Virus record (IMG/VR): IMGVR_UViG_2778261035_000005
Length of the DNA: 64,000 bases
Reading direction: 5' to 3' (one strand)
Source of the DNA: a virus
Lineage: Duplodnaviria; Heunggongvirae; Uroviricota; Caudoviricetes
Shown here: positions 1 through 64,000 of the stretch, piece after piece
Layout: every line of letters begins with the position of its first letter
Position numbering within the stretch: the first letter of the stretch is position 1
The notes under the pieces: generated by a model
What the model was told of the DNA's origin: nothing
Databases searched by the model: none
The model's input: the letters and a program-made list of their open reading frames with translations, nothing else
Position numbers and translations under genes: made by a program

Positions 1-110
1 ATCTTTTTACAAAGATAAAAGAATCAGAAGAACAGGTTGAAGTTCTGGTTCATCAAAGAGAAGTAAGTGAGCAGGCGAACAAAAAAGAAACGGTTGTCAA
101 TTTATTTTTA

Positions 111-458
111 TTGTATGAAAAAAATAAATTGTTTAAAGCTAAGGGGTTGGCTGTGTTTCTTATAGTTATAAACTTAATTATAGTTGCGACTCTCGATCTT
201 CCAGCTTGGTCATTGATTATAAGTTTTTTTATTCTCTCTTTGATTATGTTGAAAGATCAGATACTTACTATTCGTGTCTCTAAAGGATATTTTGGCACAA
301 GTGCGTATGAAGCGGTTCAATTGCTTAAATTCATCAGAGAAAATTCAGACAAATTTGACTCAGATGATAATGACGGTAGCCCACGACGGATATTGAATCC
401 GAAGGGAACAACAAAAAAATCAGACAACCTATTCGATAAAGGGTGGCAAAATGTTTGA
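111..458 (+). CDS. hypothetical membrane protein (2 predicted TM helices)
   Basis: ORF track; hydrophobic segments LAVFLIVINLIIVATL and WSLIISFFILSLIML; A+T-rich; track start is TTG, no clear SD. Confidence 0.3.
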   Translation: MYEKNKLFKAKGLAVFLIVINLIIVATLDLPAWSLIISFFILSLIMLKDQILTIRVSKGYFGTSAYEAVQLLKFIRENSDKFDSDDNDGSPRRILNPKGTTKKSDNLFDKGWQNV

Positions 459-873
459 CCTTGACGCCATCACTAAGTTCTTAAATCAGTGTTTTGATCT
501 ACTTTTGCTCAAGCAGCCTTTAAGAACTGTTTTCGGAATACTGATTGGTTTCATTATTTTTGTTTTTGTTTACACGTTTAGGTTTGCGATAGCTCAAGAT
601 TTTTATGAAATAGATGGCGTGCATTACGCTGCATGTTTCGTCATCGGTGTTTTAGTTGTTCACACAAGAACATTTTTTGACGTTATCAAGGGCACCGCAG
701 TTGATGAAGAAATAGATAGTATGATCAGAGTTATTACGAAGCAGCCACACCTATCTAACCATCAAAAAAACATAATGATTGCTGAAATACTTCAAAAAGA
801 AATTGCAGCCATAAGTCAAAAGAGATTGGATAAAGTTGCACAAGAAATAACGGAGAAAAAGACAACTGATTAA
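451..873 (+). CDS. hypothetical membrane protein
   Basis: ORF track; ATG overlaps upstream ORF end; hydrophobic segment GILIGFIIFVFVYTF; A+T-rich. Confidence 0.4.
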   Translation: MFDLDAITKFLNQCFDLLLLKQPLRTVFGILIGFIIFVFVYTFRFAIAQDFYEIDGVHYAACFVIGVLVVHTRTFFDVIKGTAVDEEIDSMIRVITKQPHLSNHQKNIMIAEILQKEIAAISQKRLDKVAQEITEKKTTD

Positions 874-881
874 TTTAATTA

Positions 882-946
882 CCTGTTTCTGTATATAAAT
901 AATAAGTAACTTATTAAATATATATACGGAAGCAGGTCTTTTAAAA
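882..946 (+). terminator. long hairpin with A+T-rich loop followed by T-run (putative intrinsic terminator)
   Basis: arms cctgtttctgtatata (882-897) and tatatacggaagcagg (921-936), then cttttaaaag; near-identical element at 48816-48878. Confidence 0.45.
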
Positions 947-1053
947 GACACCCACCAGAACAACTCCCTTCCGTTTCCACTTCCAAAAACTGCCACCAGT
1001 CGCTATCATCCGCTCATTGTGATAAGTAAGTAACTACCTACCAGGTGAGCCAC

Positions 1054-1794
1054 ATGAGCCAAATCTTTTTCGATACCATCGACAACAACCAGTACGACTT
1101 CATGACAGAGTGGAATACCGCTGTTATGGACAAGTGGGTTGCTGAAAACATTGGTTTGTCGCGCTGCAAAGACGAGGCTGAACTCTTCGAGACGAAGTGG
1201 TTTGATTACCGCGACATGCATCCTCTCATGGCCACCTGCCTTTTTACGGAGGCATACAAACGTCAGTACTCAAATATCATGCTGACGCACGGTCGCGAAC
1301 ACTTTGAAACAGCTCCGTTCACCACCGGGTTAAAACGCCTGCCTTATCAGGAGTTGTCGACTGCCAATAAAACGTCTCTATGGAAAGCACGCCAGTTTGC
1401 TGACCGCTATTGCTGCTCATACGACTACTTTATCTCCACCGTTCTTTCCGCAGCTGCACGACGGCTGTGGGACAAGCTGCCGCGCCCACAGCATTTATGG
1501 CAGCCAGAACTGATTGAGATATTTGAAGAGAAATTAGCCAGACGCGCAACAACCCGTCTGGATGACTCTCTGGTTAGCTTTAAGCATATGGGAGACATGC
1601 AGTTCAACCCGATTCAGGAAAGCTATTTTGAATGGATTCTGGAGCGTTTGCGCACCATCCCTCGCAGTAAGCGCATACGCGCAATTTTCTCCGCTATCTG
1701 GCTAATGGAAATCGTTCCAGAGCGCCTTATTTCCGCCCACTTTCCAGAAGAACTGGAAGAAGCACGGCGGTTTATTGATCCCCTATCTAATTAA
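1054..1794 (+). CDS. hypothetical protein
   Basis: ORF track 1045-1794; ATG at 1054 preceded by aggtga SD. Confidence 0.5.
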   Translation: MSQIFFDTIDNNQYDFMTEWNTAVMDKWVAENIGLSRCKDEAELFETKWFDYRDMHPLMATCLFTEAYKRQYSNIMLTHGREHFETAPFTTGLKRLPYQELSTANKTSLWKARQFADRYCCSYDYFISTVLSAAARRLWDKLPRPQHLWQPELIEIFEEKLARRATTRLDDSLVSFKHMGDMQFNPIQESYFEWILERLRTIPRSKRIRAIFSAIWLMEIVPERLISAHFPEELEEARRFIDPLSN

Positions 1795-1837
1795 CTAATA
1801 CTAGAAAACAATTTGTTTAAAAAACAAAGGAAAGCAC

Positions 1838-3178
1838 ATGACCGAACTTTGCCATACAGGACGCGGGCTGTCCGAAGAGTTTGATGAAGATTTCCAGAAC
1901 AGACTGACGGCATATTTTTGTCGTGATCACGAGTTTCTTACTCGTGCGGGAGATCTGGTTGTGCCTAGCCAATTTGCCAATGCGGCCAATGCCATATTGG
2001 TTAATATGGTTTCGGGCTATTACCGTATGTACAAGAGCGCGCCTTCTTCATCTGCGATTCTGGATATGCTTAAGCGTGCGAAACGCGATAAGACCATCCG
2101 TGAGGAACTCTTCCCGGATGTTGTTGCTGCGTTTAAGCGCATCCTTGCAGAAAAATTGTCTGATACCTCGTACATGGTTGACCAGGTATCCACATTCGCA
2201 AAAAGTGTAGCGTTTGATGATGCTCTGATTAAAGCTGCTGAACTGAAAGAGAAGGGCGACTTTCAGGGGGCGATGGCAATCATGGCCAAGGTTCAGCAGA
2301 TAGGCTCGAACGAAGCGACCGGAATCTATGACTACTACACCTCCGCAAGTGAGCGATTGAAAGCGCGTGAATATGAGGCTTCAGAGGAGTATGTGCCAAA
2401 CAGCATTACAACTGGACTCCCTCTGCTTGATAGATTGCTGTACCAAAAAGGCTGGGCAAAGCGCGAAATGGTGCTCTTCATGGGTTTTGCTAAATCCGGT
2501 AAATCGACCGCAATGGGTGAGTTTTCCATAAACGCAACGCTTGCTGGCTACAATGTTCTGTATCTCTCGCTGGAGGTTCACACCACCATTTTATCCGACC
2601 GTTTTGATGCAAGATTGTCGGAGACAGAAATGTCCAAGCTGGTGGAACGGCGCGATGAGGTTCATCGTAAGTTGGCAGAGTTGGGAGCCACGAAGGGGAT
2701 TGGTAGTTTGTGGGTGGTTGAGCGTCCGTCAGGAAGTATGTCACCGGCAGATCTGGACCGTATGCTTAACAGCATGAAAGCCAACGGCATGGTGCCTGAC
2801 ATGGTTGTTGTCGACTACGCAGATTTGATGCGTGCCAGTTATGACCTTCGTGATGATCGCGCCAACATTCGTAGTATCTACACCGATTTACGTGCTCTTT
2901 ATGACAAGCATAACGTTGCTGGAATAACGGCATCGCAGACAAACCGTGAAGGTGGCGCGTCAGAAGTTGCCACAATGATGCACGCCGCCGACAACATCGA
3001 AAAAGTACGTATTGCTGACCTGGTAATAACGATCAACAAAACCGAAGAAGAAGAAGCGAAAGGAGAGGCTCGTCTCTACTTTGCTGGTTCGCGTAACCAG
3101 CAGGGAGGGATCAGCATTCGCGTTAAACAAAACCTCGAACAAATGCGCTTCATTGAGCGAATCTTAGACGTTACCTAA
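1838..3178 (+). CDS. replicative DNA helicase, DnaB family
   Basis: Walker A GFAKSGKST, Walker B VVVDYADLM, ITASQTNREG motif; conserved aaggaaagcacATG start context. Confidence 0.8.
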   Translation: MTELCHTGRGLSEEFDEDFQNRLTAYFCRDHEFLTRAGDLVVPSQFANAANAILVNMVSGYYRMYKSAPSSSAILDMLKRAKRDKTIREELFPDVVAAFKRILAEKLSDTSYMVDQVSTFAKSVAFDDALIKAAELKEKGDFQGAMAIMAKVQQIGSNEATGIYDYYTSASERLKAREYEASEEYVPNSITTGLPLLDRLLYQKGWAKREMVLFMGFAKSGKSTAMGEFSINATLAGYNVLYLSLEVHTTILSDRFDARLSETEMSKLVERRDEVHRKLAELGATKGIGSLWVVERPSGSMSPADLDRMLNSMKANGMVPDMVVVDYADLMRASYDLRDDRANIRSIYTDLRALYDKHNVAGITASQTNREGGASEVATMMHAADNIEKVRIADLVITINKTEEEEAKGEARLYFAGSRNQQGGISIRVKQNLEQMRFIERILDVT

Positions 3179-3259
3179 AAAATAAGCGTGGAGAACACCT
3201 CCACGCTTGATTCATTGGTGAAACAACTTTTCTTTTGCCAAACCACAAAAGAAAAACAC

Positions 3260-4441
3260 ATGAGCCTTTATGTTATATCAACATTTAGGTTGGTAACAAT
3301 ATTGCCTGTTAAAAGTGGAATTATCGTGAGCGAGCTGAAAGAGTTAATTACCGAATTAGATTTTGAACAATGGTTGGACACTGAAGGTATCGTTTATCGA
3401 CGTGGAGGCGTGAGTACTCGCGGTCGTGAAGTGAATATCAAGGAGTGTCCGGTATGCGGCAGCTCCAACTGGAAGGTATATTTCAATCTGACCAGTGGCG
3501 TCGGTAAATGCTTCGCTGGTGATCATCCCGAAGAGATTCAGTTCAATAAGCTGGTCTTCCTCAAGCACTACAGCGGCAAATCACGACGACAGTTCGAGGA
3601 ATATGTGCAGAACGCCCTTCTTTCCCAGGGGTGGGCACCAAAGAAAGAAGAGCTAGTGCTTGCAAGCACAGTCGAGTTAGAGGGGCCAGTTGCACTCCCT
3701 CGTCATTACGAACTTCCTATAGATGGCCGTCTTCCAGACTATCTGGTTGAACGAAATATATCGCCTGAAATGGCAAAGTATTTTGACCTACGATACTGCG
3801 TCGAAGGTAAGCACGCCTATGTAGATCCGTATACAGATCAGGTTAAAGGACAGATATTCGATATGCGAATACTGATACCGGTTTACGATCTGGATGGGGT
3901 AATGAAGACATTTCAGGGACGAGACATTACCGGTACAGCAGAACGCCGCTACCTCTTTCCTATGCAGCTTCCAGCTTCAGGTAAGTTTCTCTACAACGGC
4001 TATAATGCAGTCGGCAAACAGACTGTAGTTGTCTGTGAGGGGGCGTTCGATGTTATGGGGGTTAAACGAGCTATTTTTGACGAAGAAACATTACGTGATT
4101 ACGTGGAACCAATAGGAACGTTCGGGATGCATCTATCTGGTAACACCACTCAGGATGCAGAAGATCAGTTAGGCGCGTTCCTGACGCTCAAGGCGCGTGG
4201 GTTACGTAATGTGATCATGATGTGGGATAGTGAAAAGCAAGCTATACGAAACACTATGGCCGCAGCCAGGCGACTGACCAGTATCGGTCTTAATGTGAAA
4301 ATTGCATGTTTGGGCGAGGAAGGACTCGACCCCGGCGATGCGACCCCGGGGCAGATTATCAAAGCCTACTATTGCGCAAAACCTTACTCACGACAGCTTG
4401 AACTTTTAAGCAAGGTAAAAGGCATAGCAGCATTAGTTTGA
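3260..4441 (+). CDS. DNA primase (zinc-ribbon + TOPRIM)
   Basis: CPVCGSSNW...GKCFAGDH zinc motif; VVVCEGAFDVMGV and MWDSEKQ TOPRIM-like; start moved to ATG 3260 after conserved gaaaaacac context. Confidence 0.7.
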   Translation: MSLYVISTFRLVTILPVKSGIIVSELKELITELDFEQWLDTEGIVYRRGGVSTRGREVNIKECPVCGSSNWKVYFNLTSGVGKCFAGDHPEEIQFNKLVFLKHYSGKSRRQFEEYVQNALLSQGWAPKKEELVLASTVELEGPVALPRHYELPIDGRLPDYLVERNISPEMAKYFDLRYCVEGKHAYVDPYTDQVKGQIFDMRILIPVYDLDGVMKTFQGRDITGTAERRYLFPMQLPASGKFLYNGYNAVGKQTVVVCEGAFDVMGVKRAIFDEETLRDYVEPIGTFGMHLSGNTTQDAEDQLGAFLTLKARGLRNVIMMWDSEKQAIRNTMAAARRLTSIGLNVKIACLGEEGLDPGDATPGQIIKAYYCAKPYSRQLELLSKVKGIAALV

Positions 4442-5578
4442 ACCAGTATTAGTCACGTACACATTGACCGAAAATGATTTAACTTCTGTGTTGAAGTTGT
4501 CAGTCATTACCGCGAGGTAGGCATTCTTGGTATCTCTGAATTGCTTCAGTATGATTTGAACGTTATCGGTGCAAACAAACGAGGTAGCCAGATTGCCTCC
4601 TTTCTCTGAAAAATCCTTCAGGAAGGTGCAGTCAACTTTGCCATCATTAGCGGTGAAGGTAGCATCATCACCCTGCCAGGTAAATGTAGCGTTAACGCCC
4701 TTATCAATGGATTTAGCAATAAGTCGCTGGGTGGCGGATTTTGTTTTGGCTTTGGAAGCCGGCGCTCGATATTTGCCGCTTTCTTTCAGTTCTGCAATGT
4801 AATCACAGCCATTTTTATCTTCTTTATCACAAGCAGCCTGATAAAGCTCAGCTGCTTTTTTATAGTCTTTTTTAACCCCTTCACCATACTCATACATAAT
4901 GCCAAGATTTGTCATGGCATCGGCGTTTCCGAGTTCAGCAGCTTTTTTATACCACTTAATTGCTTCGGCATCGTTGCGTTTAACACCTAAACCGTCATCG
5001 TATAAGGTGCCTAATGCGAACATGCCATCTGAACTACCTTGATCCGCCGCTTTTTTGTAATAAGTAAAAGCTTTTTTATAACTCTTTTGTACACCTTTAC
5101 CATATTGGTAATACGCACCAAGAAGGTAGCTAGCTTTAACATACCCGGCATCAGAGGCTAGATTGAAGTATTTAATGGCGAGCGCATGATCTACTTTACC
5201 AAGCATCCCCTTTTGATAAATAGCACCAAGATTGTTATAGGCTCTACCTTCACGAGCATCTCCCGCAAGTTTGTAGTACTCAACTGCTTTATTTAAGTCT
5301 TTATCTACACCCTCGCCAAATGTGTACATAACCCCAAGTGCATAATATGCTACTTTGTCTCCCTTTTCTGCAGCGAGATCAATCCACTTCTTGGCCTCAA
5401 CTACATCCTTATCAAAACCATTGATACCATCAAAATAATTTGTCCCTAACTCACTTTGTGCTGCGGTATCCCCTGCGGTAGCGGCTTCTATCAGCGTTTG
5501 TTTATTGTCTGCGTTAACGAATCCAGAGCTAAAAAGCAAAGTTAATGCCAGCAACGATGAAGATTTTATGTATTTCAT
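4433..5578 (-). CDS. secreted Sel1-like repeat (TPR-like) protein
   Basis: signal peptide MKYIKSSSLLALTLLFSSGFVNA; repeated A..W/Y..AA..G...A...LG..Y..G.GV..D units; only minus-strand gene in its neighbourhood. Confidence 0.7.
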   Translation of the reverse strand: MKYIKSSSLLALTLLFSSGFVNADNKQTLIEAATAGDTAAQSELGTNYFDGINGFDKDVVEAKKWIDLAAEKGDKVAYYALGVMYTFGEGVDKDLNKAVEYYKLAGDAREGRAYNNLGAIYQKGMLGKVDHALAIKYFNLASDAGYVKASYLLGAYYQYGKGVQKSYKKAFTYYKKAADQGSSDGMFALGTLYDDGLGVKRNDAEAIKWYKKAAELGNADAMTNLGIMYEYGEGVKKDYKKAAELYQAACDKEDKNGCDYIAELKESGKYRAPASKAKTKSATQRLIAKSIDKGVNATFTWQGDDATFTANDGKVDCTFLKDFSEKGGNLATSFVCTDNVQIILKQFRDTKNAYLAVMTDNFNTEVKSFSVNVYVTNTGSN

Positions 5579-5811
5579 ATTTTTTGTTCTGTTGATATAG
5601 GATGAACAGTTTAGACGCGGCAAGTGTCAAGTGTGCGAAAAATGGTACTTAAATTTAGTTAATATGTCAGCTTTGTTGATTTAGTTTATGGTCGGTAAAG
5701 TTACTAGGAAACTAATAACCATAAGAAATAGTACGTCATTTAATTATTGTGGCACTGCTCGTGTTTTGATTAACTAATACCTGCGATAAATATAAATAAA
5801 GGGAAGCCAAC

Positions 5812-6225
5812 ATGAGCAAAAATAAGCTGATTTTAACAGGAGCTTTATTGTCTTTGTTTGCTTTAGTGGGGTGTAAGCCTACAGACGAGAAGGCTATTGC
5901 TCTGGGCCAACAAGCAATTGCGGATGATATGAAAGATCCCACGTCGGTGATGTTTAGGAAAGATAAGTTTGTCAGGACTGATCATGACGATGGGAGTGTG
6001 ACAGGCTTTGTGTGCGGAGAATTGAACGCCAAAAATGGCTTTGGTGCATACGTGGGCTATCACTCATATGTTGTTGAACTCGAAATGAAGCCAAAGGGCA
6101 TGTTTTCGAAAGGGGTGGTATACAAAATCCTATCGAAGTCGTTGGCACCTAATGATCCTCATGACTTACAGCGTTATAAGCAGGTCTACAGAAAGATGTG
6201 CAACAGTGAGGCTGTAGCTCATTAA
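5812..6225 (+). CDS. lipoprotein of unknown function
   Basis: signal peptide with lipobox LFALVGC; SD agggaag upstream. Confidence 0.6.
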   Translation: MSKNKLILTGALLSLFALVGCKPTDEKAIALGQQAIADDMKDPTSVMFRKDKFVRTDHDDGSVTGFVCGELNAKNGFGAYVGYHSYVVELEMKPKGMFSKGVVYKILSKSLAPNDPHDLQRYKQVYRKMCNSEAVAH

Positions 6226-6350
6226 TGGTGAATGCCGGGCAGACTATAAGCCCGGCATCTTCGTATAGGGAACTATTGCGCCTAAAATGATAAGTAGATA
6301 CATACTTAGTTTTTTGTAAGAATACTTTCATCTGTTAGCTAGGAGTTGGT

Positions 6351-7127
6351 ATGAAAGACGAAATTCAGAAATTGGCCTGTGACATCATTGATAAAACAGG
6401 TTTAGAAATCAGCGAGGGCAGTCGACTAGACATCATTGGAAAGGCCGTCAATACAGCAATGAATCATATCGCTGCTCGTATGGACGAGATCCCGCTACCA
6501 GGGTTGCCTTATCTGAAAGTTGAGTTACACGTATGGGGCGAACCTTCTTGTGCACGGCGTTCTGCATTAGTTGTTTTTATTAGCAAAGAAAACCCGCTCA
6601 GTCTTAAAGTGCAGGTTGGAGCATGGCTTGATGGCAGAGTGATCTACACAAATACCGTTTTTTGTCTTTCAAACGACGAAACTATTGAAGCGGCCATTCA
6701 AGAAGCAGTTCTAGCAATGCGCAGCAGCGGTTTGATGAAGAATAACTACGAAGAGTACTTGCGTTCGATAAGTGGTGAAAAGACATTATCTCTGAAAGCA
6801 GATTTCGTTACCCCGAAAAATCTGTTGGAAGTTTTGATTAATAAAGGGGCTAATAGTGCCGTAAATGTAATCAGAGAGAGTGAATACGCGTCTCTTTGGG
6901 ATATGTGCAAAAGCCAGTTGGATCTTGTGCATATCGTTGTTGATGCGGGGAAGGCTTGTGATGGCGTAATGGCGGAATTTGCTGGGAAGATGGTCAGGAT
7001 TGCTAACGAATTACCGATGATTAAGCAAGAGGCTAAATCATACGCCACCAATCATGTCACAGAGCTTCTTGCCCCTTATCGCTTAGAAAGCGATCAGCGC
7101 AAGATGATTAGCTGGGGAAGTTGGTAA
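6351..7127 (+). CDS. hypothetical protein
   Basis: ORF track; aggag SD before ATG. Confidence 0.5.
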   Translation: MKDEIQKLACDIIDKTGLEISEGSRLDIIGKAVNTAMNHIAARMDEIPLPGLPYLKVELHVWGEPSCARRSALVVFISKENPLSLKVQVGAWLDGRVIYTNTVFCLSNDETIEAAIQEAVLAMRSSGLMKNNYEEYLRSISGEKTLSLKADFVTPKNLLEVLINKGANSAVNVIRESEYASLWDMCKSQLDLVHIVVDAGKACDGVMAEFAGKMVRIANELPMIKQEAKSYATNHVTELLAPYRLESDQRKMISWGSW

Positions 7128-7194
7128 GCTCTCTGTGTGTCGTTTTTTACGCAAACAATGATAGGTAAGCACAAGATTATTTCTGGCGGTAATT

Positions 7195-7665
7195 GTGAAA
7201 GCTGATTTATCAAAAATCCCTTCTATTTCAGGAAATAACGGTTATTCACTTCGTTGTGAGGAAGTAAAGATAAACGGTGAGTCGGCATATTGCAGCTATT
7301 CCGTTTGCCAGCACACCATTCTTGCCTTCAAAGAAAACCGTCTTCCTCGAACTTCTTTCCAGTCGTGCGCAACCGCTATTAAAGCAGGCAAATGCAAGGC
7401 GTTAAAAATGATGGTTGAAGAGATTCGTAAAGGAGAATCTCTGTATTTCGAAGATATGACCGCACTCATTAAGGAGGTTGAAGAACGGAATAAACAAGCC
7501 AGAACTATAAAACGAAAACGTGACAGTGTAACGATTAATAGCATGGTTAAGAAGAGCGCCACATCACAAACAGCGATCACTGACGTGTATGCGGCGTTGC
7601 TTGAAGAAACAACAAAAGAAACACATGAGCAAATCGATCAACATATGGAGGCAAAACAACAATGA
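7195..7665 (+). CDS. hypothetical protein
   Basis: ORF track (GTG start); end overlaps ligase start. Confidence 0.4.
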   Translation: MKADLSKIPSISGNNGYSLRCEEVKINGESAYCSYSVCQHTILAFKENRLPRTSFQSCATAIKAGKCKALKMMVEEIRKGESLYFEDMTALIKEVEERNKQARTIKRKRDSVTINSMVKKSATSQTAITDVYAALLEETTKETHEQIDQHMEAKQQ

Positions 7666-8984
7666 AAAAGTTGATCGCACTTAAGCATAAGCTGGACGAA
7701 ATGAAAGCTATGGGAACCAATGCAAAAAAAGAGGCATTGGCCAACATGGATGACTTCGAGCAAAGCATGGTTTCATTGATGCTCAACCCTTTCATCCGTT
7801 TTGGGGTAAAGAAATACAAAGTGGTAGAGCCGCTTAGTGAGTCCGTCCCAAGTGACGAAAAAGCCATTGATATACTGAATAAGCTGGCCTCTCGCGAGCT
7901 GACGGGGAACGCAGCAATAGCTGCTGTTGAGTCTATCGTGGCGTCAATGTGCGCCGATGGGCAGGACGTCTTCCGTCGTTTCCTCTTAAAAGATCCGAAA
8001 GCTGGCGTTGGGATTAGCCTATGCAACAAGGTTTTTGAAAATCCCATTCCGAAATTCGAGGTGCAGCTGGCGTCACCGTATAAAGAAAAAGGCGACAAAT
8101 ACCCCTTCAAGCCAAACCCTAAAGCAAAATGGCCGATGATTGGCAGCCTTAAGCTCGATGGTTTGCGAGTAATTTGCGAGGTTATTGTTGACGAGGAAGA
8201 GGTTAACTTCCTTTCTCGTACTGGTAATCCAATCACGTCTCTCGATCACTTAAAGCCAGCCATGCTCGAATTAGGCAAACTTTCAGGCCACAAACACATC
8301 TTCTTCGATGGTGAAGGAACAGCCGGTTCATTTAACCAGTCCGTATCTGCATTGCGCAAAAAGAACGTGCAGGCAATTGGCGCTATTTATCATGTTTTCG
8401 ACTTCTTCCTACCGGAATGGCGAGCACAGGCTAAATCCAAAGAGTATGCAAAGACAGGTATGAAGCTGAAAGAGCGCCTGGCTATGCTGGTGGCGTTGTT
8501 CAAAAACGATCGCAGTGAAGGCTACACACAAGACATTCACCTGCATCCGTTCTACATCATCCATAGCCACGAAGACTTCATCGAACGCTTCATGAAACGC
8601 CTGGACGATAACGAAGAAGGGGAGATGGGCAAAGATCCGAACTCTGTTTACGAGTTTAAACGTACCCGCAGCTGGTGGAAGTTAAAAGACGAAGACTCAG
8701 AAGATGGTGAAATTATCGACTTTGAGCCGGGCGACCCGGACTCTGGTTTTGCCAACACGCTTGGAAAAATTGTTATTCGCCTTGAAAACGGTGTGATTGT
8801 TCGTGCGAGCGGCATTAAGCATAAATATCTGGACGAGATCTGGAACAACAAAGAGAAGTACCGTGGTCGTATTGTCGAGGTTCATTGTCACGAGAAAACG
8901 CCGGATGGCAGCTTACGCCACCCACGACTGAAATGGCCGCGTTGCTTACGCGATACAGAAGATCGAATCGGAGATAAAGAATGA
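7662..8984 (+). CDS. ATP-dependent DNA ligase
   Basis: nucleotidyltransferase motif I KLDGLR (SLKLDGLRVICEV); replication-gene context. Confidence 0.7.
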   Translation: MKKLIALKHKLDEMKAMGTNAKKEALANMDDFEQSMVSLMLNPFIRFGVKKYKVVEPLSESVPSDEKAIDILNKLASRELTGNAAIAAVESIVASMCADGQDVFRRFLLKDPKAGVGISLCNKVFENPIPKFEVQLASPYKEKGDKYPFKPNPKAKWPMIGSLKLDGLRVICEVIVDEEEVNFLSRTGNPITSLDHLKPAMLELGKLSGHKHIFFDGEGTAGSFNQSVSALRKKNVQAIGAIYHVFDFFLPEWRAQAKSKEYAKTGMKLKERLAMLVALFKNDRSEGYTQDIHLHPFYIIHSHEDFIERFMKRLDDNEEGEMGKDPNSVYEFKRTRSWWKLKDEDSEDGEIIDFEPGDPDSGFANTLGKIVIRLENGVIVRASGIKHKYLDEIWNNKEKYRGRIVEVHCHEKTPDGSLRHPRLKWPRCLRDTEDRIGDKE

Positions 8985-9160
8985 TGCTCGGCTGGATGAT
9001 TGCATTTTTAGCAGTTGGTTTTTTCATCGGTATTGTGGTGATGTCCAGTTGCATTAATGACTACATTAAAAACGGTGTTATAGAAAGACGCGGTCGCATT
9101 TATCGCATTGTAGAAATAACCAACACCGTGAAGGAGATTAAGGATGATCGTATTAAGTAA
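8981..9160 (+). CDS. small membrane protein (59 aa, not in ORF track)
   Basis: ATG overlaps ligase stop (ATGA); hydrophobic MIAFLAVGFFIGIVVM; paralogous to ORF at 9356. Confidence 0.4.
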   Translation: MMLGWMIAFLAVGFFIGIVVMSSCINDYIKNGVIERRGRIYRIVEITNTVKEIKDDRIK

Positions 9161-9359
9161 ACGGGAGAAGGAAACACTTTATGAAATCAGTAAGTGGCCG
9201 GAGTTCCCTGAGTACTGGAAGCCTAAAACGCGGGCTAAGTTAGAGCGGTTAGGGTTGGTTGCAAACGTTTCTGAAACGAGGGGGTCGGCCAACTACCAGT
9301 TAACTGATAAAGGGAAAGTATTGCTACAGCAATTAGTAGAATCAGGAGCGTTAAAATGA
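9144..9359 (+). CDS. hypothetical protein
   Basis: ORF track; aaggag SD 9 nt upstream. Confidence 0.45.
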   Translation: MIVLSKREKETLYEISKWPEFPEYWKPKTRAKLERLGLVANVSETRGSANYQLTDKGKVLLQQLVESGALK

Positions 9360-9508
9360 TTCCATACATCTCATTAGCTTTTATGGGTGGCTTTCTTATC
9401 GGCTTCGGCATCTGTCGTGATTTAATTAAGCAGGAACTTAAAACCAAAACACTGTGCATCGGAAAGCGTGTGTATCGGGTAGTTCATGAAACAAAGGTTA
9501 GAAAATGA
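9356..9508 (+). CDS. small membrane protein (50 aa, not in ORF track)
   Basis: ATGA overlap with upstream stop; MIPYISLAFMGGFLIGFGIC; start codon lies inside repeated AATGATTCCATAC element. Confidence 0.4.
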   Translation: MIPYISLAFMGGFLIGFGICRDLIKQELKTKTLCIGKRVYRVVHETKVRK

Positions 9509-9795
9509 GCAATTTAACTTCTTGGGACTGGTGGTTGGCCACCTATTTCTTAGCGGCCGGAGTCGCATTCGCCTTTTACGTAGGTCAGTTAGTCGTAAAA
9601 CTGTTGCTGATTAAATTTGCTAGTCATAAACGTATCGATGATGGTCTGTGGCGTCTTGGCACCCTGGTGGAAACTCGCTACGGGCAACTTAAGGAGAACG
9701 AAACCATTACTATCCAAGCGAAACGATTCACTGCCACCATCACAAGAACACCTAGTCGTAGAGTGGCCTTGATCAAAAAAGTCGCAACCGAATAA
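9505..9795 (+). CDS. hypothetical membrane protein
   Basis: ORF track; ATGA overlap with upstream ORF; hydrophobic N-terminus. Confidence 0.45.
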   Translation: MSNLTSWDWWLATYFLAAGVAFAFYVGQLVVKLLLIKFASHKRIDDGLWRLGTLVETRYGQLKENETITIQAKRFTATITRTPSRRVALIKKVATE

Positions 9796-10009
9796 AAACA
9801 CAATGATAAGTATTTACTTACTTATCTTTTATGTATAAGATGACTTTGTTTTCGTTGAGACGCGACTGTTTGAACTTAAATACAAGTGCAAACGAAGAAG
9901 TCTATCTGGCAGTAGCCTAATAAGCCAAACACCAGCGAGGTCAGTTTCCAGCCTCGTTACCGAAATGGGACACACTGAGCGAGTGTGATTGCAGAACGCA
10001 GGAGGGAAC

Positions 10010-10147
10010 ATGAATGTTCCCTCCGATGAAGTAACAGAATGGGCGGTCAGTATATTTTCAACTCATATACGACTCCCGGATTCTTATCCAATGACCGCCC
10101 ATCCTGTTACGTCATTTTGTTCAATTATGTCGTTTATACTGGGTTAA
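10010..10147 (+). CDS. possible small ORF (45 aa) with SD and start codon inside a perfect palindrome
   Basis: aggaggg SD then ATG at 10010; palindrome ggagggaacat-ga-atgttccctcc 10001-10024; may be RNA structure instead. Confidence 0.2.
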   Translation: MNVPSDEVTEWAVSIFSTHIRLPDSYPMTAHPVTSFCSIMSFILG

Positions 10148-10574
10148 AAAGCGGCGACGTAGCCCGGCTGGTATGGTTAGCCAGCACACAACGTTGAGGC
10201 CATTACATTTTTATCAATTCTAAGGTTCTATTCACAGAGATACCGGCGAGCGTTGATATGTAACATGTTGGGCAAACATTCAATCGGAGTAGTGGCCTCA
10301 ACGTTGTGAAGACAGGATAGTTGTGTAGGTTTAACCACTGTTGCCATTGGTGCCTGTTTTCACAACAAATGATTCCATACATCACATTGTATAAATTACA
10401 AAGTAAGTGCAGTCCTCAGAAACATCATCTACTTAAAGATTTTGCCTTCTACTATTGAGCGAAGTCGAAAGCGTCTGGCACTAACGAAAAGTGCAAGTAG
10501 CGGTGCGTTTCCTGGCAGAAACTAAACCGTCGCGATTGGCACTGTTGAGTAATAAATACTGGCAGTGCCGAATT

Positions 10575-10649
10575 GATGGTGTAGCTCAGCGGTAGAGCAG
10601 TTGGCTGTTAACCAACTGGTCGGTGGTTCGAATCCACCCACCATCGCCA
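10575..10649 (+). tRNA. tRNA-Asn (anticodon GTT)
   Basis: cloverleaf by hand: acceptor GATGGTG/CACCATC, D-stem GCTC/GAGC, anticodon loop CTGTTAA, T-loop TTCGAAT, CCA end; differs from host-type tRNA-Asn. Confidence 0.85.
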
Positions 10650-10651
10650 AT

Positions 10652-10727
10652 GCCGGTTTAGCTCAGTTGGTAGAGCACCTGCCTTGTAAGCAGGATGTCA
10701 GCGGTTCGAATCCGTTAACCGGCACCA
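10652..10727 (+). tRNA. tRNA-Thr (anticodon TGT)
   Basis: acceptor GCCGGTT/AACCGGC, anticodon stem CCTGC/GCAGG, loop CTTGTAA, T-loop TTCGAAT, CCA. Confidence 0.85.
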
Positions 10728-10940
10728 ACACAACAGGAAAGAGCATTGAGAACCGCCGAGACTGCCCTGTTTGAAGCGTAAGTCCGTGCAAACGTCATAC
10801 AGTGCTCTTTTCGTTGTGGTGAATGCGGCTAAGCGCACGCGGGGAAATGGTTATATTGATCCTTTGTGATGACTATTGGCTCCGTCCACGGTGGATAACC
10901 AGCCAAAGGACACCGGGAAGCACCCGGCACCACAACAATT

Positions 10941-11027
10941 GGAGAGTAGGGAGCATGGTGCTCAAGCGGTCTTGAAAACCGTCCCATTGCGCAAGCGATG
11001 ATGGTTCGATTCCATTACTCTCCGCCA
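10941..11027 (+). tRNA. tRNA-Ser (anticodon TGA), class II with long variable arm
   Basis: acceptor GGAGAGT/ACTCTCC, anticodon loop CTTGAAA, long variable arm, T-loop TTCGATT, CCA. Confidence 0.75.
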
Positions 11028-11182
11028 GACACAGCGTTGAGCGGTTTGGCCTTTTAATCACCCAGATTAAGACTCCGCTAACATAAACCAGACCGCTCAA
11101 CGCTGTGATAGACAATTACGGCAGACGTTCTTAACCATAGCTTGCTAACATCCTAGCAACACTTTTTTTCAGCGCAAAATTC

Positions 11183-11206
11183 AAAGGGGCTTCGGCCCCT
11201 TTTTGG
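11183..11206. terminator. bidirectional intrinsic terminator
   Basis: aaaggggc-ttcg-gcccc-tttttgg hairpin flanked by A-run and T-run; between tRNA cluster and convergent minus-strand gene. Confidence 0.7.
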
Positions 11207-11211
11207 CTGGG

Positions 11212-12492
11212 TTAATTAAAACCGAATGAATCAAGTTCTGCTTTTAATTTATCGACCATTTTTTCAACTTCAACCACAATTTCGCCAATCACCTTTTCTT
11301 TGTGTTGATTAGAGCTAAGTTCAAAATAGGCGTTATATAACGCATAACGAGACAGAAAATTTCTAATCTCATTAGCGGGTCTAATGGTGTAGCCATCGGT
11401 TAACACGATATCGGTCTGTCTAGAGTGCTTCTCGTTGAGTTTTATTAGCCGCTTTATCTGTTTTTCATCCTTGAGCACTATCACTTTGTTAGCTGCAATT
11501 TCAAGCTCCCAGCCGACAAAATAACGCAGCGTAGAATTTAATTTAGCCACTTCCTCGGCTGCAATTTCCATTTTCAGCTCAATGTAGTTTCGCATATGCA
11601 TAGGTAGGTCATTAAATCTTTGCAGCAAATGTTGTCGGCAGGGGTTGTTGTAAGACCAAAGAACTGCAAACGTAAGCCTATGATAACAGCTTATCGCATT
11701 GGTATTACAGGCCGAATCACCAACAATCATGCGATCAACATAAAACTCTACGTCTTTTTGGTATTCTTTATTGAATATATCAGCGGCATAGGTGTCCAGG
11801 TAATGAACTTTAGATATTGCATCTTCAAAGAAAAGTTCATTTTCGAAGAAGTTGTATTTGTTCAGGAGACGATAAAGTTTCTTTGCGTCGTAGGTTTTGC
11901 TATTGTCGACATTAAGACCAAAAATAGCAATCAGCAGACTTACTTTTGGACTAATGCTGTTGCGCAGTTGTTCTATGTAAGATCTCTTTTCACTATCCGC
12001 AGATGACGGCAGATAGAAGTCTTTATCTACATAATTTAGAATTAAAATAATGTGGTTAACATACTTAATATAAACAGGGTTTTTTGTTGCATAGTAATAA
12101 ACGCCCTTGACGACTTTTATATTCAATTTCAAATTGTACTGACTATCATCCAGTAAGGTTTTGTTAACATCCTCAAGTAATTTATTATGCTGTTCAAGTA
12201 ATATGCCGTACCATTCCTTAAAAGAAGATTTTTTCATTTCAAGAAGCGAAGCCGCCGTCAGCCTGGTCGCTCTCATTGCCGCCTTTGCACTATGCCTTGC
12301 CTCATAAGCGGCCCATGCTGTGGCTAAAAAGGCAAGTGAAGTAGCAAGCGTACCTATAACCTCTACGTTTTCCTTGACGGTATCCCAGAAAATAATCATC
12401 ACTGTCCCAAGTATGAGGATTAACAAAACAGGCATTTTATCAGTGTCTTTGGTTAATTTTGAAACTGAATGATACCTAATCGACCATACCAT
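11212..12492 (-). CDS. hypothetical membrane-anchored protein, A+T-rich (candidate exclusion/defence cargo)
   Basis: ORF track; two N-terminal hydrophobic helices then ~350 aa soluble domain; strongly A+T-rich versus neighbours; alternative ATG at 12435. Confidence 0.55.
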   Translation of the reverse strand: MVWSIRYHSVSKLTKDTDKMPVLLILILGTVMIIFWDTVKENVEVIGTLATSLAFLATAWAAYEARHSAKAAMRATRLTAASLLEMKKSSFKEWYGILLEQHNKLLEDVNKTLLDDSQYNLKLNIKVVKGVYYYATKNPVYIKYVNHIILILNYVDKDFYLPSSADSEKRSYIEQLRNSISPKVSLLIAIFGLNVDNSKTYDAKKLYRLLNKYNFFENELFFEDAISKVHYLDTYAADIFNKEYQKDVEFYVDRMIVGDSACNTNAISCYHRLTFAVLWSYNNPCRQHLLQRFNDLPMHMRNYIELKMEIAAEEVAKLNSTLRYFVGWELEIAANKVIVLKDEKQIKRLIKLNEKHSRQTDIVLTDGYTIRPANEIRNFLSRYALYNAYFELSSNQHKEKVIGEIVVEVEKMVDKLKAELDSFGFN

Positions 12493-12641
12493 TTCAGCTA
12501 GTTTAAAGCTGTCTTGCCGGTTCTAGTGTGTCAACCTCACAAAGCCATTTCTGCTTAGTAACCAAACACATTAAATAGGTAATGACTCACCTATTCATTT
12601 TAGCTATAGTCACGACACTTACTCACTTGAAAGGACTCTAT

Positions 12642-12767
12642 ATGGGAAACAAACGTAAACAGGCGCGTCGCGCAGCTCGTCAGGCAGTGAAGTCAAAGCC
12701 ACGCATCCACGGCTACGAAATTGACACAATCATCGTTAATGAACAGCAGTTGCACGAGGTGAAGTGA
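12642..12767 (+). CDS. small basic protein (41 aa)
   Basis: aagga SD 6 nt before ATG 12642; MGNKRKQARRAARQAVKSKPR; stop overlaps next start. Confidence 0.4.
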   Translation: MGNKRKQARRAARQAVKSKPRIHGYEIDTIIVNEQQLHEVK

Positions 12768-13012
12768 TGAAAGTCGTTATCTACGGACGAGATAACTGCT
12801 CATACTGCAAACGTGCGGTCGAGCTGGCGAAGCAACTAAAGGGACATGGCTACGGTGATTATGAGTACATAAACATCACCACTGCCGGTATCGATAAGGA
12901 AAAACTTAGCGAAATTGTTGGTAAACCGGTAGAGACTATCCCCCAGGTGCTGATCGATGGCCAGCCGATTGGCGGATACACAGAGATGGCATCTTTCGTA
13001 AGTTTCTTATAA
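12767..13012 (+). CDS. glutaredoxin / NrdH-like redoxin
   Basis: VVIYGRDNCSYCKRA CxxC motif, small thioredoxin-fold length. Confidence 0.75.
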   Translation: MKVVIYGRDNCSYCKRAVELAKQLKGHGYGDYEYINITTAGIDKEKLSEIVGKPVETIPQVLIDGQPIGGYTEMASFVSFL

Positions 13013-13050
13013 GTAAAAGCCACATCTTTGTACATATAGTACATATAACA

Positions 13051-13075
13051 AAAAAGGCCCATATGGGCCTTTTTC
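13051..13075. terminator. bidirectional intrinsic terminator
   Basis: aaaaaggcccatatgggcctttttc perfect hairpin with flanking A and T runs. Confidence 0.75.
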
Positions 13076-13196
13076 ATAACTTCTAGCTAACCACTACAGT
13101 GGCTTAAAGACCACTTCACCCTTGCGTTCAGCTTCAGCTTTAGCAGTCATGAATCGTTTGATCATTTCGACTTTGCTAGCATGGATAGTTTTAAAA

Positions 13197-13751
13197 TCAA
13201 TCTTCCCTTTGTTTTGGGTAGTGTTGTGTTCGTATCGCATAGGAAGCTCCGTCATTTAAATAAGTTAGGCCACGCTCTTGTGTAAATCTCTTCACATATC
13301 TCTTGTATGTGGCCATCAGTTCTTCGCGTTCTGCCGCAAAGAATAAAATCTGTATGCCTTCATTGTCGGCAACTTTGAGCATTAAGTCAACTAAAGTACC
13401 GTAAAGGTATTGAAGTTCACCTAAAGTAAGATTAAAAGACCCTTCGGGTTTGGCAAATACGTTAATTGGCTCTTCCGCTCCAAGAGCGACATTCTGGAGC
13501 TGTTCTTGCTGCCTGTCAAGTTGAATCATGTCCACAAAACTAACGACAGATACACACAACCCATAAACATCAGCACCTAACATATTATGCATAGTTTCTG
13601 CGGCAACAGGATCTAAAGAAGGAGGGCAAAAGACTAAACGGTATCTAGCCTTACGAGCTTCATTGCCAGAGAAAACAAAGTCTATATCTAAATATGACAG
13701 ATCACCCGGCAATGAAGCCAAACCAGGTGTAACCAACTTATGCAAGTGCAT
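13197..13751 (-). CDS. hypothetical protein
   Basis: ORF track; agaggga SD upstream of ATG on minus strand; divergent from recombinase gene. Confidence 0.5.
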   Translation of the reverse strand: MHLHKLVTPGLASLPGDLSYLDIDFVFSGNEARKARYRLVFCPPSLDPVAAETMHNMLGADVYGLCVSVVSFVDMIQLDRQQEQLQNVALGAEEPINVFAKPEGSFNLTLGELQYLYGTLVDLMLKVADNEGIQILFFAAEREELMATYKRYVKRFTQERGLTYLNDGASYAIRTQHYPKQRED

Positions 13752-13887
13752 CTGTCTCGAATCCCTCTTTATTAGTATAAGTTGTCTTATTGTACCCTAC
13801 CAAACGTTTATATGCATTGTTATGTATTATTTTGATTTTCAATATTACCTCCTAGAACGAAGGGTAGATTTCAAAAAACGCACCCTC

Positions 13888-13920
13888 AATGATTCCATAC
13901 CTACTATGTATGGAATCATT
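13888..13920. other. lox/dif-like recombination core site candidate (13-bp inverted arms, 7-bp spacer)
   Basis: AATGATTCCATAC-CTACTAT-GTATGGAATCATT perfect inverted repeat 98 bp upstream of recombinase ATG. Confidence 0.5.
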
Positions 13921-14018
13921 ACTGAAAATGAGTTACTTTTACTCTTGATCCTATAAGAATCTATGCCTAATATACTGTTTACTTATACAGTGCATCGGCG
14001 TAACTCGGTGATTGTCAT

Positions 14019-15122
14019 ATGAAAAATAGCTTTGACAGAGCACGCGCTGCGGAGAACACCTCAAAAGAGGCGATTGAGTATCTCGAAAGAGCATCTCAAA
14101 TGCAGGCCGTTATGATCTCCCAGGTCAGCAATGACATGAGATTCTCGGACGCATTCATGTTATTCACTCGCTTATCTCTGCTGATAACAAGACGTCGGCC
14201 AGAGATCGCTGTTCATTGTATTTTGATACATGTTTTGCCGCACATTGCCGATGTAAAAGTAAGTGATATTAATAGGTTCATGGTGAACCAACTGGTCAAC
14301 CCACTAATACTGGATGGCAAAATTGTTATGGGTCGCCGCGTTTTCTCTCTGATGAAGCAGTTCCTCAGCTGGTGCGCCTTCCAGGGGATGATCGACGTGT
14401 CACCGTTAAACGATATGTCACTTAACAAAGTTGCCGGTGGCGCAAAGCCCACACCTCGCGAGCGGAAGCTAACCGACGCAGAGGTATGGGTGTTCTGGAA
14501 TATATGGGACTACTTCAATGTGTGTGCTGGTACAAAATGGGCGGCCAGGCTATGTCTTGTATCCGCAAGACGACCTGACGAAGTACTGCGGGCTAAAAAA
14601 AGTGAGTTCAACCTCCAGCGTGGGGTTTGGAATCAAGGCAAGAGAAACAAATCAGCCCGTGAGCATTCTCTGCCTTTAAGCACATTAATGCGCACATGCA
14701 TTGAAGAGTTATTCGAATATGGTAAAGGCAGCCAGTGGCTTGTGCCTTCGAATAAAAAAATCGGGAAAGATCTTCCGATGTCTAAAGTGGCAATAGCCCA
14801 GGCATTACGCCGTATCCTGGAACGACCAGAACTGATGGAGCTTGAGCCATTTACACCACGAGATTTGCGTCGTACTGCGCGTAGTTACTTCCCAGCATTA
14901 GGCATAAGCCAGGAGGTATCACGTAAAATCATGAACCACAGTCTTGAGGGGATAGATCGGGTCTACGACCGGCACGATTATATGGACGAGATGCGAGACG
15001 CCTTAGAAAGTTTCTCGACGTACATCGCATCAATCGTAGAGCAACCGGATTTAGACGAAATTGACCACAAATTCAAGGGAGATCGTCTATCGACAGAGCT
15101 TATTCGTGTAAATTTTTCATAG
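14019..15122 (+). CDS. tyrosine site-specific recombinase (integrase/resolvase family)
   Basis: C-terminal catalytic region PRDLRRTARSYF...HSLEGIDRVYDRHD (R, HxxR, Tyr); N-terminal ~120 aa lacks an obvious arm-binding domain. Confidence 0.75.
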   Translation: MKNSFDRARAAENTSKEAIEYLERASQMQAVMISQVSNDMRFSDAFMLFTRLSLLITRRRPEIAVHCILIHVLPHIADVKVSDINRFMVNQLVNPLILDGKIVMGRRVFSLMKQFLSWCAFQGMIDVSPLNDMSLNKVAGGAKPTPRERKLTDAEVWVFWNIWDYFNVCAGTKWAARLCLVSARRPDEVLRAKKSEFNLQRGVWNQGKRNKSAREHSLPLSTLMRTCIEELFEYGKGSQWLVPSNKKIGKDLPMSKVAIAQALRRILERPELMELEPFTPRDLRRTARSYFPALGISQEVSRKIMNHSLEGIDRVYDRHDYMDEMRDALESFSTYIASIVEQPDLDEIDHKFKGDRLSTELIRVNFS

Positions 15123-15503
15123 AGACTTTATGGCCTCAACAACCTTTTGTGATGCGCCTTTCTCTTTACCGAATCGCTCGTTATATGCAGCAAGAACCTG
15201 TTTTTCGTCCTCGTTAAGAGGAGCAGTGCCTTCTTTGTATAAAAATGCTGCGAGTTCGGGTTGGCGTTCTTCCAGCACCATCATCATAAGACGACTTGGC
15301 TCAATACCCAGTGCCAGCGCCAGCGGACGAACCTTATCGATAGGCAAAGGAATTTTGCCGCTTTTAATTAAAGAAAGGTTGTTGGCGTTTTTATACCCAA
15401 TTGTTTTGGCTATCTGGGCCTGGCTCATAGGTGAGGATTCAATCAACCCTGCGATAAAAGCAGCGTAGCGACTTTCTATAAATTCAATCTTGTTGTCAGA
15501 CAT
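15117..15503 (-). CDS. XRE-family HTH transcriptional regulator (repressor-like)
   Basis: HTH-like MSQAQIAKTIGYKNANNLSLIKSGK; divergent from small ORF; palindromic motif in its upstream region. Confidence 0.6.
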   Translation of the reverse strand: MSDNKIEFIESRYAAFIAGLIESSPMSQAQIAKTIGYKNANNLSLIKSGKIPLPIDKVRPLALALGIEPSRLMMMVLEERQPELAAFLYKEGTAPLNEDEKQVLAAYNERFGKEKGASQKVVEAIKSL

Positions 15504-15534
15504 TGTTACAACCTTTGCGCGTTCAATTCTCTCT

Positions 15535-15548
15535 GGTAAGTGCTTACC
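15535..15548. promoter_or_regulatory. palindromic operator-like site GGTAAG-TG-CTTACC in regulator promoter region
   Basis: perfect inverted repeat; member of motif family recurring in >=15 intergenic regions. Confidence 0.4.
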
Positions 15549-15754
15549 GATATTACATCAAAGGTTAGGGTTGTAAAGCTATTATCATTTTTTTCGGCAG
15601 GCACTTTAAAGACCGGACAAAGACCAATGCATGGTGAAAAACTAGCCCCAAATAGGTAAGAAAATTAACTTGCATCTAATATGGATGTATTCAGTATTGA
15701 TATAAATTTTAGTAGTATTCCTTACAATAGTATAAGTAAGAATGGATTGATTGA

Positions 15755-15967
15755 ATGAACACCACTATTTCCAGCCTAATAGCTCTTGAGATCGGACACG
15801 TACAAAAATTAGCTGATGAGTGTGTAGCTGACATCCTCACCGAGCTACCGAATGAGCAGATTGAGGTTGGTGTGAATGACACAACTGGCTTTATATTCGA
15901 ACTTAACAACAAACGCTTCACGCTTATCAATACCGGCTCCGGGTCTTTAGCCGTCAGAACCTGTTAA
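15755..15967 (+). CDS. small hypothetical protein (Cro-like position)
   Basis: ORF track; divergent from XRE regulator. Confidence 0.4.
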   Translation: MNTTISSLIALEIGHVQKLADECVADILTELPNEQIEVGVNDTTGFIFELNNKRFTLINTGSGSLAVRTC

Positions 15968-16065
15968 TCCCTCTTCTACCTGCGCGAATGGCTTAGTTCC
16001 CTGTTCGCGCAGTGCTACATTAAACACACTAGTAAATAATTTGTTTTCATAACAAAGGATTAGCC

Positions 16066-18174
16066 ATGTCCAAAAAACGTTCCATCAAAGAGGTTCAGGA
16101 CTTCCGTGACAGTGTAAAACGAGTAGTCGCTCTCCTTTCAGGTAAAAACATCCCTGTTGCAGAACGAGGGGACGACGCTTATGTACGCTATAACGATGAT
16201 GGAGAGCCAATTCTCGTAAACATCCCATCAATCCCAGATAACGCAACACCGGCATTGATGAATGCAGTACGCGGATTTCTAGATCATGAAGTTGCTCACA
16301 TTTTGTTTACCGATATTCATGTGTCCAACAAAATGAGAGAAAAAGGACACGTCCCTTCCTGGTCACTATGGAATGCCTTAGAAGACGTGTTCATCGAGCG
16401 AAAAATGGGGCAGGTCTTTAACGGAACAAGACGTAATCTGATGGCAACTCAGCGCCTGATAATCGAAAAAGTCTTTAAACCAAAGGCTTCAGAGGCTATT
16501 ACTTATTGTGGCAAAGATCAGCGCGCGCTTTTTCTAAACTTCTTTCTCTGTCCGGTTGTAAGAGCCTGGGATGGCCAAGCACCGTTCGTAGATTTCATGG
16601 ATGAATACTGGCCTGTCATTGAGAAACCAATTTCATTATTAAAAGAACATGGTATCGATGTGGCCGTGCGTAACATGTCTTGCACCGAGGATTGTTTAAA
16701 GGTGGCTGCGACCATAGCTAAGATCCTCAAAGACACAGAAAGTGAAAGCAAAGGTAAGGAGTCAGCTCCGGGAAAAACTCCCGATCCTTCAGACGCTGAC
16801 CAAGCGGATTCCTCTGGAGAAAGTAATGAAGACAATGAAGATCACAAGACACATGAGATGCTAGATAACCACATATCTATAGATGATGAGTCACACGGTA
16901 AGTACATACATGATGATAACGATAGTGATGATTCAGATAATTCTGAATCATCAGAAACAATATTCGATGATACAAAAAATGATAAAGAGGTATTAGATTC
17001 TGATACTTCCAATAGCGCGACGACAGAAGCAACTACCTCGGATCACGAAAAAAGAAAAACGGCAGAAGACGGCTCTTCAGACATTCCCACTCCGTCCAAA
17101 ATGAGTCTGGAAGAGGCTTTAGAGGAGCTTGATAGCATGGAAGATGAAGTCGGAGGCATGACAGAAGATGCACTATCCGAAACGATTAAAAGCGAGTTAA
17201 CAGAAAGCTCGAAAAGCGAATACAGGCCATACAATCGCTCATACGACTTCATCGGTTCGATTGATCAGGCAGAAGCCCATATCAAACGGCTTATTAAAAC
17301 ATTCTCCGATATTGATTTAGGTGGATATCCAATCAGCCGTTATCGCATCGTTCCTGAAGGCAACCAACTCTTCGACAAATATATTGAAAAGCATCTTTCG
17401 TCAGGTGTTTCGTCGACGCTGGCAAAAGACCTGGAGCGTGCAATTGCAAGCAGAAACAGAGTTCAGTTTATACCGGGCCAGCGTCGGGGGCGCATTCATG
17501 GTTCTAGTATCTACAGATTAGCAATGAATGATGATCGCGTGTTTCGTAAAAAAGAAGAATCTAAGGCCGTTAACGCCTGTGTTCAACAAGTGATTGATTT
17601 ATCAGGTTCAATGAGCGGCGAAACGATTAAACTGGCTCTTGCAAGTGCATATACCATCGCCGATGCGCTTGATCGAATAAATGTTCCCAACATTATCACC
17701 GGCTTCACAACATTTGGTAGTCATATGGCAGCAGGAGAGCTTAAGGCAATCAAGTATGAGTTCTCTCGCTTTGAATCTTTAATGCTACCTATCATCAAAA
17801 ATTGGAATGAAAAGGCAAATTCTCGCGAAGTTCGCTCACGTATGGGGTGCGTAGGCTACACATTCCCACTTCTTAATAACGTGGATGGTGAAAGCATAGC
17901 CAGCCTTGCATCGTTATTTTCTGGTCGCATGGAGGACAAGAAGATCATGCTTGTTCTAAGCGATGGCGCGCCGTGGGCTGTTGGGAGAGGTTTTGACGCT
18001 CATTTGCGTTCGGTTGCGAAGCAAATTGAAACGCAGACTGACATTGATTTGATGGCAATTGGCATCATGACTGACGCACCGGAGAGATTTTACGCAAACC
18101 ATGCCCTAGTAACGAGCGTTGATAGTCTTGGTTCATCTGTAGTTACTGAACTATCTCGTATCATTTTGAAGTGA
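16066..18174 (+). CDS. cobT: CobT-like protein with von Willebrand factor A domain
   Basis: MIDAS motif VIDLSGSMSG; long acidic Asp/Glu/Ser-rich linker; adjacent CobS-like ATPase. Confidence 0.65.
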   Translation: MSKKRSIKEVQDFRDSVKRVVALLSGKNIPVAERGDDAYVRYNDDGEPILVNIPSIPDNATPALMNAVRGFLDHEVAHILFTDIHVSNKMREKGHVPSWSLWNALEDVFIERKMGQVFNGTRRNLMATQRLIIEKVFKPKASEAITYCGKDQRALFLNFFLCPVVRAWDGQAPFVDFMDEYWPVIEKPISLLKEHGIDVAVRNMSCTEDCLKVAATIAKILKDTESESKGKESAPGKTPDPSDADQADSSGESNEDNEDHKTHEMLDNHISIDDESHGKYIHDDNDSDDSDNSESSETIFDDTKNDKEVLDSDTSNSATTEATTSDHEKRKTAEDGSSDIPTPSKMSLEEALEELDSMEDEVGGMTEDALSETIKSELTESSKSEYRPYNRSYDFIGSIDQAEAHIKRLIKTFSDIDLGGYPISRYRIVPEGNQLFDKYIEKHLSSGVSSTLAKDLERAIASRNRVQFIPGQRRGRIHGSSIYRLAMNDDRVFRKKEESKAVNACVQQVIDLSGSMSGETIKLALASAYTIADALDRINVPNIITGFTTFGSHMAAGELKAIKYEFSRFESLMLPIIKNWNEKANSREVRSRMGCVGYTFPLLNNVDGESIASLASLFSGRMEDKKIMLVLSDGAPWAVGRGFDAHLRSVAKQIETQTDIDLMAIGIMTDAPERFYANHALVTSVDSLGSSVVTELSRIILK

Positions 18175-18269
18175 TTAGAATAGCCTTAATGATAAGTAAT
18201 CACTTACGATATTTGATGGTATATTTATATAAGAAGTTGAAAGCTCATTAGAAAACAAAGGAAAAACGC

Positions 18270-19505
18270 ATGACTACTACTGCACTGCAAAATGAAAAAA
18301 ATCCTTCTGATTACCTTGTTTGCAAGTGGTGCGGAAAATCATTTCACTATTTTAAGTCCCATGTAGCCAATGGTAATTGCGAGGGCATTCCTGAGTCAGT
18401 AAAAGATGCCGATCCTGACACCGTACTGAAAATGTACACAACGCAGTTTCCAGATGAGCCAACGCTATCGAAAAAGGCACTTGATGCAATTCAAGCTAAA
18501 CGTGCCGAGCAAACAAGCGAAATGGCCAAATCATCTGGCGTGACCAATAGCCCAGGCTATACAGGCACAGTTGAGTACAAGACAGATCTGGTCGCAGCTC
18601 ACGAACTGCTAAATGTAACGGTGAAAGAACTCGGAACAAAACGTGGGACGCCGCTCATGGTTAGCGTCAACGTCAATACGCCGTTTCCAGAGTTCGTTCC
18701 AGAAGTGAAGAAGGGATACGTATATGGCGACTTCGAACTGATCAAAGACATTTTCATGATGCTTGAACTTGGCATACCAGGCTATTTGTGGGGTCATGCA
18801 GGAACAGGCAAATCTTCATTGCCTACACAACTATGTGCTTTGCTCAATCGTCCGTTAATCCGTGCCCAACATACAGCATCAATGGAAGAGGCTCATGTTA
18901 CGGGACAAATTCTGGCGCGTGATGGCTCTACGTATTTCGAGCCTGGCTTGCTTGCGCTCGCAATGAAGCATGGCTGGGTTTACCTCGCGGATGAATACGA
19001 CTTTGCGTTTCCACAGATTCTTGGCGTGTATCAGCCAGTGCTGGAAGGTGAAGCGTTGGTCATCAAAGAGGCGACTCCAGAATGGCGTCGCATTACTCCG
19101 CATGAACGGTTTGCTTTCATTGGCACTGGCAACACGAACGGATCTGGTGATGAAACCGGCTTGTACCAGGGTACAAACATCCAGAACGCCGCTAACTTTT
19201 CGCGTTTTGGCATCGTTTCGAATGTGAAATACATGAGCAAAGAGGCAGAGATCAGCATGTTGATAAATGCTGGCATCGTGGATGAATACGCTGAAAAGAT
19301 GGTTAAGTTTGCCGGTATCGTTCGCGATGGATACGAAGAACACCTGATCAGTCAGCCGATTGGCCCTCGTGAACTTTTGTTGTCGGCCAAGATTGGAATG
19401 ATGCGAGGCGACTTTGTGACAGGTATTGAGCGTTCTTTCATTAACAAACTCCCTTCAGCTTCTGCGCAAGCGGCACGTGAAGTTGTTCAAAAAATATTTG
19501 GTTAA
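18270..19505 (+). CDS. cobS: CobS-like AAA+ ATPase (MoxR family)
   Basis: Walker A GHAGTGKSS, Walker B VYLADEYDF. Confidence 0.7.
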   Translation: MTTTALQNEKNPSDYLVCKWCGKSFHYFKSHVANGNCEGIPESVKDADPDTVLKMYTTQFPDEPTLSKKALDAIQAKRAEQTSEMAKSSGVTNSPGYTGTVEYKTDLVAAHELLNVTVKELGTKRGTPLMVSVNVNTPFPEFVPEVKKGYVYGDFELIKDIFMMLELGIPGYLWGHAGTGKSSLPTQLCALLNRPLIRAQHTASMEEAHVTGQILARDGSTYFEPGLLALAMKHGWVYLADEYDFAFPQILGVYQPVLEGEALVIKEATPEWRRITPHERFAFIGTGNTNGSGDETGLYQGTNIQNAANFSRFGIVSNVKYMSKEAEISMLINAGIVDEYAEKMVKFAGIVRDGYEEHLISQPIGPRELLLSAKIGMMRGDFVTGIERSFINKLPSASAQAAREVVQKIFG

Positions 19506-19507
19506 TC

Positions 19508-19711
19508 GTGCGTAAAGGATGTTTCGGCTCTCTTATCGCTGCTTCTGAAACTGGCAAGGCTTGTCTGGTGTGTCCAGACAAGCCCGATTGTCACCAATCA
19601 GCAAAAGAAGTTGCGATTTCGATGTATGGGAAGTTCGTAGGCTTCCCCAATGACAAAATCAAAAAAACCAGAAAGGTAAAAACACATGAAGGCTCTGATG
19701 GTTCGAACTGA
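19508..19711 (+). CDS. possible small Cys-rich protein
   Basis: ORF track (GTG start); overlaps polymerase start; no strong SD. Confidence 0.2.
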   Translation: MRKGCFGSLIAASETGKACLVCPDKPDCHQSAKEVAISMYGKFVGFPNDKIKKTRKVKTHEGSDGSN

Positions 19712-22700
19712 CTTCTCTCTTGGGGAGTCGGCTCTAAAAGCAGAAAACGCGGTGAAGATTGCCAGAGAAGCTGGCTACACCGCTGTAATTTCGGCAGATA
19801 GCATGAATATTGCGAGTGTTATTCCACTACAACGTGCCGCTGGTGACGACATGGCGGTTATTTGTGGTGTGAAACTAAACATTGTTGATGATCCCACATA
19901 CGAGCACCGGGCTAAACTTGCTAAAGAGTCTATGGGATGTATGGAATCATTAGAGCGTGGGCGGAACTACTCCTTTACCGCTCTAATTAAAAATGAGCAG
20001 GGATATCGAGACATCTGCGAACTAATGACGGCGGCCAACACACGAGAACAGTTCTACTTTGTACCGCGTCTCTCGCTCGAACAGTTGGTTTCTACATATG
20101 CCAAAGGCAACATCATCCTGCTCACTGCCGACATCGGTAGCGTGTTCCAACGCAACGATTTTGCAAAAATCATAAGCTCACTGATTACAGCGGGTGGAAA
20201 AGACAACTTCTATAGTGTGGTTTATCCGCACCCTACCCCATTCTACGACCAGATTAACGTCCGGGCGATGAAAGTCGCCAGCGCACTGAAAATAGAGCCA
20301 GTAGCGTTCTATCCCGCTTATTACGAATCGATCGACGATGCAGACATTAAAGACATTGCGCACATGGTTACGAACAACATCAAAATCGACCAGCCGCATC
20401 GTCTGCGTATCCCCCACCAGCGAGATAACGCCGTCAATGGTCGCCGCCATCTCCTTGAGGCGCTGAAAGCCTTCTCCGTTCGCATGGATGTGCCGGTAAC
20501 AGCTGCAATGGCCTCAACAACGCAGGATACCATTATCGATGCCTGCACATGGCGCTGGCATGAATTGCCACCAGCACTGCCAAAGATGGCAGACGACGAG
20601 CCTGCAACGCTGATGAAACTGGCCGTTGCTGGGCTGCGTAAACGTCTTACCACAAAAGAGTTTGGCTACACACCACCGGCTTCTGAGAACAGGGTTTATG
20701 TTGAGCGACTTAAGTACGAAATGGACACGCTTACTCGCCTGGGATTTTGTGGTTACTTCCTGATGGTACGCGATCTGATGAATCACAGCCGTGAAACTGG
20801 CATTCCTGTCGGGCCTGGTCGTGGTTCCTCCGCTGGCTCTTTGGTGGCATGGTGCATAGGCATAACCAACGTCGACCCTATCCGTCACGGTCTTCTGTTT
20901 GAACGTTTCATCAACCCTGAGCGTCTCGACTTGCCAGATGCGGACTTGGACTTCAGCCAGGCACGTCGCCATGAGGTGATCGAGTATCTGAATGAACGCT
21001 ACGGCGAAGATTACGTTGCAGGCATTCCGAACTTCACCTACCTGGGCGCGGCCTCTGCACTACGTGACACCGCTCGTATTTATGGTGTGGAGTCCGCAGA
21101 TATGGCGGTATCAAAAGAACTGAAGAACGTCGAGGATGATAGCCTTCCATTGGAAGAGCTGCGCGAACAACTGGCAAGCCTCGACAAATACGCGACAAAA
21201 TATCCTGATGCATTCAATGCAGCCTGCAAGTTACAAAGCCTTATGCGTGGCTATGGTAGACATGCGGCAGGGATGATCGTAGCAGGTGTTCCTCTGACAG
21301 AACGAACACCGGTTGAACGACGTGGTGACGCGCGTTGTATCGCATTTGACAAGCGTTACTGCGAGGCTATGGGCCTAATTAAGCTGGACGTACTTGGCCT
21401 GGCGACTCTCGATTTGCTCGATAGTGCAAAACGCTACATTAAAGAGAACACAGGTGAGGATATCAATCTTGATGCCATTTCTCTTGAAGATCGCAAGGTG
21501 CTGGATGGTTTTGCTGCTGGGTACACTCAAGGTGTTTTCCAGCTTGAATCAGGCCCAATGCGCAAGCTGCTTAAAGATTTAGGTGGTGGAATTGAGCCAA
21601 TGAGCTTTAAAACGGTCGTTGCTACGACTGCGCTCTTCCGGCCGGGGCCAATTCAGTCAGGCATGTTGGATGATTATGTTTCTGTCGCCAAAGGCTTTAT
21701 GACGCCGGAATCATTACACCCCGTTCTTGATGAACTTACCGCAGAAACAAATGGCGTGATTCTTTATCAGGAACAGACGATGAACGCGACTCGATTGCTT
21801 GCGGGCTTCACAATGGCTGAAGCTGACGGCGTTCGTAAAGCGATCGGCAAAAAAGACATGGAGAAAATGAAGAGCATGGGTGAGAAGTTCATCGTTCAGG
21901 CTCAAGCTGGCTGGATAGACGTTGAGCTGGAAGATGGCACTACACAGCGCATTCACCGTGCGGAACATTTTAAATGCGAAGACGGAACACTGAAAACTGT
22001 CGAAGAGGCGCTTGAACACGGCGCAAAACTACCTATAAACGCAGTACGCGTGACAGCGTCACACCCAGGGCTATCAGAGATGAAAGCGAAGGAGATCTGG
22101 ACCGCATTCGAAAAAAATGGTGCCTACCAGTTCAACAAATCACACTCTGTTGCTTACTCCTTGATCAGTTATCAATCTATGTGGTTGAAAACTCATTATC
22201 CCGCAGAGTTTTTCGCTGCTGCTCTCACTATTCTTGGCGAAGATAAACACCAGGGGCTGGTTAAAGATGCGCTGACCTATGGTATTCGCGTATTGCCACC
22301 AGACGTTAACGTGTCATCCAACCGAATCGAGATCCGCACGCTTGAAGATGGCAGCCAGGTGCTGTATGCGCCCTTCTCTGCTGTGAAGGGGTGTTCTGAG
22401 AATGGCTGCCAAGCCATCATGAGAGCGCGAGAAAAAGTTGGCGGCAAATTCGAGTCACTGGCGCAATTCGAAGAAGCTGTCGAGAAACGTGCCTGTAATA
22501 GTCGAGTGCGCGAATCGCTGCAAAAAGTAGGGGCGTTTGCATCCATCGAGCCAGGTAGTCTGCCAGCAACTGATCCAGAGCGCCTACGCGACCAGGCTGA
22601 ATTGATGGGAAACCTTGTCATAGACGCAGTTAAAGCCTCACGTCCGTTTGAGATGAACCCCAAACGTTCGGCTGAGATTAACGTGCTCATGACACGGATG

Positions 22701-23204
22701 GCGGCTGAAATGGGCTTAGGTGATGAACTAATCCGCCCCAGCATTGGTATTAAGCCGAAAATCATGATCATTCTGGACAATGCGAACGGCAATGATGCTC
22801 GAACCGGTTACTTTATGGAGAACGGATACGACGATTTTAAGGCCAAGCTATTGACGGCTGGAGATTTACGCATGGGCGATCTCTATGTCACAGGCGTTTG
22901 CAAGAAGGTTAAAGACAAAGAAAAAGACTACACCAAAGACGAGATCGGCCAGTTCACCGACTTTATGCGTGAAGAGATCAATCTGGTGCGTCCAACCTAT
23001 GTGCTGACGTGTGGCAGCCGGGCGACATCGCTCTTCAACAACAAGAGCAAACCATCCGACCTGGTTGGACGCAAAGAGTATCTGCCGGAGCTGGATGTGA
23101 CTGTTTTCTACGGATTTAACCCGAATATTTTGTACTTTCGCCCAGAGGAAGGCGAAAAGCTGGAAGCAATTCTTGCAGAGGTAGCGGAGACTATTAGCAA
23201 ATGA
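19686..23204 (+). CDS. dnaE: DNA polymerase III alpha-type (DnaE-family) replicative polymerase with C-terminal extension
   Basis: PHP N-terminus; palm motifs GFCGYFLMVRDL, PGRGSSAGSLVAW, PDADLDF; fingers KSHSVAYSLISYQ; unassigned ~150-200 aa C-terminal region. Confidence 0.85.
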   Translation: MKALMVRTDFSLGESALKAENAVKIAREAGYTAVISADSMNIASVIPLQRAAGDDMAVICGVKLNIVDDPTYEHRAKLAKESMGCMESLERGRNYSFTALIKNEQGYRDICELMTAANTREQFYFVPRLSLEQLVSTYAKGNIILLTADIGSVFQRNDFAKIISSLITAGGKDNFYSVVYPHPTPFYDQINVRAMKVASALKIEPVAFYPAYYESIDDADIKDIAHMVTNNIKIDQPHRLRIPHQRDNAVNGRRHLLEALKAFSVRMDVPVTAAMASTTQDTIIDACTWRWHELPPALPKMADDEPATLMKLAVAGLRKRLTTKEFGYTPPASENRVYVERLKYEMDTLTRLGFCGYFLMVRDLMNHSRETGIPVGPGRGSSAGSLVAWCIGITNVDPIRHGLLFERFINPERLDLPDADLDFSQARRHEVIEYLNERYGEDYVAGIPNFTYLGAASALRDTARIYGVESADMAVSKELKNVEDDSLPLEELREQLASLDKYATKYPDAFNAACKLQSLMRGYGRHAAGMIVAGVPLTERTPVERRGDARCIAFDKRYCEAMGLIKLDVLGLATLDLLDSAKRYIKENTGEDINLDAISLEDRKVLDGFAAGYTQGVFQLESGPMRKLLKDLGGGIEPMSFKTVVATTALFRPGPIQSGMLDDYVSVAKGFMTPESLHPVLDELTAETNGVILYQEQTMNATRLLAGFTMAEADGVRKAIGKKDMEKMKSMGEKFIVQAQAGWIDVELEDGTTQRIHRAEHFKCEDGTLKTVEEALEHGAKLPINAVRVTASHPGLSEMKAKEIWTAFEKNGAYQFNKSHSVAYSLISYQSMWLKTHYPAEFFAAALTILGEDKHQGLVKDALTYGIRVLPPDVNVSSNRIEIRTLEDGSQVLYAPFSAVKGCSENGCQAIMRAREKVGGKFESLAQFEEAVEKRACNSRVRESLQKVGAFASIEPGSLPATDPERLRDQAELMGNLVIDAVKASRPFEMNPKRSAEINVLMTRMAAEMGLGDELIRPSIGIKPKIMIILDNANGNDARTGYFMENGYDDFKAKLLTAGDLRMGDLYVTGVCKKVKDKEKDYTKDEIGQFTDFMREEINLVRPTYVLTCGSRATSLFNNKSKPSDLVGRKEYLPELDVTVFYGFNPNILYFRPEEGEKLEAILAEVAETISK

Positions 23205-23344
23205 ACAAAGCGAACACCATGAAGGTGGCCAAAGAGCAAAGAGTTTATGGAAGTAAACAAGATTGGCGATGTGAGACAGTACAGGCTGAAGCGCCAGACC
23301 AGAGTCACGCTATCCAATATTTTTGGTAAGAAAGTCGCCTAATG

Positions 23345-23370
23345 AAAAGCTCGTCAATTGACGAGCTTTT
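23345..23370. terminator. bidirectional intrinsic terminator
   Basis: aaaagctcgtc-aatt-gacgagctttt hairpin between convergent genes. Confidence 0.7.
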
Positions 23371-23377
23371 CATTTGA

Positions 23378-24361
23378 CTATCTTGAATTAGGGGCTTTCT
23401 CTATAATTATTCGATTCAGAATATGATTACGATCACTGTATGGTTCGAAATGTTCTGCAATCGAGTATGAACCGACACTACGTGCGACCACATCTTCAAA
23501 ATATTCAAGGATTTTAGGTAGATACTTTTCATAATTTTGTGAACAAATCGACACTACAGGATCGAATTCTACTAATCGACGCTTTACACGTATATGGTTA
23601 TTTATTTTTTCATATTCATTCATCATAGAGTTCAAGTCTGGTACTACCCGCTCAGGGCTACACAGGTAGGTGCTGCGGTCATACTCGTCTCCGAATTTAT
23701 CAAGAGGAACACCTATCTCTAGCAACGTCTTGTTTACTCGCTTTGCAAGCTCAATTATCTCTTTATCTTCTTCTGTAAGCCACATGTCGACCCACTTTTG
23801 TTTGTCTGCCCATTCAGACAGATAATCATCCTTATTGAAAGTTACAGGAGCACATCCAGAGTCACTTCTTAATGCTTTATCCTTTATTTTAGAAATTGTT
23901 TTTTTATCTAAATGCTTCCAATAAATAGCAGGTTCGTCTAATTCATTATCATCGTGTAGGCATATCAAAACAATTACCACAGGAAAATCACAACTTCCCC
24001 AATAGGTTATATTTTTATAAGGTATTTGTACGCTTAACCTTCTCTTCATTTTGCGTGAGGTGGTTTTTATCTGAACGCCGATAAAAAAACCTGTCGAAAG
24101 ATTATTTTCATATATTTCAACCTGAGCATCCAATCCCATATCAATATCTAGCAATCGACAAGGCCATCTGAAATAACGAGAAATCCAATAGGCAAACAAG
24201 TACTCTCCAGCGTGTCCATCCGCACTGGTTTTCGGATATGTCATACCTTCAGTTTTATTCTTTTCTGCCGCTGGCTTTACAGACTTAGCTTTTGGGGGGA
24301 GGGCTGTTTTTTTAGTCGGCACTGACTTTGTTGCTTTGACTTGTTTGTTAGCCTTATCCAT
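23378..24361 (-). CDS. A+T-rich protein with Lys/Pro-rich N-terminal tail and PD-(D/E)xK-like nuclease core (DUF4365-like by eye)
   Basis: N-terminus KANKQVKATKSVPTKKTALPPKAKSVKPAAEK; core GEYLFAYWISRYF...LLDIDMGLDAQVEIYE...GVQIKTT; track start is TTG, ATG at 24361 used. Confidence 0.5.
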   Translation of the reverse strand: MDKANKQVKATKSVPTKKTALPPKAKSVKPAAEKNKTEGMTYPKTSADGHAGEYLFAYWISRYFRWPCRLLDIDMGLDAQVEIYENNLSTGFFIGVQIKTTSRKMKRRLSVQIPYKNITYWGSCDFPVVIVLICLHDDNELDEPAIYWKHLDKKTISKIKDKALRSDSGCAPVTFNKDDYLSEWADKQKWVDMWLTEEDKEIIELAKRVNKTLLEIGVPLDKFGDEYDRSTYLCSPERVVPDLNSMMNEYEKINNHIRVKRRLVEFDPVVSICSQNYEKYLPKILEYFEDVVARSVGSYSIAEHFEPYSDRNHILNRIIIEKAPNSR

Positions 24362-24504
24362 TGGTTTTATTCTCAATTTGCTTTGCTCGGTGTGCCTCCT
24401 GATTCTGCACCTTAGCGCCGATACTGTCTACCGCCAATCATGACAGTAAAGCTCTATTTGTTTGATATAATCAGATACACGAAAGTAAGTTTGAGCATAT
24501 CAAT

Positions 24505-24957
24505 ATGAACACCGATATTTACGAGAAAATAATGTCTGATCTCGAGTTTGACAGAGACAATCTGGAAGACGTCTGGCGTAAACAACCTCGCCTGTTGATG
24601 GAGTATGGTTCAAAGCTCGCCCATGCAGAAAGAAGTGTCGCAGAGGCAAAACTTAACCTTGAAGCTGTTGAAGCAAAGCTATACGACACAGAGCGTAAAA
24701 ACTTGAGTATGAATGGCATTAAGTTTAACGAATCTGTACTAGACGCTAAGGTTAAAACAAACCCACAGTATCTGTCTAAACGGCAGAAGTTGGATGAAGC
24801 ACGGCACATCGCAGACATATACAAACATGCTGTCGCCGCCTTTTCGCATCGCCGAGACATGATCGTTCAGGCGTCGAAGATGGCTATCGTTGAATTAGAG
24901 CGATTAGGCTCTGAACGCTTTATTACTCCCCGTTTATTTTTGATAGATAATAAGTAA
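24505..24957 (+). CDS. hypothetical protein
   Basis: ORF track. Confidence 0.5.
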   Translation: MNTDIYEKIMSDLEFDRDNLEDVWRKQPRLLMEYGSKLAHAERSVAEAKLNLEAVEAKLYDTERKNLSMNGIKFNESVLDAKVKTNPQYLSKRQKLDEARHIADIYKHAVAAFSHRRDMIVQASKMAIVELERLGSERFITPRLFLIDNK

Positions 24958-25053
24958 GTACTGATCTATCATTTAACAGCTCGAAAGAGCCACGAATGAA
25001 CGAAAGCCCAACGCGCATAGCGCCATCGGCCAAATCACAACAAGGAGAAACAC

Positions 25054-26082
25054 ATGTCTAAGACATTACTTGATTTGCTTAACAAAACTCGTGAAGACAT
25101 TGCCGCCAAACGTGGCAACAACGTTGATCTGACTCGTTTAAAAGACGGCGTCAACTATATCCGCATCTTCCCGAATAAAGACGACGCAAACGGTAAGTTC
25201 TTCCAGACTTTCGGTATGCACTACGTTAAGTATCAGAACGAGGAAGGTAAAGAAGCAACCAACGCTTATATTTGTGAGCAACATACTCACGGTCGCGCTT
25301 GTCAGCTATGCGAAATGGTGATGGAAGGTCGCGCTCGTCACAAGGGTAACAAAGCAATGGAAGAACGCATCGGTCAAATGCGTGCCACTCCTCGCTACCT
25401 GGTCAACGGCATTCTTTCTGCTCGTGAGGATTTCGCAGATGCTGAGAAATGCCAGTTAATCGAGCTGCCGTCTACTGTATTCGATGATATCTGCAAAGCA
25501 ATCACCGAAGACATCGCTGATGATATCGGCAATCCACTGAGCAAAGAGGAAGGCTACGCATTCCTGATTAAACGTACTGGCTCTGGTCGCGATACCAAAT
25601 ATGACGTCTCGCCTAAGCGTAAAGTCTACAAAGGCGATATCGAAGATAAATTCTGGAACACCCAGCATGATCTGATCGCATACGCAAATCAGGCTGATGA
25701 AACTCGTCTTCTGTCGACAGTTCGCACTATGGGTCGTCTGATTGGCATCGCTGCACCAACTGCCGCAGCATCTGCACCAGCAATTTCCTCAACCGCGAAA
25801 ACATCGGCTGCGGCACTACCTGGATTTGGCTCTGTCACTGGTCATACAGAAGGAGCGACGGCTGTAGCAACCGCGCACACACCGGCTTCTGAACCAACCA
25901 GTCTGGTTGATGAAGAAATCCTCCGTGCCGTTGAAACTGAATTTAAACCAGAGGCAAGTTCCGCTGCCGTTGCCGTATCAGTCAAAGAGTCTGAAGCAGT
26001 CGCAGCGACATCTGTAGCAACCGCATCTGCGACGGAAGATGAAGGTCTGGATGACCTACTGAGAGAGCTGGACTCTCTGTAA
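25054..26082 (+). CDS. single-stranded DNA-binding protein, T4 gp32-like
   Basis: IRIFPNKDD and H..CEQHTHGRACQLC zinc-site pattern resembling gp32 as I recall it; Ala/Ser-rich linker and acidic C-terminal tail EDEGLDDLLRELDSL. Confidence 0.6.
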   Translation: MSKTLLDLLNKTREDIAAKRGNNVDLTRLKDGVNYIRIFPNKDDANGKFFQTFGMHYVKYQNEEGKEATNAYICEQHTHGRACQLCEMVMEGRARHKGNKAMEERIGQMRATPRYLVNGILSAREDFADAEKCQLIELPSTVFDDICKAITEDIADDIGNPLSKEEGYAFLIKRTGSGRDTKYDVSPKRKVYKGDIEDKFWNTQHDLIAYANQADETRLLSTVRTMGRLIGIAAPTAAASAPAISSTAKTSAAALPGFGSVTGHTEGATAVATAHTPASEPTSLVDEEILRAVETEFKPEASSAAVAVSVKESEAVAATSVATASATEDEGLDDLLRELDSL

Positions 26083-26100
26083 TCCCATTACGTGACCAGT

Positions 26101-26127
26101 AAGGCGTCTACGGACGCCTTACTTTTT
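26101..26127 (+). terminator. intrinsic terminator
   Basis: aaggcgtc-tacg-gacgcctt then ctttttgg; shares stem sequence with terminators at 28434 and 29573. Confidence 0.7.
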
Positions 26128-26142
26128 GGAAGGAATGTACCG

Positions 26143-27087
26143 GTGAATTATCTCTTCGTAGATGGCAATAGCCTGGGTTATTACCACCAACAATCTGACA
26201 AATTGCACAACGGCGAAATGGAAGTACAGGCTGCTTTCGGCTTTGTTAAGAACGTCCGTCGTTATGCCTCCATCCTCCATGCCCGACCTATGATTCTTTG
26301 GGATGGATTTAGTGACAAGCGTCGCGACTTTTACCCGGACTACAAAGCAAATCGCGACGACGATCCTGATATGAAAAAGATGAAGGAAGGCTTTGCTATC
26401 CAGAAGCCATACATCCTCAAAATGATGACCGCGCTTGGTATTAACCAAATCATTGCAAAAGATGCAGAAGCGGATGATCTGGCCGGGCTGCTGGTATCCC
26501 GCATGGCACCGCAGCCAACCGTTGAACACATCTATCTGTTAACAGGCGATAGCGACTGGCTTCAGTTAGTTCGCGAAAACGTAAGCTGGGTAAGCCTGCG
26601 TGAAGACGCCAAAAACAAGCAGGTTAATTTTGAGCAATTTGCGGAGCTGACAGGATTCGCCACGCCTCGCGCATTTTTGGAAGCAAAAGCATTACAAGGC
26701 GATAACTCGGACAACATTAGCGGTGTTGGTGGCATTGGTGCTGGCGGTGCGAAAGAGCTGCTGCATGAATGGGGAAGTGTCGCAACGATGGTACGCGGCA
26801 TCAACGACGGCTCAATCGTGGTTAATAAAGGGCGTCATAAGACCGCCTTCAACAAACTAGCGAAGAATGCCTTCAACGAGAAAACAGGCTGTCGAATGCT
26901 CGAAGCGTTCAAGAGAAACATCACGCTAATGAACCTGATTGAGACGAAGTTTCCGCCTACCGAAATCGAAACAATCAAAGGCAATCGTGACGTGAAAGCA
27001 TTCGAGCAACTGTGCTACGAGCTGAATTTCCGTTCGTTCCTTGAAGACCTTGAAGTGTTTGTTCTTCCATTCGAAAGGTATTGCTAA
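26143..27087 (+). CDS. 5'-3' exonuclease / flap endonuclease (FEN family)
   Basis: AEADDLAG, LTGDSDWLQLV, GDNSDNISGVGGIG (H3TH) motifs; start set to GTG 26143 downstream of terminator (track start 26092 lies inside the hairpin). Confidence 0.7.
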   Translation: MNYLFVDGNSLGYYHQQSDKLHNGEMEVQAAFGFVKNVRRYASILHARPMILWDGFSDKRRDFYPDYKANRDDDPDMKKMKEGFAIQKPYILKMMTALGINQIIAKDAEADDLAGLLVSRMAPQPTVEHIYLLTGDSDWLQLVRENVSWVSLREDAKNKQVNFEQFAELTGFATPRAFLEAKALQGDNSDNISGVGGIGAGGAKELLHEWGSVATMVRGINDGSIVVNKGRHKTAFNKLAKNAFNEKTGCRMLEAFKRNITLMNLIETKFPPTEIETIKGNRDVKAFEQLCYELNFRSFLEDLEVFVLPFERYC

Positions 27088-27353
27088 TGCTTAAATCGAT
27101 TATCAATGGCGCTACAACCACCCCTGCCCAACTGGCAAAAGAGATTGTCTTTTATCACGGTGAGTACGCTGTCATCGCACTGCCGTCAATTCTAGGCGCT
27201 GCCGGAATGAAAGCGACAGATCGCGAGTTTGGATTAGTCAGCGAGCAGGTCGTAAAAATCCTCGCTCGTGTATCCAGACTCCTTAACCACGATGCGATTG
27301 TATTCGATGAATCCGCCGCTTTAAAACGAATCAACGAAACAAAAGGAGCCTGA
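27087..27353 (+). CDS. hypothetical protein
   Basis: ORF track; ATG 27087 overlaps FEN stop (TAATG). Confidence 0.45.
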   Translation: MLKSIINGATTTPAQLAKEIVFYHGEYAVIALPSILGAAGMKATDREFGLVSEQVVKILARVSRLLNHDAIVFDESAALKRINETKGA

Positions 27354-27355
27354 TC

Positions 27356-28429
27356 ATGGCAAAAGGAAAATCCGCACTGGCACTTGCTCTGAAAAAGAAA
27401 ATCGGTAGCAACGACGAAATTCAGAAAGTAACTCATTGGATTGATACAGGCTTTCCACCGTTAAACAAAGCTATTTCTGGTCGTTACGATGGCGGCTTCC
27501 CATGTGGTCGTATCGTCGAAGTATTCGGTCCTCCAAGTGCAGGGAAAACGTTCCTTGCAACAGCAGCGATGATCTCCGCTCAAAAACAAGATGGTCTGGC
27601 GGTATTCCTCGATCATGAAAACAGTTTTGACGTTGGCCTGGCTGTAGCCAATGGCCTGAACGCAGATGAGGATGACGGTCAGTGGGTATACAAGCAGCCT
27701 GACACCTTCGAAGACTCTGTAGAGTTGATCGGCACAATACTTAAATTGGTACGTGATGAAGAGCTTATCCCTGAATCAGCACCTATCTGTATCGTGGCTG
27801 ACTCACTTGCGTCTATGGTTCCGAACTCCAAAGCCGAGAAGTTCGAAAAGATGGCTGAAGGCACTGCCAAAGACAAAGATCAGCTAAACATGAACGACAA
27901 TACGGCACTGGCTCGTGCGACAAGTGCGAACTTCCCTACTCTGGCTTTGTGGGCACGCAAATACAACGCCTGCATCATCTTCTTGAATCAGGTTCGCACA
28001 AAAATCGGTGTAATGTTTGGCGACCCTACTACGTCGCCAGGTGGAGATTCACCGAAGTTCTACGCTTCTGTACGTATCCGTCTTGGTGCATCGGTGATGA
28101 AGGATGGTAAAGAGAAGATCGGCCAGGACGTAGGCGCAGAATGCATCAAAAACAAAGTTGCACCACCGTATGGCAAATGCACCTGGAAATTCTACTTCGA
28201 TCCTACTCGTGGCCTCGACGTTATCGAATCGCTCGTCGAGTACATGCTGGAAGAAGGATACCTGCCAAAGAACGCCAGCGGGCGAGTTGAAATTGGTGAC
28301 AAGAAATACACCAAATCGCAGATCGTCGAGATGTATCGGGAGAAGCCACTGGCTGAAATCATTGCGGCTTTGCAGGCAATCGACGACCGAAGAGCAAAAG
28401 ACAACCCCACCGAGTCAGTAGAAGAGTAA
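27356..28429 (+). CDS. recA: RecA-family recombinase
   Basis: GRIVEVFGPPSAGKTFLA (Walker A), FLNQVRTKIGVMFGDPTTSPGGDSPKFYASVRIRLG, KNKVAPPY: near-colinear with bacterial RecA core. Confidence 0.85.
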   Translation: MAKGKSALALALKKKIGSNDEIQKVTHWIDTGFPPLNKAISGRYDGGFPCGRIVEVFGPPSAGKTFLATAAMISAQKQDGLAVFLDHENSFDVGLAVANGLNADEDDGQWVYKQPDTFEDSVELIGTILKLVRDEELIPESAPICIVADSLASMVPNSKAEKFEKMAEGTAKDKDQLNMNDNTALARATSANFPTLALWARKYNACIIFLNQVRTKIGVMFGDPTTSPGGDSPKFYASVRIRLGASVMKDGKEKIGQDVGAECIKNKVAPPYGKCTWKFYFDPTRGLDVIESLVEYMLEEGYLPKNASGRVEIGDKKYTKSQIVEMYREKPLAEIIAALQAIDDRRAKDNPTESVEE

Positions 28430-28433
28430 ACAC

Positions 28434-28458
28434 AAGGCGTCCACAGGACGCCTTTTTT
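28434..28458 (+). terminator. intrinsic terminator
   Basis: aaggcgtcc-acag-gacgcctt-ttttat. Confidence 0.75.
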
Positions 28459-28521
28459 ATCTCTTGAAAATATATAAGTACTTACTTATTATTTTCGCAT
28501 AACAACCACATAGGAAAACAC

Positions 28522-28722
28522 ATGATCAAAATCTATCTATTGGCAGTAGCCACAGGCCTTTCAGTGGCTCTCATCTACGGTTTACTGGTTCCGTCGCTGA
28601 TTTCTACCAAGAGTGATTTAGCCGTCATGTTTGGAGTTATCGTTGGTTTTGGTGCTCCTGTAATCGGTCTTATTGCTGGTCGTAAGTTTATCAACTCATT
28701 AATCAAAGCAAAGGGGAAATAA
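28522..28722 (+). CDS. small membrane protein
   Basis: ORF track; two hydrophobic helices; immediately upstream of SPFH lipoprotein gene. Confidence 0.45.
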   Translation: MIKIYLLAVATGLSVALIYGLLVPSLISTKSDLAVMFGVIVGFGAPVIGLIAGRKFINSLIKAKGK

Positions 28723-28725
28723 GTA

Positions 28726-29556
28726 ATGAAGAAAGGTTTACTTGCAGTTGCTCTGGCGGCTATTTGCACAATGGGTCTTACTGGCTGTGATCGCGTGGAG
28801 CCTGGATACGTTGGCATCAAAGTAAACAAATTAGGTGAAGACAAAGGGATCGGTGAAGTGGTTGGCGTTGGTCGCCAATGGACAGGTCTTAACACCGAAC
28901 TTTACGTATTCCCGACCTTCAAACAAATGAAGACCTACGACGAGCCGTTCACATTCCAGATGAGTGACGGTACTGCTATTGGTCACAAAATTGGCGTTGC
29001 GTATCTGGTTAATCGTGACAAGGTAACGACGGTGTTCCAGACCTATCGCAAAGGCGTAGACGATATCACCGAATCAGATCTGCGTCAGAAAATTGCCGAC
29101 TCTCTAAACCGTTTGGCCAGCCGTATGACCACTGACTCATTTATCGACGGTGGTAAGGCGCAATTGCTGGACAACGCACTGAAAGATATTCAGAAAGAGA
29201 TGTCTCCGGTTGGTATTGAGGTACTGAGCCTGTCATGGGTTGGAAAGCCTGATTACCCAAAAACCGTCATTGAATCTATCAACGCCAAAGTAACGGCTAA
29301 CCAGCGTACTCTGCAACGTCAGCAGGAAGTTGAACAGCGTAAAGCTGAGGCGAATATGCTACGTGAACAGGCTAATGGTGAAGCTGATGCTATCCGTGCT
29401 CGTGCGCAAGCAGAAGCCGACGCCATTCGTCTGCGCGGTGAAGCTCTGCGTCAAAACCCGAACGTTATGGAGCTGGAAGCCATCAATAAATGGAATGGCC
29501 AGTTACCGCAGTACATGACTCAAGGGGCTAACACTCCTTTCATTACAGTGAAATAA
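28726..29556 (+). CDS. SPFH/band-7-like lipoprotein
   Basis: lipobox LTGC; PGYVGIKV start and coiled-coil QRQQEVEQRKAEANMLREQANGEADAIRARAQAEADAIR region typical of SPFH proteins. Confidence 0.55.
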   Translation: MKKGLLAVALAAICTMGLTGCDRVEPGYVGIKVNKLGEDKGIGEVVGVGRQWTGLNTELYVFPTFKQMKTYDEPFTFQMSDGTAIGHKIGVAYLVNRDKVTTVFQTYRKGVDDITESDLRQKIADSLNRLASRMTTDSFIDGGKAQLLDNALKDIQKEMSPVGIEVLSLSWVGKPDYPKTVIESINAKVTANQRTLQRQQEVEQRKAEANMLREQANGEADAIRARAQAEADAIRLRGEALRQNPNVMELEAINKWNGQLPQYMTQGANTPFITVK

Positions 29557-29572
29557 CTCCCCTAAAAAGTTC

Positions 29573-29597
29573 AGGCGTCCAGTTGGACGCCTTTTTT
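29573..29597 (+). terminator. intrinsic terminator
   Basis: aggcgtcc-agtt-ggacgcct-tttttat. Confidence 0.75.
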
Positions 29598-29647
29598 ATC
29601 GCAATTATCTTATTAAGAAAACAATTTGTTTAAAAGGATAAGAAAAC

Positions 29648-30073
29648 ATGACAGTTATTAAGAAACTCTACGATGCCGCAAACGCGGCTCTGGATGTTAT
29701 TGATGATGAAGTATCAAAAGGCTTTCCTGAACCTGATTGGGCGCATCAGCTACGAAACGCTATCGCAGAAATGACCCCATCAGATCCAACCCCCGACGAG
29801 ACAGACTGGCAGCGATTCATCCGTATGTACGCTCAGGAAATAGGTCCAACGCCAACGGCAGAGCAGGCAATGCTGCTGAAATACTTCAAAGAGGCGGGAG
29901 AGGATTTACCAATTGATGACTCAGCATATTGGTTCCACTGCGCATGGCGTAAGTATGACGTGATATTCACACAAGGCATGGGAAGCAAAGATATGGTTGT
30001 GTGGCATCTACTCCATATAGACACAGCCGTTGACAGAGTTATTGAACAGTTTTTCCCTAACCAAGAAGATTGA
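29648..30073 (+). CDS. hypothetical protein
   Basis: ORF track; conserved aaaacaatttgttt element and SD upstream. Confidence 0.5.
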   Translation: MTVIKKLYDAANAALDVIDDEVSKGFPEPDWAHQLRNAIAEMTPSDPTPDETDWQRFIRMYAQEIGPTPTAEQAMLLKYFKEAGEDLPIDDSAYWFHCAWRKYDVIFTQGMGSKDMVVWHLLHIDTAVDRVIEQFFPNQED

Positions 30074-30128
30074 TCGCCTATTCATAACTAACAAAATAAG
30101 TAAACACTAACCACAAAAGGAAAAACAC

Positions 30129-30404
30129 ATGAGAGTTTTAGTTCGAATCGTTACCAGCACTGTCTATGACGTGTTTCCGCTTTTTATGGTCAAAGTCGAT
30201 GGCCTTAACGATGAAGAAACTGACGCGCTGATCCAGCGTACTCTTGTTGAATATACAGGTCATGACGCTGATTCAGTGATGGTTGATGATGATGGTGTTT
30301 GTTGGCATAACGGCAACTGTTGGTACGTAGAAGAGACTCAACAAATCAGTAATGAAGATGCTGAACATCTTGAGCGTATTTTAAGCATCAGCACTTTTGA
30401 GTGA
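30129..30404 (+). CDS. hypothetical protein
   Basis: ORF track; conserved aaaggaaaaacacATG start context. Confidence 0.45.
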   Translation: MRVLVRIVTSTVYDVFPLFMVKVDGLNDEETDALIQRTLVEYTGHDADSVMVDDDGVCWHNGNCWYVEETQQISNEDAEHLERILSISTFE

Positions 30405-30443
30405 GTTTACAGTAAAGTTTATATAAGTTAGTATTTACCTATC

Positions 30444-30623
30444 ATGAAGATTTTTATTGAATACTTGTTACTCATCGTTTCAATAGCTTTTGTCATCGAC
30501 TGCATTTTCACTGGTGTCATTCGTAAAGTCTTTTCCCCGGTGCACGACGTAGTCATAAACGCTTTGGCTATCGTGCTCGTATTTAATTCAGCATTTGATG
30601 TAATCAAAGAGGTGGCAGCATGA
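30444..30623 (+). CDS. small membrane protein (59 aa, not in ORF track)
   Basis: MKIFIEYLLLIVSIAFVIDCIF hydrophobic; stop overlaps next ATG (ATGA). Confidence 0.35.
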   Translation: MKIFIEYLLLIVSIAFVIDCIFTGVIRKVFSPVHDVVINALAIVLVFNSAFDVIKEVAA

Positions 30624-30955
30624 AGACCATCCCATTCGCGCTGTTGTTTCTTTCTTCGATCGTTGTGGCCGACACCACTGTTTATCAGTGTGAAATGTCT
30701 GTAGCCGACGTTAAGAATGGCGCTCTTACCGACGTCATAAAAGCACCATATGGAGCGATGGTCGTAGACAGCGGCGACCAGTTCTATGTTGTGCGTGACG
30801 ATCGAGTGTTGTCATCCCCATATCTCACAAATCGTAATGGCAAATTAACCGGCGTCGGAGAAGACCACTTCGTATACAACAAATACAAGGGCTTCTATGG
30901 CGTTCACGCTTCTCAGCAAAGCTACCTTTTCGATGACTGCAAGGAGGTTGGGTAA
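30620..30955 (+). CDS. secreted protein of unknown function
   Basis: signal peptide MKTIPFALLFLSSIVVA. Confidence 0.5.
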   Translation: MKTIPFALLFLSSIVVADTTVYQCEMSVADVKNGALTDVIKAPYGAMVVDSGDQFYVVRDDRVLSSPYLTNRNGKLTGVGEDHFVYNKYKGFYGVHASQQSYLFDDCKEVG

Positions 30956-31167
30956 TGGCATTAACACTGGCAGGTCTGGAAATCGAGAAAACAAGCGGCT
31001 ACTGGCGTGCTAAGGGTTTCAAGCAGCCTGGCATTCTTGAGCGTCTGGAACGTGAAGATGGGTATATCGTCCACCAGCGGCGTGAATGGCGTATGTACGA
31101 TCCAGAAACAGGAAAACTGACTACAAAAGCCGGAACACTTTGGGGTCTGTTAAAGAAAATACACTAA
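30955..31167 (+). CDS. hypothetical protein
   Basis: ORF track; start overlaps upstream stop. Confidence 0.4.
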   Translation: MALTLAGLEIEKTSGYWRAKGFKQPGILERLEREDGYIVHQRREWRMYDPETGKLTTKAGTLWGLLKKIH

Positions 31168-31213
31168 ATGCAAACTGACTGCGGCACGTTCCGCAGTCAT
31201 ATTTCATAGTCGT

Positions 31214-31748
31214 CACCGCTGACAGCATACACAATCAACTACCGCTGATAGCATATCGAGAGTCTATCTCACCGCTCACAGCATACTTTACTCGATTTTT
31301 TACCGCTGACAGCATACTTAAGACATTGCATGAATAATGTGTACCGGTATGGGTATAACCAGAACAAAATTACCGCTGGCAGCATACGAATGTCTGACAT
31401 ATGCCATTAATTACCGCTGATAGCATATCCAAACAAAAATTCCTCAATAAAACACCGCTGACAGCATACGTTCTATCAGGGAGTAGCAGGCAATAAATGC
31501 CTTTCACTACAAGCAATCAGCGCAATAGCAATAGAATGTTAGTGAGCGCAAACCTATATGGAATGCACTCTTCGAGGTTAGTAACCACTGGGGAGGTATG
31601 ACAGAGCATTGAGTGGTGATAGATGATTTACCGCTCACAGCATACGTTCATCTCACTATACCGCTGGTAGCATATCTTTAACCGTTCACAGCATACTTTT
31701 CAGAAAAATAGCCGCTGATAGCATACATTTCACCGCTGACAGCATATC
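31214..31748. repeat. iteron array downstream of rep gene (incA-like), ~12 copies of ACCGCTGACAGCATAC-like 17-mer
   Basis: copies at 31214, 31241, 31270, 31301, 31371, 31412, 31453, 31629, 31659, 31681, 31710, 31732 with irregular spacing. Confidence 0.7.
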
Positions 31749-32841
31749 AAAGCAGTTTGAGACTATTGGAAAGGATCTCAATCATCTTGATATTTTCAGG
31801 CGTCAAATTCTGCGAAAGTTCGGTTATCTTGTTGATAATGTTCTGTTTGGCATCAATTTCCCCAGCTTTCTCATCTGGTTTTTTGGGTTCGATGTCTTCA
31901 GGTTTTGGCGGTGCGACTTTGAGTTTTGGATTGCGGCTGTGAATCTGGATATAGATCGACCGCCCACGCTTAATCTCGCTGTATTCGAGATAGCCCAAAT
32001 CTTGGAGAGCTTTTAAGCCGTTACGTATAGTCTGATTCTGCGAGCTGACATTCCTGCTACTCAAATTGAGTCGCGCACGCAATCGAGCAAGCGATACCGG
32101 CGCAGGCTTGGTTGGAAGACTTTCGATGAAGGTGTACAGAGCCTGTGCTGTTTCTTTGCGTGGTAGCTTATTGATAACCTTTAACTGCAAAAGAACCTTA
32201 TGGTCAAAGCGATATAGTTCGGCCAGCTTCGGTTCTGCATAGAACACCACCGTATCTTTCTGCTCGTTGTAGTCCACGCTATTGATGAGGTGCACCATCA
32301 GAAGCGAGATCTTGTTAGAGCCGTCGACGTTCTTTTCTTCATACGTTCTCTGGAAAGACAGAGTTGTACGCATGATCTTCAAAAGACTGTTTGTAAGCCG
32401 GTCGCGGAGTGTTTTGCGGATCTGTGACGATGGATAGCCACAAAACTTAGCAAATTTCGTGATGCTTAACTCGACACGACCGTTAGGTTCGCCGTATTCT
32501 GCCAGCGAACGCACAACGCCCACCCACGTTTTGAAATCATGATCCATGTCGAGACGAGGACCGGTTATCTTGATATCGGAATAGCCTTCAGAACGGGCTA
32601 CTTCGAGCTGGACAAGCTCCTTTGAAGCATCGATCTCATTTGGCTTGTTACGTTTACTGTATTTTGTTCCCTTAAGCGTGGGGACGAACAACCCCAGTCG
32701 CATCAACGCAATTGGTTGGACTGTATTGTTGCTATTAGGGACAAGTTCCCCTGTGTACAATTCAAGGGAACCTTCTTCAAAGTTGTCGATGTTATCTTCT
32801 ACTTCTTTGTTATTTTTACCTTTTTTATTTTTTGTGGACAT
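31747..32841 (-). CDS. repA: plasmid-type replication initiator (RepA-like, iteron-binding)
   Basis: flanked on both sides by the same iterons; aaagg SD before ATG 32841; track ORF extended to 32961 across the upstream iterons. Confidence 0.65.
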   Translation of the reverse strand: MSTKNKKGKNNKEVEDNIDNFEEGSLELYTGELVPNSNNTVQPIALMRLGLFVPTLKGTKYSKRNKPNEIDASKELVQLEVARSEGYSDIKITGPRLDMDHDFKTWVGVVRSLAEYGEPNGRVELSITKFAKFCGYPSSQIRKTLRDRLTNSLLKIMRTTLSFQRTYEEKNVDGSNKISLLMVHLINSVDYNEQKDTVVFYAEPKLAELYRFDHKVLLQLKVINKLPRKETAQALYTFIESLPTKPAPVSLARLRARLNLSSRNVSSQNQTIRNGLKALQDLGYLEYSEIKRGRSIYIQIHSRNPKLKVAPPKPEDIEPKKPDEKAGEIDAKQNIINKITELSQNLTPENIKMIEILSNSLKLL

Positions 32842-32860
32842 GTGGACACCTTTGTCATTC

Positions 32861-32963
32861 AACCGCTGACAGCATACTTGATTTGCCGCTGACAGAATAC
32901 CAAAAACAGTTGGCAGCATACGGTGAACCGCTGACAGACTATCAATTACCGCTGACAGCATAC
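32861..32963. repeat. iteron array upstream of rep gene (incC-like), ~5 copies
   Basis: copies at 32861, 32884, 32909 (partial), 32926, 32947 of CCGCTGACAGCATAC-like repeat. Confidence 0.7.
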
Positions 32964-33000
32964 ATGAACATGACTTCAGACCAGTCGTGGCGCGGCTTAC

Positions 33001-33080
33001 AGCGATCGGGGATCTTATTTGATCTATATAAGGATCTATCTATGGATCTCTTTATTAGGATCTATCCTGTGGATATGTGA
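33001..33080. promoter_or_regulatory. origin-like region: clustered GATC-containing short repeats plus DnaA-box-like sequence
   Basis: six GATC within ~65 bp in GGATCTAT-like repeats; TGTGGATAT at 33068-33076 (complement of TTATCCACA-like box); adjacent to incC-like iterons. Confidence 0.5.
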
Positions 33081-33162
33081 ATAATTAAAACAGGCATTTA
33101 CTACCTTCGGCGCACCTGGTGGGTTATCGTTGCCTCGGCTAACAATCACAGAAAAATGACAT

Positions 33163-33807
33163 ATGGATCTAAAACGCACGCGCTGGGTTCGTCGTCTTGA
33201 AGACGGCTCCTACACTATCGAATCAAATTCCAACCTGAATAAGCAGAAGTTGCTTTGTGACATCTGCGGTATAGCGGCGAAGTGCCCGATCTACGAAACC
33301 AGAATTAAACTTGATAAGGCTGGTGTGAATTTTCATTTAAACAGTTGCATCAGGTACGTTCCATTACTCGCATTTCGTAAACCGATCATCGGATTGGATG
33401 CTCCCTACTTCAACACACTCCGTTCAGGTGTGACGTGGCGAGATCGTTTATCACCAGACAAGCTGATTTGCCTCGTATCCGCAGACACAGGGAAAATCAT
33501 CCGTTTTGGGAAAGTAGACAAGGTTTACTCAGGCCCAGTAGACGAAATGTTGCGGAAACACAGCCGGTTTAATCATCTCTGTATGGGTGGTGAGAAAATC
33601 GAGAAGGTAGAAGAAGTGATCCGCAAATCCTACGGACACTTTCTGACCAAAGATAGCCTGCTCACCGCAATCTACATCAGACATGTAAAACGTGAGTTCG
33701 ACCTCGAATACCACAGCGAAGAAGAGCTTAACCTTGTTGACCCACGTCCAAAAGCTGGCGTCATAAGCATAAACGCAGCGCGTAAAAAGCCCACTGACGC
33801 GCTGTAA
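33163..33807 (+). CDS. hypothetical protein
   Basis: ORF track. Confidence 0.5.
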   Translation: MDLKRTRWVRRLEDGSYTIESNSNLNKQKLLCDICGIAAKCPIYETRIKLDKAGVNFHLNSCIRYVPLLAFRKPIIGLDAPYFNTLRSGVTWRDRLSPDKLICLVSADTGKIIRFGKVDKVYSGPVDEMLRKHSRFNHLCMGGEKIEKVEEVIRKSYGHFLTKDSLLTAIYIRHVKREFDLEYHSEEELNLVDPRPKAGVISINAARKKPTDAL

Positions 33808-34061
33808 CCCTCCAGATCGTATATTGGCGTAGATAGAATCTACGCCTCCTCAAAATAGCTCTCATAGCGTTCTACAGTGATCCTGTCTTATTTTTAGTCA
33901 TACAGACAAGCAAAGTTGCGCCACAATAAATAGGTATATACTTACTTATAAATTTTGTATATTAAGGCGCTCGTTTCATTCCTAACATACCGTTATGCAT
34001 AGTTGTTTACCTCCTCATTGCTCTTAAAATTTGTATCAAAATAACCACAAAGGAAAAACAC

Positions 34062-35147
34062 ATGACTTTGCCATACGGCGTCATTTCTGACTGCCACTAC
34101 CACAAATGGGATGCGTTCTCCACGACGAACGCAGAGGGGCTTAACTCCAGACTTGAAATACAGTTGGAAGCAACGAAAGAAGCAGCCATCGCCATGAAGA
34201 AGGCCGGTTGTAAGTACATGTTGGTTGCCGGTGATACATTTCACGTCCGAGGAACTGTGTCCCCTTCTGTTTTGCATTACGTAACTGAAACGTACAAGTG
34301 GATTATCAACGAGCTTGATCTGACAGTAGTAATGCTGGCCGGTAATCACGATCTTGAAACCAACGATTCAGTATATAGCGCCAACGCAGCAGCATCGCTG
34401 AGTTCTATCGGCGTGGTAATCGTATGTGGCAAACGCCCACACTCAATAAAAATTGGTGATGTGACTGTCCACCTGATTAGCTGGCGTAACAATCATGCGG
34501 AGCTTATCAGCGATCTGAAAGCATTACGTAAGAGCGTAGAAGGTGATAATCATGACGTTGTTATCCATACATCCATTAACAAAGCCATTCCAACAATGCC
34601 TGACGTCGGTATCGATGCGCAGGAGTTAAAGGATATCGGCTTTCGTCTCGTGCTTAGTGGGCATTACCACAACCACAAAGAGGTCATTCCTGGAGTTATC
34701 AGTGTCGGTGCGCTGACCCATCAAAATTGGGGAGATGTTGGATCTCTGGCTGGTTACATGATCGTAAACCCGGACGGCAGTTTCAGTCACTACGAAACCA
34801 GTGCGCCTAAATTCATTAACCTGGAAGATTATGTTGCCGATGACCAAATTCGCGGCAACTACGTGCGTTTCCGCGCCGTAATTGAGAACGATGAAGAAGG
34901 CATTAAGTACCAGAACATCCTCAAAACAATGGGTGCAAAAGGTGTCGTGTGCAACTTCATCCGTAAGTCATCAATGATGGAAGGGACAGCAAGCACAACG
35001 GAAACCAGCAAAATCGATAGCCTGGGAGAGTCGGTATCTGCTTATTGCAAGATTGTCCACGATACTGACGGCGGATTTGATCTGAGCAAGTTGGATATTT
35101 TGTGTCAGGAAATCCTCACCGAAGCGGAGAGTTCGGAGGCTGTGTGA
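34062..35147 (+). CDS. sbcD: SbcD/Mre11-family nuclease (calcineurin-like phosphoesterase)
   Basis: metallophosphoesterase motifs SDCHYH, AGDTFH, GNHD, SGHYHNH. Confidence 0.75.
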   Translation: MTLPYGVISDCHYHKWDAFSTTNAEGLNSRLEIQLEATKEAAIAMKKAGCKYMLVAGDTFHVRGTVSPSVLHYVTETYKWIINELDLTVVMLAGNHDLETNDSVYSANAAASLSSIGVVIVCGKRPHSIKIGDVTVHLISWRNNHAELISDLKALRKSVEGDNHDVVIHTSINKAIPTMPDVGIDAQELKDIGFRLVLSGHYHNHKEVIPGVISVGALTHQNWGDVGSLAGYMIVNPDGSFSHYETSAPKFINLEDYVADDQIRGNYVRFRAVIENDEEGIKYQNILKTMGAKGVVCNFIRKSSMMEGTASTTETSKIDSLGESVSAYCKIVHDTDGGFDLSKLDILCQEILTEAESSEAV

Positions 35148-35188
35148 GGCAAAGTCGTTATGGGAGCTTTCGAGACTTTGCCATCACG

Positions 35189-35380
35189 ATGAAAAGACTT
35201 GAACGAGGCCAGACGGTGATGTTTCACAAGCCCTACCCGCCACAAGGAAATCCCGTAGCGTTTTATCTTGGAAGGTTAACCAGAAAAGGCGTATTGAGGC
35301 GCAGATCCTTCCCGGCGCATACGGAGTTCAGATTGAAAGAAGGTCAAAAGCTAACACACGGTATCAAAGGTGTTATATGA
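35189..35380 (+). CDS. possible small ORF between sbcD and sbcC
   Basis: stop overlaps sbcC ATG (ATGA); start uncertain, no clear SD. Confidence 0.2.
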   Translation: MKRLERGQTVMFHKPYPPQGNPVAFYLGRLTRKGVLRRRSFPAHTEFRLKEGQKLTHGIKGVI

Positions 35381-37293
35381 AGTTTTTAAAGCTCCAGGTT
35401 GAGAATTTTATGGCTATCGCCAGCGCGGAGGTCGAGTTAGATCAGCGTGGTTTAGTGCTCATTCAGGGTGTTAATAGTGATGATAGTTCCGCATCAAGTA
35501 ATGGCTCTGGAAAGTCAACGCTAATGAATAGCCTGATGTGGTGTCTTTATGGCGAAACAGCTCATGGTGTGAAGGGTGACGATGTGTTGTCTACCGACCA
35601 TGAAAAGAACTGTCGTGTTGCAGTAACCATCGAGGATGAAGGCAAGAGATATGCGATCATTCGTCACCGTAAACACAAAGAGTTCAAAAATCGGCTTATC
35701 GTTCGTGGTGAAGACGGCGATATGACGAAAGGCAAAGATGCGCTGACGCAAGAGTTCGTCGAGCGTCTGATCGGTGCATCTAAAGAGGTTTTCATGGCTT
35801 CCATCTATGCGAGCCAAGAAGCTATGCCAGATTTACCTGGAATGTCCGACAAAAACCTCAAAACCATCGTAGAAGAAGCCGCTGGCGTTGACAGACTGAC
35901 ACGCGCCTACGCTATTGCTCGTGAGCGAGCTAATGCAGCTGCCGCACGTATGGATGTGGTTAAAACCAAATTGGAGTCGACAATCTCGACCATTGAGGCA
36001 ACACAGTCAGAAATTGAGTCAGCGAAAGCCTCCTCTGAATCATGGGAGCAAGAGCGTTCTAAACGTTATGACGATGCCCTGGCTGGGCTGGCCAGTGCCG
36101 AAGTTGAGTTAACGGAAGTTGAACTTGAGATCCGCACTCTTCCCGAACAGATCCGTGATACCGAGAAGGCAATCGAAAGTGAGCGCAAAAAGTTAGCCTC
36201 AAAAGAAGAACATGACGCCAAGTTGCTCAAAGTTCGTGGTGCGATAACTGATATTCGGGCAAGCATCAAAGCTACAGAAAATAGTCAGGCTGATGCAATG
36301 AACCGCGCGCGTAATTTTAAGACCAAAGCAGAAGAGGTTGGTACTAAAGTGGGATCACCATGCCCTACTTGTGGCAAAGCCTACTGCGAAGAAGATCTAT
36401 CAACGGTGAAGGAGAATTTCATTGAACAAGCACGTCAGGAAATTGGTCAGGCGAAGACACTTGCAGAGGCAATGGCTAAACACAAAACGAATCTTGAGAA
36501 AGCGTTAAGCATTGAGTCTGCCCTTGTTAAAACGACACCTGATGTAACGGCTATCATTGCCCGGATTGAAGAGCTTACGAAACAACTCTCATCTTTGCGT
36601 CATCGTGAGAAGGAGGTTGTTGCTATTGAGTCTCTTGTGACTCGTGCTCGTACTGAGGTCGATCGTATATCAAAAGAGATTAATCCGTTTATTGCTCTTA
36701 TCGCCAGACACGAAGATAACCTGGTATCCAGTAAGTCTACCTTCAAGTCCTTAAAAGATGAGTTGAAGGCTATTCAGGAACAAACGTTGCTATTGGAAAA
36801 AGCTCGTCAGGTCTACTCTCCTGCCGGGGTGCGTTCTCATATTTTGACGTCTGTTACGCCTTTCCTGAATACACGCACTGCCGAGTATCTCAATACGTTG
36901 TCTGACGGGAATATTACTGCTGAGTGGTCGACGATGGATGTCACTAAAAAAGGTGAGTATCGCGACAAATTCAACATTAGTGTGCAGAAGAAAGGTTCAA
37001 GTAAGTCGTTCCAGACCCTCTCTGGTGGTGAGAAGCGGAAGGTTCGCATTGCGTGTTCTTTGGCATTGCAGGATCTGGTTAGTAACCGGGCGAGTAAAAA
37101 CATCGATTTGTTTATCGGCGACGAAATTGACGATGCACTCGATACAGCCGGTCTTGAACGCCTCATGGGTATTCTGGAGTCCAAAGCTCGCGAGCGAGGT
37201 ACTGTGCTGATTATCTCCCATAAAGAGATGAAGTCATGGTTCCGGGAAACTATTACGCTGGAAGTTAAAGAGGGGCGCAGCTATGTCGTTTAA
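35377..37293 (+). CDS. sbcC: SbcC/Rad50-family ATPase
   Basis: Walker A NGSGKSTLMN, coiled-coil middle, signature LSGGEKRKV, Walker B LFIGDEIDDALD. Confidence 0.75.
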   Translation: MKFLKLQVENFMAIASAEVELDQRGLVLIQGVNSDDSSASSNGSGKSTLMNSLMWCLYGETAHGVKGDDVLSTDHEKNCRVAVTIEDEGKRYAIIRHRKHKEFKNRLIVRGEDGDMTKGKDALTQEFVERLIGASKEVFMASIYASQEAMPDLPGMSDKNLKTIVEEAAGVDRLTRAYAIARERANAAAARMDVVKTKLESTISTIEATQSEIESAKASSESWEQERSKRYDDALAGLASAEVELTEVELEIRTLPEQIRDTEKAIESERKKLASKEEHDAKLLKVRGAITDIRASIKATENSQADAMNRARNFKTKAEEVGTKVGSPCPTCGKAYCEEDLSTVKENFIEQARQEIGQAKTLAEAMAKHKTNLEKALSIESALVKTTPDVTAIIARIEELTKQLSSLRHREKEVVAIESLVTRARTEVDRISKEINPFIALIARHEDNLVSSKSTFKSLKDELKAIQEQTLLLEKARQVYSPAGVRSHILTSVTPFLNTRTAEYLNTLSDGNITAEWSTMDVTKKGEYRDKFNISVQKKGSSKSFQTLSGGEKRKVRIACSLALQDLVSNRASKNIDLFIGDEIDDALDTAGLERLMGILESKARERGTVLIISHKEMKSWFRETITLEVKEGRSYVV

Positions 37294-38026
37294 ATTAAGC
37301 CGCTCGCAGTTTTTGCAGGTATTTGCAGTGATGCAGTCGATAAAACTGATCAATGGGCATACTTCCAATGGTGCGGCTCCACGTATTCTGTGGGGCAGCA
37401 ACAATATTGACGGAGTACAATTCGCCGCGTTGCTTGGTCTAATATCCGAGACGCCATTGATGCAAAGTTTGAAATCACTACCACCTGGATGTATTGCGCC
37501 GATCCTGATTAATCCTTTTGTTGAGGGGGGATATCTTCCCAACGTCGGGCCTGGGTTTATTGCATCCCATGAAACTGAAGATCTTAACATTAATAGCGAA
37601 GGGTTCTTTGGGGGTATGGGTGCGCATCACTGTATGGCTTTCACGAACCTTATTCGACTTGCCAATAAGCGGGTGGATAGTTTGGCATCGCCAGGTGATG
37701 CTTTTACTGGTTTCCTTATCCAAAGGAGGGATAAAAAGTACAGTGCGGACAAACTACAGTTTGTTGGTAAGTATGGAGAAATGGTAGAAATCGAACTTCA
37801 GCTCCCGCATGTTTTAGCAAACGATAGTGCAGACAGTCGGAGGCTGTTGGGCATCATGCGTCATTTCATAGCAAGTGGCGTTAAACATGCCGTAGATAAA
37901 CGTGTCACGCAGGAAAATGAGTATTCAGACTTTGCAAACTCTCCCCAACCAACGTTGCAAACGGCAATAGTAACCAATTCGTTGGAGGCGAGATTATTGG
38001 AAAACCCTATATGGGGAACATGGTAA
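37283..38026 (+). CDS. hypothetical protein
   Basis: ORF track; start overlaps sbcC end. Confidence 0.5.
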   Translation: MSFKLSRSQFLQVFAVMQSIKLINGHTSNGAAPRILWGSNNIDGVQFAALLGLISETPLMQSLKSLPPGCIAPILINPFVEGGYLPNVGPGFIASHETEDLNINSEGFFGGMGAHHCMAFTNLIRLANKRVDSLASPGDAFTGFLIQRRDKKYSADKLQFVGKYGEMVEIELQLPHVLANDSADSRRLLGIMRHFIASGVKHAVDKRVTQENEYSDFANSPQPTLQTAIVTNSLEARLLENPIWGTW

Positions 38027-38035
38027 GGAGACTAT

Positions 38036-38605
38036 ATGAGTAAAAAAATCAGCGTAGTTGGTGTTGATCCCTCAATGAGCAACTTTGGGCTTGCTGTGGG
38101 CACTTTAGACCTTGAGACGGACGAACTTGAGATTCACGGCCTTACTCTTGTTGAGACTAAAGCGGGGAGTAACAAAAAGACCGTTCGTGTGAACAGTGAC
38201 GATCTGCGCCGAGCCAGTGAAATATGGCGTGTTGCGAAGCCAATCATTGATAAGGCAAATATGGTTTTTTGTGAGCTACCGGTTGGGAGCCAAAACTCTC
38301 GTTCGCAGACGTCTTACGGTATTTGTATCGGTGTACTTGCGTGTGTGGATAAGCCATTGATCCAGGTTACTCCAAACGAAATCAAGCATTTTGTCGGCAA
38401 TAAACTTACTACATCGAAAGAAGAGATTATCCAGTGGGCTACGAAAAAACACCCTAAAGCACCGTGGCTGCGTCGTAAGCAATCTGGACAGGATGTTCTC
38501 GTGAACAAAAACGAACATTTGGCTGATGCGGTGGCTGCCATCCATACCGGTATGCAAACAGATCAGTTCCGCCAGGTGCGCGATGTTCTTAAGTCTCTCA
38601 TTTGA
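38036..38605 (+). CDS. RuvC-like Holliday junction resolvase (RNase H fold)
   Basis: N-terminal VVGVDPSMSNFGLAV, acidic CELPV, EHLADAVAA consistent with RuvC-type catalytic positions. Confidence 0.5.
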   Translation: MSKKISVVGVDPSMSNFGLAVGTLDLETDELEIHGLTLVETKAGSNKKTVRVNSDDLRRASEIWRVAKPIIDKANMVFCELPVGSQNSRSQTSYGICIGVLACVDKPLIQVTPNEIKHFVGNKLTTSKEEIIQWATKKHPKAPWLRRKQSGQDVLVNKNEHLADAVAAIHTGMQTDQFRQVRDVLKSLI

Positions 38606-38678
38606 TTTCATTGATAGGTAAGTGCTTATCTATTAACATGGGCCACTATATTTAGTGGCCCTCTTTATTTGGTGATAC

Positions 38679-40994
38679 ATGATAAGCATCGTAAAACGTA
38701 ACGGCCAAACAGAGCCGTTATCCGAAGAAAAATACAACCGCGTCGTAATGTATGGCGTAGAAGGCATTCGTGGTGTAAGCGCATCCGCTGTAGCAATGGG
38801 AGCTGCGGCCAGCATTTTTGATGGGATGACCACCAGCCAGTTGCATGAGGCTTTGGTTAAATCTGCCGCTGATTTGATCTCACCAGAAGCACCAAATTAC
38901 TCACAGGTGGCTGCCCGCCTGAACATTTTTAAAATCCGCAAAGATGCCTTCGGTCGTTACGACTATCCGAACTTCTACCAACACATTGTCAAGAACGTTA
39001 ACAAGGGCGTTTATGACAAGGATTTGCTGACACATTATTCGTTTGAAGAGATCGAAGAACTCGGCAATTACATTAAGCCGAAACGTGACGATCTTTTTGG
39101 CTATGCAGCTACGGTGCAGTTGCAAAGCAAATACCTCGTTCAAAACCGTGTTACTGGTGAGATTCATGAGGGGCCGCAACATATCTATATGCTGGTAGGC
39201 ATGTGTCTGTTCCAGAATTGGGAAGACGACTGCGCTGGCAAAACACGTATGGAGATGGTCAAAGGTTTCTATGACGTTACAAGTACGTTCAAACTGTCTC
39301 TGCCCACACCAATCATGGCCGGCGTCCGTACTCCAACCCGTCAGTTCTCCAGTTGTGTGCTGATTGAGTCTGGCGATAGTCTGAAAGGGATTAGTGCAGC
39401 TTCAGCCGCAATTATCGACTACGTTTCACGTCGTGCTGGAATTGGTATTGGTTTTGGCCGTATCCGTGCGCTGGGCAGCGAGATCCGCAATGGTGAAGCC
39501 ACCCATACCGGAGTTATTCCATTCCTGAAGCATTTCCAGACGGCTGTTAAATCTTGTTCGCAAGGTGGTGTTCGTGGTGGCGCAGCAACAGCGTTTTACC
39601 CGATCTGGCATCTTGAAGTTGAAAGTCTGCTGGTGGTGAAAAATAACCGTGGTATTGATGAAAACCGCGTTCGCCATCTTGATTACGGCGTCATGAGTAA
39701 CCGTCTAATGTACCGTCGACTCGTCAGAAGCGAGAACATCACTCTGTTCAGCCCGCATGATGTGCCTGATATGTACGAAGCCTTCTTCACAGACCAGGAG
39801 CTGTTTGAAAAGCTGTACCATAAATACGAAGCCGATGATTCAATTCGCAAGAAGTCAGTACCTGCCATTGAGCTGTTCTCATCTCTGATGCAGGAACGAG
39901 CGTCCACGGGCCGAATTTATATTGCGAACGTCGATCATATTAATGAGCATGGCGCTTTCATTCCTGCTCTTGCACCTGTCCGCCAGTCAAACCTGTGTAT
40001 GGAGATCACCCTACCCACCCGTCCACTGGCATTTACCGACGACCCGAACGGTGAGATCGCGCTATGCACTTTATCCGCTTTTAACCTCGGAGCCATCCGT
40101 TCACTGGAGTCTCTTAAAGAGGTGGCGTTCTATGCCGTTGCTGCACTGGATTCGTTACTGGATTATCAAGACTATCCGATGGAGGCAGCCGAAGTGCCTG
40201 CCAAAGCTCGTCGTAGCTTGGGAATTGGTGTAACCAACTTTGCTTATTACCTGGCAAAGAATGGCGTTCGTTATTCTGATACCGCTGGCAATAAACTGGT
40301 GCATGAAACGTTCGAAGCTATCCAGTATTACCTTCTTGATGCCAGCTGCCGACTTGCTGAAGCAAAAGGTGAGTGTGACTGGTTTGAGCAGACCAAATAC
40401 GCAATTGGTCAGTTGCCGATCGACCATTACCGTTCTTCATTAGACGAAAGTGGCGAAACCAACTTTGAGTTAAAGATGCCGTGGGAAGAACTGCGTGAAC
40501 GTATTGCAAAATACGGCCTTCGCAACTCCACACTGACGGCACAAATGCCATGCGAGACTTCCAGCCAGATCACTAATTCCACCAACGGCATCGAACCGCC
40601 TCGTGGCCCGGTGTCGGTGAAATCTTCTAAGGACGGCATCGTTAAGATGGTCGTGCCTGAGTTTGAAAAACTGAAGGAACAGTATGAATACCTGTGGGAT
40701 ATGCCGGACAACCGCGGCTATCTGACAAAGGTGGCGATCATCCAGAAGTTCTTTGACCAGGCTATTTCAGCCAATACCAACTATGACCCTTCTCGCTTTG
40801 AAGGCGATAAAGTCCCAATGATGACGCTACTGTCAGATTTGCTTCTCGCCTACAAGATGGGAGTTAAAACGCTTTACTACCACAACACCAGAGATGGTGC
40901 AGGAAAGCGTGATGACGACGAACCGCAGAATCCACTGGCGCAAGCTGTAGCCGTCGAGCCAGAAGATGAGTGCGACGGAGCCTGCAAAATCTGA
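38679..40994 (+). CDS. nrdA: ribonucleoside-diphosphate reductase alpha subunit (class Ia)
   Basis: near-colinear with enterobacterial NrdA as recalled: ATP-cone, SCVLIESGDSL, GGVRGGAATAFYPIWHLEVESLL, PCETSSQ, C-terminal Cys pair. Confidence 0.95.
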   Translation: MISIVKRNGQTEPLSEEKYNRVVMYGVEGIRGVSASAVAMGAAASIFDGMTTSQLHEALVKSAADLISPEAPNYSQVAARLNIFKIRKDAFGRYDYPNFYQHIVKNVNKGVYDKDLLTHYSFEEIEELGNYIKPKRDDLFGYAATVQLQSKYLVQNRVTGEIHEGPQHIYMLVGMCLFQNWEDDCAGKTRMEMVKGFYDVTSTFKLSLPTPIMAGVRTPTRQFSSCVLIESGDSLKGISAASAAIIDYVSRRAGIGIGFGRIRALGSEIRNGEATHTGVIPFLKHFQTAVKSCSQGGVRGGAATAFYPIWHLEVESLLVVKNNRGIDENRVRHLDYGVMSNRLMYRRLVRSENITLFSPHDVPDMYEAFFTDQELFEKLYHKYEADDSIRKKSVPAIELFSSLMQERASTGRIYIANVDHINEHGAFIPALAPVRQSNLCMEITLPTRPLAFTDDPNGEIALCTLSAFNLGAIRSLESLKEVAFYAVAALDSLLDYQDYPMEAAEVPAKARRSLGIGVTNFAYYLAKNGVRYSDTAGNKLVHETFEAIQYYLLDASCRLAEAKGECDWFEQTKYAIGQLPIDHYRSSLDESGETNFELKMPWEELRERIAKYGLRNSTLTAQMPCETSSQITNSTNGIEPPRGPVSVKSSKDGIVKMVVPEFEKLKEQYEYLWDMPDNRGYLTKVAIIQKFFDQAISANTNYDPSRFEGDKVPMMTLLSDLLLAYKMGVKTLYYHNTRDGAGKRDDDEPQNPLAQAVAVEPEDECDGACKI

Positions 40995-41101
40995 CATATG
41001 GTGGGGGATATCCCCACCTTCTCTTTGATTTGTAAGCCTTGTTTAAACACATAAGATAACAACTTGTTTAAACGCACCAAAAAAAGAAAAAGGAAAAACA
41101 C

Positions 41102-42244
41102 ATGTCATATTCAACGTTCCGTTTGGGTGCTAATGATGCAACCAAAGAGCCTATGTTCCTCGGACAATCTGTCAACGTGGCACGTTACGATCAGCAAAAA
41201 TACCGTGATTTTGAAAAGTTGATTGAACGTCAATTGTCTTTCTTCTGGCGGCCGGAAGAAGTTGATATTTCGAGCGATCGTATCGACTTCAACACGAAGC
41301 TGCGGGACCACGAACGTCACATTTTTCTGAGCAATCTCCGTTATCAAACGTTACTCGATTCAGTTCAGGGACGTAGCCCAAATGCAACGCTGCTGCCGCT
41401 TATCTCTATTCCTGAACTGGAAACGTGGGTTGAAACGTGGTCTTTCTCTGAGACTATCCATAGCCGTAGCTACACCCACATTATTCGTGGCATGGTGGAC
41501 GATCCGAGTATTGTTTTTGACGGTATTGTTACGGATGAAGAAATCATCAACCGAGCGATCAGTATCTCTGCTGAATATGACAGGCTTTATGGGATGACAT
41601 GCGAGCGCCAGTCGTTAGGTGAGAAGGAGTTTGAACGTCTGTACGTAAATGAATATGGCTGGGAGCCATACCCTTTGCATCGTCAGCTTTTCCGCACGTT
41701 GGTGTCCATTAATGCGCTTGAGGCGATCCGTTTCTATGTAAGTTTTGCATGTACGTTTGCCTTTGGCGAACGGAAGTTGCTTGAGGGTAACACCAAAATT
41801 ATGCGCTTTATTGCCCGTGATGAAGCTCTGCATTGCGAAGGAACTGAACGCATGATCCGCTTCATGCGTACCGGTCGCGAAGGTTTATTGTGGAAAGAGA
41901 TTGCTGCTGATGAAGAAAACGTCATTTACGACACCATGAAATCAGTCGCCGAACAAGAAATGAACTGGGCAGACTATCTCTTCAAAGACGGTTCGATGAT
42001 TGGTTTAAACGCGGATATTCTGAAGACCTATGTAAAATACCGCACCAATCTGGCTATGAATCGTCTTGGCCTGAAGGCTTTATTTCCAGAAGTTACCACA
42101 GATCCGCTGGTCTGGATGAACAAGTGGTTGTTAACCGACACACTGCAAATTGCACCACAAGAGGCAGAGCAAAGCACATATCTGGTAGGTCAGATCGATT
42201 CTACCGTGGATAAGGCTTCTCTAAGCCAGTTTGCAGACCTGTAA
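41102..42244 (+). CDS. nrdB: ribonucleoside-diphosphate reductase beta subunit
   Basis: [41 protein letters not shown]-terminal SQFADL tail. Confidence 0.95.
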
Positions 42245-42321
42245 ACCGATACAAAGCATTATGTGGCCTGGCAACGCTGGGCCACAATGGATCACAAGAA
42301 TTAAGAAGGAACAAAACTAGC

Positions 42322-43191
42322 ATGAACTTTACCAAACTGACTGACCACCTGAAACTTGCCACCGATCGTCTCATTGGATTTAAGCCAGAACCATATGAGT
42401 TGCATGAAGGTCATGGTGTAGCTACTGAAAGTATTTACAAGATGGTCGATCAGTTTCATGAACTCTTCCAGCATCCGAGACGCGTTATGCCGACACCAGA
42501 GCTGCTTCGTCTCCGTGCAAGCCTGATTCATGAAGAAGCTGTAGTGGAAGGTATTCCAGCCGCAATGAATGGGGATATTGAGCAACTGCTGGATGCAATG
42601 GCCGACTTTTTATACGTTGGTGTTGGTACGATGGTCGCCATCAAAGGTGGTATTTCTACCGGCATGACCTATTACACGCAGGAACAGAGCATTGATCGCT
42701 TTATGCAGACAATTTTTGTGCCCGGTAACACTGTTTTCGATGATATGGCAATGCCATTTCAGGAAGCTCGTGAGGCGTCATATATGCTCGAAGAGCTGGC
42801 AGATAAACTTGAGAACAAGACTGTTAAGGATTCTGAGCTGATTCAGGAACTGCGCCGTGTCATGAACAAAATCTATGTGGCGTGCATGATGACCTATCGA
42901 CTGGCTGATTTCCTCGGTATCAATGTAGTCGAGCTGGTTGGCGAAATTCATCGGTCTAACATGACAAAATTATGGCCTGCTGATGTCGAGGAACGTCGCC
43001 AGGCTGTGGCCAACTGCAAATACGACTCTTCAGACCTGGGATTTCGCCATGCTGATGGTACCGATAAGATGATCGGTTTTCGAATTTCCGATGGAAAGAT
43101 TCTGAAGTCTCCAACCTATAGTGATGTCGATTTATCCTCCTTTGTTGAGCAAGCTAAAGCCTCAGCAATGTACGGAATGATCAAAAAATAA
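42322..43191 (+). CDS. hypothetical protein (possibly all-alpha NTP pyrophosphohydrolase-like; weak)
   Basis: ORF track; location in nucleotide-metabolism block. Confidence 0.5.
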   Translation: MNFTKLTDHLKLATDRLIGFKPEPYELHEGHGVATESIYKMVDQFHELFQHPRRVMPTPELLRLRASLIHEEAVVEGIPAAMNGDIEQLLDAMADFLYVGVGTMVAIKGGISTGMTYYTQEQSIDRFMQTIFVPGNTVFDDMAMPFQEAREASYMLEELADKLENKTVKDSELIQELRRVMNKIYVACMMTYRLADFLGINVVELVGEIHRSNMTKLWPADVEERRQAVANCKYDSSDLGFRHADGTDKMIGFRISDGKILKSPTYSDVDLSSFVEQAKASAMYGMIKK

Positions 43192-43334
43192 TTGTAGGTA
43201 GTTATCTATCTATGTATATTGTGTTGGCGCGTTAAATTCCTGAAACAACTATTCGTTTTGGTGGCCTATGGCCACCATTTTTTTATCTATCTGGCCTTGT
43301 ACCCTCAATAAATGTAAACTCACGCAATGAATAA

Positions 43335-44465
43335 GTGATTACTTATCTTTGTGAGGTTTTTGTGTCACTCCTTTTGAATCGTGAGCATACGAACGGTCAG
43401 GTAACAAACGCATCGTATGCAAAAGTTATTGAGACGGTGCTTAAAAGCGGCGTGCAGGCTGATGATCGCACAGGCACTGGTACTTTAAGCACCTGCTACG
43501 TTCCCTCTTACTACATGCTTACTGGTGGGACTGTGCCGCTTATTTCTGGAAAGGCGGTAAATCTTAAGCCACTGCTTGTCGAACTTGAGTGGTATCTGAA
43601 AGGCACGGGCAACATCCAATTTCTCAAGGATAACGGCGTTAAGATTTGGGATGCATGGGCCGATGAGAATGGCGATTTGGGGCCAGTTTACGGTAAGCAG
43701 TGGCGTCGATGGGAAGATACCCGCATCGTGAGCCATAGTGAATATCTGAGCAAGATCGCTACTTTCCGTGAACGCGGGTACAAAGTCGAGGGATACCTAG
43801 GTATCAGTGAAGATCGCGTAGTGCTGTCCCGTGAAATCGATCAGCTACAGCGTATTGTCGATACACTGCGCACGAACCCTACCGATCGTCGCATCATGCT
43901 TAACGCATGGAACGTAGGCGAGCTTGAGGATATGAAACTGCCACCTTGCCACTTTGTCTTCTCTTTGTGGAGTCGTGAGCTTGATTTTGAAACCCGTTTA
44001 ACGATGGCAACTGACATTGGTCTTCAACACAGTCGCCTCGGTTACGAGTCTATCTACACCAAGATGCTATACGATCTGGAGATGGACGGCAGTGTTACTG
44101 AAGCTGAACTGGATGAACTTGGAATCCCCAAACGCATCCTCAACTCCTGCCTCGTACAGCGTAGCGTAGACACTTTTGTTGGTATGCCATTCAATATTGC
44201 TGGCTATGGCATTCTCACTCATTTTCTCGCGAAGATTACGGGTCACATGGCCGGTGCATTTGTGCATTTTGGCTTTGACGTGCATTTGTACAATAACCAC
44301 ATGGAAAGTGTGCGTGAGCTAATGCAACGACAGGCTCCAGAGCATTCAGATCCGGTCGTTATATTCCCTAATGAATGGTCTGAGCTGGATGATTTCAAAT
44401 GGGACGAGATTCTTATTCTTGGCTATGCCCCTCTACCGTGGATCAAGGTTCCAGTGGCGGTGTGA
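43335..44465 (+). CDS. thyA: thymidylate synthase homologue with two ~50-aa insertions
   Basis: DRTGTGT, WADENGDLGPVYGKQWR, active-site LPPCH, QRSVDTFVGMPFNIAGY; alternative GTG start at 43362. Confidence 0.85.
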   Translation: MITYLCEVFVSLLLNREHTNGQVTNASYAKVIETVLKSGVQADDRTGTGTLSTCYVPSYYMLTGGTVPLISGKAVNLKPLLVELEWYLKGTGNIQFLKDNGVKIWDAWADENGDLGPVYGKQWRRWEDTRIVSHSEYLSKIATFRERGYKVEGYLGISEDRVVLSREIDQLQRIVDTLRTNPTDRRIMLNAWNVGELEDMKLPPCHFVFSLWSRELDFETRLTMATDIGLQHSRLGYESIYTKMLYDLEMDGSVTEAELDELGIPKRILNSCLVQRSVDTFVGMPFNIAGYGILTHFLAKITGHMAGAFVHFGFDVHLYNNHMESVRELMQRQAPEHSDPVVIFPNEWSELDDFKWDEILILGYAPLPWIKVPVAV

Positions 44466-44466
44466 T

Positions 44467-44880
44467 ATGGCAAGAGGTATGTATGTCTTATGCGAAATTG
44501 AAGGTGTGCTGGCAAATACCAGCCATCGTAAATCTGTATCTGACTCGGATGCAGGCCAATTCATTGCCGGTGATGAACTCATTTTCCCCACCAGCCGTAT
44601 GTTGCGTGGTTTTGCTCGCTCAGGGGCTGAAGTGGTGCTTATCAGTAGCCGCTCTGAAACTCTTGAAGCGCCCACTAAACGATGGCTGAAAGATTTTGGT
44701 GTTGATTACGACTGGCTTCATCTCGTACCGAATAGCACTAGTTATGAGAAGCATATTAAGCGCACATTAGCGGAGCATAAAGGCGATCTGCTTATCGCTG
44801 CGCTGGTGCACGATCCTCGACTCCGTGCCGCTTTAGCTGACTCTCATCATAGACCGGTCATCTATGAGGTGAGCAAATGA
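44467..44880 (+). CDS. hypothetical protein
   Basis: in-frame ATG right after thyA stop; end overlaps DHFR start. Confidence 0.45.
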   Translation: MARGMYVLCEIEGVLANTSHRKSVSDSDAGQFIAGDELIFPTSRMLRGFARSGAEVVLISSRSETLEAPTKRWLKDFGVDYDWLHLVPNSTSYEKHIKRTLAEHKGDLLIAALVHDPRLRAALADSHHRPVIYEVSK

Positions 44881-45353
44881 AGATGATAGCTGCTGTTGGC
44901 CGTAACTATGAGATCGGCATAGCGAACGAACTGCCCTGGCGTTGTTCTACCGATCTGAAGCTATTTAAGAGACTCACCAAAAACGCCACTGTCGTTATGG
45001 GGCGTAAAACGATGGAAAGTCTCAAACGCCCTCTTCCAGAGCGTCATAACCTCGTTTTGACGCGCTCTCATGGCTTTGTACCAAATGGATTCTACCCTGC
45101 TGGTGTGGATGATGTGTTGCGATTACCAGAGCCTGTGTGGGTGATTGGCGGGGAACAAATTTACTCGCTATTCATGCCGCATGTTGAAGAGATTTGGCTC
45201 TCCCACATCGGCGTTGATGTGCCAAACGCCGATGCATTCTTCCCGGCAAGCATGATGCGTAATTTAGGCTTTGTGCCTGTTGAAACAGCTTATACCCAAC
45301 GAGCCAGCGAGGAAGAGCCTGGCTTTTCGCAGATCGTATACAGAAGGTCGTAA
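44877..45353 (+). CDS. folA: dihydrofolate reductase
   Basis: MIAAVGRNYEIGIANELPWR, VVMGRKT, WVIGGEQIY. Confidence 0.85.
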   Translation: MKMIAAVGRNYEIGIANELPWRCSTDLKLFKRLTKNATVVMGRKTMESLKRPLPERHNLVLTRSHGFVPNGFYPAGVDDVLRLPEPVWVIGGEQIYSLFMPHVEEIWLSHIGVDVPNADAFFPASMMRNLGFVPVETAYTQRASEEEPGFSQIVYRRS

Positions 45354-45997
45354 TGGATTACCGGATTGGGATCACTGGTGCTCAGGGCAGTGGGAAAACA
45401 ACCCTGGCTAAATATATCGACAAACATTACGGAATCCCTTACGTGGATGCTGGTGTCGGAAGTTTGATGAGCCGCCTCGGTGTTCGAGTAGGTGAGTCTA
45501 TGCCTCTATATGAGCGGCTTCAGATTCAAATGGAAATAGCAAAGCATATAGAGCTACTTACACGTGGTGTTGAAGGCTTTGTTATCGATCGCACACCTGC
45601 TGATGTTATGGCCTACACGTTGGATTTGGTCGGCCATACAAATGAAGATCGGTGTATTGAGTTAGCCCTCGATATCGAAAAGTTTTGCCACAAAACTGCT
45701 ATTTCAAACTTTAACGCCATTGCTGGCCTACGCCCGGGGGTCGCTCTCTCAGAGCGAGATTACTTGCGGTCACAACGAGCATCATTAGACCGTCTGTATG
45801 TCGCTCGTATTGATGCGTTGATGTGCGGGGAACTGACAAAAATTCACCTGCATCCGCAAAGGGGAGATCTGCAAACCTTCGTCGTTTCCAACCGGTATCG
45901 CACAGTTGAAGCAAGAGCCAGATCAGTAATGAGAATGCTCGATAACGCGGTAGAAAAGATAGAAAACCGCTTCTGTGGCCGAGTTACCGTTCATTAG
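45353..45997 (+). CDS. P-loop nucleoside/nucleotide kinase-like protein
   Basis: Walker A GITGAQGSGKTTLAK; position after folA. Confidence 0.5.
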   Translation: MDYRIGITGAQGSGKTTLAKYIDKHYGIPYVDAGVGSLMSRLGVRVGESMPLYERLQIQMEIAKHIELLTRGVEGFVIDRTPADVMAYTLDLVGHTNEDRCIELALDIEKFCHKTAISNFNAIAGLRPGVALSERDYLRSQRASLDRLYVARIDALMCGELTKIHLHPQRGDLQTFVVSNRYRTVEARARSVMRMLDNAVEKIENRFCGRVTVH

Positions 45998-46058
45998 AAA
46001 TTGTTCGCCTCTTCGACATTGCGACAATAAAACTCTCAAAATGGGTTAAGGATAAAAA

Positions 46059-46478
46059 ATGTTTAGTGAACTGTTGCTTGAAGATGAACTGGATCGGAAA
46101 ACAACAGAGGCTTTGATTCGTGTAGCGGACGAACATTCACGGTCGCTTATGAGCGATCGAGAGGCTCGTCTGGCTATTCGTGCCATATTCGAAACTGTGC
46201 AGGGGCTTGTTGGCGCACAAGTAGGTGAAGCCATTAACATCGCCATGTCTCAGTTCAGTGAAGGCAGTAAAAAGCCTCTGTTTCCTATGCATTTGATGCT
46301 GGCTGGTGGCACGGTGCTTTATATCTCTGTTTGTCTGGATAGCAACCAAATCAATATTCTCAATACTGCGTCAGGTAAGTGGAAAGATCCGATGGTCTGT
46401 GAAACCAGTGAAGAAACTTTGAAAAAAGCGGCTCAATTTGTACGTAGCGCACTACTTAAGGGCGCTAAGAAGTTGTAA
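46059..46478 (+). CDS. hypothetical protein
   Basis: ORF track; aagga SD. Confidence 0.5.
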   Translation: MFSELLLEDELDRKTTEALIRVADEHSRSLMSDREARLAIRAIFETVQGLVGAQVGEAINIAMSQFSEGSKKPLFPMHLMLAGGTVLYISVCLDSNQINILNTASGKWKDPMVCETSEETLKKAAQFVRSALLKGAKKL

Positions 46479-46487
46479 GGAGTTCTG

Positions 46488-47045
46488 ATGACAACGATTG
46501 TTGCAGGCATCGATATCGAGTCTACGGGACTGGATTTCTTTGCTGGTCATAAAATTATTGAAATCGCAATTACCCGCTATGAACTGGAGACACAGAGACA
46601 TATTGATAGTCTGGAGATGCGTTTTAACCCTCGCAGAAACATAGATCCGAAAGCTCAAGCCGTTCATGGCATTTCATTAGAACAGCTCGCAGCTGAACCT
46701 TTGTTGTCAAATCATGCCAGCGAAATTGGCGCTTATATGGGGGCATGTAGTGCGTGGATTGCTCATAACGGCGAAGCGTTTGATATACCATTTATTCGAC
46801 ACGAGTTTTCAGGGTATGGAGTAAGACTGCCAGACGTTCCCGTTATAGATACTATGTTATCGGGATTGTGGGCCACAGAAGACGGTAAACGTCCTCGCCT
46901 TGAAGAATTGGCCTTCTCTCTTGGCTTTATATACGATCATGCCAAAGCACATAGTGCCTTATATGACACAAACTTAATGATGCAATGCTTCTTTAAGGCA
47001 CGTAATAAATACGGATTTTTTAAATTACCCTCTGAAATTGTGTAA
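46488..47045 (+). CDS. DnaQ-like 3'-5' exonuclease (DEDDh)
   Basis: Exo motifs GIDIESTGL, HNGEAFDIPF, HSALYD. Confidence 0.7.
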   Translation: MTTIVAGIDIESTGLDFFAGHKIIEIAITRYELETQRHIDSLEMRFNPRRNIDPKAQAVHGISLEQLAAEPLLSNHASEIGAYMGACSAWIAHNGEAFDIPFIRHEFSGYGVRLPDVPVIDTMLSGLWATEDGKRPRLEELAFSLGFIYDHAKAHSALYDTNLMMQCFFKARNKYGFFKLPSEIV

Positions 47046-47051
47046 AACAAA

Positions 47052-47089
47052 AGCCTGCTTTAAAGAGAGTTTGAAGCAGGCTTTCTTTT
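47052..47089 (+). terminator. intrinsic terminator
   Basis: agcctgctt ... aagcaggct stem followed by ttctttt. Confidence 0.5.
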
Positions 47090-47205
47090 AAAGAACAGTC
47101 GCCTTTCAATCATTTCCTGCCTGTATTTAATACTTTTCCGCCTGATAGGTTTAGTCAAAATGTAGCCATCGAAACGCAAATGCAACTAAACAGAAGGAGA
47201 CTTAC

Positions 47206-48015
47206 ATGAGTTCGGTTGAAAATGTAATGACAAATGATGATCTGGATGAGCTGACAGCCATGTTGCAATCACTTGATGAACCAGTAAAAAAAGCTGCACA
47301 GGTTGAAAATACTGATGATATTGACGATCTGCTTCTCGGCCTCGATGCTGGCGTAGCCATGAGTTCTGATGATGTTGCCGAAGAACAGTTCAATGAAGAA
47401 AAAGCAGGTGATTTCAGCTCCGCTTTAAATGAGTTGGAGTTAGCTCATGAGCCTATAAACGTAATTAAGGCTGAAAGTGTTGAATCTGCCGAAAACGAGC
47501 CAGAACAATTGGGATTTATTGAGGTTGAAGAGTGTGTTGAGGTTAATGATGAATTAAAAGTTCAACAGTCAAATGATAGCAATACAAATAAAAAAGCTCG
47601 TACTGCAAGAGGTCCTCGTTTTACTTTAAGTGATAAAGATGATTTGTTTTTCAATAAAGCAGGCTTAGAAAAAGATATTTTCTTAGACGCTTACGAAAAC
47701 GCGCCTGTCAAAGCAAAGGATAAGATATTAAACCTTCTTAATTGGTTTAGCGGAGGTCCAGATATTAGTGTTTACACGGTAATTTCCATGAGACACCTTC
47801 TCACAGAAAAGAAGGCTACAAGTAATAGTATTAAGATTGCTTTAATGAGCAATCCAGAAAAACCGTATCCGCTTAACACTGCGTCAACTCAGGCTGGGCA
47901 AATGATGGCTGTATTTCCAGCTACAGGAATTGCTGTTAGAGACGGTGGAAATCTAACATTGAACGAAGAATCACCGATCGTTAAGAAGTTTGTCGCGGAG
48001 TACACTATTGGATGA
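47206..48015 (+). CDS. acidic protein of unknown function
   Basis: ORF track; N-terminal ~110 aa strongly Asp/Glu-rich. Confidence 0.5.
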   Translation: MSSVENVMTNDDLDELTAMLQSLDEPVKKAAQVENTDDIDDLLLGLDAGVAMSSDDVAEEQFNEEKAGDFSSALNELELAHEPINVIKAESVESAENEPEQLGFIEVEECVEVNDELKVQQSNDSNTNKKARTARGPRFTLSDKDDLFFNKAGLEKDIFLDAYENAPVKAKDKILNLLNWFSGGPDISVYTVISMRHLLTEKKATSNSIKIALMSNPEKPYPLNTASTQAGQMMAVFPATGIAVRDGGNLTLNEESPIVKKFVAEYTIG

Positions 48016-48091
48016 CGTTCCCCTACTGAAAATAAAGCCCATAGAGAGCTTTATAGTGCTGGGTAAGCCAATCACATACCCAGCACCACAA

Positions 48092-48140
48092 AAACGCGCC
48101 AGAGAGCTTCTTGTTCGCATTTCTGGCGCGTTTTATTTGA
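48092..48140 (+). terminator. intrinsic terminator
   Basis: 11-bp perfect stem aacgcgccaga / tctggcgcgtt followed by ttatttg. Confidence 0.55.
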
Positions 48141-48198
48141 TTACCATACATAAAATCAAATGCAAAAATAGGTAATCACTTACCTATCGAGAAAGAAG

Positions 48199-48792
48199 AT
48201 GATTGCAGCCGAAAAAATCAAACAGCGAAAGCGCGACAACTCTCTTCGTGACCTCTGGAGAACACCTGATTGGCTGTTTTCTGCCATTCAACGTTATCTT
48301 GGAGTGACATTTGATGTTGACGTTGCCTGCAACAAGGACAACGCAAAGCTGCCTAATTTCATAGGCATTGAGCGTGATGCTTTGAAATCTGAATGGGGAC
48401 AGCCAGGTACAATTGCCTTCCTCAATCCACCCTACTCCAAAATCTCCCCCTGGATTGATGCTGCTATACGTGAGCAGGCTCGCGGAGTTACAACAGTGAT
48501 GCTAATTCCTCAATCCCTCGATACAAAGTGGTATGAGCGTGCAACAGAGTATGCGAATGAGACGATTATTCTGTCTGGTGGCCGCGTAGCGTTTGTCGAG
48601 CCTGACGTAAATCTGGGTCAGGTAGAAGTAAACATCAACCCAGGTGGCAGTATGCTCGTTGTTTTTCGAGGATTCTGTCAGGACGCTGGGCACTCTATAA
48701 GCAAGATCCCTTTGGACGTCATGAAAAGTCTGGGAGGGTATGATCCTGCGAATGTGATCAGGAAAAAAAGACCATCAAAGAAGGCTGCTTAG
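48199..48792 (+). CDS. phage-type DNA N6-adenine methyltransferase (Dam-like)
   Basis: WRTPDWLF N-terminal motif and FLNPPYS catalytic motif. Confidence 0.65.
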   Translation: MIAAEKIKQRKRDNSLRDLWRTPDWLFSAIQRYLGVTFDVDVACNKDNAKLPNFIGIERDALKSEWGQPGTIAFLNPPYSKISPWIDAAIREQARGVTTVMLIPQSLDTKWYERATEYANETIILSGGRVAFVEPDVNLGQVEVNINPGGSMLVVFRGFCQDAGHSISKIPLDVMKSLGGYDPANVIRKKRPSKKAA

Positions 48793-48815
48793 TTTGTTCT
48801 GGCGTCTGTAATTAG

Positions 48816-48878
48816 CCTGCTTCTGTATATATAAATAACTACATATTAATTATTAATATACGGAAGCAGGCTGTTTTG
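48816..48878 (+). terminator. long hairpin with A+T-rich loop followed by T-run (copy of element at 882-946)
   Basis: arms cctgcttctgtatat / atatacggaagcagg then ctgttttg. Confidence 0.45.
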
Positions 48879-48977
48879 TATCAGAGACTCCAGACCTGAA
48901 CATCACTACAGAATCCACTAGAACCCCTTCCCAGACGCTTTAAAATCGATTTTATGAACCACTTTAAGGAAACCAAC

Positions 48978-49208
48978 ATGTCATACCCGACTAATGTCGT
49001 TGCGCTCGTAGAGAGCGATTTTCTGGCCCAGGCTCGTGAAATGATGAAAGATCGTGAGCAGGCTTTCAACTTGTACGAATGGGCAATTAAGTGCTTGCAT
49101 CTTGGCGAGCATCGCGAACTTGTTGAACAGCTTTTAGGTGAGTTGATCAATGAGGTGTTTGCCTTGAATGTTCAACTACATGGTAGAGAAAATAATCAAT
49201 CACAATGA
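48978..49208 (+). CDS. hypothetical protein
   Basis: aagga SD 7 nt before ATG 48978 (track start 48954). Confidence 0.4.
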   Translation: MSYPTNVVALVESDFLAQAREMMKDREQAFNLYEWAIKCLHLGEHRELVEQLLGELINEVFALNVQLHGRENNQSQ

Positions 49209-49791
49209 TAGATAAGTACAAACCATTCATAAAGTGAATTGTAAGTGCTAAGATCTGATAGTTTCCAGTCGTAGACTGGAGACTCGACCTGATGGGTGGG
49301 GGTAAGCGTCACTGGCGTCAGGTTTAAAAAAGCTCACTACCAGCGTAGAACTGGTGCCGTTTAGGTGTCGGGGAAGGGGGAACCAAAGTGAGCAGAGACA
49401 AGGGTCACTTTATGATTGTCGAGTCTGGGGTGTTTCGAGAGGTTGAATCCAGTACTCCCCTTCATAAAGTGTGGGAAGATCTCGGTTCTGGGGTGCTGTC
49501 ATCCATAACTTCCCAAGTCTAAGCTGGCAGTAGACTTAGACCATAACTTTTCAGGTTATGAAACGACCAGGTTGGTGAGAGATTTTTATACTCACCTCCC
49601 TGGGAGAGTATTACCTGAAAAGACAACCTCTCACTTCGTTCGAGGTGAACTTCACTCACTTCGTTCGTTCAGTTCAGGTTTATAAAAACCTGTTCTGGGA
49701 AGTAATTTGTTTATTTTAATAATTATTAACACGCACGCGTGTGCGCACGCGCGAGGAAAAAATCGGCGCGGCGCTTGATTCAGGAGTTTAT

Positions 49792-50385
49792 ATGACGACG
49801 AAGACACCAGCCCGATCGCAAGCAAAAACTCGCAAAAAAGCCAAAAACAAAAATTCTCCCCGCACCAATCCCACAACGCCTGTCGTAGAGTTCAATCCCC
49901 AGCTTAAAACCGTGAAAATCTTCAGTGATGGCTCTTGCCTTAAAAATCCGGGTGGCCCGGGCGGTTACGGTATCGTTCTTCAGTATCGTGGAGAGGAACG
50001 CGAGTTCTCAGATGGTTTTCATAGCACCACCAATAACCGCATGGAGATGATGGGGGCACTTATCGGGCTGGAGCGTTTGAAATATCCATGCAACGTTATT
50101 TTGCACTCTGATAGCCAGTATCTGAAAAACGGCATGACACTGTGGATGAAATGGTGGAAACGCAATGGATGGATGACTTCTGACAAAAAACCGGTAAAGA
50201 ATGTTGATCTGTGGAAGCGTCTGGATGAGGCCGCAAGTCGACATAATGTTCGCTGGAAGTGGGTTAAAGGCCACGCCGGGCATCGTGAAAATGAAATATG
50301 TGATCGACTCGCGAAGATCGCAGCTTTTTCCGCAGCAGATATGCCTCACAAGAAAGATATTGGTTTTGTTTATAACAAACAGTAA
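49792..50385 (+). CDS. rnhA: ribonuclease HI with basic N-terminal extension
   Basis: [61 protein letters not shown] near-colinear with bacterial RnhA; aggag SD before ATG 49792. Confidence 0.9.
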
Positions 50386-50530
50386 GTAAGTGTTTACCTA
50401 TCATTTTAAATCATGTATCTTATCGGCGTCAGGATGACAATGTGTCGGTAAGACACAGTTCCAGGATGGAACGAGAAAGGCGGCTGGCAATCGCCAGCCG
50501 CAACTCTTTCTGACACTGGATGGAGTCCAA

Positions 50531-51025
50531 ATGGCACGTCAATTTTTTTTAACTCCTGCAACTAAACGCCCTCGTTCTTTACGTCAAATTTTGGCCGAAT
50601 TATTTAGCGGTCGCCTTCTATCACGTCTTGATGAATTAGAGACTACCGTTCTGTTGCTTAAGGCACGTTTAGATGAGCAAGCGTCAGTTGTTGCGAACGT
50701 GGGGGTGATTGTTACCTCCGGTTCTTCACGTGAGGCGAAAAATGCACGGCCTTTAGTGAAGGAGAAAAACAACAAGGATCGTTCGGATGGAAAATTTTCA
50801 AAGAAAGAGACTGAAACCAATGGCCTACGTTCTCATTATAGTTTCACTGGCGACGGTAGCCGTTCCAGCCGGCCAGAGCCTTTTGATGCCGGATTTATCC
50901 ATCACCACACCTTCGTCGACGACCATTACCACCACTCCAGTGGAGCGTCCTGTCATTCTGGATGGGATGACGGTGGATGCGATACCTCAAGTTCATCCAG
51001 TTACTCTGGATCATGCTGTGACTAA
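50531..51025 (+). CDS. hypothetical protein (frame ambiguous; +1 ORF embedded)
   Basis: ORF track; C-terminal half low-complexity His/Ser/Cys-rich; overlapped by ORF 50787-51038. Confidence 0.3.
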   Translation: MARQFFLTPATKRPRSLRQILAELFSGRLLSRLDELETTVLLLKARLDEQASVVANVGVIVTSGSSREAKNARPLVKEKNNKDRSDGKFSKKETETNGLRSHYSFTGDGSRSSRPEPFDAGFIHHHTFVDDHYHHSSGASCHSGWDDGGCDTSSSSSYSGSCCD

Positions 51026-51034
51026 GGCGGTTGT

Positions 51035-51232
51035 ATGAACTGGTTTTCAAATCACTTTGGAAAAAGTTGGCTGGCGATTCTGGCTTTCATAGCTCTCATG
51101 GCCGCCGGTTGGGTATCGAACATTATAAAACTTGTTTGCTCTGGCGATCTCCAGTTTCAGGCTGGTATGACCTTGGCTCGTGTAGTTGGGATTTTTATTT
51201 TTCCAGTCGGTTCGGTACTTGGTTATTTCTGA
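51035..51232 (+). CDS. small membrane protein
   Basis: ORF track; hydrophobic helices; ATG overlaps stop of +1 ORF (ATGA). Confidence 0.4.
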   Translation: MNWFSNHFGKSWLAILAFIALMAAGWVSNIIKLVCSGDLQFQAGMTLARVVGIFIFPVGSVLGYF

Positions 51233-51325
51233 CGGTTGTTAGTGCATATGCATTGACCGTCTTTGCGTAAGCAATTTATGTAACCAGAAAACAATTTGTT
51301 TTGACAAATAGCAAAAGGAAAACAC

Positions 51326-51751
51326 ATGTTAGGTTTCTTCAAAAAGAAAACTCGTAAAGCCGTTATCGAAGTCAAAAAAATGGAGAACCGTGATGCGGTT
51401 GAAGCCACCGTGTGGGGCGGGTACATGATCTCCTATGCCAACGGTACATGCGATGCAAAAGAAATTTCCATTCTTGAGAAAACAATTGCAGCTCTGCCTG
51501 CATTTTCTCCTTTTGCTGGTGAGATTGCCCAGATGAGCGCCAATATCCGCGCTCAATACGAAGCCTCACCGCGCCGTGCTAATGCCCAGGCTTTACGTGA
51601 GCTGGCGGATGTGGCCGGGACTGATGATGCAGTAGATGTACTGTGTCTGTGCCTTGATATTGCCGACCAAGACGGCATTGATGAACCAGAAGAGCAGGCG
51701 CTGAAGAAGATCGCCCAGGCGCTTCAGTTGTCACTGGATGCTTATCTCTAA
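51326..51751 (+). CDS. TerB-like domain protein
   Basis: C-terminal LCLCLDIADQDGIDEPEEQALKKIAQAL resembles TerB/DjlA-N ADG...E...L motif. Confidence 0.5.
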   Translation: MLGFFKKKTRKAVIEVKKMENRDAVEATVWGGYMISYANGTCDAKEISILEKTIAALPAFSPFAGEIAQMSANIRAQYEASPRRANAQALRELADVAGTDDAVDVLCLCLDIADQDGIDEPEEQALKKIAQALQLSLDAYL

Positions 51752-51909
51752 TGCTTGAGAGATTCCGGCTTGTGACCGTCATTGCTCTTCTGGTGATGGC
51801 GGTGTTGGTGGATTTTACGGGAAAGATGATGTCTGTCATTTCTGATGGCGTCCTCATTGGTCTGGCGATCTACTTCGCTTATCCGCTAGTCCGTAAAGCA
51901 ACGTGTTAA
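51751..51909 (+). CDS. small membrane protein (52 aa, not in ORF track)
   Basis: TAATG overlap with upstream gene; LVTVIALLVMAVLV hydrophobic. Confidence 0.35.
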   Translation: MLERFRLVTVIALLVMAVLVDFTGKMMSVISDGVLIGLAIYFAYPLVRKATC

Positions 51910-51912
51910 TGA

Positions 51913-51938
51913 CAAGGGCCATTTGGCCCTTGTGTTTC
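51913..51938 (+). terminator. intrinsic terminator
   Basis: caagggcc-attt-ggcccttg then tgtttcg. Confidence 0.5.
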
Positions 51939-52048
51939 GTTGACCGAAATAGAGAGTTTGCACCTTTACGTTTAGCTTGCTCCCCTTTTATGCCACATCA
52001 CAATAAAGCCAATAAGAAAACAACTTGTTTAAGCATTAGGAAAAACAC

Positions 52049-52618
52049 ATGTGCAAGAAATGCAAAGCGATAGCTGATGAACAAAACGCCTTATTCGAAG
52101 AAATGGATGCTAATGAACTGGTCAAAATGTTAGCCATTCTTCGAGGAATAGAAGACGTTTCCATATTTGAGAGAGTGGTTACAGCACTTAATTTTGAGTC
52201 CACCTTTGAAGAGCCAACTCAGGTTGTAGCTTTAGCACATCATTTCGGTGTTCATTATCTTGCTGAAAAAGAGCGCGCTGATAAGTTGCAGGCGACTTTG
52301 GATATGGTGAGCGAGACTCAACGAACTGATGACACTAACAAGAGTGAGGCGATTATTGCCAGCAAAGATCGTGAAATTGCTGGGCTTAAATCCTCTCTAA
52401 CGATGTTGATGTCTGCGTTCAATCTTATGTCTTCTCAGGCGGGTTATAAAATGCCATCACTAAACAGCGATGATCCGATGGCCGTTCGTCAGCTTTTGGG
52501 AGCAATGGCCGACCAACTCGACGACACAAAGAGTCGCCTTGAAGACATGATGCGTGAGTTAAGCCATCGACATAACCTCGCAACACAACCACACAAAGTC
52601 TTTCAAAGCTCTAATTGA
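52049..52618 (+). CDS. hypothetical protein
   Basis: ORF track; conserved upstream palindrome and SD context. Confidence 0.5.
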   Translation: MCKKCKAIADEQNALFEEMDANELVKMLAILRGIEDVSIFERVVTALNFESTFEEPTQVVALAHHFGVHYLAEKERADKLQATLDMVSETQRTDDTNKSEAIIASKDREIAGLKSSLTMLMSAFNLMSSQAGYKMPSLNSDDPMAVRQLLGAMADQLDDTKSRLEDMMRELSHRHNLATQPHKVFQSSN

Positions 52619-52672
52619 TCTGATATGGCCGCATGATCGGCCATATTGTGTTGATAAAAACAAGGATGAAAA

Positions 52673-52954
52673 ATGGCATACGGTACAGGGATTTACAACA
52701 ATAAAGGAATTAACGTTACTGGCTTCCTTACACCTATTTTTTTTCTTGATCGATTTACGGCGTCATCAGGCTCTAAGACGTACTCTAATCCGCCACCGGG
52801 TAAATCACTTCATGCCGTGTGGTCATTGATGCCTCTTAACAACGACAACTACATCAATTTACCTGTTCCAAAAGTTACTATTAATGGAAATACGGTTAGT
52901 TGGTCAAATTTATATACGGGGCTTGGTTCTTACATATATACATACTGGGGATAA
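52673..52954 (+). CDS. hypothetical A+T-rich protein (Asn/Gly/Thr/Tyr-rich)
   Basis: ORF track; compositionally distinct from neighbours. Confidence 0.4.
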   Translation: MAYGTGIYNNKGINVTGFLTPIFFLDRFTASSGSKTYSNPPPGKSLHAVWSLMPLNNDNYINLPVPKVTINGNTVSWSNLYTGLGSYIYTYWG

Positions 52955-52956
52955 TT

Positions 52957-53571
52957 ATGTTCGGGATGTCAATTACTCAATCAGATGGAAGTTTGTGGAT
53001 GAGTCCAGAATTTACTCCGCAAAATCTGATTAATAAAGGGACAATGTCTGCATCTAAAGGTTCTGTTTTTAAAACATCAATCCCATCAAACAAATCATGC
53101 TTTTTCTTCATAAAAAGCAGTAATAAGGCGAACATGATGTTTATTCATGAACATAGTAACGGATACAATTCTCTCAGATTGCATCAGGTAAATGGTAGCC
53201 CCGGAACAATAACAGTTTATGCTTTTTCTGATATGGTGTTACCACATTCTGGCTATGGCATTGCCATGTATAACAGCGCAGGCGCAATGGTGTATCACGG
53301 TGAGATGATGCCCCTTGATGCGAAACTTATCACTATTTCGGACCCTCAATTTACCATAGATGTGGGGTATCCGTGTGCGGTAATGCCTGCTATGGTTGGG
53401 GTTTATAACTATAGACGAACCGATTACGACAGACCTGTCTATGTAACTATGACCGGTGCAACTGGAAACCAAGTATATAACGGTCAATGGTATTCCGGTA
53501 ATGTCACATGGGATATTAAGAAGATTTATACAAACAAAATCCTGGTTATAAATACCTCAAAGTATGATTAG
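52957..53571 (+). CDS. hypothetical A+T-rich protein (beta-rich composition)
   Basis: ATG 2 nt after upstream stop with ggggataa SD; Asn/Ser/Tyr/Gly-rich. Confidence 0.45.
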   Translation: MFGMSITQSDGSLWMSPEFTPQNLINKGTMSASKGSVFKTSIPSNKSCFFFIKSSNKANMMFIHEHSNGYNSLRLHQVNGSPGTITVYAFSDMVLPHSGYGIAMYNSAGAMVYHGEMMPLDAKLITISDPQFTIDVGYPCAVMPAMVGVYNYRRTDYDRPVYVTMTGATGNQVYNGQWYSGNVTWDIKKIYTNKILVINTSKYD

Positions 53572-53674
53572 CAAATACCTTTATTTAAAGGATTGCCTGT
53601 TAATTTCTATTTAGCACCTTTTCATTTTTGAAATAATTGCACTATTAAACAAATCTTTTCTTAATGGTGCAATT

Positions 53675-55360
53675 ATGAATACAACTCTTTCCATCATCGA
53701 CGATACCAACTCAAACACTGCTATCGATTATCGTCAGGAAATGAACGTCATCCACGAAATCGTAGCCGAGTGCGAGAAAGAGATCGCCTTCATGTATCAG
53801 GTTCACGACTTCGTTTATTGCGATGAACGCCACAACATGATTAATCGCCTGCTTCGACTAAACCATAGACCAGATGAAGATCGCTCCCGTTTGAATCGAA
53901 TCTGGCTGGATAAAGTCGATCTGGAATGGGTGAAACAGAATATTTGGGCCGAGTACTGGAGGAAGGTCACGGACATGACTAACGTTCTGCTGATCATGCC
54001 AGCTTCCCGTCGCGACGAGTGGCGTGAGCAGTTTATCGAGGGCAAGCAGGAAGTCACCAAAACTGACAGAACCGGCTACCAGATGAAGGTTAAAGAGTTC
54101 GTTGGTGTACCGGAGTTCAAAGCAGAAACGGTCATACCAACGATGCTTAATTTGCTGAATGACAGGCACAAATATCTCTCCGAGCGCGTGTATGGCTTGT
54201 TTAAGGCGCTGAGTCCTGCGCACAAGACAAATAAGACGAACGGTTTCAGCGAGCGTCTGATAATCGCTGACTGCATTTCTGATTTCTGGCGGGACAGCGT
54301 TAGTGTGAACTATCGCAAAGAGGACTATATCGACGATCTGCGTGTCTTGCTTCATTTCTTCGCGCACAAAGAATTTATTACCATCAACCGCACTGCTGAG
54401 GTGCTATCAGCTGCGTATCGGGCAAACGACTGCCAGACCGGTGACTGGATGAACGTCGATGGAAATCTGATGCGCGTGAAGATGTTCAAGAACGGCAATG
54501 TTCACTTTGAAATACATCCTGACGTGGCTTGGAAGTTGAATGAGGTGCTGGCTTACAGTATGCCTGCTGCAATCCCCGCACCATGCCGCACTGCGCCAAA
54601 AACACGGGCACCAAAGCAGTTCGGGTTAATCCAGAAGACGATCTCCGTGCCGGTTCGCACTGCGCTTCGTGACGGGCGATTTAGCAAAGACAAAGGCGTA
54701 TGGTACTTCTCTGATTCAGCTCTCCAGAAGTCGCAGGTGGAAGAGCTTGAGCGCACACTGAGCTTCATTGGCGGCGTGCAGGAGAAAAAGCACTGGCAGT
54801 TCCCGTATGAGATCGGCCATACGCTAAATACGATTGTGGCTACTGGTTTAATACCGGATACAAAATCACACCAGTTCTACCCTACCCCACGCTTGATTGC
54901 TGAGTACGTTGCCAGAGCCACTGAATTGAAGCCTGGTGAGAAGCTGTTGGAGCCTCAAGCCGGACGTGGGGATCTTATGGCCTATATTAACGCCGATCTG
55001 GAAGATGTTACCTGCATAGAAATCGCACCTCTCTTCGCTGATATCCTGCGTGGAAAAGGGTATACGAACACGATTTGCTGCGACTTCATAAAGTGGTCTG
55101 AGGACAACGCAGGTTATCAGTTCGACAAAATCGTTATGAACCCGCCGTACTCGCTTGGTCGTCATAGAGAGCACACGCTGGCTGCGCTGGGGCATCTGAA
55201 AGTCGGCGGGCGTCTTGTAGCAGTATTGCCGGGCACTGCGCCAATACTGGACTGGATGACGATGGATAATTACGTTTATGCCAGAGGGAAGTCGTTTACC
55301 AACGAGTTTGAAGACACAGGGATCACAGTCAGCGTATACGTTTTCAAACGCGTTAAATGA
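53675..55360 (+). CDS. DNA methyltransferase (N6-adenine type, motif I then NPPY) with ~400-aa N-terminal domain of unknown function
   Basis: LEPQAGRGDL (motif I) and IVMNPPYS (motif IV) in the C-terminal third. Confidence 0.65.
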   Translation: MNTTLSIIDDTNSNTAIDYRQEMNVIHEIVAECEKEIAFMYQVHDFVYCDERHNMINRLLRLNHRPDEDRSRLNRIWLDKVDLEWVKQNIWAEYWRKVTDMTNVLLIMPASRRDEWREQFIEGKQEVTKTDRTGYQMKVKEFVGVPEFKAETVIPTMLNLLNDRHKYLSERVYGLFKALSPAHKTNKTNGFSERLIIADCISDFWRDSVSVNYRKEDYIDDLRVLLHFFAHKEFITINRTAEVLSAAYRANDCQTGDWMNVDGNLMRVKMFKNGNVHFEIHPDVAWKLNEVLAYSMPAAIPAPCRTAPKTRAPKQFGLIQKTISVPVRTALRDGRFSKDKGVWYFSDSALQKSQVEELERTLSFIGGVQEKKHWQFPYEIGHTLNTIVATGLIPDTKSHQFYPTPRLIAEYVARATELKPGEKLLEPQAGRGDLMAYINADLEDVTCIEIAPLFADILRGKGYTNTICCDFIKWSEDNAGYQFDKIVMNPPYSLGRHREHTLAALGHLKVGGRLVAVLPGTAPILDWMTMDNYVYARGKSFTNEFEDTGITVSVYVFKRVK

Positions 55361-55421
55361 TAGGTAAACACTTACTTAATTTGTGTAAGAATATAATAAC
55401 TAAACGATAAGAGAAAAACAC

Positions 55422-56126
55422 ATGAACAACCTCCAGTTAGAGCATTTTAACGCCACAGGCCATTCCGATTTTCCTTTCAAGTTTACATTGAAAGGTTATG
55501 CGGAGGATGCGGTAGGCCAGATCATTATTGATAAAGGCATCGTTAAGTTTGAGGGGAATTTTGATGAATCCGCGAAAACATTCATAGACTTCGTTGCCAA
55601 ACGTTGGAGCGAGCAATGGAAAGACCTGGAAAAGCGCGCCAATGAGTTTGATCGGTTCATGGATGCAATGGATACAGCAAAAGAGGCTCTGGCTGCCGGG
55701 ACTCCGTTAGATCTGGAGTCACTTTTCAACGGCACAATGGCCTCTGCGATGTTCGCCACCATGTTCGCGGGTGAGTTCGTCCGCAGCGGTGCCAAAAACT
55801 ATCTTGAGCTGGATTACAACGTCCCTGAAATTGGCGATTTCGTCGTTACCATCCAACGCAAAGAAGGTAAGACGCCAGGTGAACGCGTCGCAGAGCTTGA
55901 GACCGTTGTGGATCAGCGTAACGGAGAGTGTGACCGTTTGGTCAACGAGCTTCATGCACTTCGGGAAGAAAGAATATGCGCGGGTAGCAATACACGTAAT
56001 GCAGCGGATATCTACTTCCAGTTAGTCGAGGAATGCCAAATTCCACCAGGTGGCTCTCTTGTCGATTACGTCAGACTTTTAATGGCGGAAGTTAACTCCA
56101 GCCATAAAAATGGTGAGGTGCGCTGA
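55422..56126 (+). CDS. hypothetical protein
   Basis: ORF track; conserved gagaaaaacacATG context. Confidence 0.5.
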   Translation: MNNLQLEHFNATGHSDFPFKFTLKGYAEDAVGQIIIDKGIVKFEGNFDESAKTFIDFVAKRWSEQWKDLEKRANEFDRFMDAMDTAKEALAAGTPLDLESLFNGTMASAMFATMFAGEFVRSGAKNYLELDYNVPEIGDFVVTIQRKEGKTPGERVAELETVVDQRNGECDRLVNELHALREERICAGSNTRNAADIYFQLVEECQIPPGGSLVDYVRLLMAEVNSSHKNGEVR

Positions 56127-56506
56127 TGTTTGGCATTGACGCACAGCGTATAGCCGCTTTTGCAAAAAACCCTCTTGATAATCCCTTGTCTCGTAGTGAG
56201 CAAATGGAGCTGGCAAGGCTTTTTCTTCACATTCAAAAACAGGCAGACATTTTCAATAACATGCCTAATCAACCTATTCTGGATGGTCACATCCAGATGG
56301 TCATTAACAGTCATGAGAAAGGCTGGGCTGCAATCGTCCCCTGCACAATTACATACAAGTTGGCGAAAGAGGTTCAAGAGTTTCGAAAAGCCAGTGTCGA
56401 ATCGGAGTCTACCAAAGCCGCAATAAACACTCTTATTCGCATGGGGTTCACATGGGACGGTGGAGTTTACTGGCAAGCACCTCAACCCATTTTATCCGGC
56501 AATTAG
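56126..56506 (+). CDS. hypothetical protein
   Basis: ORF track; start overlaps upstream stop. Confidence 0.45.
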   Translation: MFGIDAQRIAAFAKNPLDNPLSRSEQMELARLFLHIQKQADIFNNMPNQPILDGHIQMVINSHEKGWAAIVPCTITYKLAKEVQEFRKASVESESTKAAINTLIRMGFTWDGGVYWQAPQPILSGN

Positions 56507-56644
56507 GCGCTACAAATCCTTCTGCATGAATAAATAAAGGCCATAACTTATGGCCTTAAATAAATTGTTTTCTACCTTTTCTTATTTGTGAAAATAAACC
56601 AGCACTTGGTAGTGCTTATGTAACAGCAAAGAAGAGAAAAACAC

Positions 56645-57094
56645 ATGAGTAACAAAATCGAAAACCCCGTAGTTCTCATTCACAAGCGTGAGAACCACGA
56701 CTCCTATGCAGTGACGATCACCAATGGGAGTCACGATTTTTACGATGGTCTGCTAATGGCCTCAGTGTCGCCTGATGAGGCAGACAACTCTTTTGCCGTC
56801 TTCGCTATGGTTGGTTACTACATGGCTGCCGAAATTGAGAAGTTGCGGGCGCAGAGAGAAGCATTAGCGGCGGAGAATGCAGCCCTGAAAGAATCTGAGC
56901 GAGCATTCGATGCGATGTGTGCCGAGGAACACGGAGATAATTGGGTTAGCGAATTAACGGAAACCCCTGCTACCGACGCTTTTCTGGCTGAGATACGAGC
57001 GCAGGGCGTGGAGATGTTTGCTGAGTGCGCATACACACTTGAACATCATGATCACGCAGTAGCCTTCGCCGCTGAGCTTCGCAAAGGAGCATGA
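56645..57094 (+). CDS. hypothetical protein
   Basis: ORF track. Confidence 0.5.
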   Translation: MSNKIENPVVLIHKRENHDSYAVTITNGSHDFYDGLLMASVSPDEADNSFAVFAMVGYYMAAEIEKLRAQREALAAENAALKESERAFDAMCAEEHGDNWVSELTETPATDAFLAEIRAQGVEMFAECAYTLEHHDHAVAFAAELRKGA

Positions 57095-57095
57095 T

Positions 57096-57341
57096 ATGGC
57101 AACCAATAAAACGTTAGAAGCCGCCAACTTATGGCAGATTGAGCGTGCAAGGTTTGAAGCGGAACACCCGGATTTGCGAATAATGCTTAACCGTGTCGAA
57201 GAGCAACTGCATTGCAATATTATGGCGTCGGTCATCATGCTTAATGACCTTTCTTATACCGTTCGAGAAGTTAAGCGCAAAGCTAACGCGAAAGAAGTAA
57301 ATAGCTCACCGAATACAAATGGTGATGTGAAATGCAGATAG
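57096..57341 (+). CDS. hypothetical protein
   Basis: ORF track; aaaggag SD. Confidence 0.4.
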   Translation: MATNKTLEAANLWQIERARFEAEHPDLRIMLNRVEEQLHCNIMASVIMLNDLSYTVREVKRKANAKEVNSSPNTNGDVKCR

Positions 57342-57505
57342 TGTTCTTCGGCTTGCTTCCACACCCAATTCGCCTTTGGGCGTCAACATCACTCATAAAG
57401 CCGCATGTCTTTTCTGATGGAACCGGTATTCCTGCATCAAAGCGTCGTACCGGTATCGCGGCGGCACGGCGTGCAGCAAGGAAACGCAGGAGAGCAAAAC
57501 GATGA
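57332..57505 (+). CDS. possible small basic protein (57 aa, not in ORF track)
   Basis: ggtga SD; Arg/Lys-rich C-terminus; stop overlaps next ATG. Confidence 0.3.
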   Translation: MQIVFFGLLPHPIRLWASTSLIKPHVFSDGTGIPASKRRTGIAAARRAARKRRRAKR

Positions 57506-57672
57506 AAAACCGTAAAGCAAAGATTCTATTAGTTCGTAGAAACGACCCTCGAGTCTTGCAATGGACAAGAATCAGCAACAGGAGAACGGGATTGTTCACT
57601 CATGTTGGTCAGATTATGCACTCATTTCGGGATGGTGGATTTTGGTTAAATCATGATCGTGTCGAAAATTAA
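57502..57672 (+). CDS. possible small protein (56 aa, not in ORF track)
   Basis: ATGA-coupled to upstream ORF; preferred over overlapping minus-strand track ORFs. Confidence 0.3.
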   Translation: MKNRKAKILLVRRNDPRVLQWTRISNRRTGLFTHVGQIMHSFRDGGFWLNHDRVEN

Positions 57673-57683
57673 GGTGAAAGAAG

Positions 57684-58007
57684 ATGACCACATCGCATTC
57701 TGCTATTACCCAGGAAAAAGCCTTCCACATACTCGAACGATTAGAGGCGCTTGCTACGGAGGAAGATATATCACTGGAGAAACTGGTTGAGTTCAGCCGT
57801 GTGATATTGCGTCGCAAGAACGATATGGAGCGACTGACATCTGGCGCTCCATCCTTATCAGTCAGGCGAACACTTTGTTGCAGCTTCTGCAACAAATCCC
57901 AGTACGCCGTCAAAAAGTTAATTGCTGGGGACGCCGTTTTCATCTGCGACGAGTGTGTGGATGTGTGCAACAGAATTATCCGGGGAGAGAAAGAGGGATC
58001 AGCATGA
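57684..58007 (+). CDS. protein with C-terminal ClpX-type C4 zinc-binding domain (no AAA+ module)
   Basis: [39 protein letters not shown] closely matches the ClpX N-terminal zinc-binding domain as I recall it. Confidence 0.7.
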
Positions 58008-58534
58008 AATTTTCCAAATTTTCTGAGTTGGTGAATCGTATTTTGTCCAACAACCACAGCCATCGTCGCGATATGGATGTAACGATCGTTGTTCATTCGC
58101 CTGGTCGCATCGGTTCAATACCATCAGTTGAGGTTCAGTCAATTAAGGCGGGTTTTGATTGGGATGCCGGGCAAGTGATGATTTTTCCATCACAGCCACT
58201 GACCACGCTAACACCAGAGCAGGTTGCTGATATCACTGATAGTGTGCGCAAAGGTCAGTCTTGGCACGCGTATCAGGAATACAAGAAGCATAAAGAGCAG
58301 TTGGAAAAATTGTCGATGGAGTTGGAAGCCGCTAAACAGCGGGAAAAAGATCTGTTTATGGAAAATGTTCGACTTAAGTCAGGTATAGCCGGTCTGATAC
58401 ACCTCGGTATTCGATATGCGGATGTTGAGGTCATGAAAATTGCTGGAGATGCCCAGCTTTCTACTCCATGCACTGACAGCATCATAAACAGCATTGCAGC
58501 AGGCATTTTCACCAAAGAGGGGGCAGCACGATGA
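58004..58534 (+). CDS. hypothetical protein
   Basis: ATG 58004 overlaps upstream stop (ATGA); gaggga SD. Confidence 0.5.
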
Positions 58535-58716
58535 GAACACTAGAGGTTCGCGCTGAAGACGTAATCCCTGGTGATGTGCTCATAACATCTAAAGGTCAAC
58601 AATGTGCGGTTAAATCTTTTTGGATGGAAAATGACAAAGTGACTCTGTTCGGTACGGATGGTTCCGAAACTGATTATGACTACGACGAATTGCTTGTTGT
58701 TGAGAGAGCTGCCTAA
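58531..58716 (+). CDS. hypothetical protein
   Basis: ORF track; ATGA overlap. Confidence 0.4.
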   Translation: MRTLEVRAEDVIPGDVLITSKGQQCAVKSFWMENDKVTLFGTDGSETDYDYDELLVVERAA

Positions 58717-59369
58717 TGACCACCGTTAACAATAAGAAATGCTACCCAAGCGAGAAATATCTTAATGAGCTGATCACCAACATTGAGTTTGCTGCAAGGG
58801 CACCAGTTGAAGTCGTGAGAGCGATTGCAGCAGAGCTACAGAAGCACCGTAAGGCCTATGCCAATACAGCCGCATCTAAGGATGGTTGGATAAGCTGTAG
58901 TGAGCGAATGCCTGTAATTGGCGAGCTAAATTGGAGAACTAGTTTTCCTTTACTGGTTACGTGTGAGATCGGCGTTATACCTGCTTATTACGGCTTTGTG
59001 AGTGTTAATGGTGATAGGCATTATGGCTTTATGGAGAGTCTTAAATACGGAGACGATAACGGCAACCATCCTCAAACTAATGAATATGGTCTGATTAGCA
59101 ATGTCACACACTGGATGCCACTACCAGAACGCCGCAGGAGTCGAACAGTGAATAATGCAGAGTTATTTCAGAAAATATCGGCTCTCGCGACTGAATGCCA
59201 CGCTATAGCATCTGAGCTTGATGTTGGCGATGAACGAACCGAGATGTTCGAAATATACAGTGTGCTGCGCAATCTCTGTCGGCGTGGCTACGCCACTCAA
59301 GTAGGGCGAATGACTAACCCACTACTCTCATCCTGTGATGAGGATGACTCGGATGAGGATGACGAATGA
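58716..59369 (+). CDS. hypothetical protein, DUF551-like
   Basis: W..CSERMP ... THWMPLPE pattern; acidic C-terminal tail. Confidence 0.45.
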   Translation: MTTVNNKKCYPSEKYLNELITNIEFAARAPVEVVRAIAAELQKHRKAYANTAASKDGWISCSERMPVIGELNWRTSFPLLVTCEIGVIPAYYGFVSVNGDRHYGFMESLKYGDDNGNHPQTNEYGLISNVTHWMPLPERRRSRTVNNAELFQKISALATECHAIASELDVGDERTEMFEIYSVLRNLCRRGYATQVGRMTNPLLSSCDEDDSDEDDE

Positions 59370-59749
59370 TGCATAAATCAGTAGCCGGTGAGTTTCAGAA
59401 GGAAGTCGATAATACCACTGATCTATTGGACGATATTTTAAGCATTCTCGCGCTGCTTGAGGCTGGCGATTGGTCAGAACATTGCACTAAAACAGAGCTA
59501 GGCGGTCGGCTTGAAAGAGAGATTACACGACTGATTAGCGATGCCCAAAATGATTTGTCACCTGAGCATCTCCCCTGCGATGTAGTTCTTGTGCCAGGGA
59601 TGAGGATACACGAAGGCGTCAGAACGAAAACATTATTAACCGCATTACAGAGAAGAGTCGAACTAAGCTCGCGGATAAAGTTGATGCCATCCAAAATATT
59701 TGATGTCGTCAAATTTACGCCATCGCAACATACTGAGAGAGATAAATGA
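59366..59749 (+). CDS. hypothetical protein
   Basis: ORF track; overlapping start/stop. Confidence 0.45.
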   Translation: MMHKSVAGEFQKEVDNTTDLLDDILSILALLEAGDWSEHCTKTELGGRLEREITRLISDAQNDLSPEHLPCDVVLVPGMRIHEGVRTKTLLTALQRRVELSSRIKLMPSKIFDVVKFTPSQHTERDK

Positions 59750-60378
59750 GCACGGTAGCGAAAGATCTCACAGAAGATATTCTCAATGAAATTATTGCTG
59801 GTGCAAATACCTCGCTTGAGCAACTTCTTGCGTTAGCACTGAGAGCCGAACGTCGAGACAGAAATCGTTTTTATGAGCGATTACCAGGGAAGCGACCAGA
59901 TAGATCGGATGAAGAAGGTTGCGATATAGACTACATGGAGCCTTCAGAGATTTATCAACTTGGTAAAGATGACGGCTGGAACGCTTATCACGATGCTGTG
60001 ATGAAGTTGGATGAAAAAGTTAAACCTCTTTCTCGACCGGTAGATCACGGTTTCCGCGATAACTGCGAATGCTCTAGTTGCCAGACCACGGCCCGTATTT
60101 GTTCCGAATTGACAGATAAGTCCAGCCTAATCTACGAAGTTAATGTAGGCGGTAATACATGGGTCGAATGCACAAGAGCTGCATACGTAAGAGCAAAAGA
60201 CAAGGGTGAATTAACCAGAGTTGTTGCCCATCACCCAAATAATGAGCTTAAAGATCACCAGATTAGAGAACTGGTGAACGAGTTGCGGGATATTGCGGTT
60301 CAGTACCACGGAACGCAGCAATTGCGGGAGAAAATTGCCAGAGCAGTGAACAACTCAATTAGATCAGAAAGTATGTAG
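59746..60378 (+). CDS. hypothetical protein
   Basis: ORF track; last gene of the plus-strand block. Confidence 0.5.
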   Translation: MSTVAKDLTEDILNEIIAGANTSLEQLLALALRAERRDRNRFYERLPGKRPDRSDEEGCDIDYMEPSEIYQLGKDDGWNAYHDAVMKLDEKVKPLSRPVDHGFRDNCECSSCQTTARICSELTDKSSLIYEVNVGGNTWVECTRAAYVRAKDKGELTRVVAHHPNNELKDHQIRELVNELRDIAVQYHGTQQLREKIARAVNNSIRSESM

Positions 60379-60781
60379 TCAATACAATAAAATGGCCCCA
60401 TTTGGATGGGGCCGGTAACAACTAGCATTATGGGCGCTGGTTGACGTACTCAATGATCGCTTCGATGATTGCGAACATAGGCGGCACGATTTTGAAAAGT
60501 AAGTTAAGCACTATAGGCCTCACTTAGTTTTATCGCACCTAGCTGCAAATACCTTTGAGCTTGCCTTTGCAGTTGCAATATCTGTAGTCGCCAGATACTT
60601 ACGGCACGATTTCGAGTTAAGGTAAGGTTTTAGAGTCACCAAAAACCTGGACTTAAATCTTCTTTGAGAACAACGATGTTTGGTAAATGGTCATTATTAC
60701 CTAGCATGACGGCTCAACGTTTCTTGATGAATCCAGTACATTCGGTTAATCTTAGCTCAGTCGCCAGATACTTATGGCTCA

Positions 60782-60852
60782 GGAACAGAGGCGCAAACTC
60801 TGTTTCCTTTTAAAAAGCCCAGCCTAGTCAACTGGGCTTTTTAATGTCCGTT
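60782..60852 (+). terminator. tandem intrinsic terminators closing an ORF-free region
   Basis: ggaacagag-gcgcaaa-ctctgtttcc-tttt and agcccag-cctagtcaa-ctgggct-ttttt. Confidence 0.6.
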
Positions 60853-61137
60853 TTTAACCAAATGTACCCACAATACCGCAACATCAGTGTCTTGCGAATT
60901 AAGATAGGATTTATAGAGACTATGTGCAAGTGCATAACTTTGTGGATAACTCGTAAAGGAAAAAGTGGTTTCCGCGGACATTAGTTCAGACAAGGAGTCT
61001 GGGAAAGTCAATGGGAAGTAAAAATTTGTTAAAAATAACGTTTGTTGGAATTGTATATATTTATGCCTTTCAATAGTTAGCATCTTATTAACATCTTTTT
61101 TAAGAGATAGAGTTCAAAAATATATAGCTTCAACATA

Positions 61138-61157
61138 TACTGTATGCATATACAGTA
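61138..61157. promoter_or_regulatory. LexA (SOS) box
   Basis: TACTGTATGCATATACAGTA, perfect CTGT-N8-ACAG, 17 bp upstream of the umuD'-like ATG. Confidence 0.75.
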
Positions 61158-61173
61158 TTAAGAGGCGAGTATT

Positions 61174-61563
61174 ATGGGCTTCCCTTCTCCTGCGGCGGAT
61201 TATGCTGAGAGCCGTATTTCTCTTGATCAGCAGATAATTAGACATCCTTCAGCGACCTACTTCATGAGGGCAGCTGATAGTCATCATCGTGAGGGAATAT
61301 TACAGGGTGCATTGCTGGTGGTCGATTCCTCACTTACCCCGGTTGATGGTTCTCTGCTTGTATGCGCTCTGGATGGGGAATATCGCGTAAAAAGATACCG
61401 GAAGTATCCACGTCAGCATCTGGAGGATTTAAGAACCGGTAAGAAGGAAGCATTGCCAAAGGATGACGATGGATGCACGGGCAGCAATGCCGTGTTTGGT
61501 GTGATCACTCACATTATCAACGACGCAAGAAGTGGCGAGTTTGATGATTGTCCCGTGATGTAG
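61174..61563 (+). CDS. UmuD'-like protein (S24 peptidase fold, begins at the position of the UmuD cleavage site)
   Basis: GFPSPAADYAESRISLDQQIIRHPSATYF aligns to UmuD from the cleavage-site Gly; Ser and Lys catalytic positions present; LexA box upstream. Confidence 0.8.
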   Translation: MGFPSPAADYAESRISLDQQIIRHPSATYFMRAADSHHREGILQGALLVVDSSLTPVDGSLLVCALDGEYRVKRYRKYPRQHLEDLRTGKKEALPKDDDGCTGSNAVFGVITHIINDARSGEFDDCPVM

Positions 61564-61575
61564 GAGAACTGATTA

Positions 61576-61599
61576 GGCGGTGCAATGCACCGCCTTTTT
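61576..61599 (+). terminator. intrinsic terminator
   Basis: ggcggtgc-aat-gcaccgcc-ttttt; abuts the apbC stop codon. Confidence 0.6.
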
Positions 61600-61600
61600 A

Positions 61601-62701
61601 TCACACTGCGCGGAATGCGATTTCGCCAGGTATTACTTCACCTTGCCAATACATTTGGGCAGCAACGCGATCTGCGAGGTCACGATAAATAGCCGTAAAT
61701 TCGCTATCTGGACGACTAATAACGGTTGGTGTTCCGTTATCCAGATCTTCACGAAGAGAGATATGAAGTGGCATTTGGCCTAACAACTGCGTGTTGTATT
61801 TCTCGGCCAGTTTCTGTGCGCCACCGGTGCCAAAAATTGGCTCGTGATGACCGCAGTTACTGCAAATATGCACACTCATGTTTTCGACGATACCCAGTAC
61901 CGGCACTTCGACTTTTTCGAACATCACAATGCCTTTCTTCGCATCGATCAGCGCGATGTCTTGCGGCGTAGTTACCACAACCGCACCAGTTACAGGAATG
62001 TTCTGCGCCAGCGTCAACTGAATATCACCAGTGCCCGGCGGCATATCGAGAACGAGATAGTCCAGATCAGGCCACAGTGTTTCCTGCAACATCTGCATCA
62101 GCGCCTTGCTGGCCATCGGTCCACGCCACACCATTGCATTGTCGTCGGTGACCAGATAGCCAATTGAATTGGTTGCCAGGCCATGAGACATGATAGGTGC
62201 CATGTGAGTACCGTCCGGTGAGGTTGGACGTTGGTTTTCCGCGCCCAGCATGGTTGGAATTGATGGCCCGTAGATATCGGCATCCAGAATACCAACTTTC
62301 GCACCTTCAGCCGCCAGCGCCAGCGCCAGGTTTACCGCCGTGGAGGATTTACCCACGCCGCCTTTACCGGAGCTGACCGCAATGATGTTCTTCACGCCAT
62401 TAATGCCTGGTTGGTTTTTGACGCGCTTAAGCGTGGCAATGTTGTACGACAGCTTCCAGTCAATAGCCTTTGCGCCAGTGATACGGAGCAGATCACCACT
62501 ACATTGCTCTTTCAGGTCTTCAAAAGACTTATTCCACACGAAAGGCATGATTAGTTCGACATGCAGTGTGTCATCCATCAACGCAACATGGTGTAACGCT
62601 TTAAGCGTAGTCAGGTTGTGTTTCAGGGTTGGGTGCTGAAAATTAGCCAGCGTACCGGCTACCATTGCTCTCAGGGCATCCGGCGATTTGGACTCGCTCA
62701 T
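61601..62701 (-). CDS. apbC: iron-sulfur cluster carrier ATPase ApbC/Mrp (chromosomal)
   Basis: near-identical to enterobacterial Mrp as recalled: SSGKGGVGKSSTAVNLALALA, CSNCGHHEPIFG. Confidence 0.95.
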   Translation of the reverse strand: MSESKSPDALRAMVAGTLANFQHPTLKHNLTTLKALHHVALMDDTLHVELIMPFVWNKSFEDLKEQCSGDLLRITGAKAIDWKLSYNIATLKRVKNQPGINGVKNIIAVSSGKGGVGKSSTAVNLALALAAEGAKVGILDADIYGPSIPTMLGAENQRPTSPDGTHMAPIMSHGLATNSIGYLVTDDNAMVWRGPMASKALMQMLQETLWPDLDYLVLDMPPGTGDIQLTLAQNIPVTGAVVVTTPQDIALIDAKKGIVMFEKVEVPVLGIVENMSVHICSNCGHHEPIFGTGGAQKLAEKYNTQLLGQMPLHISLREDLDNGTPTVISRPDSEFTAIYRDLADRVAAQMYWQGEVIPGEIAFRAV

Positions 62702-62858
62702 CCCGTCTCCTTTATTTTAATTTGCGCAATTGTCGCCTTGTAGTGTACTCCAGCTACGACATTTAATCATTTATGAGAAATGCTGTTATCACATGGCAGA
62801 CATAAGGCCATTTTGTTACTATCAAGCCCCTTTTCACTACAAAGAAGTAATGCCTACT

Positions 62859-64000
62859 ATGACCCAAGTCGCGAAGAAAATTCTGGTGACGTGCGCGCTG
62901 CCGTACGCTAACGGCTCAATCCACCTCGGCCATATGCTGGAGCACATCCAGGCTGATGTCTGGGTTCGTTACCAGCGAATGCGCGGCCACGAGGTTAATT
63001 TCATCTGTGCCGACGATGCCCACGGCACACCGATCATGCTGAAAGCACAGCAGCTTGGTATCACACCGGAACAGATGATTGGCGAAATGAGTCAGGAACA
63101 CCAGACTGATTTTGCAGGCTTTAACATCAGCTATGACAACTATCACTCGACGCACAGCGAAGAGAACCGTCAGTTGTCCGAGCTTATCTATACTCGCCTG
63201 AAAGAGAACGGTTTTATTAAAAACCGCACCATCTCTCAGCTGTACGATCCGGAAAAAGGCATGTTCCTGCCGGACCGTTTTGTGAAAGGCACCTGCCCGA
63301 AATGTAAAGCACCGGATCAATACGGCGATAACTGTGAAGTCTGCGGCGCTACTTACAGCCCGACTGAACTGATCGAGCCGAAATCGGTAGTTTCTGGTGC
63401 TACGCCGGTAATGCGTGATTCCGAACACTTCTTCTTTGATCTGCCTTCTTTCAGCGAAATGTTGCAGGCATGGACCCGCAGCGGTGCGTTGCAGGAGCAG
63501 GTGGCAAACAAAATGCAGGAGTGGTTTGAATCTGGCCTGCAACAGTGGGATATCTCCCGCGATGCGCCGTACTTCGGTTTTGAAATTCCGAACGCACCGG
63601 GCAAATATTTCTACGTCTGGCTGGACGCGCCGATTGGCTACATGGGTTCCTTCAAGAATCTGTGCGACAAACGCGGCGACACTACCAGCTTCGACGAATA
63701 CTGGAAGAAAGACTCCACCGCCGAGCTGTACCACTTCATCGGTAAAGATATCGTTTACTTCCACAGCCTGTTCTGGCCTGCCATGCTGGAAGGCAGCAAT
63801 TTCCGCAAGCCGACCAACCTGTTTGTTCATGGCTATGTGACGGTGAACGGTGCGAAGATGTCCAAGTCTCGCGGCACCTTTATTAAAGCCAGCACCTGGC
63901 TGAATCATTTTGACGCTGACAGCCTGCGTTACTACTACACTGCGAAACTCTCTTCGCGCATTGATGATATCGATCTCAACCTGGAGGATTTCGTTCAGCG
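62859..64000 (+). CDS. metG: methionine--tRNA ligase, 5' portion (runs off window end)
   Basis: [44 protein letters not shown] (HIGH motif), zinc knuckle CPKC...CEVCG; no stop within window. Confidence 0.95.

Follow-up and report, generated by a model that had tools for sequence, protein, structure and literature searches.

The window analysed here, a 64,000-nucleotide stretch of Caudoviricetes DNA, contains at positions 49209-49791 a non-coding interval within an SSU5/pHCM2-like phage-plasmid, a group of elements common in clinical Enterobacteriaceae. The interval runs from the stop codon (49206-49208) of an 84-aa open reading frame (ORF) to the ATG of rnhA at 49792. A sequence-only reading of this DNA had described it as ORF-free and structured, and every feature it listed is found at the given coordinates or close to them. 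No ORF inside exceeds 46 aa, and stops or frameshifts disrupt each of the eight small ORFs in some relatives, leaving none conserved. The upstream small ORF (48954-49208, + strand; 84 aa from its first ATG, 76 aa from a conserved ATG at 48978; phrog_5343) is the conserved left neighbour of this slot and occurs in both clades of the family described below, A and B, and in Moellerella plasmids. A single-sequence AlphaFold model of the 76-aa protein is helical (pLDDT 72.5), and it has no Pfam match, a best PDB match of E = 2.9 and a PHROG of unknown function; a role as a Rop-like or RNA-binding partner was considered and rejected, with neither a Pfam hit nor a PDB match better than E = 2.9 to commend it. 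On the other side, rnhA (49782-50385, + strand) begins with a Shine-Dalgarno sequence, AGGAG (49782-86), and encodes an RNase HI (PF00075) that has a basic N-terminal extension of 39 aa. The gene is missing or replaced in Cronobacter L003, Kluyvera L088 and Klebsiella L093 and L094, all of which keep the intergenic element, and in the last three the genes that follow lie on the opposite strand. The usual neighbour, rnhA, is dispensable, and since loss or replacement of the gene leaves the element in place, the two are linked by position only.

Of 5,426 complete E. coli genomes, 232 carry the element, as do 687 PLSDB plasmids, and it is near-invariant in hundreds of SSU5/pHCM2-type phage-plasmids from E. 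coli, Klebsiella, Salmonella and relatives. Its core is 90.6-95.0% identical to that of relatives, compared to 64-78% for the flanking coding sequences; the most conserved part of this replication-gene neighbourhood is an RNA and not a protein gene. The Cronobacter lineage of clade A is 68% identical; the element of the Cyrano phage-plasmid is 97.6% identical to that of the window. RefSeq annotates no feature for the element, the Cyrano annotation gives it a 44-codon ‘hypothetical protein’ instead, and our literature search on SSU5, pHCM2 or phage-plasmid non-coding RNA (ncRNA) found no description of it; the paper on the Klebsiella p2 plasmid contains no transcript data. A search for distant homologues among species-representative genomes, using the upstream small protein, returned only two Kluyvera loci, and there are no paralogues of the RNA within the 64-kb window. 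One alignment (A5), which includes the unrelated contig L051, served for the downstream region only.

An independent, structured RNA expressed in lysogeny

Positions ~49261-49720 constitute an independent ncRNA gene of approximately 460 nt on the + strand, with both ends predicted. Structured RNA had been one of three functions proposed from the sequence, and it is now strongly supported because covariation, a conserved promoter, G.U pairs in excess on one strand and RNA-seq published for a near-identical element all agree, in a region with no conserved ORF. The predicted sigma-70 promoter (49226-49254, + strand) comprises a -35-like TTCATA (49226-31), a 17-nt spacer, an extended TG (49246-47) and the -10 hexamer TAAGAT (49249-54). 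The pattern TAnnAT is invariant in 14 of 14 representatives, at least 90% of these have the G of the extended -10, and a TTnAnn hexamer keeps a constant 17-nt spacing amid variable surrounding sequence in every lineage. A consensus promoter scan passed over this site because it matches the consensus at only 8 of 12 positions. The direct repeat TTCATAAAGTG, to which attention had been drawn, is indeed present at 49226-36 and 49461-71, but it is incidental: the first copy, which falls within the -35 region, is found in the E. coli lineage only, and the RNA shares 11-mers of this sort with the window at chance level (21 observed, 14 expected).

Transcription is documented in published RNA-seq of Cyrano, where across ten samples the feature CYRAN_81 has log2(fpkm+5) values of 6.8-10.35 against 3.1-5.8 upstream and 2.6-5.0 downstream, and is listed as an expressed ‘moron’ at 12-fold over local background in lysogens (PMC9928086). 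By our comparison this single internal 135-nt feature, of unstated strand, lies ~10-40-fold above CYRAN_80 and CYRAN_82 across the ten samples; these are the counterparts of the upstream small ORF and of rnhA respectively, and both are silent in lysogens. CYRAN_81 shares its condition profile with the repressor and integrase genes and is expressed at the level of the master repressor. The transcript is made during lysogeny, that is, in the plasmid state, while its neighbours are silent, and the reported ‘moron’ is better read as an RNA.

The folded + strand has a minimum free energy of -167.6 kcal/mol (z = -4.6), and its 126 predicted pairs remain paired in 96.9% of cases across relatives. Conservation and compensatory change, also proposed as a test, bear out the structure, with 30 compensatory pairs compared to 11.6±2.5 in shuffled alignments (none of 500 shuffles reaches 30) and 5-6 in slid controls; covariation supports 10 of the 18 helices. 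G.U cells number 204 and A.C cells 15, an excess that fixes the strand as +. Substitutions track base-pairing and not codon periodicity, and unpaired positions are nearly as conserved as paired ones, about half of them being invariant.

The transcript opens with a stabilising 5' hairpin, and at least ten helices of its fold are backed by compensatory changes. This hairpin, H1 (49261-49283), begins at the predicted transcription start and has compensatory changes in five of seven pairs, its stem reading CCAGTC/GACTGG, CCGGA/TCCGG, GGCAGAT/ATCTGCC or TTCGA/TCGAA according to lineage. H2 (49286-49324) has a G-rich 5' strand, GAUGGGUGGGGG, and 15 pairs, of which three are compensatory and several are invariant G.U. 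The H3 multiloop domain (49332-49393) contains an invariant ACCAGCG..GAAC and the G-rich GGGGAAGGGGGAACCAAAG; H3 itself has seven pairs, three of them compensatory, and covariation support is absent from its inner helices H4 and H5. Most of the signal, 17 of the 30 compensatory pairs, comes from the central domain (49406-49541), which consists of the arms H8-H9-H10 (49406-49471; 3, 4 and 1 compensatory pairs) and H11-H12 (49472-49515; 3 and 1) and the hairpin H13 (49517-49541; 5). A covariance model of this domain (R1) finds it once in the window, at 168.6 bits. The arm H14-H15 (49548-49621) ends in a variable apical loop; H15 has 11 pairs, two of them compensatory, and H14 is conserved without covariation support.

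Towards the 3' end is the hairpin ACCUC[UCACUUCGUUC]GAGGU (49626-49646), and CUCACUUCGUUCG recurs at 49655-67, the whole forming a block that is invariant in clade A apart from the Cronobacter lineage, where the second copy is deleted. The tandem repeats reported here are real insofar as there are two exact copies of CTCACTTCGTTCG (49630-42 and 49655-67; 0.22 expected by chance), but they lie 25 nt apart and are not strictly tandem. The 11-nt loop of the hairpin also occurs twice in an unrelated phage contig (L024), enclosed by other self-complementary stems; there, the hairpin motif and a GC-rich/purine motif are found inside the gene for a replisome organiser, beside an AT-rich stretch. Origins of the lambda type lie within replisome-organiser genes, by an AT-rich stretch. 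The RNA closes with a long imperfect hairpin and U-rich tail (49658-49722; apex CAGGUUU/AAACCUG at 49675-92; 12 pairs, 87% paired, three compensatory), which is terminator-like in most lineages, with the Klebsiella lineage, which has no U-rich tail, as an exception; the terminator scan called no canonical terminator at 49658-49722.

The long-range complementarity noticed in the initial reading exists, between GGAGACTCGAC (49278-49288) and GTCGAGTCTGG (49418-49428), with nine complementary nucleotides. The helix (49283-88 with 49418-23) is kept in all lineages, that of Cronobacter maintaining it by four double changes. It uses bases that also belong to H2 and H9, both of which have compensatory support of their own, and was set aside because it competes with these better-supported local helices; it is a possible alternative or tertiary pairing.

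At and beyond the predicted 3' end lies a composite module. An AT-rich spacer (49703-49729), variable in sequence and length (~25-50 nt) among relatives but consistently AT-rich, leads into the GC-rich, perfectly alternating pyrimidine-purine tract of 24 nt (49730-49753), which is present as originally described, has hairpin or palindrome and Z-DNA potential, and lies outside the conserved RNA core, past its predicted 3' end. The tract is polymorphic in length, with deletions in three relatives (L053, L067 and L080) and a shorter form in the Cronobacter lineage. It is followed by AGG, an A-run and TCG (49754-49765), the run having six A here and 5-10 in relatives; a Klebsiella variant reads GGAAAAACG at this point. 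In L067, L079, L080 and L088 homology stops right after the AGG/A-run motif, which is therefore the 3' limit of conservation when rnhA is replaced. The Cronobacter lineage retains GCGCGAG(G)..AAA, and the module as a whole is kept across clade A, including that lineage and variants without rnhA.

Relationship to known RNAs

Searching the whole window with the 4227 covariance models of Rfam 15 at gathering thresholds, a scan that the sequence-only reading had recommended, returned two tRNAs only. The set includes ROOL, GOLLD, RNase P, tmRNA, 6S, RNAI and the riboswitches, none of which match the RNA region; relaxing the limit to E<=10 gave a best hit there to an HCV stem-loop model, at 21.4 bits where the gathering score is 56, placed over the GC tract. 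The same scan found no match for the element of clade B and nothing at the Moellerella locus. Clade B is a second Klebsiella clade in which an unrelated structured RNA occupies the same slot. Comparing the two RNAs with blastn, nhmmer --max and covariance models of the central (R1) and 5' (R2) domains, with filters off, gave best E-values of ~0.5-0.8, and on these sequence comparisons we treat them as unrelated or unrecognisably diverged. The family is organised as discrete types with very high conservation inside a type. The catalogue of big bacterial and phage RNAs without an assigned function gains one covariation-supported family.

Like the orphan RNAs ROOL and GOLLD, the window RNA is phage-borne, hundreds of nucleotides long and composed of many covariation-supported helices with conserved unpaired regions; unlike them, it is confined to one enterobacterial phage-plasmid lineage, relies on a sigma-70 promoter for its expression in lysogeny and does not lie beside tRNA genes, and it matches neither covariance model even at E<=10. 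The c4 RNA of P1, the CA RNA of N15 and the CI RNA of P4 are likewise plasmid-prophage ncRNAs expressed in lysogeny that diverge by type, but these are 70-100 nt, processed from operon leaders, and act through short complementarity to nearby targets, none of which was found for the window RNA. Type III toxin-antitoxin systems (ToxI-type) share the layout of promoter, RNA, leaky terminator and downstream nuclease-fold gene. However, the window contains no tandem array of repeat units, and the neighbouring gene encodes an ordinary, dispensable RNase HI with the canonical PF00075 domain.

Two systems in which an RNA serves replication provide closer parallels. RNA II of ColE1/pMB1 is a structured RNA of ~500 nt, transcribed constitutively from a sigma-70 promoter and active in the plasmid state, that ends in GG and an A-run followed by GC-rich DNA and is linked to RNase HI. 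In ColE1 the distance from the transcription start to the RNA-DNA switch is ~555 nt, and the switch falls between UAUGGAAAAA and a following CGCC. The window shows this layout in its sequence, with ~0.5 kb from the predicted start to an A-run beside GC-rich DNA and conservation reaching up to that run, although the ends of the RNA are predicted. It differs in having no sequence or Rfam similarity to RNA II, no antisense RNA I promoter that we could find and no G6 run ~20 nt before the A-run, and in belonging to a phage-plasmid replicon of 105-120 kb with RepA and a copy number of ~5. The extrachromosomal prophages of the mycobacteriophages Alma, LadyBird and RedRock have ncRNA regions of ~400-500 bp that are expressed in lysogeny and needed for replication (PMC7157519). 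They resemble the window element in belonging to plasmid prophages, in size and expression, and in having had ORFs spuriously annotated over the RNA (PMC7157519). Those phages differ in lacking repA, in placing the RNA beside parABS and in infecting actinobacterial hosts; the sequences are unrelated, and the RNA described here shares its plasmid with a RepA replicon.

Candidate functions

By analogy with these systems, our preferred reading, to which we give rather less than even weight, is that the RNA may be a component of an RNA-dependent element for the initiation or control of replication, using the downstream AT-rich, GC-alternating and A-run module. Transcription would proceed for ~500 nt from the promoter, through the folded RNA and into the AT-rich spacer, GC tract, AGG and A-run, where the RNA would stay hybridised to its template; RNase HI, phage-encoded or from the host, would cut the hybrid in the rA:dT run, yielding a primer or opening the duplex, and whether the hybrid forms would depend on the elaborate fold. 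Several observations are consistent with this: the conservation of the module across clade A even where rnhA is absent, the ~500 nt between predicted start and A-run, the RNase HI gene as usual neighbour, the hairpin and GC-rich/purine motifs in the L024 replisome-organiser gene near an AT-rich stretch, and the mycobacteriophage precedent. The discrete types, with an unrelated RNA at the clade B slot, are also the pattern expected of self-specific maintenance determinants.

Against replication, these plasmids already possess a RepA/IncFIB replicon (repA primers are given in PMC9928086), and the copy number of Cyrano is only ~5.5. A - strand promoter scan found no site inside 49261-49720, the sole nearby site pointing away from the RNA, and so no promoter for an RNA I-like antisense transcript; a terminator-like hairpin and U-rich tail precede the AT-rich spacer in most lineages; and the G-run that ColE1 places just upstream of its A-run is absent. 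Among the plasmid records listed, the shortest is ~70 kb and none is a small plasmid consisting of the element only. No DnaA box was found within 10 kb, the 13-mer present twice is the only repeat at the locus, which has no iterons, and there is no GC-skew switch, the skew following gene orientation. Conserved unpaired positions would fit equally well an RNA that acts in trans and has tertiary structure or binds proteins.

Such a stand-alone RNA of lysogeny, acting in trans as a scaffold, decoy or sponge for a protein or nucleic acid of the host or phage-plasmid, or as an RNA-only architecture resembling those of large orphan phage RNAs, is nearly as likely as a replication element, and remains a doubtful but serious candidate. 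In that case the terminal hairpin and U-rich tail would mark the end of the RNA, the GC tract and A-run being unrelated to it. Its own promoter and, in most lineages, terminator-like end, its complex multi-domain fold with about half of the unpaired positions invariant, a lysogen profile matching the repressor and integrase genes, the 10-40-fold fall in expression before rnhA and its retention when downstream genes change are all as this reading predicts, and the presence of a RepA replicon means that a second origin is not needed. Yet no partner is known, and the 11- and 12-mer complementarity of the RNA to other parts of the 64-kb window is at chance level. Action on conserved host machinery predicts conservation between clades, whereas the clade B RNA is unrelated; the module kept in Cronobacter and in lineages without rnhA is left unexplained, and the U-rich tail is absent from the Klebsiella lineage. 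The same want of a complementary target within the window weighs on the improbable suggestion that the RNA has an immunity or regulatory role like that of P1 c4, N15 CA RNA or P4 CI RNA, silencing the downstream lytic genes (rnhA and its operon) or an anti-repressor by base-pairing or termination. Expression in lysogeny at master-repressor level, a position heading a same-strand block of lytic genes, an anti-repressor gene ~1.6 kb downstream in SSU5 and the division into discrete types, as among immunity determinants, would suit such a role; but the anti-repressor is missing from this window's version, the RNA persists ahead of opposite-strand genes, and known immunity RNAs measure 70-100 nt against ~460 nt here.

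The remaining explanations are weaker. The order of promoter, structured RNA, hairpin with U-tract and rnhA, the far greater abundance of the leader relative to the gene, and a second copy of CACUUCGUUCG able to pair either within H17 or within the terminal hairpin might suggest a long cis-acting leader of rnhA, resembling an attenuator or riboswitch. This is very unlikely, being largely refuted already by genomes without rnhA: the element is kept in Cronobacter L003 where that gene is lost, and the next genes are on the opposite strand in Kluyvera L088 and Klebsiella L093 and L094. Further, no known riboswitch or leader family matches, and 460 nt is far above the length of known leaders. At least as hard to sustain is a site acting purely as DNA (pac or cos, a protein-bound origin, a recombination site) or as structured single-stranded DNA, in either case without need of an RNA product. 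The alternating tract, AT-rich spacer and repeated 13-mer do resemble DNA signals, and a hairpin motif of the form stem-[UCACUNCGUUC]-stem is shared with the putative origin of phage L024; however, pairing-preserving changes together with the G.U excess show selection on one folded strand, and the promoter is conserved and its transcript measured. The packaging site suggested by the initial reading is not supported: in the linear SSU5 record of 103 kb the locus is internal, at ~78.7 kb, and remote from both the terminase genes and the genome ends; its alternative, a lytic origin, is unsupported as a purely DNA-level element, with no DnaA boxes, iterons or skew switch and with visible selection acting on RNA pairing, but an RNA-dependent origin is a live hypothesis. 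Least credible of all is that the region encodes a small protein, CYRAN_81 (44 aa, window 49388-49522). The ORF is annotated in Cyrano and listed as expressed, but it has a GTG start, contains frameshifts or internal stops in L050, L005, L004 and L030 and is unrecognisable in the Cronobacter lineage, and its substitutions follow pairing and not codons.

Extending the replication reading, we speculate that SSU5/pHCM2-type phage-plasmids may carry an unrecognised class of self-specific ‘maintenance RNAs’ of ~0.5 kb, with clade A and clade B types, that prime or license a second, RNA-dependent origin beside the phage replication genes; we consider this a possibility, though not a probable one. 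If true, a ColE1-like mechanism would be embedded in a 110-kb temperate phage, and the maintenance RNA could control the change between RepA-driven replication as a plasmid and amplification of the phage type, and might also be the basis of incompatibility types. The maintenance of phage-plasmids matters for plasmid stability, and there are now two testable hypotheses for it, RNA-based control of replication and a trans-acting RNA of lysogeny; the distinct clade A and clade B RNAs at a single slot provide a ready-made functional contrast.

Genomic setting and distribution

The window is a portion of an E. coli phage-plasmid of the SSU5/pHCM2 type, and its genes include a DnaE-type polymerase, ribonucleotide reductase and SbcCD-like proteins. 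A DNA-metabolism block on the + strand comprises, in order, thymidylate synthase, DHFR, a DnaQ-like exonuclease, a Dam-type methylase, a 76-84-aa protein, an ORF-free stretch and RNase HI. The sequence-only reading had singled out that stretch (49209-49791) as a possible structured non-coding RNA, and the finding is real: it holds a large structured RNA that is new, uncatalogued and widespread, and the phage-plasmids carrying it are common in the clinic. The region 49150-49850 is 99.4%, 98.4% and 97.6% identical to Escherichia phages CMS-2020a, PhiR41_1 and Cyrano/pLF82 respectively, and is also matched in Salmonella phage SSU5 and several Klebsiella phage-plasmids. By blastn against PLSDB it occurs in 687 plasmids, nearly all non-mobilizable, from Klebsiella, Escherichia, Enterobacter, Salmonella, Citrobacter, Cronobacter and Shigella. 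Among 5,426 complete E. coli genomes, 232 contain it, almost always on a plasmid, and in these RefSeq annotates no feature beneath it. We found no description of the RNA in the literature, and the suggested covariance-model scan returned no matching Rfam 15 family.

All of the sequence features originally listed for the stretch were found, namely a long-range complement of 9 nt (at 49278-49288 and 49418-49428), G-runs, two occurrences of the direct repeat TTCATAAAGTG, two exact copies of the CTCACTTCGTTCG repeat 25 nt apart (0.22 expected by chance) and an alternating pyrimidine-purine tract at 49730-49753, perfect over 24 nt. The absence of ORFs also withstood comparison; none of eight short ORFs survives across relatives, and each is interrupted in some lineages by a frameshift or stop.

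Elsewhere in the window, a 17-nt inverted repeat at 48814-48872 (AGCCTGCTTCTGTATAT / ATATACGGAAGCAGGCT, 94% complementary, 25-nt loop) falls in the interval from the Dam-type methylase gene to the small ORF. SSU5, Enterobacter and Cronobacter relatives keep this repeat, with matches on both strands, and it could be a terminator or operator. A cluster of three tRNAs (Asn-GTT, Thr-TGT and Ser-TGA) occupies 10575-11027, of which Rfam reports only Asn-GTT and Thr-TGT at the gathering threshold.

Promoter, fold and expression of the RNA

The core of the element (49283-49706) is kept across relatives, being 94.8%, 95.0% and 91.4% identical in SSU5 and two Enterobacter plasmids and 90.6% in a Klebsiella phage-plasmid; the flanking genes share 64-78% DNA identity with the same four. 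In the Cronobacter lineage the core is 68% identical, like its genes. Conservation sets in sharply at about 49283, and the few fixed positions 5' of there are, from their sequence, a predicted promoter. A -10 box, TAnnAT, is invariant across representatives and preceded by TGn (extended -10) in at least 90% of them, while a TTnAnn hexamer stands at an exact 17-nt distance upstream in every lineage, the remaining sequence being variable. The corresponding elements in the window, on the + strand, are TTCATA (49226-49231), TG (49246-49247) and TAAGAT (49249-49254); a consensus scanner missed them because just 8 of 12 positions match. The predicted start, at about 49260-49262, falls on the opening base of a hairpin; the stem of this hairpin varies in sequence between lineages but always remains paired.

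The minimum free energy is -167.6 kcal/mol (z = -4.6) on the + strand and -140.1 kcal/mol on the - strand. RNAalifold predicted 129 pairs from 14 representatives, and across the 126 retained pairs 96.9% of cells are paired. Two-sided changes occur in 30 pairs, against 11.6±2.5 in shuffles (0 of 500 reach 30) and 5-6 in a control with partners shifted by 1-3 columns. Compensatory support extends to ten helices (H1, H2, H3, H8-H13 and H15), with three further compensatory pairs in the terminal hairpin (about 49658-49722). The folded strand is the + strand; G.U cells number 204 and A.C cells 15, so that the same structure on the - strand is just 86.0% paired. Columns are invariant almost as often when unpaired (49%) as when paired (51%), which points to constraints other than helices. 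Every lineage preserves the long-range complement, which overlaps bases of two independently supported helices and may represent an alternative or tertiary contact.

Within the element, the Cyrano record annotates CYRAN_81, a 135-nt 'hypothetical protein' equivalent to the window ORF 49388-49522, which Misson et al. (PMC9928086) count as expressed in LF82 lysogens, 12-fold above local background. In S1 Table of that study (log2(fpkm+5); 10 samples from LB overnight, B1, B6, and macrophages at 1 h and 6 h), CYRAN_81, counted as a single internal feature without stated strand, has values of 6.82, 6.92, 9.34, 9.02, 6.94, 6.89, 8.97, 8.23, 10.35 and 10.30. The upstream ORF (CYRAN_80) ranges from 3.1 to 5.8 and RNase H (CYRAN_82) from 2.6 to 5.0; hence, transcription of the RNA takes place in the plasmid state, without co-expression of either neighbour at a similar level. 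The CYRAN_81 profile tracks the putative repressor and integrase. With compensatory changes, a conserved promoter and published RNA-seq all bearing on it, the element is very probably an independent, folded, lysogeny-expressed RNA gene.

A 184-aa ORF on the - strand (13197-13751; phrog_28788) adjoins the integrase gene (14019-15122) and, judged by size and position, appears to correspond to CYRAN_43, whose expression in LF82 lysogens, 723-fold above the local background, is the highest of any phage-plasmid gene (PMC9928086).

A different RNA at the equivalent locus

In a sister clade, thirty phage-plasmids of Klebsiella (pCAV1099-111 is one) encode a small protein 45-51% identical to that of the window, and usually an RNase H gene too, between which lies a different conserved non-coding region of about 500 nt (3226-3800 in the pCAV1099-111 contig, L089; also L090 and L092-L095). 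Its predicted fold comprises 154 pairs, with compensatory changes in 18, and it is equipped with a -10-like box and a 5' hairpin of its own. No relationship to the window RNA was detected by blastn, nhmmer or two covariance models, and no Rfam family matches. Neither RNA has a homologue in a distant relative, Moellerella wisconsensis plasmid pNX2019-MW3 (L091:3680-4650), which carries the small protein, an extra 113-aa ORF, about 970 bp of unannotated DNA and a type I restriction gene.

The downstream module and possible roles

Beyond the terminal hairpin the order is a U-rich tail (in most lineages, absent in Klebsiella), an AT-rich spacer of constant composition but variable sequence and length, an alternating GC tract with deletions in some relatives, AGG, A(5-10) and TCG. 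In four rnhA-less variants (L067, L079, L080 and L088) homology stops directly after the A-run, and the Cronobacter lineage retains a short GC tract and GAGG..AAA; the module is thus conserved independently of rnhA.

A hairpin at 49626-49646, in which the stems covary around a constant 11-nt loop (UCACUNCGUUC), also occurs in an unrelated environmental phage contig, L024, at 6304-6330 (+) and about 13571-13596 (-). One copy there lies within a 442-aa replisome-organiser-like ORF, beside an AT-rich stretch and a GTGCGCGCACGAAAGGAA motif, an arrangement that, by analogy, resembles a lambda-type origin within the O gene.

The closest analogues by layout are ColE1 RNA II, the origin RNAs of extrachromosomal mycobacteriophage prophages, the large orphan phage RNAs ROOL and GOLLD, and the short immunity RNAs of P1, N15 and P4. 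Our leading, though tentative, reading is that the RNA is an element of RNA-dependent replication initiation or control. Conservation of the AT-rich, GC-tract and A-run module, whose boundary is the limit of conservation, favours this reading, as do its position about 500 nt from the start (a spacing comparable to that in ColE1), the neighbouring RNase HI gene, the type-like divergence between the two clades, and the joint occurrence of the hairpin and a GC/purine motif in the putative origin of L024. Plasmid prophages offer a precedent in the mycobacteriophage origin RNAs expressed in lysogeny (PMC7157519). Against it, these plasmids already possess a RepA/IncFIB replicon, an antisense promoter was not found, the 3' hairpin is terminator-like in most lineages, and there are no DnaA boxes, no skew switch and no mini-replicons. 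We offer the link to replication as a testable hypothesis.

The main rival, a scaffold or decoy RNA acting in trans, is possible and nearly as likely as a replication role; an immunity RNA is unlikely. A role as a cis leader of rnhA is improbable and largely excluded, given that the element persists without a following RNase H gene in Cronobacter (L003), before two opposite-strand genes in Kluyvera (L088) and before an opposite-strand gene in Klebsiella (L093 and L094). A site acting only as DNA is slightly less probable still, and a small protein, with no short ORF intact across relatives, is very doubtful.

At 49730-49765 and in homologues (L053, L067, L080 and others), the GC tract (deletions of about 10 nt) and A-run (5 to 10) are length-polymorphic among otherwise near-identical plasmids, which suggests slippage or secondary-structure instability. 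In several records, SSU5 included, the annotated rnhA ORF is longer and begins within the non-coding module; in the window, a 39-aa N-terminal extension rich in lysine and arginine (49792-49908) precedes the PF00075 domain of RNase HI.

What the first reader, a model, noticed from the sequence alone, without database searches (positions are those of the whole stretch)
60379..60852. Repeat-containing ORF-free region closed by tandem terminators at the element end
There are no ORFs of 60 aa or more. A plausible promoter (TTGACG at 60441, 17-bp spacer, GATGAT) precedes ~370 nt containing direct repeats AGTCGCCAGATACTTA (60586 and 60759) and GGCACGATTT (60483 and 60603) and internal hairpins, ending in two consecutive intrinsic terminators (60782-60814, 60826-60852). 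This is consistent with a small regulatory RNA or immunity locus, or with terminal packaging or recombination repeats.
Basis: seen in the sequence. Interest (0 to 1): 0.5.

Follow-up and report, generated by a model that had tools for sequence, protein, structure and literature searches.

The report
Unannotated toxin–antisense RNA addiction module
The "empty" region holds a compact, unannotated type I toxin–antitoxin cassette: a 27-residue membrane peptide gene on the minus strand and a divergent ~88-nt antisense RNA.

Summary
The sequence features are real, but the reading changes. The window is an internal part of a circular SSU5/pHCM2-type phage-plasmid, not an element end.

Positions 60385-60846 form a self-contained ~460-bp cassette. 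Relatives (67-76% identical) lie in unannotated gaps of Citrobacter, Klebsiella, Kosakonia, Enterobacter, Atlantibacter and Cronobacter plasmids.

- **Minus strand:** a structured 5'UTR, an SD, a 27-aa hydrophobic ORF (60511-60428, pN/pS about 0.1-0.4) and an intrinsic terminator.
- **Plus strand:** a conserved promoter (TTGATG-17-TAATCT), then an ~88-nt three-hairpin sRNA (60759-60846).
[quoted passage not shown] Across 20+ lineages the two copies change together. Every difference in the core is a G·U wobble in exactly this strand polarity, and the 3' arm of a target hairpin covaries too.
- **The second repeat (GGCACGATTT):** one copy is an arm of a covariation-supported long-range UTR helix.

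The architecture matches zorO/orzO and dinQ/agrB. Peptide, UTR and sRNA fail the tests for those families, so I call it a new member of a known kind. Transcripts and toxicity are untested.

The parts
60385..60413 (-). Intrinsic terminator of the toxin mRNA: stem-loop GGCCCCATCCAAATGGGGCC (60413-60394), then AUUUUAUU
   Evidence: Terminator scan. A hairpin plus T-run follows the last small ORF in all related loci. It is oriented for the minus strand only.
60428..60511 (-). Toxin ORF, 27 codons plus stop: GTG start, MLNLLFKIVPPMFAIIEAIIEYVNQRP. The ORF listing reports it as 31 aa from an upstream GTG at 60523.
   Evidence: Relatives have ATG at this codon. pN/pS is 0.06-0.4 and variable columns are mostly third positions. 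GRAVY is 0.86, and 1.46 over residues 1-22.
60518..60521 (-). Shine-Dalgarno GAGG, 6 nt upstream of the GTG start
   Evidence: Read from the sequence. An SD-like purine run sits at the same place in relatives.
60483..60492 (-). It is a possible alternative pairing partner of 60532-60539.
   Evidence: Covariation for this alternative helix is weak (68% of cells paired).
60532..60539 (-). 3' arm (GGUGCGAU) of the long-range 5'UTR helix
   Evidence: RNAalifold. The helix has 8 pairs, 5 of them with changes on both sides, and 90.6% of cells paired.
60543..60572 (-). Nearly invariant 5'UTR hairpin CUGCAAA...UUUGCAG with an AGGCAAG...AAGG loop
   Evidence: One lineage (L043) has the compensatory pair CUGUAAA/UUUACAG.
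60578..60598 (-). Target hairpin GUAUCUG[GCGACUA]CAGAUAU. The 5' arm and loop are part of the sRNA target.
   Evidence: The 3' arm covaries with the seed (L010 CACUG/CAGUG, L005 GUUAAC/GUUAAC, L043 GUGUCUG/CAGACAC).
60586..60605 (-). [quoted passage not shown]
60603..60610 (-). 5' arm (AUCGUGCC) of the long-range 5'UTR helix.
60621..60657 (-). 5'-proximal conserved part of the toxin mRNA, with hairpin GGUGA...UUACC (60640-60621). Conservation among relatives begins near 60657; the true 5' end is not mapped.
60724..60752 (+). sRNA promoter: -35 TTGATG (60724-60729), 17-nt spacer, -10 TAATCT (60747-60752)
   Evidence: Across 20 distinct loci the hexamer positions TTGa.g and TAA.cT are conserved while the spacer varies.
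60759..60846 (+). Antitoxin sRNA (~88 nt). The seed is repeat copy 2 (60759-60778, partly in hairpin 60763-60778). Stem-loop 1 is 60781-60808. The terminator hairpin is 60810-60844, followed by U's.
   Evidence: Covariance model R1 hits 60759-60844 at 90.4 bits, with one hit per related locus. 88.9% of cells are paired and 13 pairs change on both sides. Folding z-score is -5.3.

Best explanation
The region is a type I toxin-antitoxin cassette with a divergently transcribed, non-overlapping antisense RNA.

**Minus strand (toxin mRNA).** It has a structured 5'UTR of at least ~145 nt, an SD, a 27-aa hydrophobic peptide ORF (60511-60428) and an intrinsic terminator.

**Plus strand (antitoxin sRNA).** A conserved sigma-70-type promoter drives an ~88-nt sRNA (60759-60846). 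Its first 20 nt are the second copy of the direct repeat. Because the two genes are read from opposite strands, a direct repeat in the DNA makes the two RNAs complementary.

[quoted passage not shown] This site is the 5' arm and loop of a hairpin, next to the 5' arm of a long-range UTR helix.

**Shown here, comparatively:** the ORF is under purifying selection; both RNA structures covary; seed and target co-evolve in the predicted polarity; the cassette moves as a unit.

**Inferred by analogy with tisB/istR-1, zorO/orzO and dinQ/agrB:**
- The peptide is a membrane toxin.
- sRNA binding blocks translation, and/or triggers RNase III cleavage of the ~20-bp duplex. The translational block could be a refolding that frees GGUGCGAU (60539-60532) to pair with the ORF copy of the second repeat and lock the SD/start hairpin.
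- Because the sRNA would decay faster than the mRNA, cells that lose the phage-plasmid would be killed or arrested. This is plasmid addiction; exclusion of competitors is another possibility.
For: **Small ORF.**
- It is conserved in all relatives, with two to three peptide subtypes and tandem pairs in some plasmids.
- pN/pS is mostly 0.06-0.4, and variable columns by codon position 1/2/3 are 8/3/14 and 11/5/17.
- The peptide is hydrophobic.

**Seed and target co-evolution.**
- In 20+ distinct loci the repeat is 19-25 nt, with copies 152-179 bp apart.
- It changes in concert, for example GTCGCCGGTTAACAAC, GTCGCCAGTGTTTTAC and GCTGGCAGACACATAC.
- All copy1-to-copy2 differences inside the 20-nt core are C>T or A>G. 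These are G·U wobbles only if copy 2 is read on the plus strand and copy 1 on the minus strand. There are no reverse-type changes or transversions in the core.
- Three loci found by peptide search alone also carry the sRNA and the repeat.

**Duplex energy.**
- The window duplex is -38.6 kcal/mol against -18.7 ± 2.6 for shuffled seeds.
- The most divergent lineages (L005, L010, L043) pair far better with their own mRNA than with any other. Closer lineages overlap, and a few non-cognate pairs score as well as or better than the cognate one.

**RNA structures.**
- sRNA: covariance-model hits of 44-98 bits, one per locus. 88.9% of cells are paired against 34-60% in slid controls, and 13 pairs change on both sides.
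- 5'UTR: 93.7% paired against 29-48% in slid controls, and 9 pairs change on both sides.
- Strand assignment: G·U against A·C cells are 29 to 7 for the UTR read as minus-strand RNA, and 56 to 21 for the sRNA read as plus-strand RNA.

**Expression signals and context.**
- The sRNA promoter hexamers are conserved while the spacer varies.
- Terminators face outward at both ends of the conserved block.
- The geometry matches published zorO/orzO: complementarity 72-92 nt upstream of the start and a ~180-nt UTR (PMC2887945).
- It also matches pOXA-48 dqlB/agrB: a direct repeat 188 bp apart, a target 68-91 nt upstream, and one wobble (PMC12365149).
- Neighbours in other plasmids are repA, vapBC, phd, RES-Xre and SIR2 genes.
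Against: - No transcript, toxicity or rescue data exist for this cassette.
- The toxin mRNA promoter and 5' end could not be identified with confidence. The best candidate in relatives (TTTACT-17-TTTAGT) is disrupted by a 7-nt insertion in the window lineage.
- The peptide matches no toxin family model.
- The sRNA alignment used for pair counts was fitted to the model, which favours the structure.
- The lineages are related, so counts of wobble-type changes are not fully independent; I estimate about 5-6 independent events.
- The proposed refolding onto the ORF copy of the second repeat has only weak covariation (68% of cells paired).
Confidence: 0.8

Rival explanations
1. An sRNA-regulated small membrane protein that is not a toxin. 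The anatomy is the same, but the peptide has a benign role (for example modulating a membrane protein), so the pair is not an addiction or killing module.
For: All the evidence here concerns conservation and pairing; none concerns toxicity. No toxin family model matches.
Against: The size, the hydrophobic helix with a polar C-terminus, the long structured UTR and the divergent seed-at-5'-end sRNA are the published hallmarks of type I toxins (PMC2887945, PMC8594479). The cassette moves alone between plasmids and sits among other TA and maintenance genes. Some cassettes carry two tandem peptides.
Confidence: 0.1
2. One reading: a single plus-strand non-coding transcript of ~370 nt, from the promoter at 60441 to the terminators. 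It would contain the repeats as internal elements, or act as a cis-antisense RNA covering the small ORF's 5' part.
For: A TTGACG-17-GATGAT motif is present. Similar promoter-like motifs occur at the homologous place in L003 and L004. No plus-strand terminator lies between 60470 and 60810.
Against: The motif lies inside a coding ORF. Its -10 arises automatically from Ile-Ile codons (xATxAT). The helices of 60515-60660 are better paired on the minus strand (93.7% against 87.4% of cells; 29 G·U to 7 A·C). The 383-nt plus-strand fold has z = -2.0, against -5.3 for the 88-nt sRNA alone. The wobble polarity of the repeat requires copy 1 to be read on the minus strand. A conserved promoter sits just upstream of 60759.
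Confidence: 0.05
3. The direct repeats are protein-binding sites (iterons, pac/cos-type or recombination sites) at a prophage end.
For: Two exact 16-nt copies lie 173 bp apart. Concerted change of the copies could in principle track a DNA-binding protein.
Against: The region is internal in a circular replicon. The cassette occurs in phage-plasmids and F-type conjugative plasmids without any shared neighbouring protein gene. The differences between copies are strand-asymmetric wobbles. A third element, the hairpin 3' arm, covaries as an RNA partner.
Confidence: 0.03

Closest known systems
zorO-orzO / zorP-orzP of E. coli O157:H7 (type I TA; Fozo 2010 PMC2887945; Wen 2014 PMC3919570)
   Same: A small hydrophobic peptide of similar size (27 aa here, 29 aa for ZorO). 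A long 5'UTR. A divergent, non-overlapping sRNA whose 5' end carries the pairing region. [quoted passage not shown] Variant seeds that would give target specificity.
   Different: No sequence relationship was detected: hhalign against ZorO (sequence recalled from memory) gives P = 0.34. blastn of the cassette finds only 116 E. coli records, mostly plasmids. zor-orz is chromosomal, whereas this cassette is borne by phage-plasmids and conjugative plasmids. Some relatives here encode two tandem peptides downstream of one UTR.
dinQ-agrB and the plasmid-borne dqlB-agrB (Kristiansen 2016 PMC5066626; pOXA-48 study PMC12365149)
   Same: A 27-31-aa peptide. A trans-acting divergent sRNA. A direct DNA repeat that gives the pairing. 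For dqlB, location in an unannotated plasmid gap near repA and proven addiction function. A published mechanism of mutually exclusive UTR helices with sRNA-induced SD sequestration and RNase III cleavage, which resembles what the second repeat suggests here. Weak similarities: sRNA model R1 hits agrB and agrA at their annotated coordinates (23.7 and 20.6 bits), and the terminator loop resembles that of pOXA-48 agrB.
   Different: The NCBIfam DinQ and DqlB models do not match (DinQ control). Rfam AgrB does not match. The UTR covariance model and nhmmer find nothing in the dinQ or dqlB loci. There is no LexA box in the cassette. The pairing region is 20-25 nt, against 31-35 nt.
tisB-istR-1 (SOS-induced type I TA of E. 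coli)
   Same: A divergent sRNA that pairs far upstream (~100 nt) of the toxin start in a structured 5'UTR. This description is from established knowledge.
   Different: No LexA box. The hhalign similarity to TisB (sequence recalled from memory) is not meaningful (P = 0.0027). No IstR match appeared in the Rfam scan.
Ldr/Fst superfamily toxins
   Same: A proline early in the helix. An aromatic residue followed by N-K/Q-R at the C-terminus; relatives of subtype B end in W-K-[ND]-R, which is the published 'W plus charged cluster' signature (PMC2887945). This was the best of the hhalign comparisons: LdrD P = 8e-4 and LdrA P = 1.4e-3 (Ldr sequences recalled from memory).
   Different: No Pfam Ldr or Fst hit at E ≤ 10. 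The hhalign probabilities are only 17-25%. Rdl is a cis-encoded, overlapping antisense RNA, whereas here the sRNA gene lies upstream and is divergent.

Membership tests
Type I toxin-antitoxin systems (class) | A small (under 60 aa) hydrophobic peptide gene, real and conserved | tested here: met
   A 27-aa ORF is conserved in all relatives. pN/pS is 0.06-0.4 and the peptide is hydrophobic.
Type I toxin-antitoxin systems (class) | A small antisense RNA gene with its own promoter and terminator, and at least 15 nt of complementarity to the toxin mRNA | tested here: met
   Shown in silico only. Conserved promoter; covarying three-hairpin sRNA; a 20-nt duplex of -38.6 kcal/mol maintained by concerted change.
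Type I toxin-antitoxin systems (class) | The peptide is toxic on overexpression, and the sRNA neutralises it through base pairing | not testable with these tools
   This needs induction and rescue assays with compensatory mutants.
Zor/Orz | ZorO/ZorP-like peptide and locus sequence | tested here: not met
   hhalign P = 0.34 (ZorO sequence recalled from memory). blastn against 5,426 E. coli genomes hits only 115, nearly all on plasmids.
Zor/Orz | Divergent sRNA with its seed at the 5' end, and a target ~70-90 nt upstream of the start in a long UTR | tested here: met
   The target is 75-94 nt upstream, against 72-92 nt in PMC2887945.
DinQ/Dql-AgrB | Peptide matches the DinQ or DqlB models / signature residues | tested here: not met
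   No NCBIfam hit at E ≤ 10 for 7 peptides. The DinQ control hits NF041472 at 1e-14. hhalign gives DinQ P = 0.24 and DqlB P = 0.0075.
DinQ/Dql-AgrB | 5'UTR sequence and structure similar to dinQ (the criterion of PMC5066626) | tested here: not met
   UTR covariance model R2 finds nothing above noise in the dinQ or pOXA-48 dqlB loci. nhmmer finds nothing in the dinQ locus.
DinQ/Dql-AgrB | sRNA belongs to AgrB (Rfam RF02891) | tested here: inconclusive
   RF02891 does not hit the window at E ≤ 10. It also misses the experimentally validated pOXA-48 agrB. In reverse, model R1 hits agrB and agrA at 23.7 and 20.6 bits, which is within the range of terminator-driven noise. Terminator similarity to pOXA-48 agrB scores 12.8 bits.
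DinQ/Dql-AgrB and TisB/IstR-1 | LexA (SOS) box at the toxin promoter | tested here: not met
   The only CTGT-N8-ACAG match (up to 1 mismatch) near the cassette is at 61140-61155, upstream of the humD-like gene.
Ldr/Fst | Match to the Ldr or Fst toxin models; W plus a charged cluster after the helix | tested here: inconclusive
   No Pfam hit. hhalign gives LdrD P = 8e-4 (probability 25%), LdrA P = 1.4e-3 and Fst P = 0.06. The W-K-x-R tail occurs in subtype B relatives; the window peptide ends in Y-V-N-Q-R-P.
Hok/Sok | A ~50-aa Hok peptide with an overlapping mok frame, and a cis-antisense Sok | tested here: not met
   No Pfam or NCBIfam Hok hit. The upstream 40-aa frame is broken in relatives by indels that are not multiples of three. 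No Sok match appeared in the Rfam scan of the region.

The most novel reading that the evidence does not exclude
This is a previously undescribed family of type I toxin-antitoxin cassettes that moves horizontally as a ~460-bp unit between SSU5-type phage-plasmids and F-type conjugative plasmids.

- The antitoxin seeds have diversified into several specificity classes, which could let co-resident or competing plasmids kill independently.
- The mRNA may use an sRNA-triggered helix exchange: the UTR copy and the ORF copy of the second repeat compete for one partner, closing the ribosome-binding site.
- Some members encode two different toxins under one sRNA.
- The family may be an ancient offshoot that links DinQ/Dql-AgrB-type RNAs with Ldr-like peptides.
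Probability: 0.45. Interest if true: 0.6.

Novelty: new member of a known kind. Interest (0 to 1): 0.5.

Why it matters
Phage-plasmids of the SSU5/pHCM2 type and F-like plasmids carry resistance and virulence genes, and their persistence depends on addiction modules.

This cassette is missed by current annotation:
- PGAP annotates nothing here in 116 E. coli records.
- The peptide is virtually absent from a library of 1.84 billion representative proteins.

It may therefore be an unrecognised stability determinant, and possibly an exclusion determinant. The dqlB-agrB module of pOXA-48, found in 2025 in a similar 'empty' gap, is a precedent.

The cassette also argues against the older view that type I systems with trans-acting sRNAs are chromosomal and not horizontally mobile. 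It offers a natural series of co-varying seed, target and hairpin triplets for studying antisense specificity. Practically, the sRNA is a candidate handle for plasmid-curing strategies.

Tried and rejected
- **Rfam.** The gathering-threshold scan of the whole window found only two tRNAs. The E ≤ 10 scan of 60250-61250 gave only weak, terminator-driven matches (RNAI at 21.6 bits and others).
- **tRNA/tmRNA.** None in the region.
- **Xer/cer-type resolution site and hok/sok.** Considered from reading the sequence. I saw no ATAA-N6-TTAT core, and there is no Hok-like peptide.
- **mok-like upstream ORF (60642-60520, 40 aa).** Rejected, because relatives have 1-, 2- and 4-nt indels in it. One database protein (P0003, 56 aa) is such a read-through call.
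- **Plus-strand 49-aa ORF (60664-60813).** It lies in the most variable, indel-rich part of the cassette.
- **Other peptide look-ups.** PHROGs and PADLOC gave no hits. The exact-sequence look-up found only 'hypothetical' or 'uncharacterized' names. phmmer against 1.84 billion representative proteins gave two real hits.
- **Literature search.** Peptide strings gave nothing.
- **P0003 locus.** Its contig is cut at the gene, so it could not serve as an out-of-sample test.
- **Toxin promoter.** Consensus scans in the window and three relatives gave no conserved minus-strand promoter.
- **First guess of element type.** I first took the element for P1/D6-like. This was corrected to SSU5/pHCM2-like after reading the plasmid's annotation.

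Full report
**1. Where the region lies**

The tested stretch (60300-61180) is 100% identical to the circular 110-kb E. coli plasmid pWP4-S18-ESBL-07_2. It is 99.9% identical to pECOH89-like plasmids and 91-95% identical to the phages Cyrano and CMS-2020a.

That plasmid encodes dnaE, recA, nrdAB, thymidylate synthase, dfrA51, RepB, apbC and metG. From this gene content I infer an SSU5/pHCM2-type phage-plasmid; pECOH89 is cited among such elements in PMC7969092.

The finding region sits inside an ~800-bp stretch between a hypothetical gene (59746-60378) and a umuD/humD-like S24 peptidase gene (61174-61563). The latter has a LexA box at 61140-61155. Neither PGAP nor the phage record annotates anything in this stretch. 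It is therefore not an element end.

**2. The observation**

- The 16-nt repeat extends to 20 nt with one mismatch, at 60586 and 60759. Expectation is 0.01 matches per window.
- GGCACGATTT extends to 14 nt with one mismatch, at 60482 and 60602.
- The TTGACG-17-GATGAT motif is present.
- The 3' hairpins are present.
- No ORF of 60 aa or more lies inside the region.

**3. Relatives**

A sensitive blastn search found 67-76%-identical copies of 60515-60850 in unannotated gaps of plasmids from Kosakonia, Citrobacter and Klebsiella. A conserved-motif scan added 2 genome loci and 29 viral-contig loci. A tblastn search with the peptide added plasmids from Enterobacter, Atlantibacter, Leclercia and Cronobacter.

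Some hosts are non-mobilizable elements resembling phage-plasmids. Others are F-type conjugative plasmids. Neighbouring genes include repA, vapBC, phd, RES-Xre, SIR2 and Hha genes.

Conservation starts at a hairpin at 60394-60413 and stops just after the hairpin at 60810-60844. The unit that moves is therefore ~460 bp.

**4. A small gene on the minus strand**

Every relative encodes a 25-28-aa hydrophobic peptide on the minus strand, downstream of an SD-like sequence and followed by a minus-strand terminator.

In the window the peptide is MLNLLFKIVPPMFAIIEAIIEYVNQRP. It has a GTG start at 60511, where relatives have ATG, and GAGG lies 6 nt upstream. Other subtypes are M(Q/H)MLLLFLKLAHPVTVIIMTLLGFWKNR and MLLLLFIKLLHPVVSIIMILLEFWKQR. 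Several plasmids carry two different peptides in tandem.

Substitutions are mostly synonymous. pN/pS is typically 0.06-0.4. Variable columns by codon position are 8/3/14 and 11/5/17.

The peptide matches nothing in Pfam, NCBIfam, PHROGs or PADLOC. It is almost absent from protein databases.

**5. A small RNA gene on the plus strand**

Upstream of repeat copy 2, the hexamers TTGa.g and TAA.cT are conserved across 20 distinct loci while the 17-nt spacer varies. This places a start at about 60759.

From there to the U-tract the RNA folds into three hairpins (z = -5.3).

A covariance model built from 14 sequences finds exactly one copy per locus. This includes loci not used to build it and loci found only through the peptide (E from 1e-7 to 2e-19).

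On the resulting alignment, 88.9% of cells pair, against 34-60% for slid controls. Thirteen pairs change on both sides. The caveat is that this alignment was fitted to the model.

The hairpin at 60781-60808 is followed by U's only in the window lineage. The conserved terminator is 60810-60844.

**6. What the repeats are**

Across lineages the two copies change in concert. Examples are ...AGATACTTA..., ...AGATACATT..., ...GGTTAACAAC..., ...AGTGTTTTAC... and GCTGGCAGACACATAC.

Inside the 20-nt core, every difference between the copies is C>T or A>G from copy 1 to copy 2. These are exactly the changes that keep a G·U pair when copy 2 is plus-strand RNA and copy 1 is minus-strand RNA. No reverse-type change or transversion occurs in the core.

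The window duplex is -38.6 kcal/mol, against -18.7 ± 2.6 for shuffled seeds. The most divergent lineages pair far better with their own mRNA than with any other, while closer lineages overlap.

In the mRNA the target forms the 5' arm and loop of a hairpin. The 3' arm of that hairpin covaries with the seed, so three elements change together.

The UTR consensus structure is 93.7% paired, against 29-48% in slid controls, with 9 pairs changed on both sides.

G·U cells outnumber A·C cells 29 to 7 for the UTR read as minus-strand RNA, and 56 to 21 for the sRNA read as plus-strand RNA. This assigns each half of the cassette to its strand. It also argues against one long plus-strand transcript.

**7. 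The second repeat**

The UTR copy of GGCACGAT (60603-60610) is the 5' arm of a long-range helix with 60532-60539. That helix has 8 pairs, 5 of them with double changes.

The ORF copy (60483-60492, codons K-I-V-P) can pair with the same partner. Minimum-free-energy folds of several lineages choose this alternative, particularly when the sRNA target is blocked. In it, the SD and start codon are enclosed in a hairpin.

Covariation for the alternative helix is weak, at 68% of cells paired. I therefore treat the helix-exchange idea as a hypothesis. It mirrors the published dinQ mechanism of mutually exclusive helices and agrB-induced SD sequestration (PMC5066626).

**8. Comparison with known systems**

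The architecture is that of the Gram-negative type I systems with an upstream, non-overlapping antisense RNA: ShoB/OhsC, TisB/IstR-1, Zor/Orz and DinQ/AgrB (PMC8594479). The distances nearly coincide with zorO/orzO (PMC2887945). They also nearly coincide with what I measured in pOXA-48 dqlB/agrB.

Membership tests failed or were inconclusive.
- No DinQ or DqlB HMM hit (control).
- No Rfam AgrB hit. That model also misses the validated pOXA-48 agrB.
- The UTR covariance model and nhmmer find nothing in the dinQ or dqlB loci.
- No LexA box lies in the cassette.
- ZorO gives P = 0.34.
- The best peptide resemblance is to Ldr (P = 8e-4, probability 25%). This is not much better than TisB (P = 0.0027).
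- In reverse, my sRNA model hits agrB and agrA at their annotated coordinates, at 21-24 bits. The sRNA terminator loop resembles that of pOXA-48 agrB. These scores lie within the range of terminator-driven noise.

A distant common origin with DinQ/Dql-AgrB is therefore possible but not shown. I could not see the DqlA sequences of the 2016 paper.

**9. Verdict**

With about 0.8 confidence, the region is an unannotated type I toxin-antitoxin cassette. It is a new member of a known kind.

Unresolved points:
- the toxin mRNA promoter and 5' end;
- whether the promoter-like motif inside the ORF drives an extra cis-antisense RNA;
- toxicity and biological role.

Noticed in passing
window 61138-61157 (core CTGT-N8-ACAG at 61140-61155): A perfect LexA box, TACTGTATGCATATACAGTA, lies 17 nt upstream of the umuD/humD-like S24 peptidase gene (61174-61563). 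This is an SOS-regulated gene immediately beside the cassette, but the cassette itself has no such box.
   Followed up: partly
window 60925-61175: The ~250 bp just upstream of the humD-like gene are 83-87% identical to P1, P7 and SJ46 (the P7 upf91.4-91.7 region), although the rest of the element is SSU5-like. This looks like a mosaic joint between phage-plasmid families. An 80-aa minus-strand ORF (61083-60841) runs into the sRNA terminator.
   Followed up: partly
window 60441-60469 (+); L003 1729-1758; L004 2904-2933: A sigma-70-like motif antisense to the toxin ORF recurs at the homologous position in three diverged lineages. Its -10 is produced automatically by Ile-Ile codons. A second, cis-antisense RNA is not excluded.
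   Followed up: partly
L003 ~1620-1850, L005 ~2800-3040, L006 ~2790-3030, also L008 and L021: In several plasmids the cassette encodes two different small hydrophobic peptides in tandem (subtype B followed by subtype A). Each has its own SD, and they sit downstream of a single UTR and a single sRNA target.
   Followed up: partly
L053 8391-8604 (pOXA-48, NC_019154.1 58391-58604): The validated dqlB-agrB module shows the same geometry as the window cassette. A 22-24-nt direct repeat, GGGAACA[C/T]CTAAACAATTGACG, has copies 188 bp apart. The target lies 68-91 nt upstream of the ATG. The single difference between copies is again a G·U wobble. Rfam's AgrB model does not detect this agrB.
   Followed up: yes
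window 10575-11027: Three tRNA genes (Asn-GTT, Thr-TGT, Ser-TGA) are clustered on the plus strand of the phage-plasmid.
   Followed up: no
window ~44877-45353, if colinear with NZ_AP022089.1 87293-87769: The matching plasmid record annotates a trimethoprim-resistant dihydrofolate reductase, DfrA51, inside a nucleotide-metabolism block (nrdAB, thymidylate synthase). This was read from the record, not verified in the window.
   Followed up: no
P0003 / L047 2-172: A 56-aa database protein is a gene-caller fusion of the conserved 5'UTR frame with the peptide ORF (...KASPRVFAARHEKISETT-MVNLIFKIVPP...). This shows how the real 27-aa gene gets mis-called when it is called at all.
   Followed up: yes
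L009 (JAEWTL010000044.1, labelled 'Bacillota bacterium' MAG): A 29.6-kb contig of a Bacillota metagenome bin carries a cassette 92% identical to the E. coli one. This is probably a mis-binned enterobacterial phage-plasmid contig.
   Followed up: no

Follow-up and report, generated by a model that had tools for sequence, protein, structure and literature searches.

The humD gene is a short rightward gene that lies near one end of the 64,000-nucleotide stretch of DNA analyzed here (hereafter, the window), and from its sequence the locus reads as a self-contained unit of promoter, operator, ribosome-binding site, 129-aa open reading frame (ORF) and terminator (Table 1).

Table 1. Features of the humD unit; positions are counted from the first letter of the window.
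Feature	Position	Strand	Details
Candidate sigma-70 promoter of humD	61113..61141	+	-35 TTCAAA 61113-61118, 17-nt spacer, -10 TATACT 61136-61141; consensus scan 9/12
LexA operator (SOS box)	61138-61157	.	TACTGTATGCATATACAGTA; unique in the window; aligns with the annotated P1 LexA site
Shine-Dalgarno sequence	61160..61165	+	AAGAGG, 8 nt 5' of the ATG; read from the sequence; adjoins the in-frame TAA at 61159-61161
humD coding sequence	61174..61563	+	129 aa, ATG start; Ser36 and Lys73 kept; C-terminal tail NDARSGEFDDCPVM at aa 116-129
Intrinsic terminator	61575..61600	+	GC-rich 9-bp stem AGGCGGTGC/GCACCGCCT, 3-nt loop, TTTTAT; terminator scan

The window corresponds to positions 42417-106416 of the Escherichia coli plasmid pWP4-S18-ESBL-07_2 (NZ_AP022089.1, 110,167 bp) at 99.99% identity, with only 6 mismatches in 64,000 nucleotides. 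This plasmid encodes virion-related functions, including terminase, portal, capsid, tape-measure and tail proteins, together with a RepB initiator, ParB, a DnaB-like helicase, primase, ligase, DnaE and RecA, as well as NrdAB, ThyA, DfrA51 and three tRNAs. By its gene content, the element is a siphovirus-type phage-plasmid of E. coli, approximately 110 kb in size and related to SSU5. The RepB proteins of PhiR41_1 and CMS-2020a, the nearest named phages, match that of the element at 99.8-100% identity, those of Klebsiella phage-plasmids at about 84% and the RepA of SSU5 at 48%; given this last figure, the exact label “SSU5-like” was dropped. The gene that faces humD is apbC (61601-62701, minus strand), which is convergent with humD and is followed by metG. 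This humD-apbC arrangement is found in 97 of 5,426 complete E. coli genomes, and PLSDB holds at least 149 plasmids with the protein at ≥99% identity and 460 with it at 90-95%. Within the segment from 61601 to 64000, the phage-plasmid has a copy of apbC (mrp) for a 366-aa Fe-S cluster carrier and, divergent from it, a metG for methionyl-tRNA synthetase; the two genes are divergent on the E. coli chromosome as well. Because the apbC portion of the query has 80-90% nucleotide identity to the chromosome in all 5,426 E. coli genomes, apbC-metG has the look of a host locus captured long ago. On the other side of humD, the approximately 760 bp 5' of the LexA box (60379-61137) carry no annotated gene and contain a terminator-like hairpin at 60821-60838. 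Within the 795-bp gap 5' of humD, an Rfam search for structured RNA gave sub-threshold matches only (RNAI at 21.6 bits against 47, E = 0.27), and an 80-aa minus-strand ORF (60841-61083) has no match in Pfam.

The operator is the sole match to a degenerate LexA pattern in the 64-kb window, where 100 shuffles gave an expectation of 0.00; the bare core CTGT-N8-ACAG occurs twice in the window against 0.78 expected. It has the anatomy of an SOS operator, being an AT-rich CTGT-N8-ACAG element that overlaps a candidate promoter. The initial annotation had described a perfect LexA box 17 bp upstream of the gene. Its position is borne out by direct reading of the sequence, as a gap of 16 nt separates the box from the ATG, which begins 17 nt past the last base of the box. 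The perfection, on the other hand, belongs to the two 8-nt arms (TACTGTAT and ATACAGTA) and not to the whole site, which agrees with the textbook 20-mer (TACTGTATATATATACAGTA) at 18/20 positions, the mismatches being two of the four central bases. The last four bases of the candidate -10 element are shared with the start of the box. Two promoter-like sites were found in the humD region against 3.2 expected in shuffles, and the candidate promoter is therefore a weak prediction. The intrinsic terminator picked up by the terminator scan lies 12 nt past the humD stop codon and directly before the 3' end of apbC. Elsewhere in the window, a second LexA-box-like site (TACTGTTTACTTATACAGTG, 13973-13992, within the region 13945-14021) matches the consensus at 16/20 positions with an exact CTGT-N8-ACAG core. 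It is located directly 3' of a strong sigma-70-like promoter (TTGATC-17-TAATAT, 13945-13973), and the gene for a tyrosine recombinase of 367 aa (Pfam Phage_integrase) begins 26 nt further on, with an ATG at 14019. The recombinase of the phage-plasmid may therefore also be under SOS control, though one extra core match lies within chance (0.78 per window).

The reading frame that leads into humD runs TAA GAG GCG AGT ATT ATG, such that the TAA at 61159-61161 closes the frame 12 nt upstream of the start codon, and no ATG, GTG or TTG intervenes between this stop and 61174. An N-terminally extended protein, the very circumstance under which the initial annotation would have withdrawn its proposal, is thereby ruled out. 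In the UmuD' crystal chain 1umu_A, Gly2 of HumD is matched by residue 1 (E = 7e-23), and in full-length E. coli UmuD (8gmt_B) by Gly25 (E = 7e-22). When the Cys24-Gly25 bond of UmuD is cut with the help of RecA, Gly25 becomes exposed and is consequently the first residue of UmuD'. By both the alignment and the closed frame, HumD is without the N-terminal arm and without the cleavage site, in keeping with the earlier claim of a 129-aa UmuD homologue that starts at the Gly of the Cys-Gly site.

Family models lead to the same protein. The NCBIfam equivalog NF051876 (HumD family; “HumD family translesion DNA polymerase”) scores 219.8 bits against a cutoff of 120 (E = 8e-66) and aligns end to end, with protein residues 1-129 on model positions 1-129/129. 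NF007621, which describes the UmuD subfamily (Pol V autoproteolytic subunit), reaches 87.0 bits and so falls short of its cutoff of 110, and the UmuD-type arm with its Cys/Ala-Gly self-cleavage site is missing from HumD. Pfam PF00717 (Peptidase_S24) is exceeded at 37.9 bits against a gathering score of 23.3, with the Ser-Lys dyad present. The LexA repressor model TIGR00498 scores 27.2 bits against 110.95, with only the C-terminal domain region matching; the name “LexA family transcriptional regulator” given to some HumD homologues is a mis-annotation. The best matches among solved structures are E. coli UmuD' (1UMU) and full-length UmuD (8GMT), and Ser36 and Lys73 of HumD align with the catalytic Ser60 and Lys97 of UmuD. 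An AlphaFold2 model built on 97 homologues had a mean pLDDT of 60.7, too low for a fold search, which was unnecessary in any case because the HumD sequence already matches solved UmuD'. Against phage genomes (tblastn), the protein is 100% identical to that of phage Cyrano and 99% to that of CMS-2020a, 91.5-93% identical to the HumD of P1, RCS47, SJ46 and D6, and 62-71% identical to N15 gp26, phiKO2 gp23 and the proteins of HK-type lambdoid phages. RefSeq records that are nearly identical (98.9%) name the same gene “HumD family translesion DNA polymerase” or “S24 family peptidase.” The window protein is thus best described, from its sequence, as a member of the HumD family and as a UmuD' analogue translated in the short form. 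The comparison with UmuD and P1 HumD that had been suggested as a check, with its Gly2/Gly25 match and its 91.5-93% identity to P1 HumD, together with the equivalog assignment, upholds the proposal of a UmuD' mimic analogous to P1 HumD. The analogy to P1 extends to the protein, which is of the HumD type, and not to its carrier, which is an SSU5-related phage-plasmid.

The gene itself is already known, as its family, pre-activated form, LexA site and missing umuC were described for P1 between 1999 and 2004. P1 HumD (AAQ14181.1) is likewise 129 aa long, with an MGFPSPAADY start and a C-terminal SGEFDDCPV tail; it too is carried by a plasmid prophage without a umuC partner, behind a homologous LexA box at a near-equal distance from the ATG. 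The P1 GenBank record notes a “LexA binding site in the regulatory region of lxr and humD,” 19 nt 5' of the start codon, and describes HumD as “DNA repair; functionally complements E. coli UmuD'.” In two published sources, P1 HumD is stated to replace UmuD' functionally (PMC7092418) and humD to be a LexA-regulated SOS gene (PMC9603915). The surroundings of the two genes differ, in that P1 has hot and lxr upstream and phd-doc downstream of humD, all of which are missing from the window element, where humD is instead convergent with a plasmid-borne apbC on a siphovirus-type phage-plasmid with a RepB initiator. The spacers of the boxes differ as well (ATAAATGA in P1, ATGCATAT in the window). DNA similarity between P1 and the window starts exactly at the LexA box and stops at the stop codon, at 84% identity. 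The only other shared DNA is a 124-bp patch (60925-61048, 72% identical), whose P1 counterpart lies just upstream of hot and contains a consensus DnaA box (TGTGGATAA, i.e., TTATCCACA) and the late promoter LPhot. This patch suggests that the humD unit of the window may derive from a P1-type hot-lxr-humD module from which hot and lxr were lost. A P1-like lxr divergent from humD was considered and rejected, since homology to P1 begins only at the box and the 80-aa minus-strand ORF noted above resembles no Pfam family.

Placed among its more distant relatives, HumD shares with E. coli UmuD' (PDB 1UMU, 1I4V), the Pol V subunit, the S24 fold region (aligned from Gly25 to the C-terminus), the positions of the Ser/Lys dyad and, as predicted for humD, a gene under LexA (SOS) control. 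UmuD' arises when a 139-aa precursor cleaves itself with the assistance of RecA*, whereas HumD is short from the moment of translation, and while umuD shares an operon with umuC, humD is solitary. HumD further differs from UmuD' by a 1-residue deletion before the Ser motif, by ADSH in place of GDSM, by a longer loop at approximately aa 96-104 and by a 13-aa C-terminal extension. The UmuD-like proteins of the HK-type lambdoid phages, N15 gp26 and phiKO2 gp23 are also HumD-family proteins of 127-129 aa, encoded as orphans on temperate phages and phage-plasmids, although they are more diverged. MucA, ImpA, RumA and the IncF umuD product (locus L005) are similarly SOS-linked S24 subunits for Y-family polymerases on mobile elements, and are about 39% identical to HumD. 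Unlike HumD, these plasmid and ICE homologues are precursors of about 145 aa with the arm and cleavage site, adjoin a gene of the umuC/mucB type and are without the EFDDCPV tail.

The box and the start of humD can be followed through the family. In each of 80 viral contigs whose proteins are 91-100% identical to that of the window, a CTGT-N8-ACAG element begins 34-37 nt 5' of the ATG. Its arms are almost invariant among these relatives, while the spacers vary (ATGCATAT, ATGTGTAT, ATGGATAA, ATAAATGA, ATGAATAA, ACAGATAA and others), which is the pattern to be expected if the operator is under selection. The cassette is followed in these contigs either by apbC, as in the window, or by phd-doc, as in P1, and hot or lxr is variably present upstream in both contexts; the humD unit has therefore been exchanged among phage-plasmid lineages. 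Across a wider sample of one genome per species, an exact box was found at 18/37 HumD loci, at -33 to -45 in 17 of the 18 and at the modal position of -35 in 12, and at another four loci the boxes were nearly exact, in tandem pairs at three of the four. At roughly 40% of the species-level loci the LexA box is missing and the gene directly adjoins a phage ORF on its 5' side (e.g., GGAGG...TGAnATG), and these genes look to be translationally coupled to that gene. SOS control thus seems to be common in the HumD family without being universal. As the species-level loci were retrieved with the patterns MGFPSPA[AS]D and [GS]EFDDCPV, they are unusable for rates of N-terminal or tail conservation. A k-mer/HMMER search that is independent of these patterns yielded 555 clusters at E ≤ 1e-10, and the majority of the 120 homologues listed from it have lengths of 126-130 aa, with 110 of the 120 beginning precisely with MGFPSP. 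Longer database calls (148-223 aa), which read through the translated LexA box or the upstream gene, look like start artefacts of gene callers.

The initial annotation saw no umuC partner in the window, and this conclusion can be extended to the whole element. When a plasmid UmuC (L005) was used as tblastn query in two parts, one N-terminal and one C-terminal, the best match to umuC in the window or anywhere on the 110-kb plasmid had E = 2.8, against 1e-72 and 0 for the L005 locus itself as positive control, and none of the 131 annotated features of the plasmid is a umuC gene. The element must therefore draw its catalytic subunit from the chromosome of its host or from another replicon, as reported for P1. 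The same solitude is seen across the family, as no umuC lies within 5 kb of any of the 37 tail-bearing HumD loci of the pattern-retrieved species-level sample (0/37). Four proteins with an MGFPSPA start and no tail, from metagenome-assembled genomes of Proteobacteria and Chitinophagaceae and from a Pseudomonas, do have umuC immediately downstream. Proteins of UmuD' length (115-117 aa) with umuC directly downstream occur outside the Enterobacterales at L053 (5001-5348), L054 (5001-5354), L051 and L065; L053 and L054 have an MGFPSPA start and no upstream in-frame start, while for L051 a start further upstream in frame is possible. These four loci look like operons of a pre-cleaved UmuD plus UmuC that would need no RecA-mediated activation. 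A separate case is the IncX3 plasmid pABC218-NDM, in which a 118-aa “S24 family peptidase” (L006, 2259-2857) is 48% identical to HumD and starts at the cleavage-site Gly. On IncX3 NDM plasmids this gene is flanked by IS26 and ISKox3 and preceded by an abutting 80-aa ORF, and it may represent a further orphan UmuD'-like gene on conjugative plasmids.

Considered together, these features make it very probable that the locus is a LexA-repressed, solitary humD that supplies a ready-made UmuD' for a Pol V-type enzyme formed together with the UmuC and RecA of the host. In an undamaged cell, host LexA would occupy the box over the -10 and start region and keep the gene silent. Upon DNA damage, RecA* would promote the self-cleavage of LexA and so release humD transcription, and the HumD thus produced, being born in the UmuD' form, would bypass the slow RecA*-dependent activation step. 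A HumD dimer could then join host-encoded UmuC and RecA in a translesion enzyme of the polymerase V type, by which damaged DNA, that of the element included, would be replicated at the cost of mutations. For the window protein, LexA control, dimerization, binding to UmuC and RecA and complementation of UmuD' are all expected by analogy to the 92%-identical HumD of P1. P1 HumD itself was reportedly poorly expressed, and is said to have complemented well only from a high-copy plasmid (attributed to McLenigan et al. in 1999, J Bacteriol 181:7005). Given this requirement for high copy number, the natural role of humD for the element is a presumed one.

The C-terminal tail introduces a complication. 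It conforms to NDARxGEFDDCPV[MIL] (61519-61560 in the window), and no other part of the HumD family is as strongly conserved as this 13-residue extension past the end of UmuD, which UmuD, MucA and their like do not have. Across 97 homologues of 67-98% identity, E122 and D124 never vary and F123, D125, C126, P127 and V128 are each conserved in at least 90%; even short, distant relatives of 105-109 aa retain an acidic-Pro-hydrophobic ending (DDDCPVM, DGDWPF, GGNAPF). In the genome sample, which is biased by the retrieval patterns, the tail is associated with the absence of a umuC neighbor. AlphaFold2 gives residues 1-23 and 119-129 a pLDDT below 50, which fits flexible ends within a model of low confidence overall. 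The tail (GEFDDCPVM, with the variants EFDDIPVI, EFDDTPF and DGDWPF) could conceivably be a flexible motif for capturing a partner, an idea that is correlative in its basis (tail conservation, umuC absence and low model confidence at aa 119-129) and that we hold to be rather doubtful. It appears to resemble the acidic tip of bacterial SSB (DFDDDIPF). A search for literature mentioning the SSB C-terminus together with UmuD found no link to HumD. If the tail does capture partners, orphan phage UmuD' proteins could dock on host UmuC or on SSB-interacting proteins of the replisome; HumD might then out-compete resident UmuD and UmuD', and would be a hijacking adaptor and more than a “pre-cut UmuD.”

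Such a tail raises the prospect of HumD as a modulator or decoy that binds host UmuC, UmuD, RecA filaments or parts of the replisome through it, and that tunes or blocks host SOS mutagenesis or imposes a replication checkpoint to the benefit of the element. In its favor are the near-invariance of EFDDCPV[MI] in a segment that UmuD' does not have, which hints at an extra or different partner, and the manner in which the tail tracks orphan status (0/37 tail-bearing loci with umuC, against the four tail-less proteins with umuC directly downstream). It is further in keeping with this possibility that the element has its own DnaE and RecA, and that humD in P1 adjoins hot, a homologue of the theta subunit of Pol III. 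However, the function on record for P1 HumD, complementation of UmuD', is a positive and not an inhibitory one, the core of HumD aligns end to end with UmuD', and no direct sign of another partner emerged in this analysis. We accordingly regard a modulator or decoy as unlikely, and favor the provision of ready-made UmuD' to host UmuC.

The protease dyad bears on a further alternative, in which HumD would act as an S24 serine peptidase in trans, with LexA, a phage repressor or the UmuD of the host as examples of substrates after damage. In favor of such an activity, the window copy keeps both Ser36 and Lys73 and passes the Pfam Peptidase_S24 cutoff, but its GDSM motif is degraded to ADSH and the dyad has decayed across the family. 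In the close set of 120 listed homologues, the Ser position is S in 75, T in 43 and A in 2. At the 37 species-level loci it is T in 21, S in 7, M and R in 3 each, P in 2 and Y in 1, and the Lys position is K in 22, R in 7, M in 4, L in 2 and W in 2. The local alignment around the dyad is clean (L007-L052), and the rest of the protein is conserved despite the loss of the dyad. As the dyad is not maintained, proteolysis is dispensable for HumD function, as expected of a protein with nothing to cleave, and the S24 fold has been kept for a non-proteolytic role. Nohmi et al., in 1988, are also said to have found that mutagenesis by UmuD' needs no catalytic serine. An active peptidase is consequently a highly improbable explanation of the locus.

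P1 and the window humD differ by 55 nucleotides and 11 amino acids, with dN/dS = 0.055 at dS = 0.77, and the gene is under strong purifying selection. That humD should be a decaying, 5'-truncated remnant of umuDC with a leftover operator, as the missing N-terminal 24 residues and umuC neighbor might suggest, is effectively refuted by this selection and by conservation in more than 550 homologues (110/120 of those listed beginning with MGFPSP), to which its own ATG, Shine-Dalgarno sequence and terminator and a curated equivalog model may be added, and we give the idea almost no credence.

The P1-type humD unit, from operator to stop codon, is thus common to different phage-plasmid lineages. Widespread phage-plasmids of E. 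coli would thereby bring with them a damage-inducible shortcut to the activation of error-prone polymerase V, which would matter for mutagenesis under stress and for how resistance evolves in their hosts. Modest but testable leads on the function of orphan UmuD' proteins come from the conserved tail and from the decayed protease dyad.
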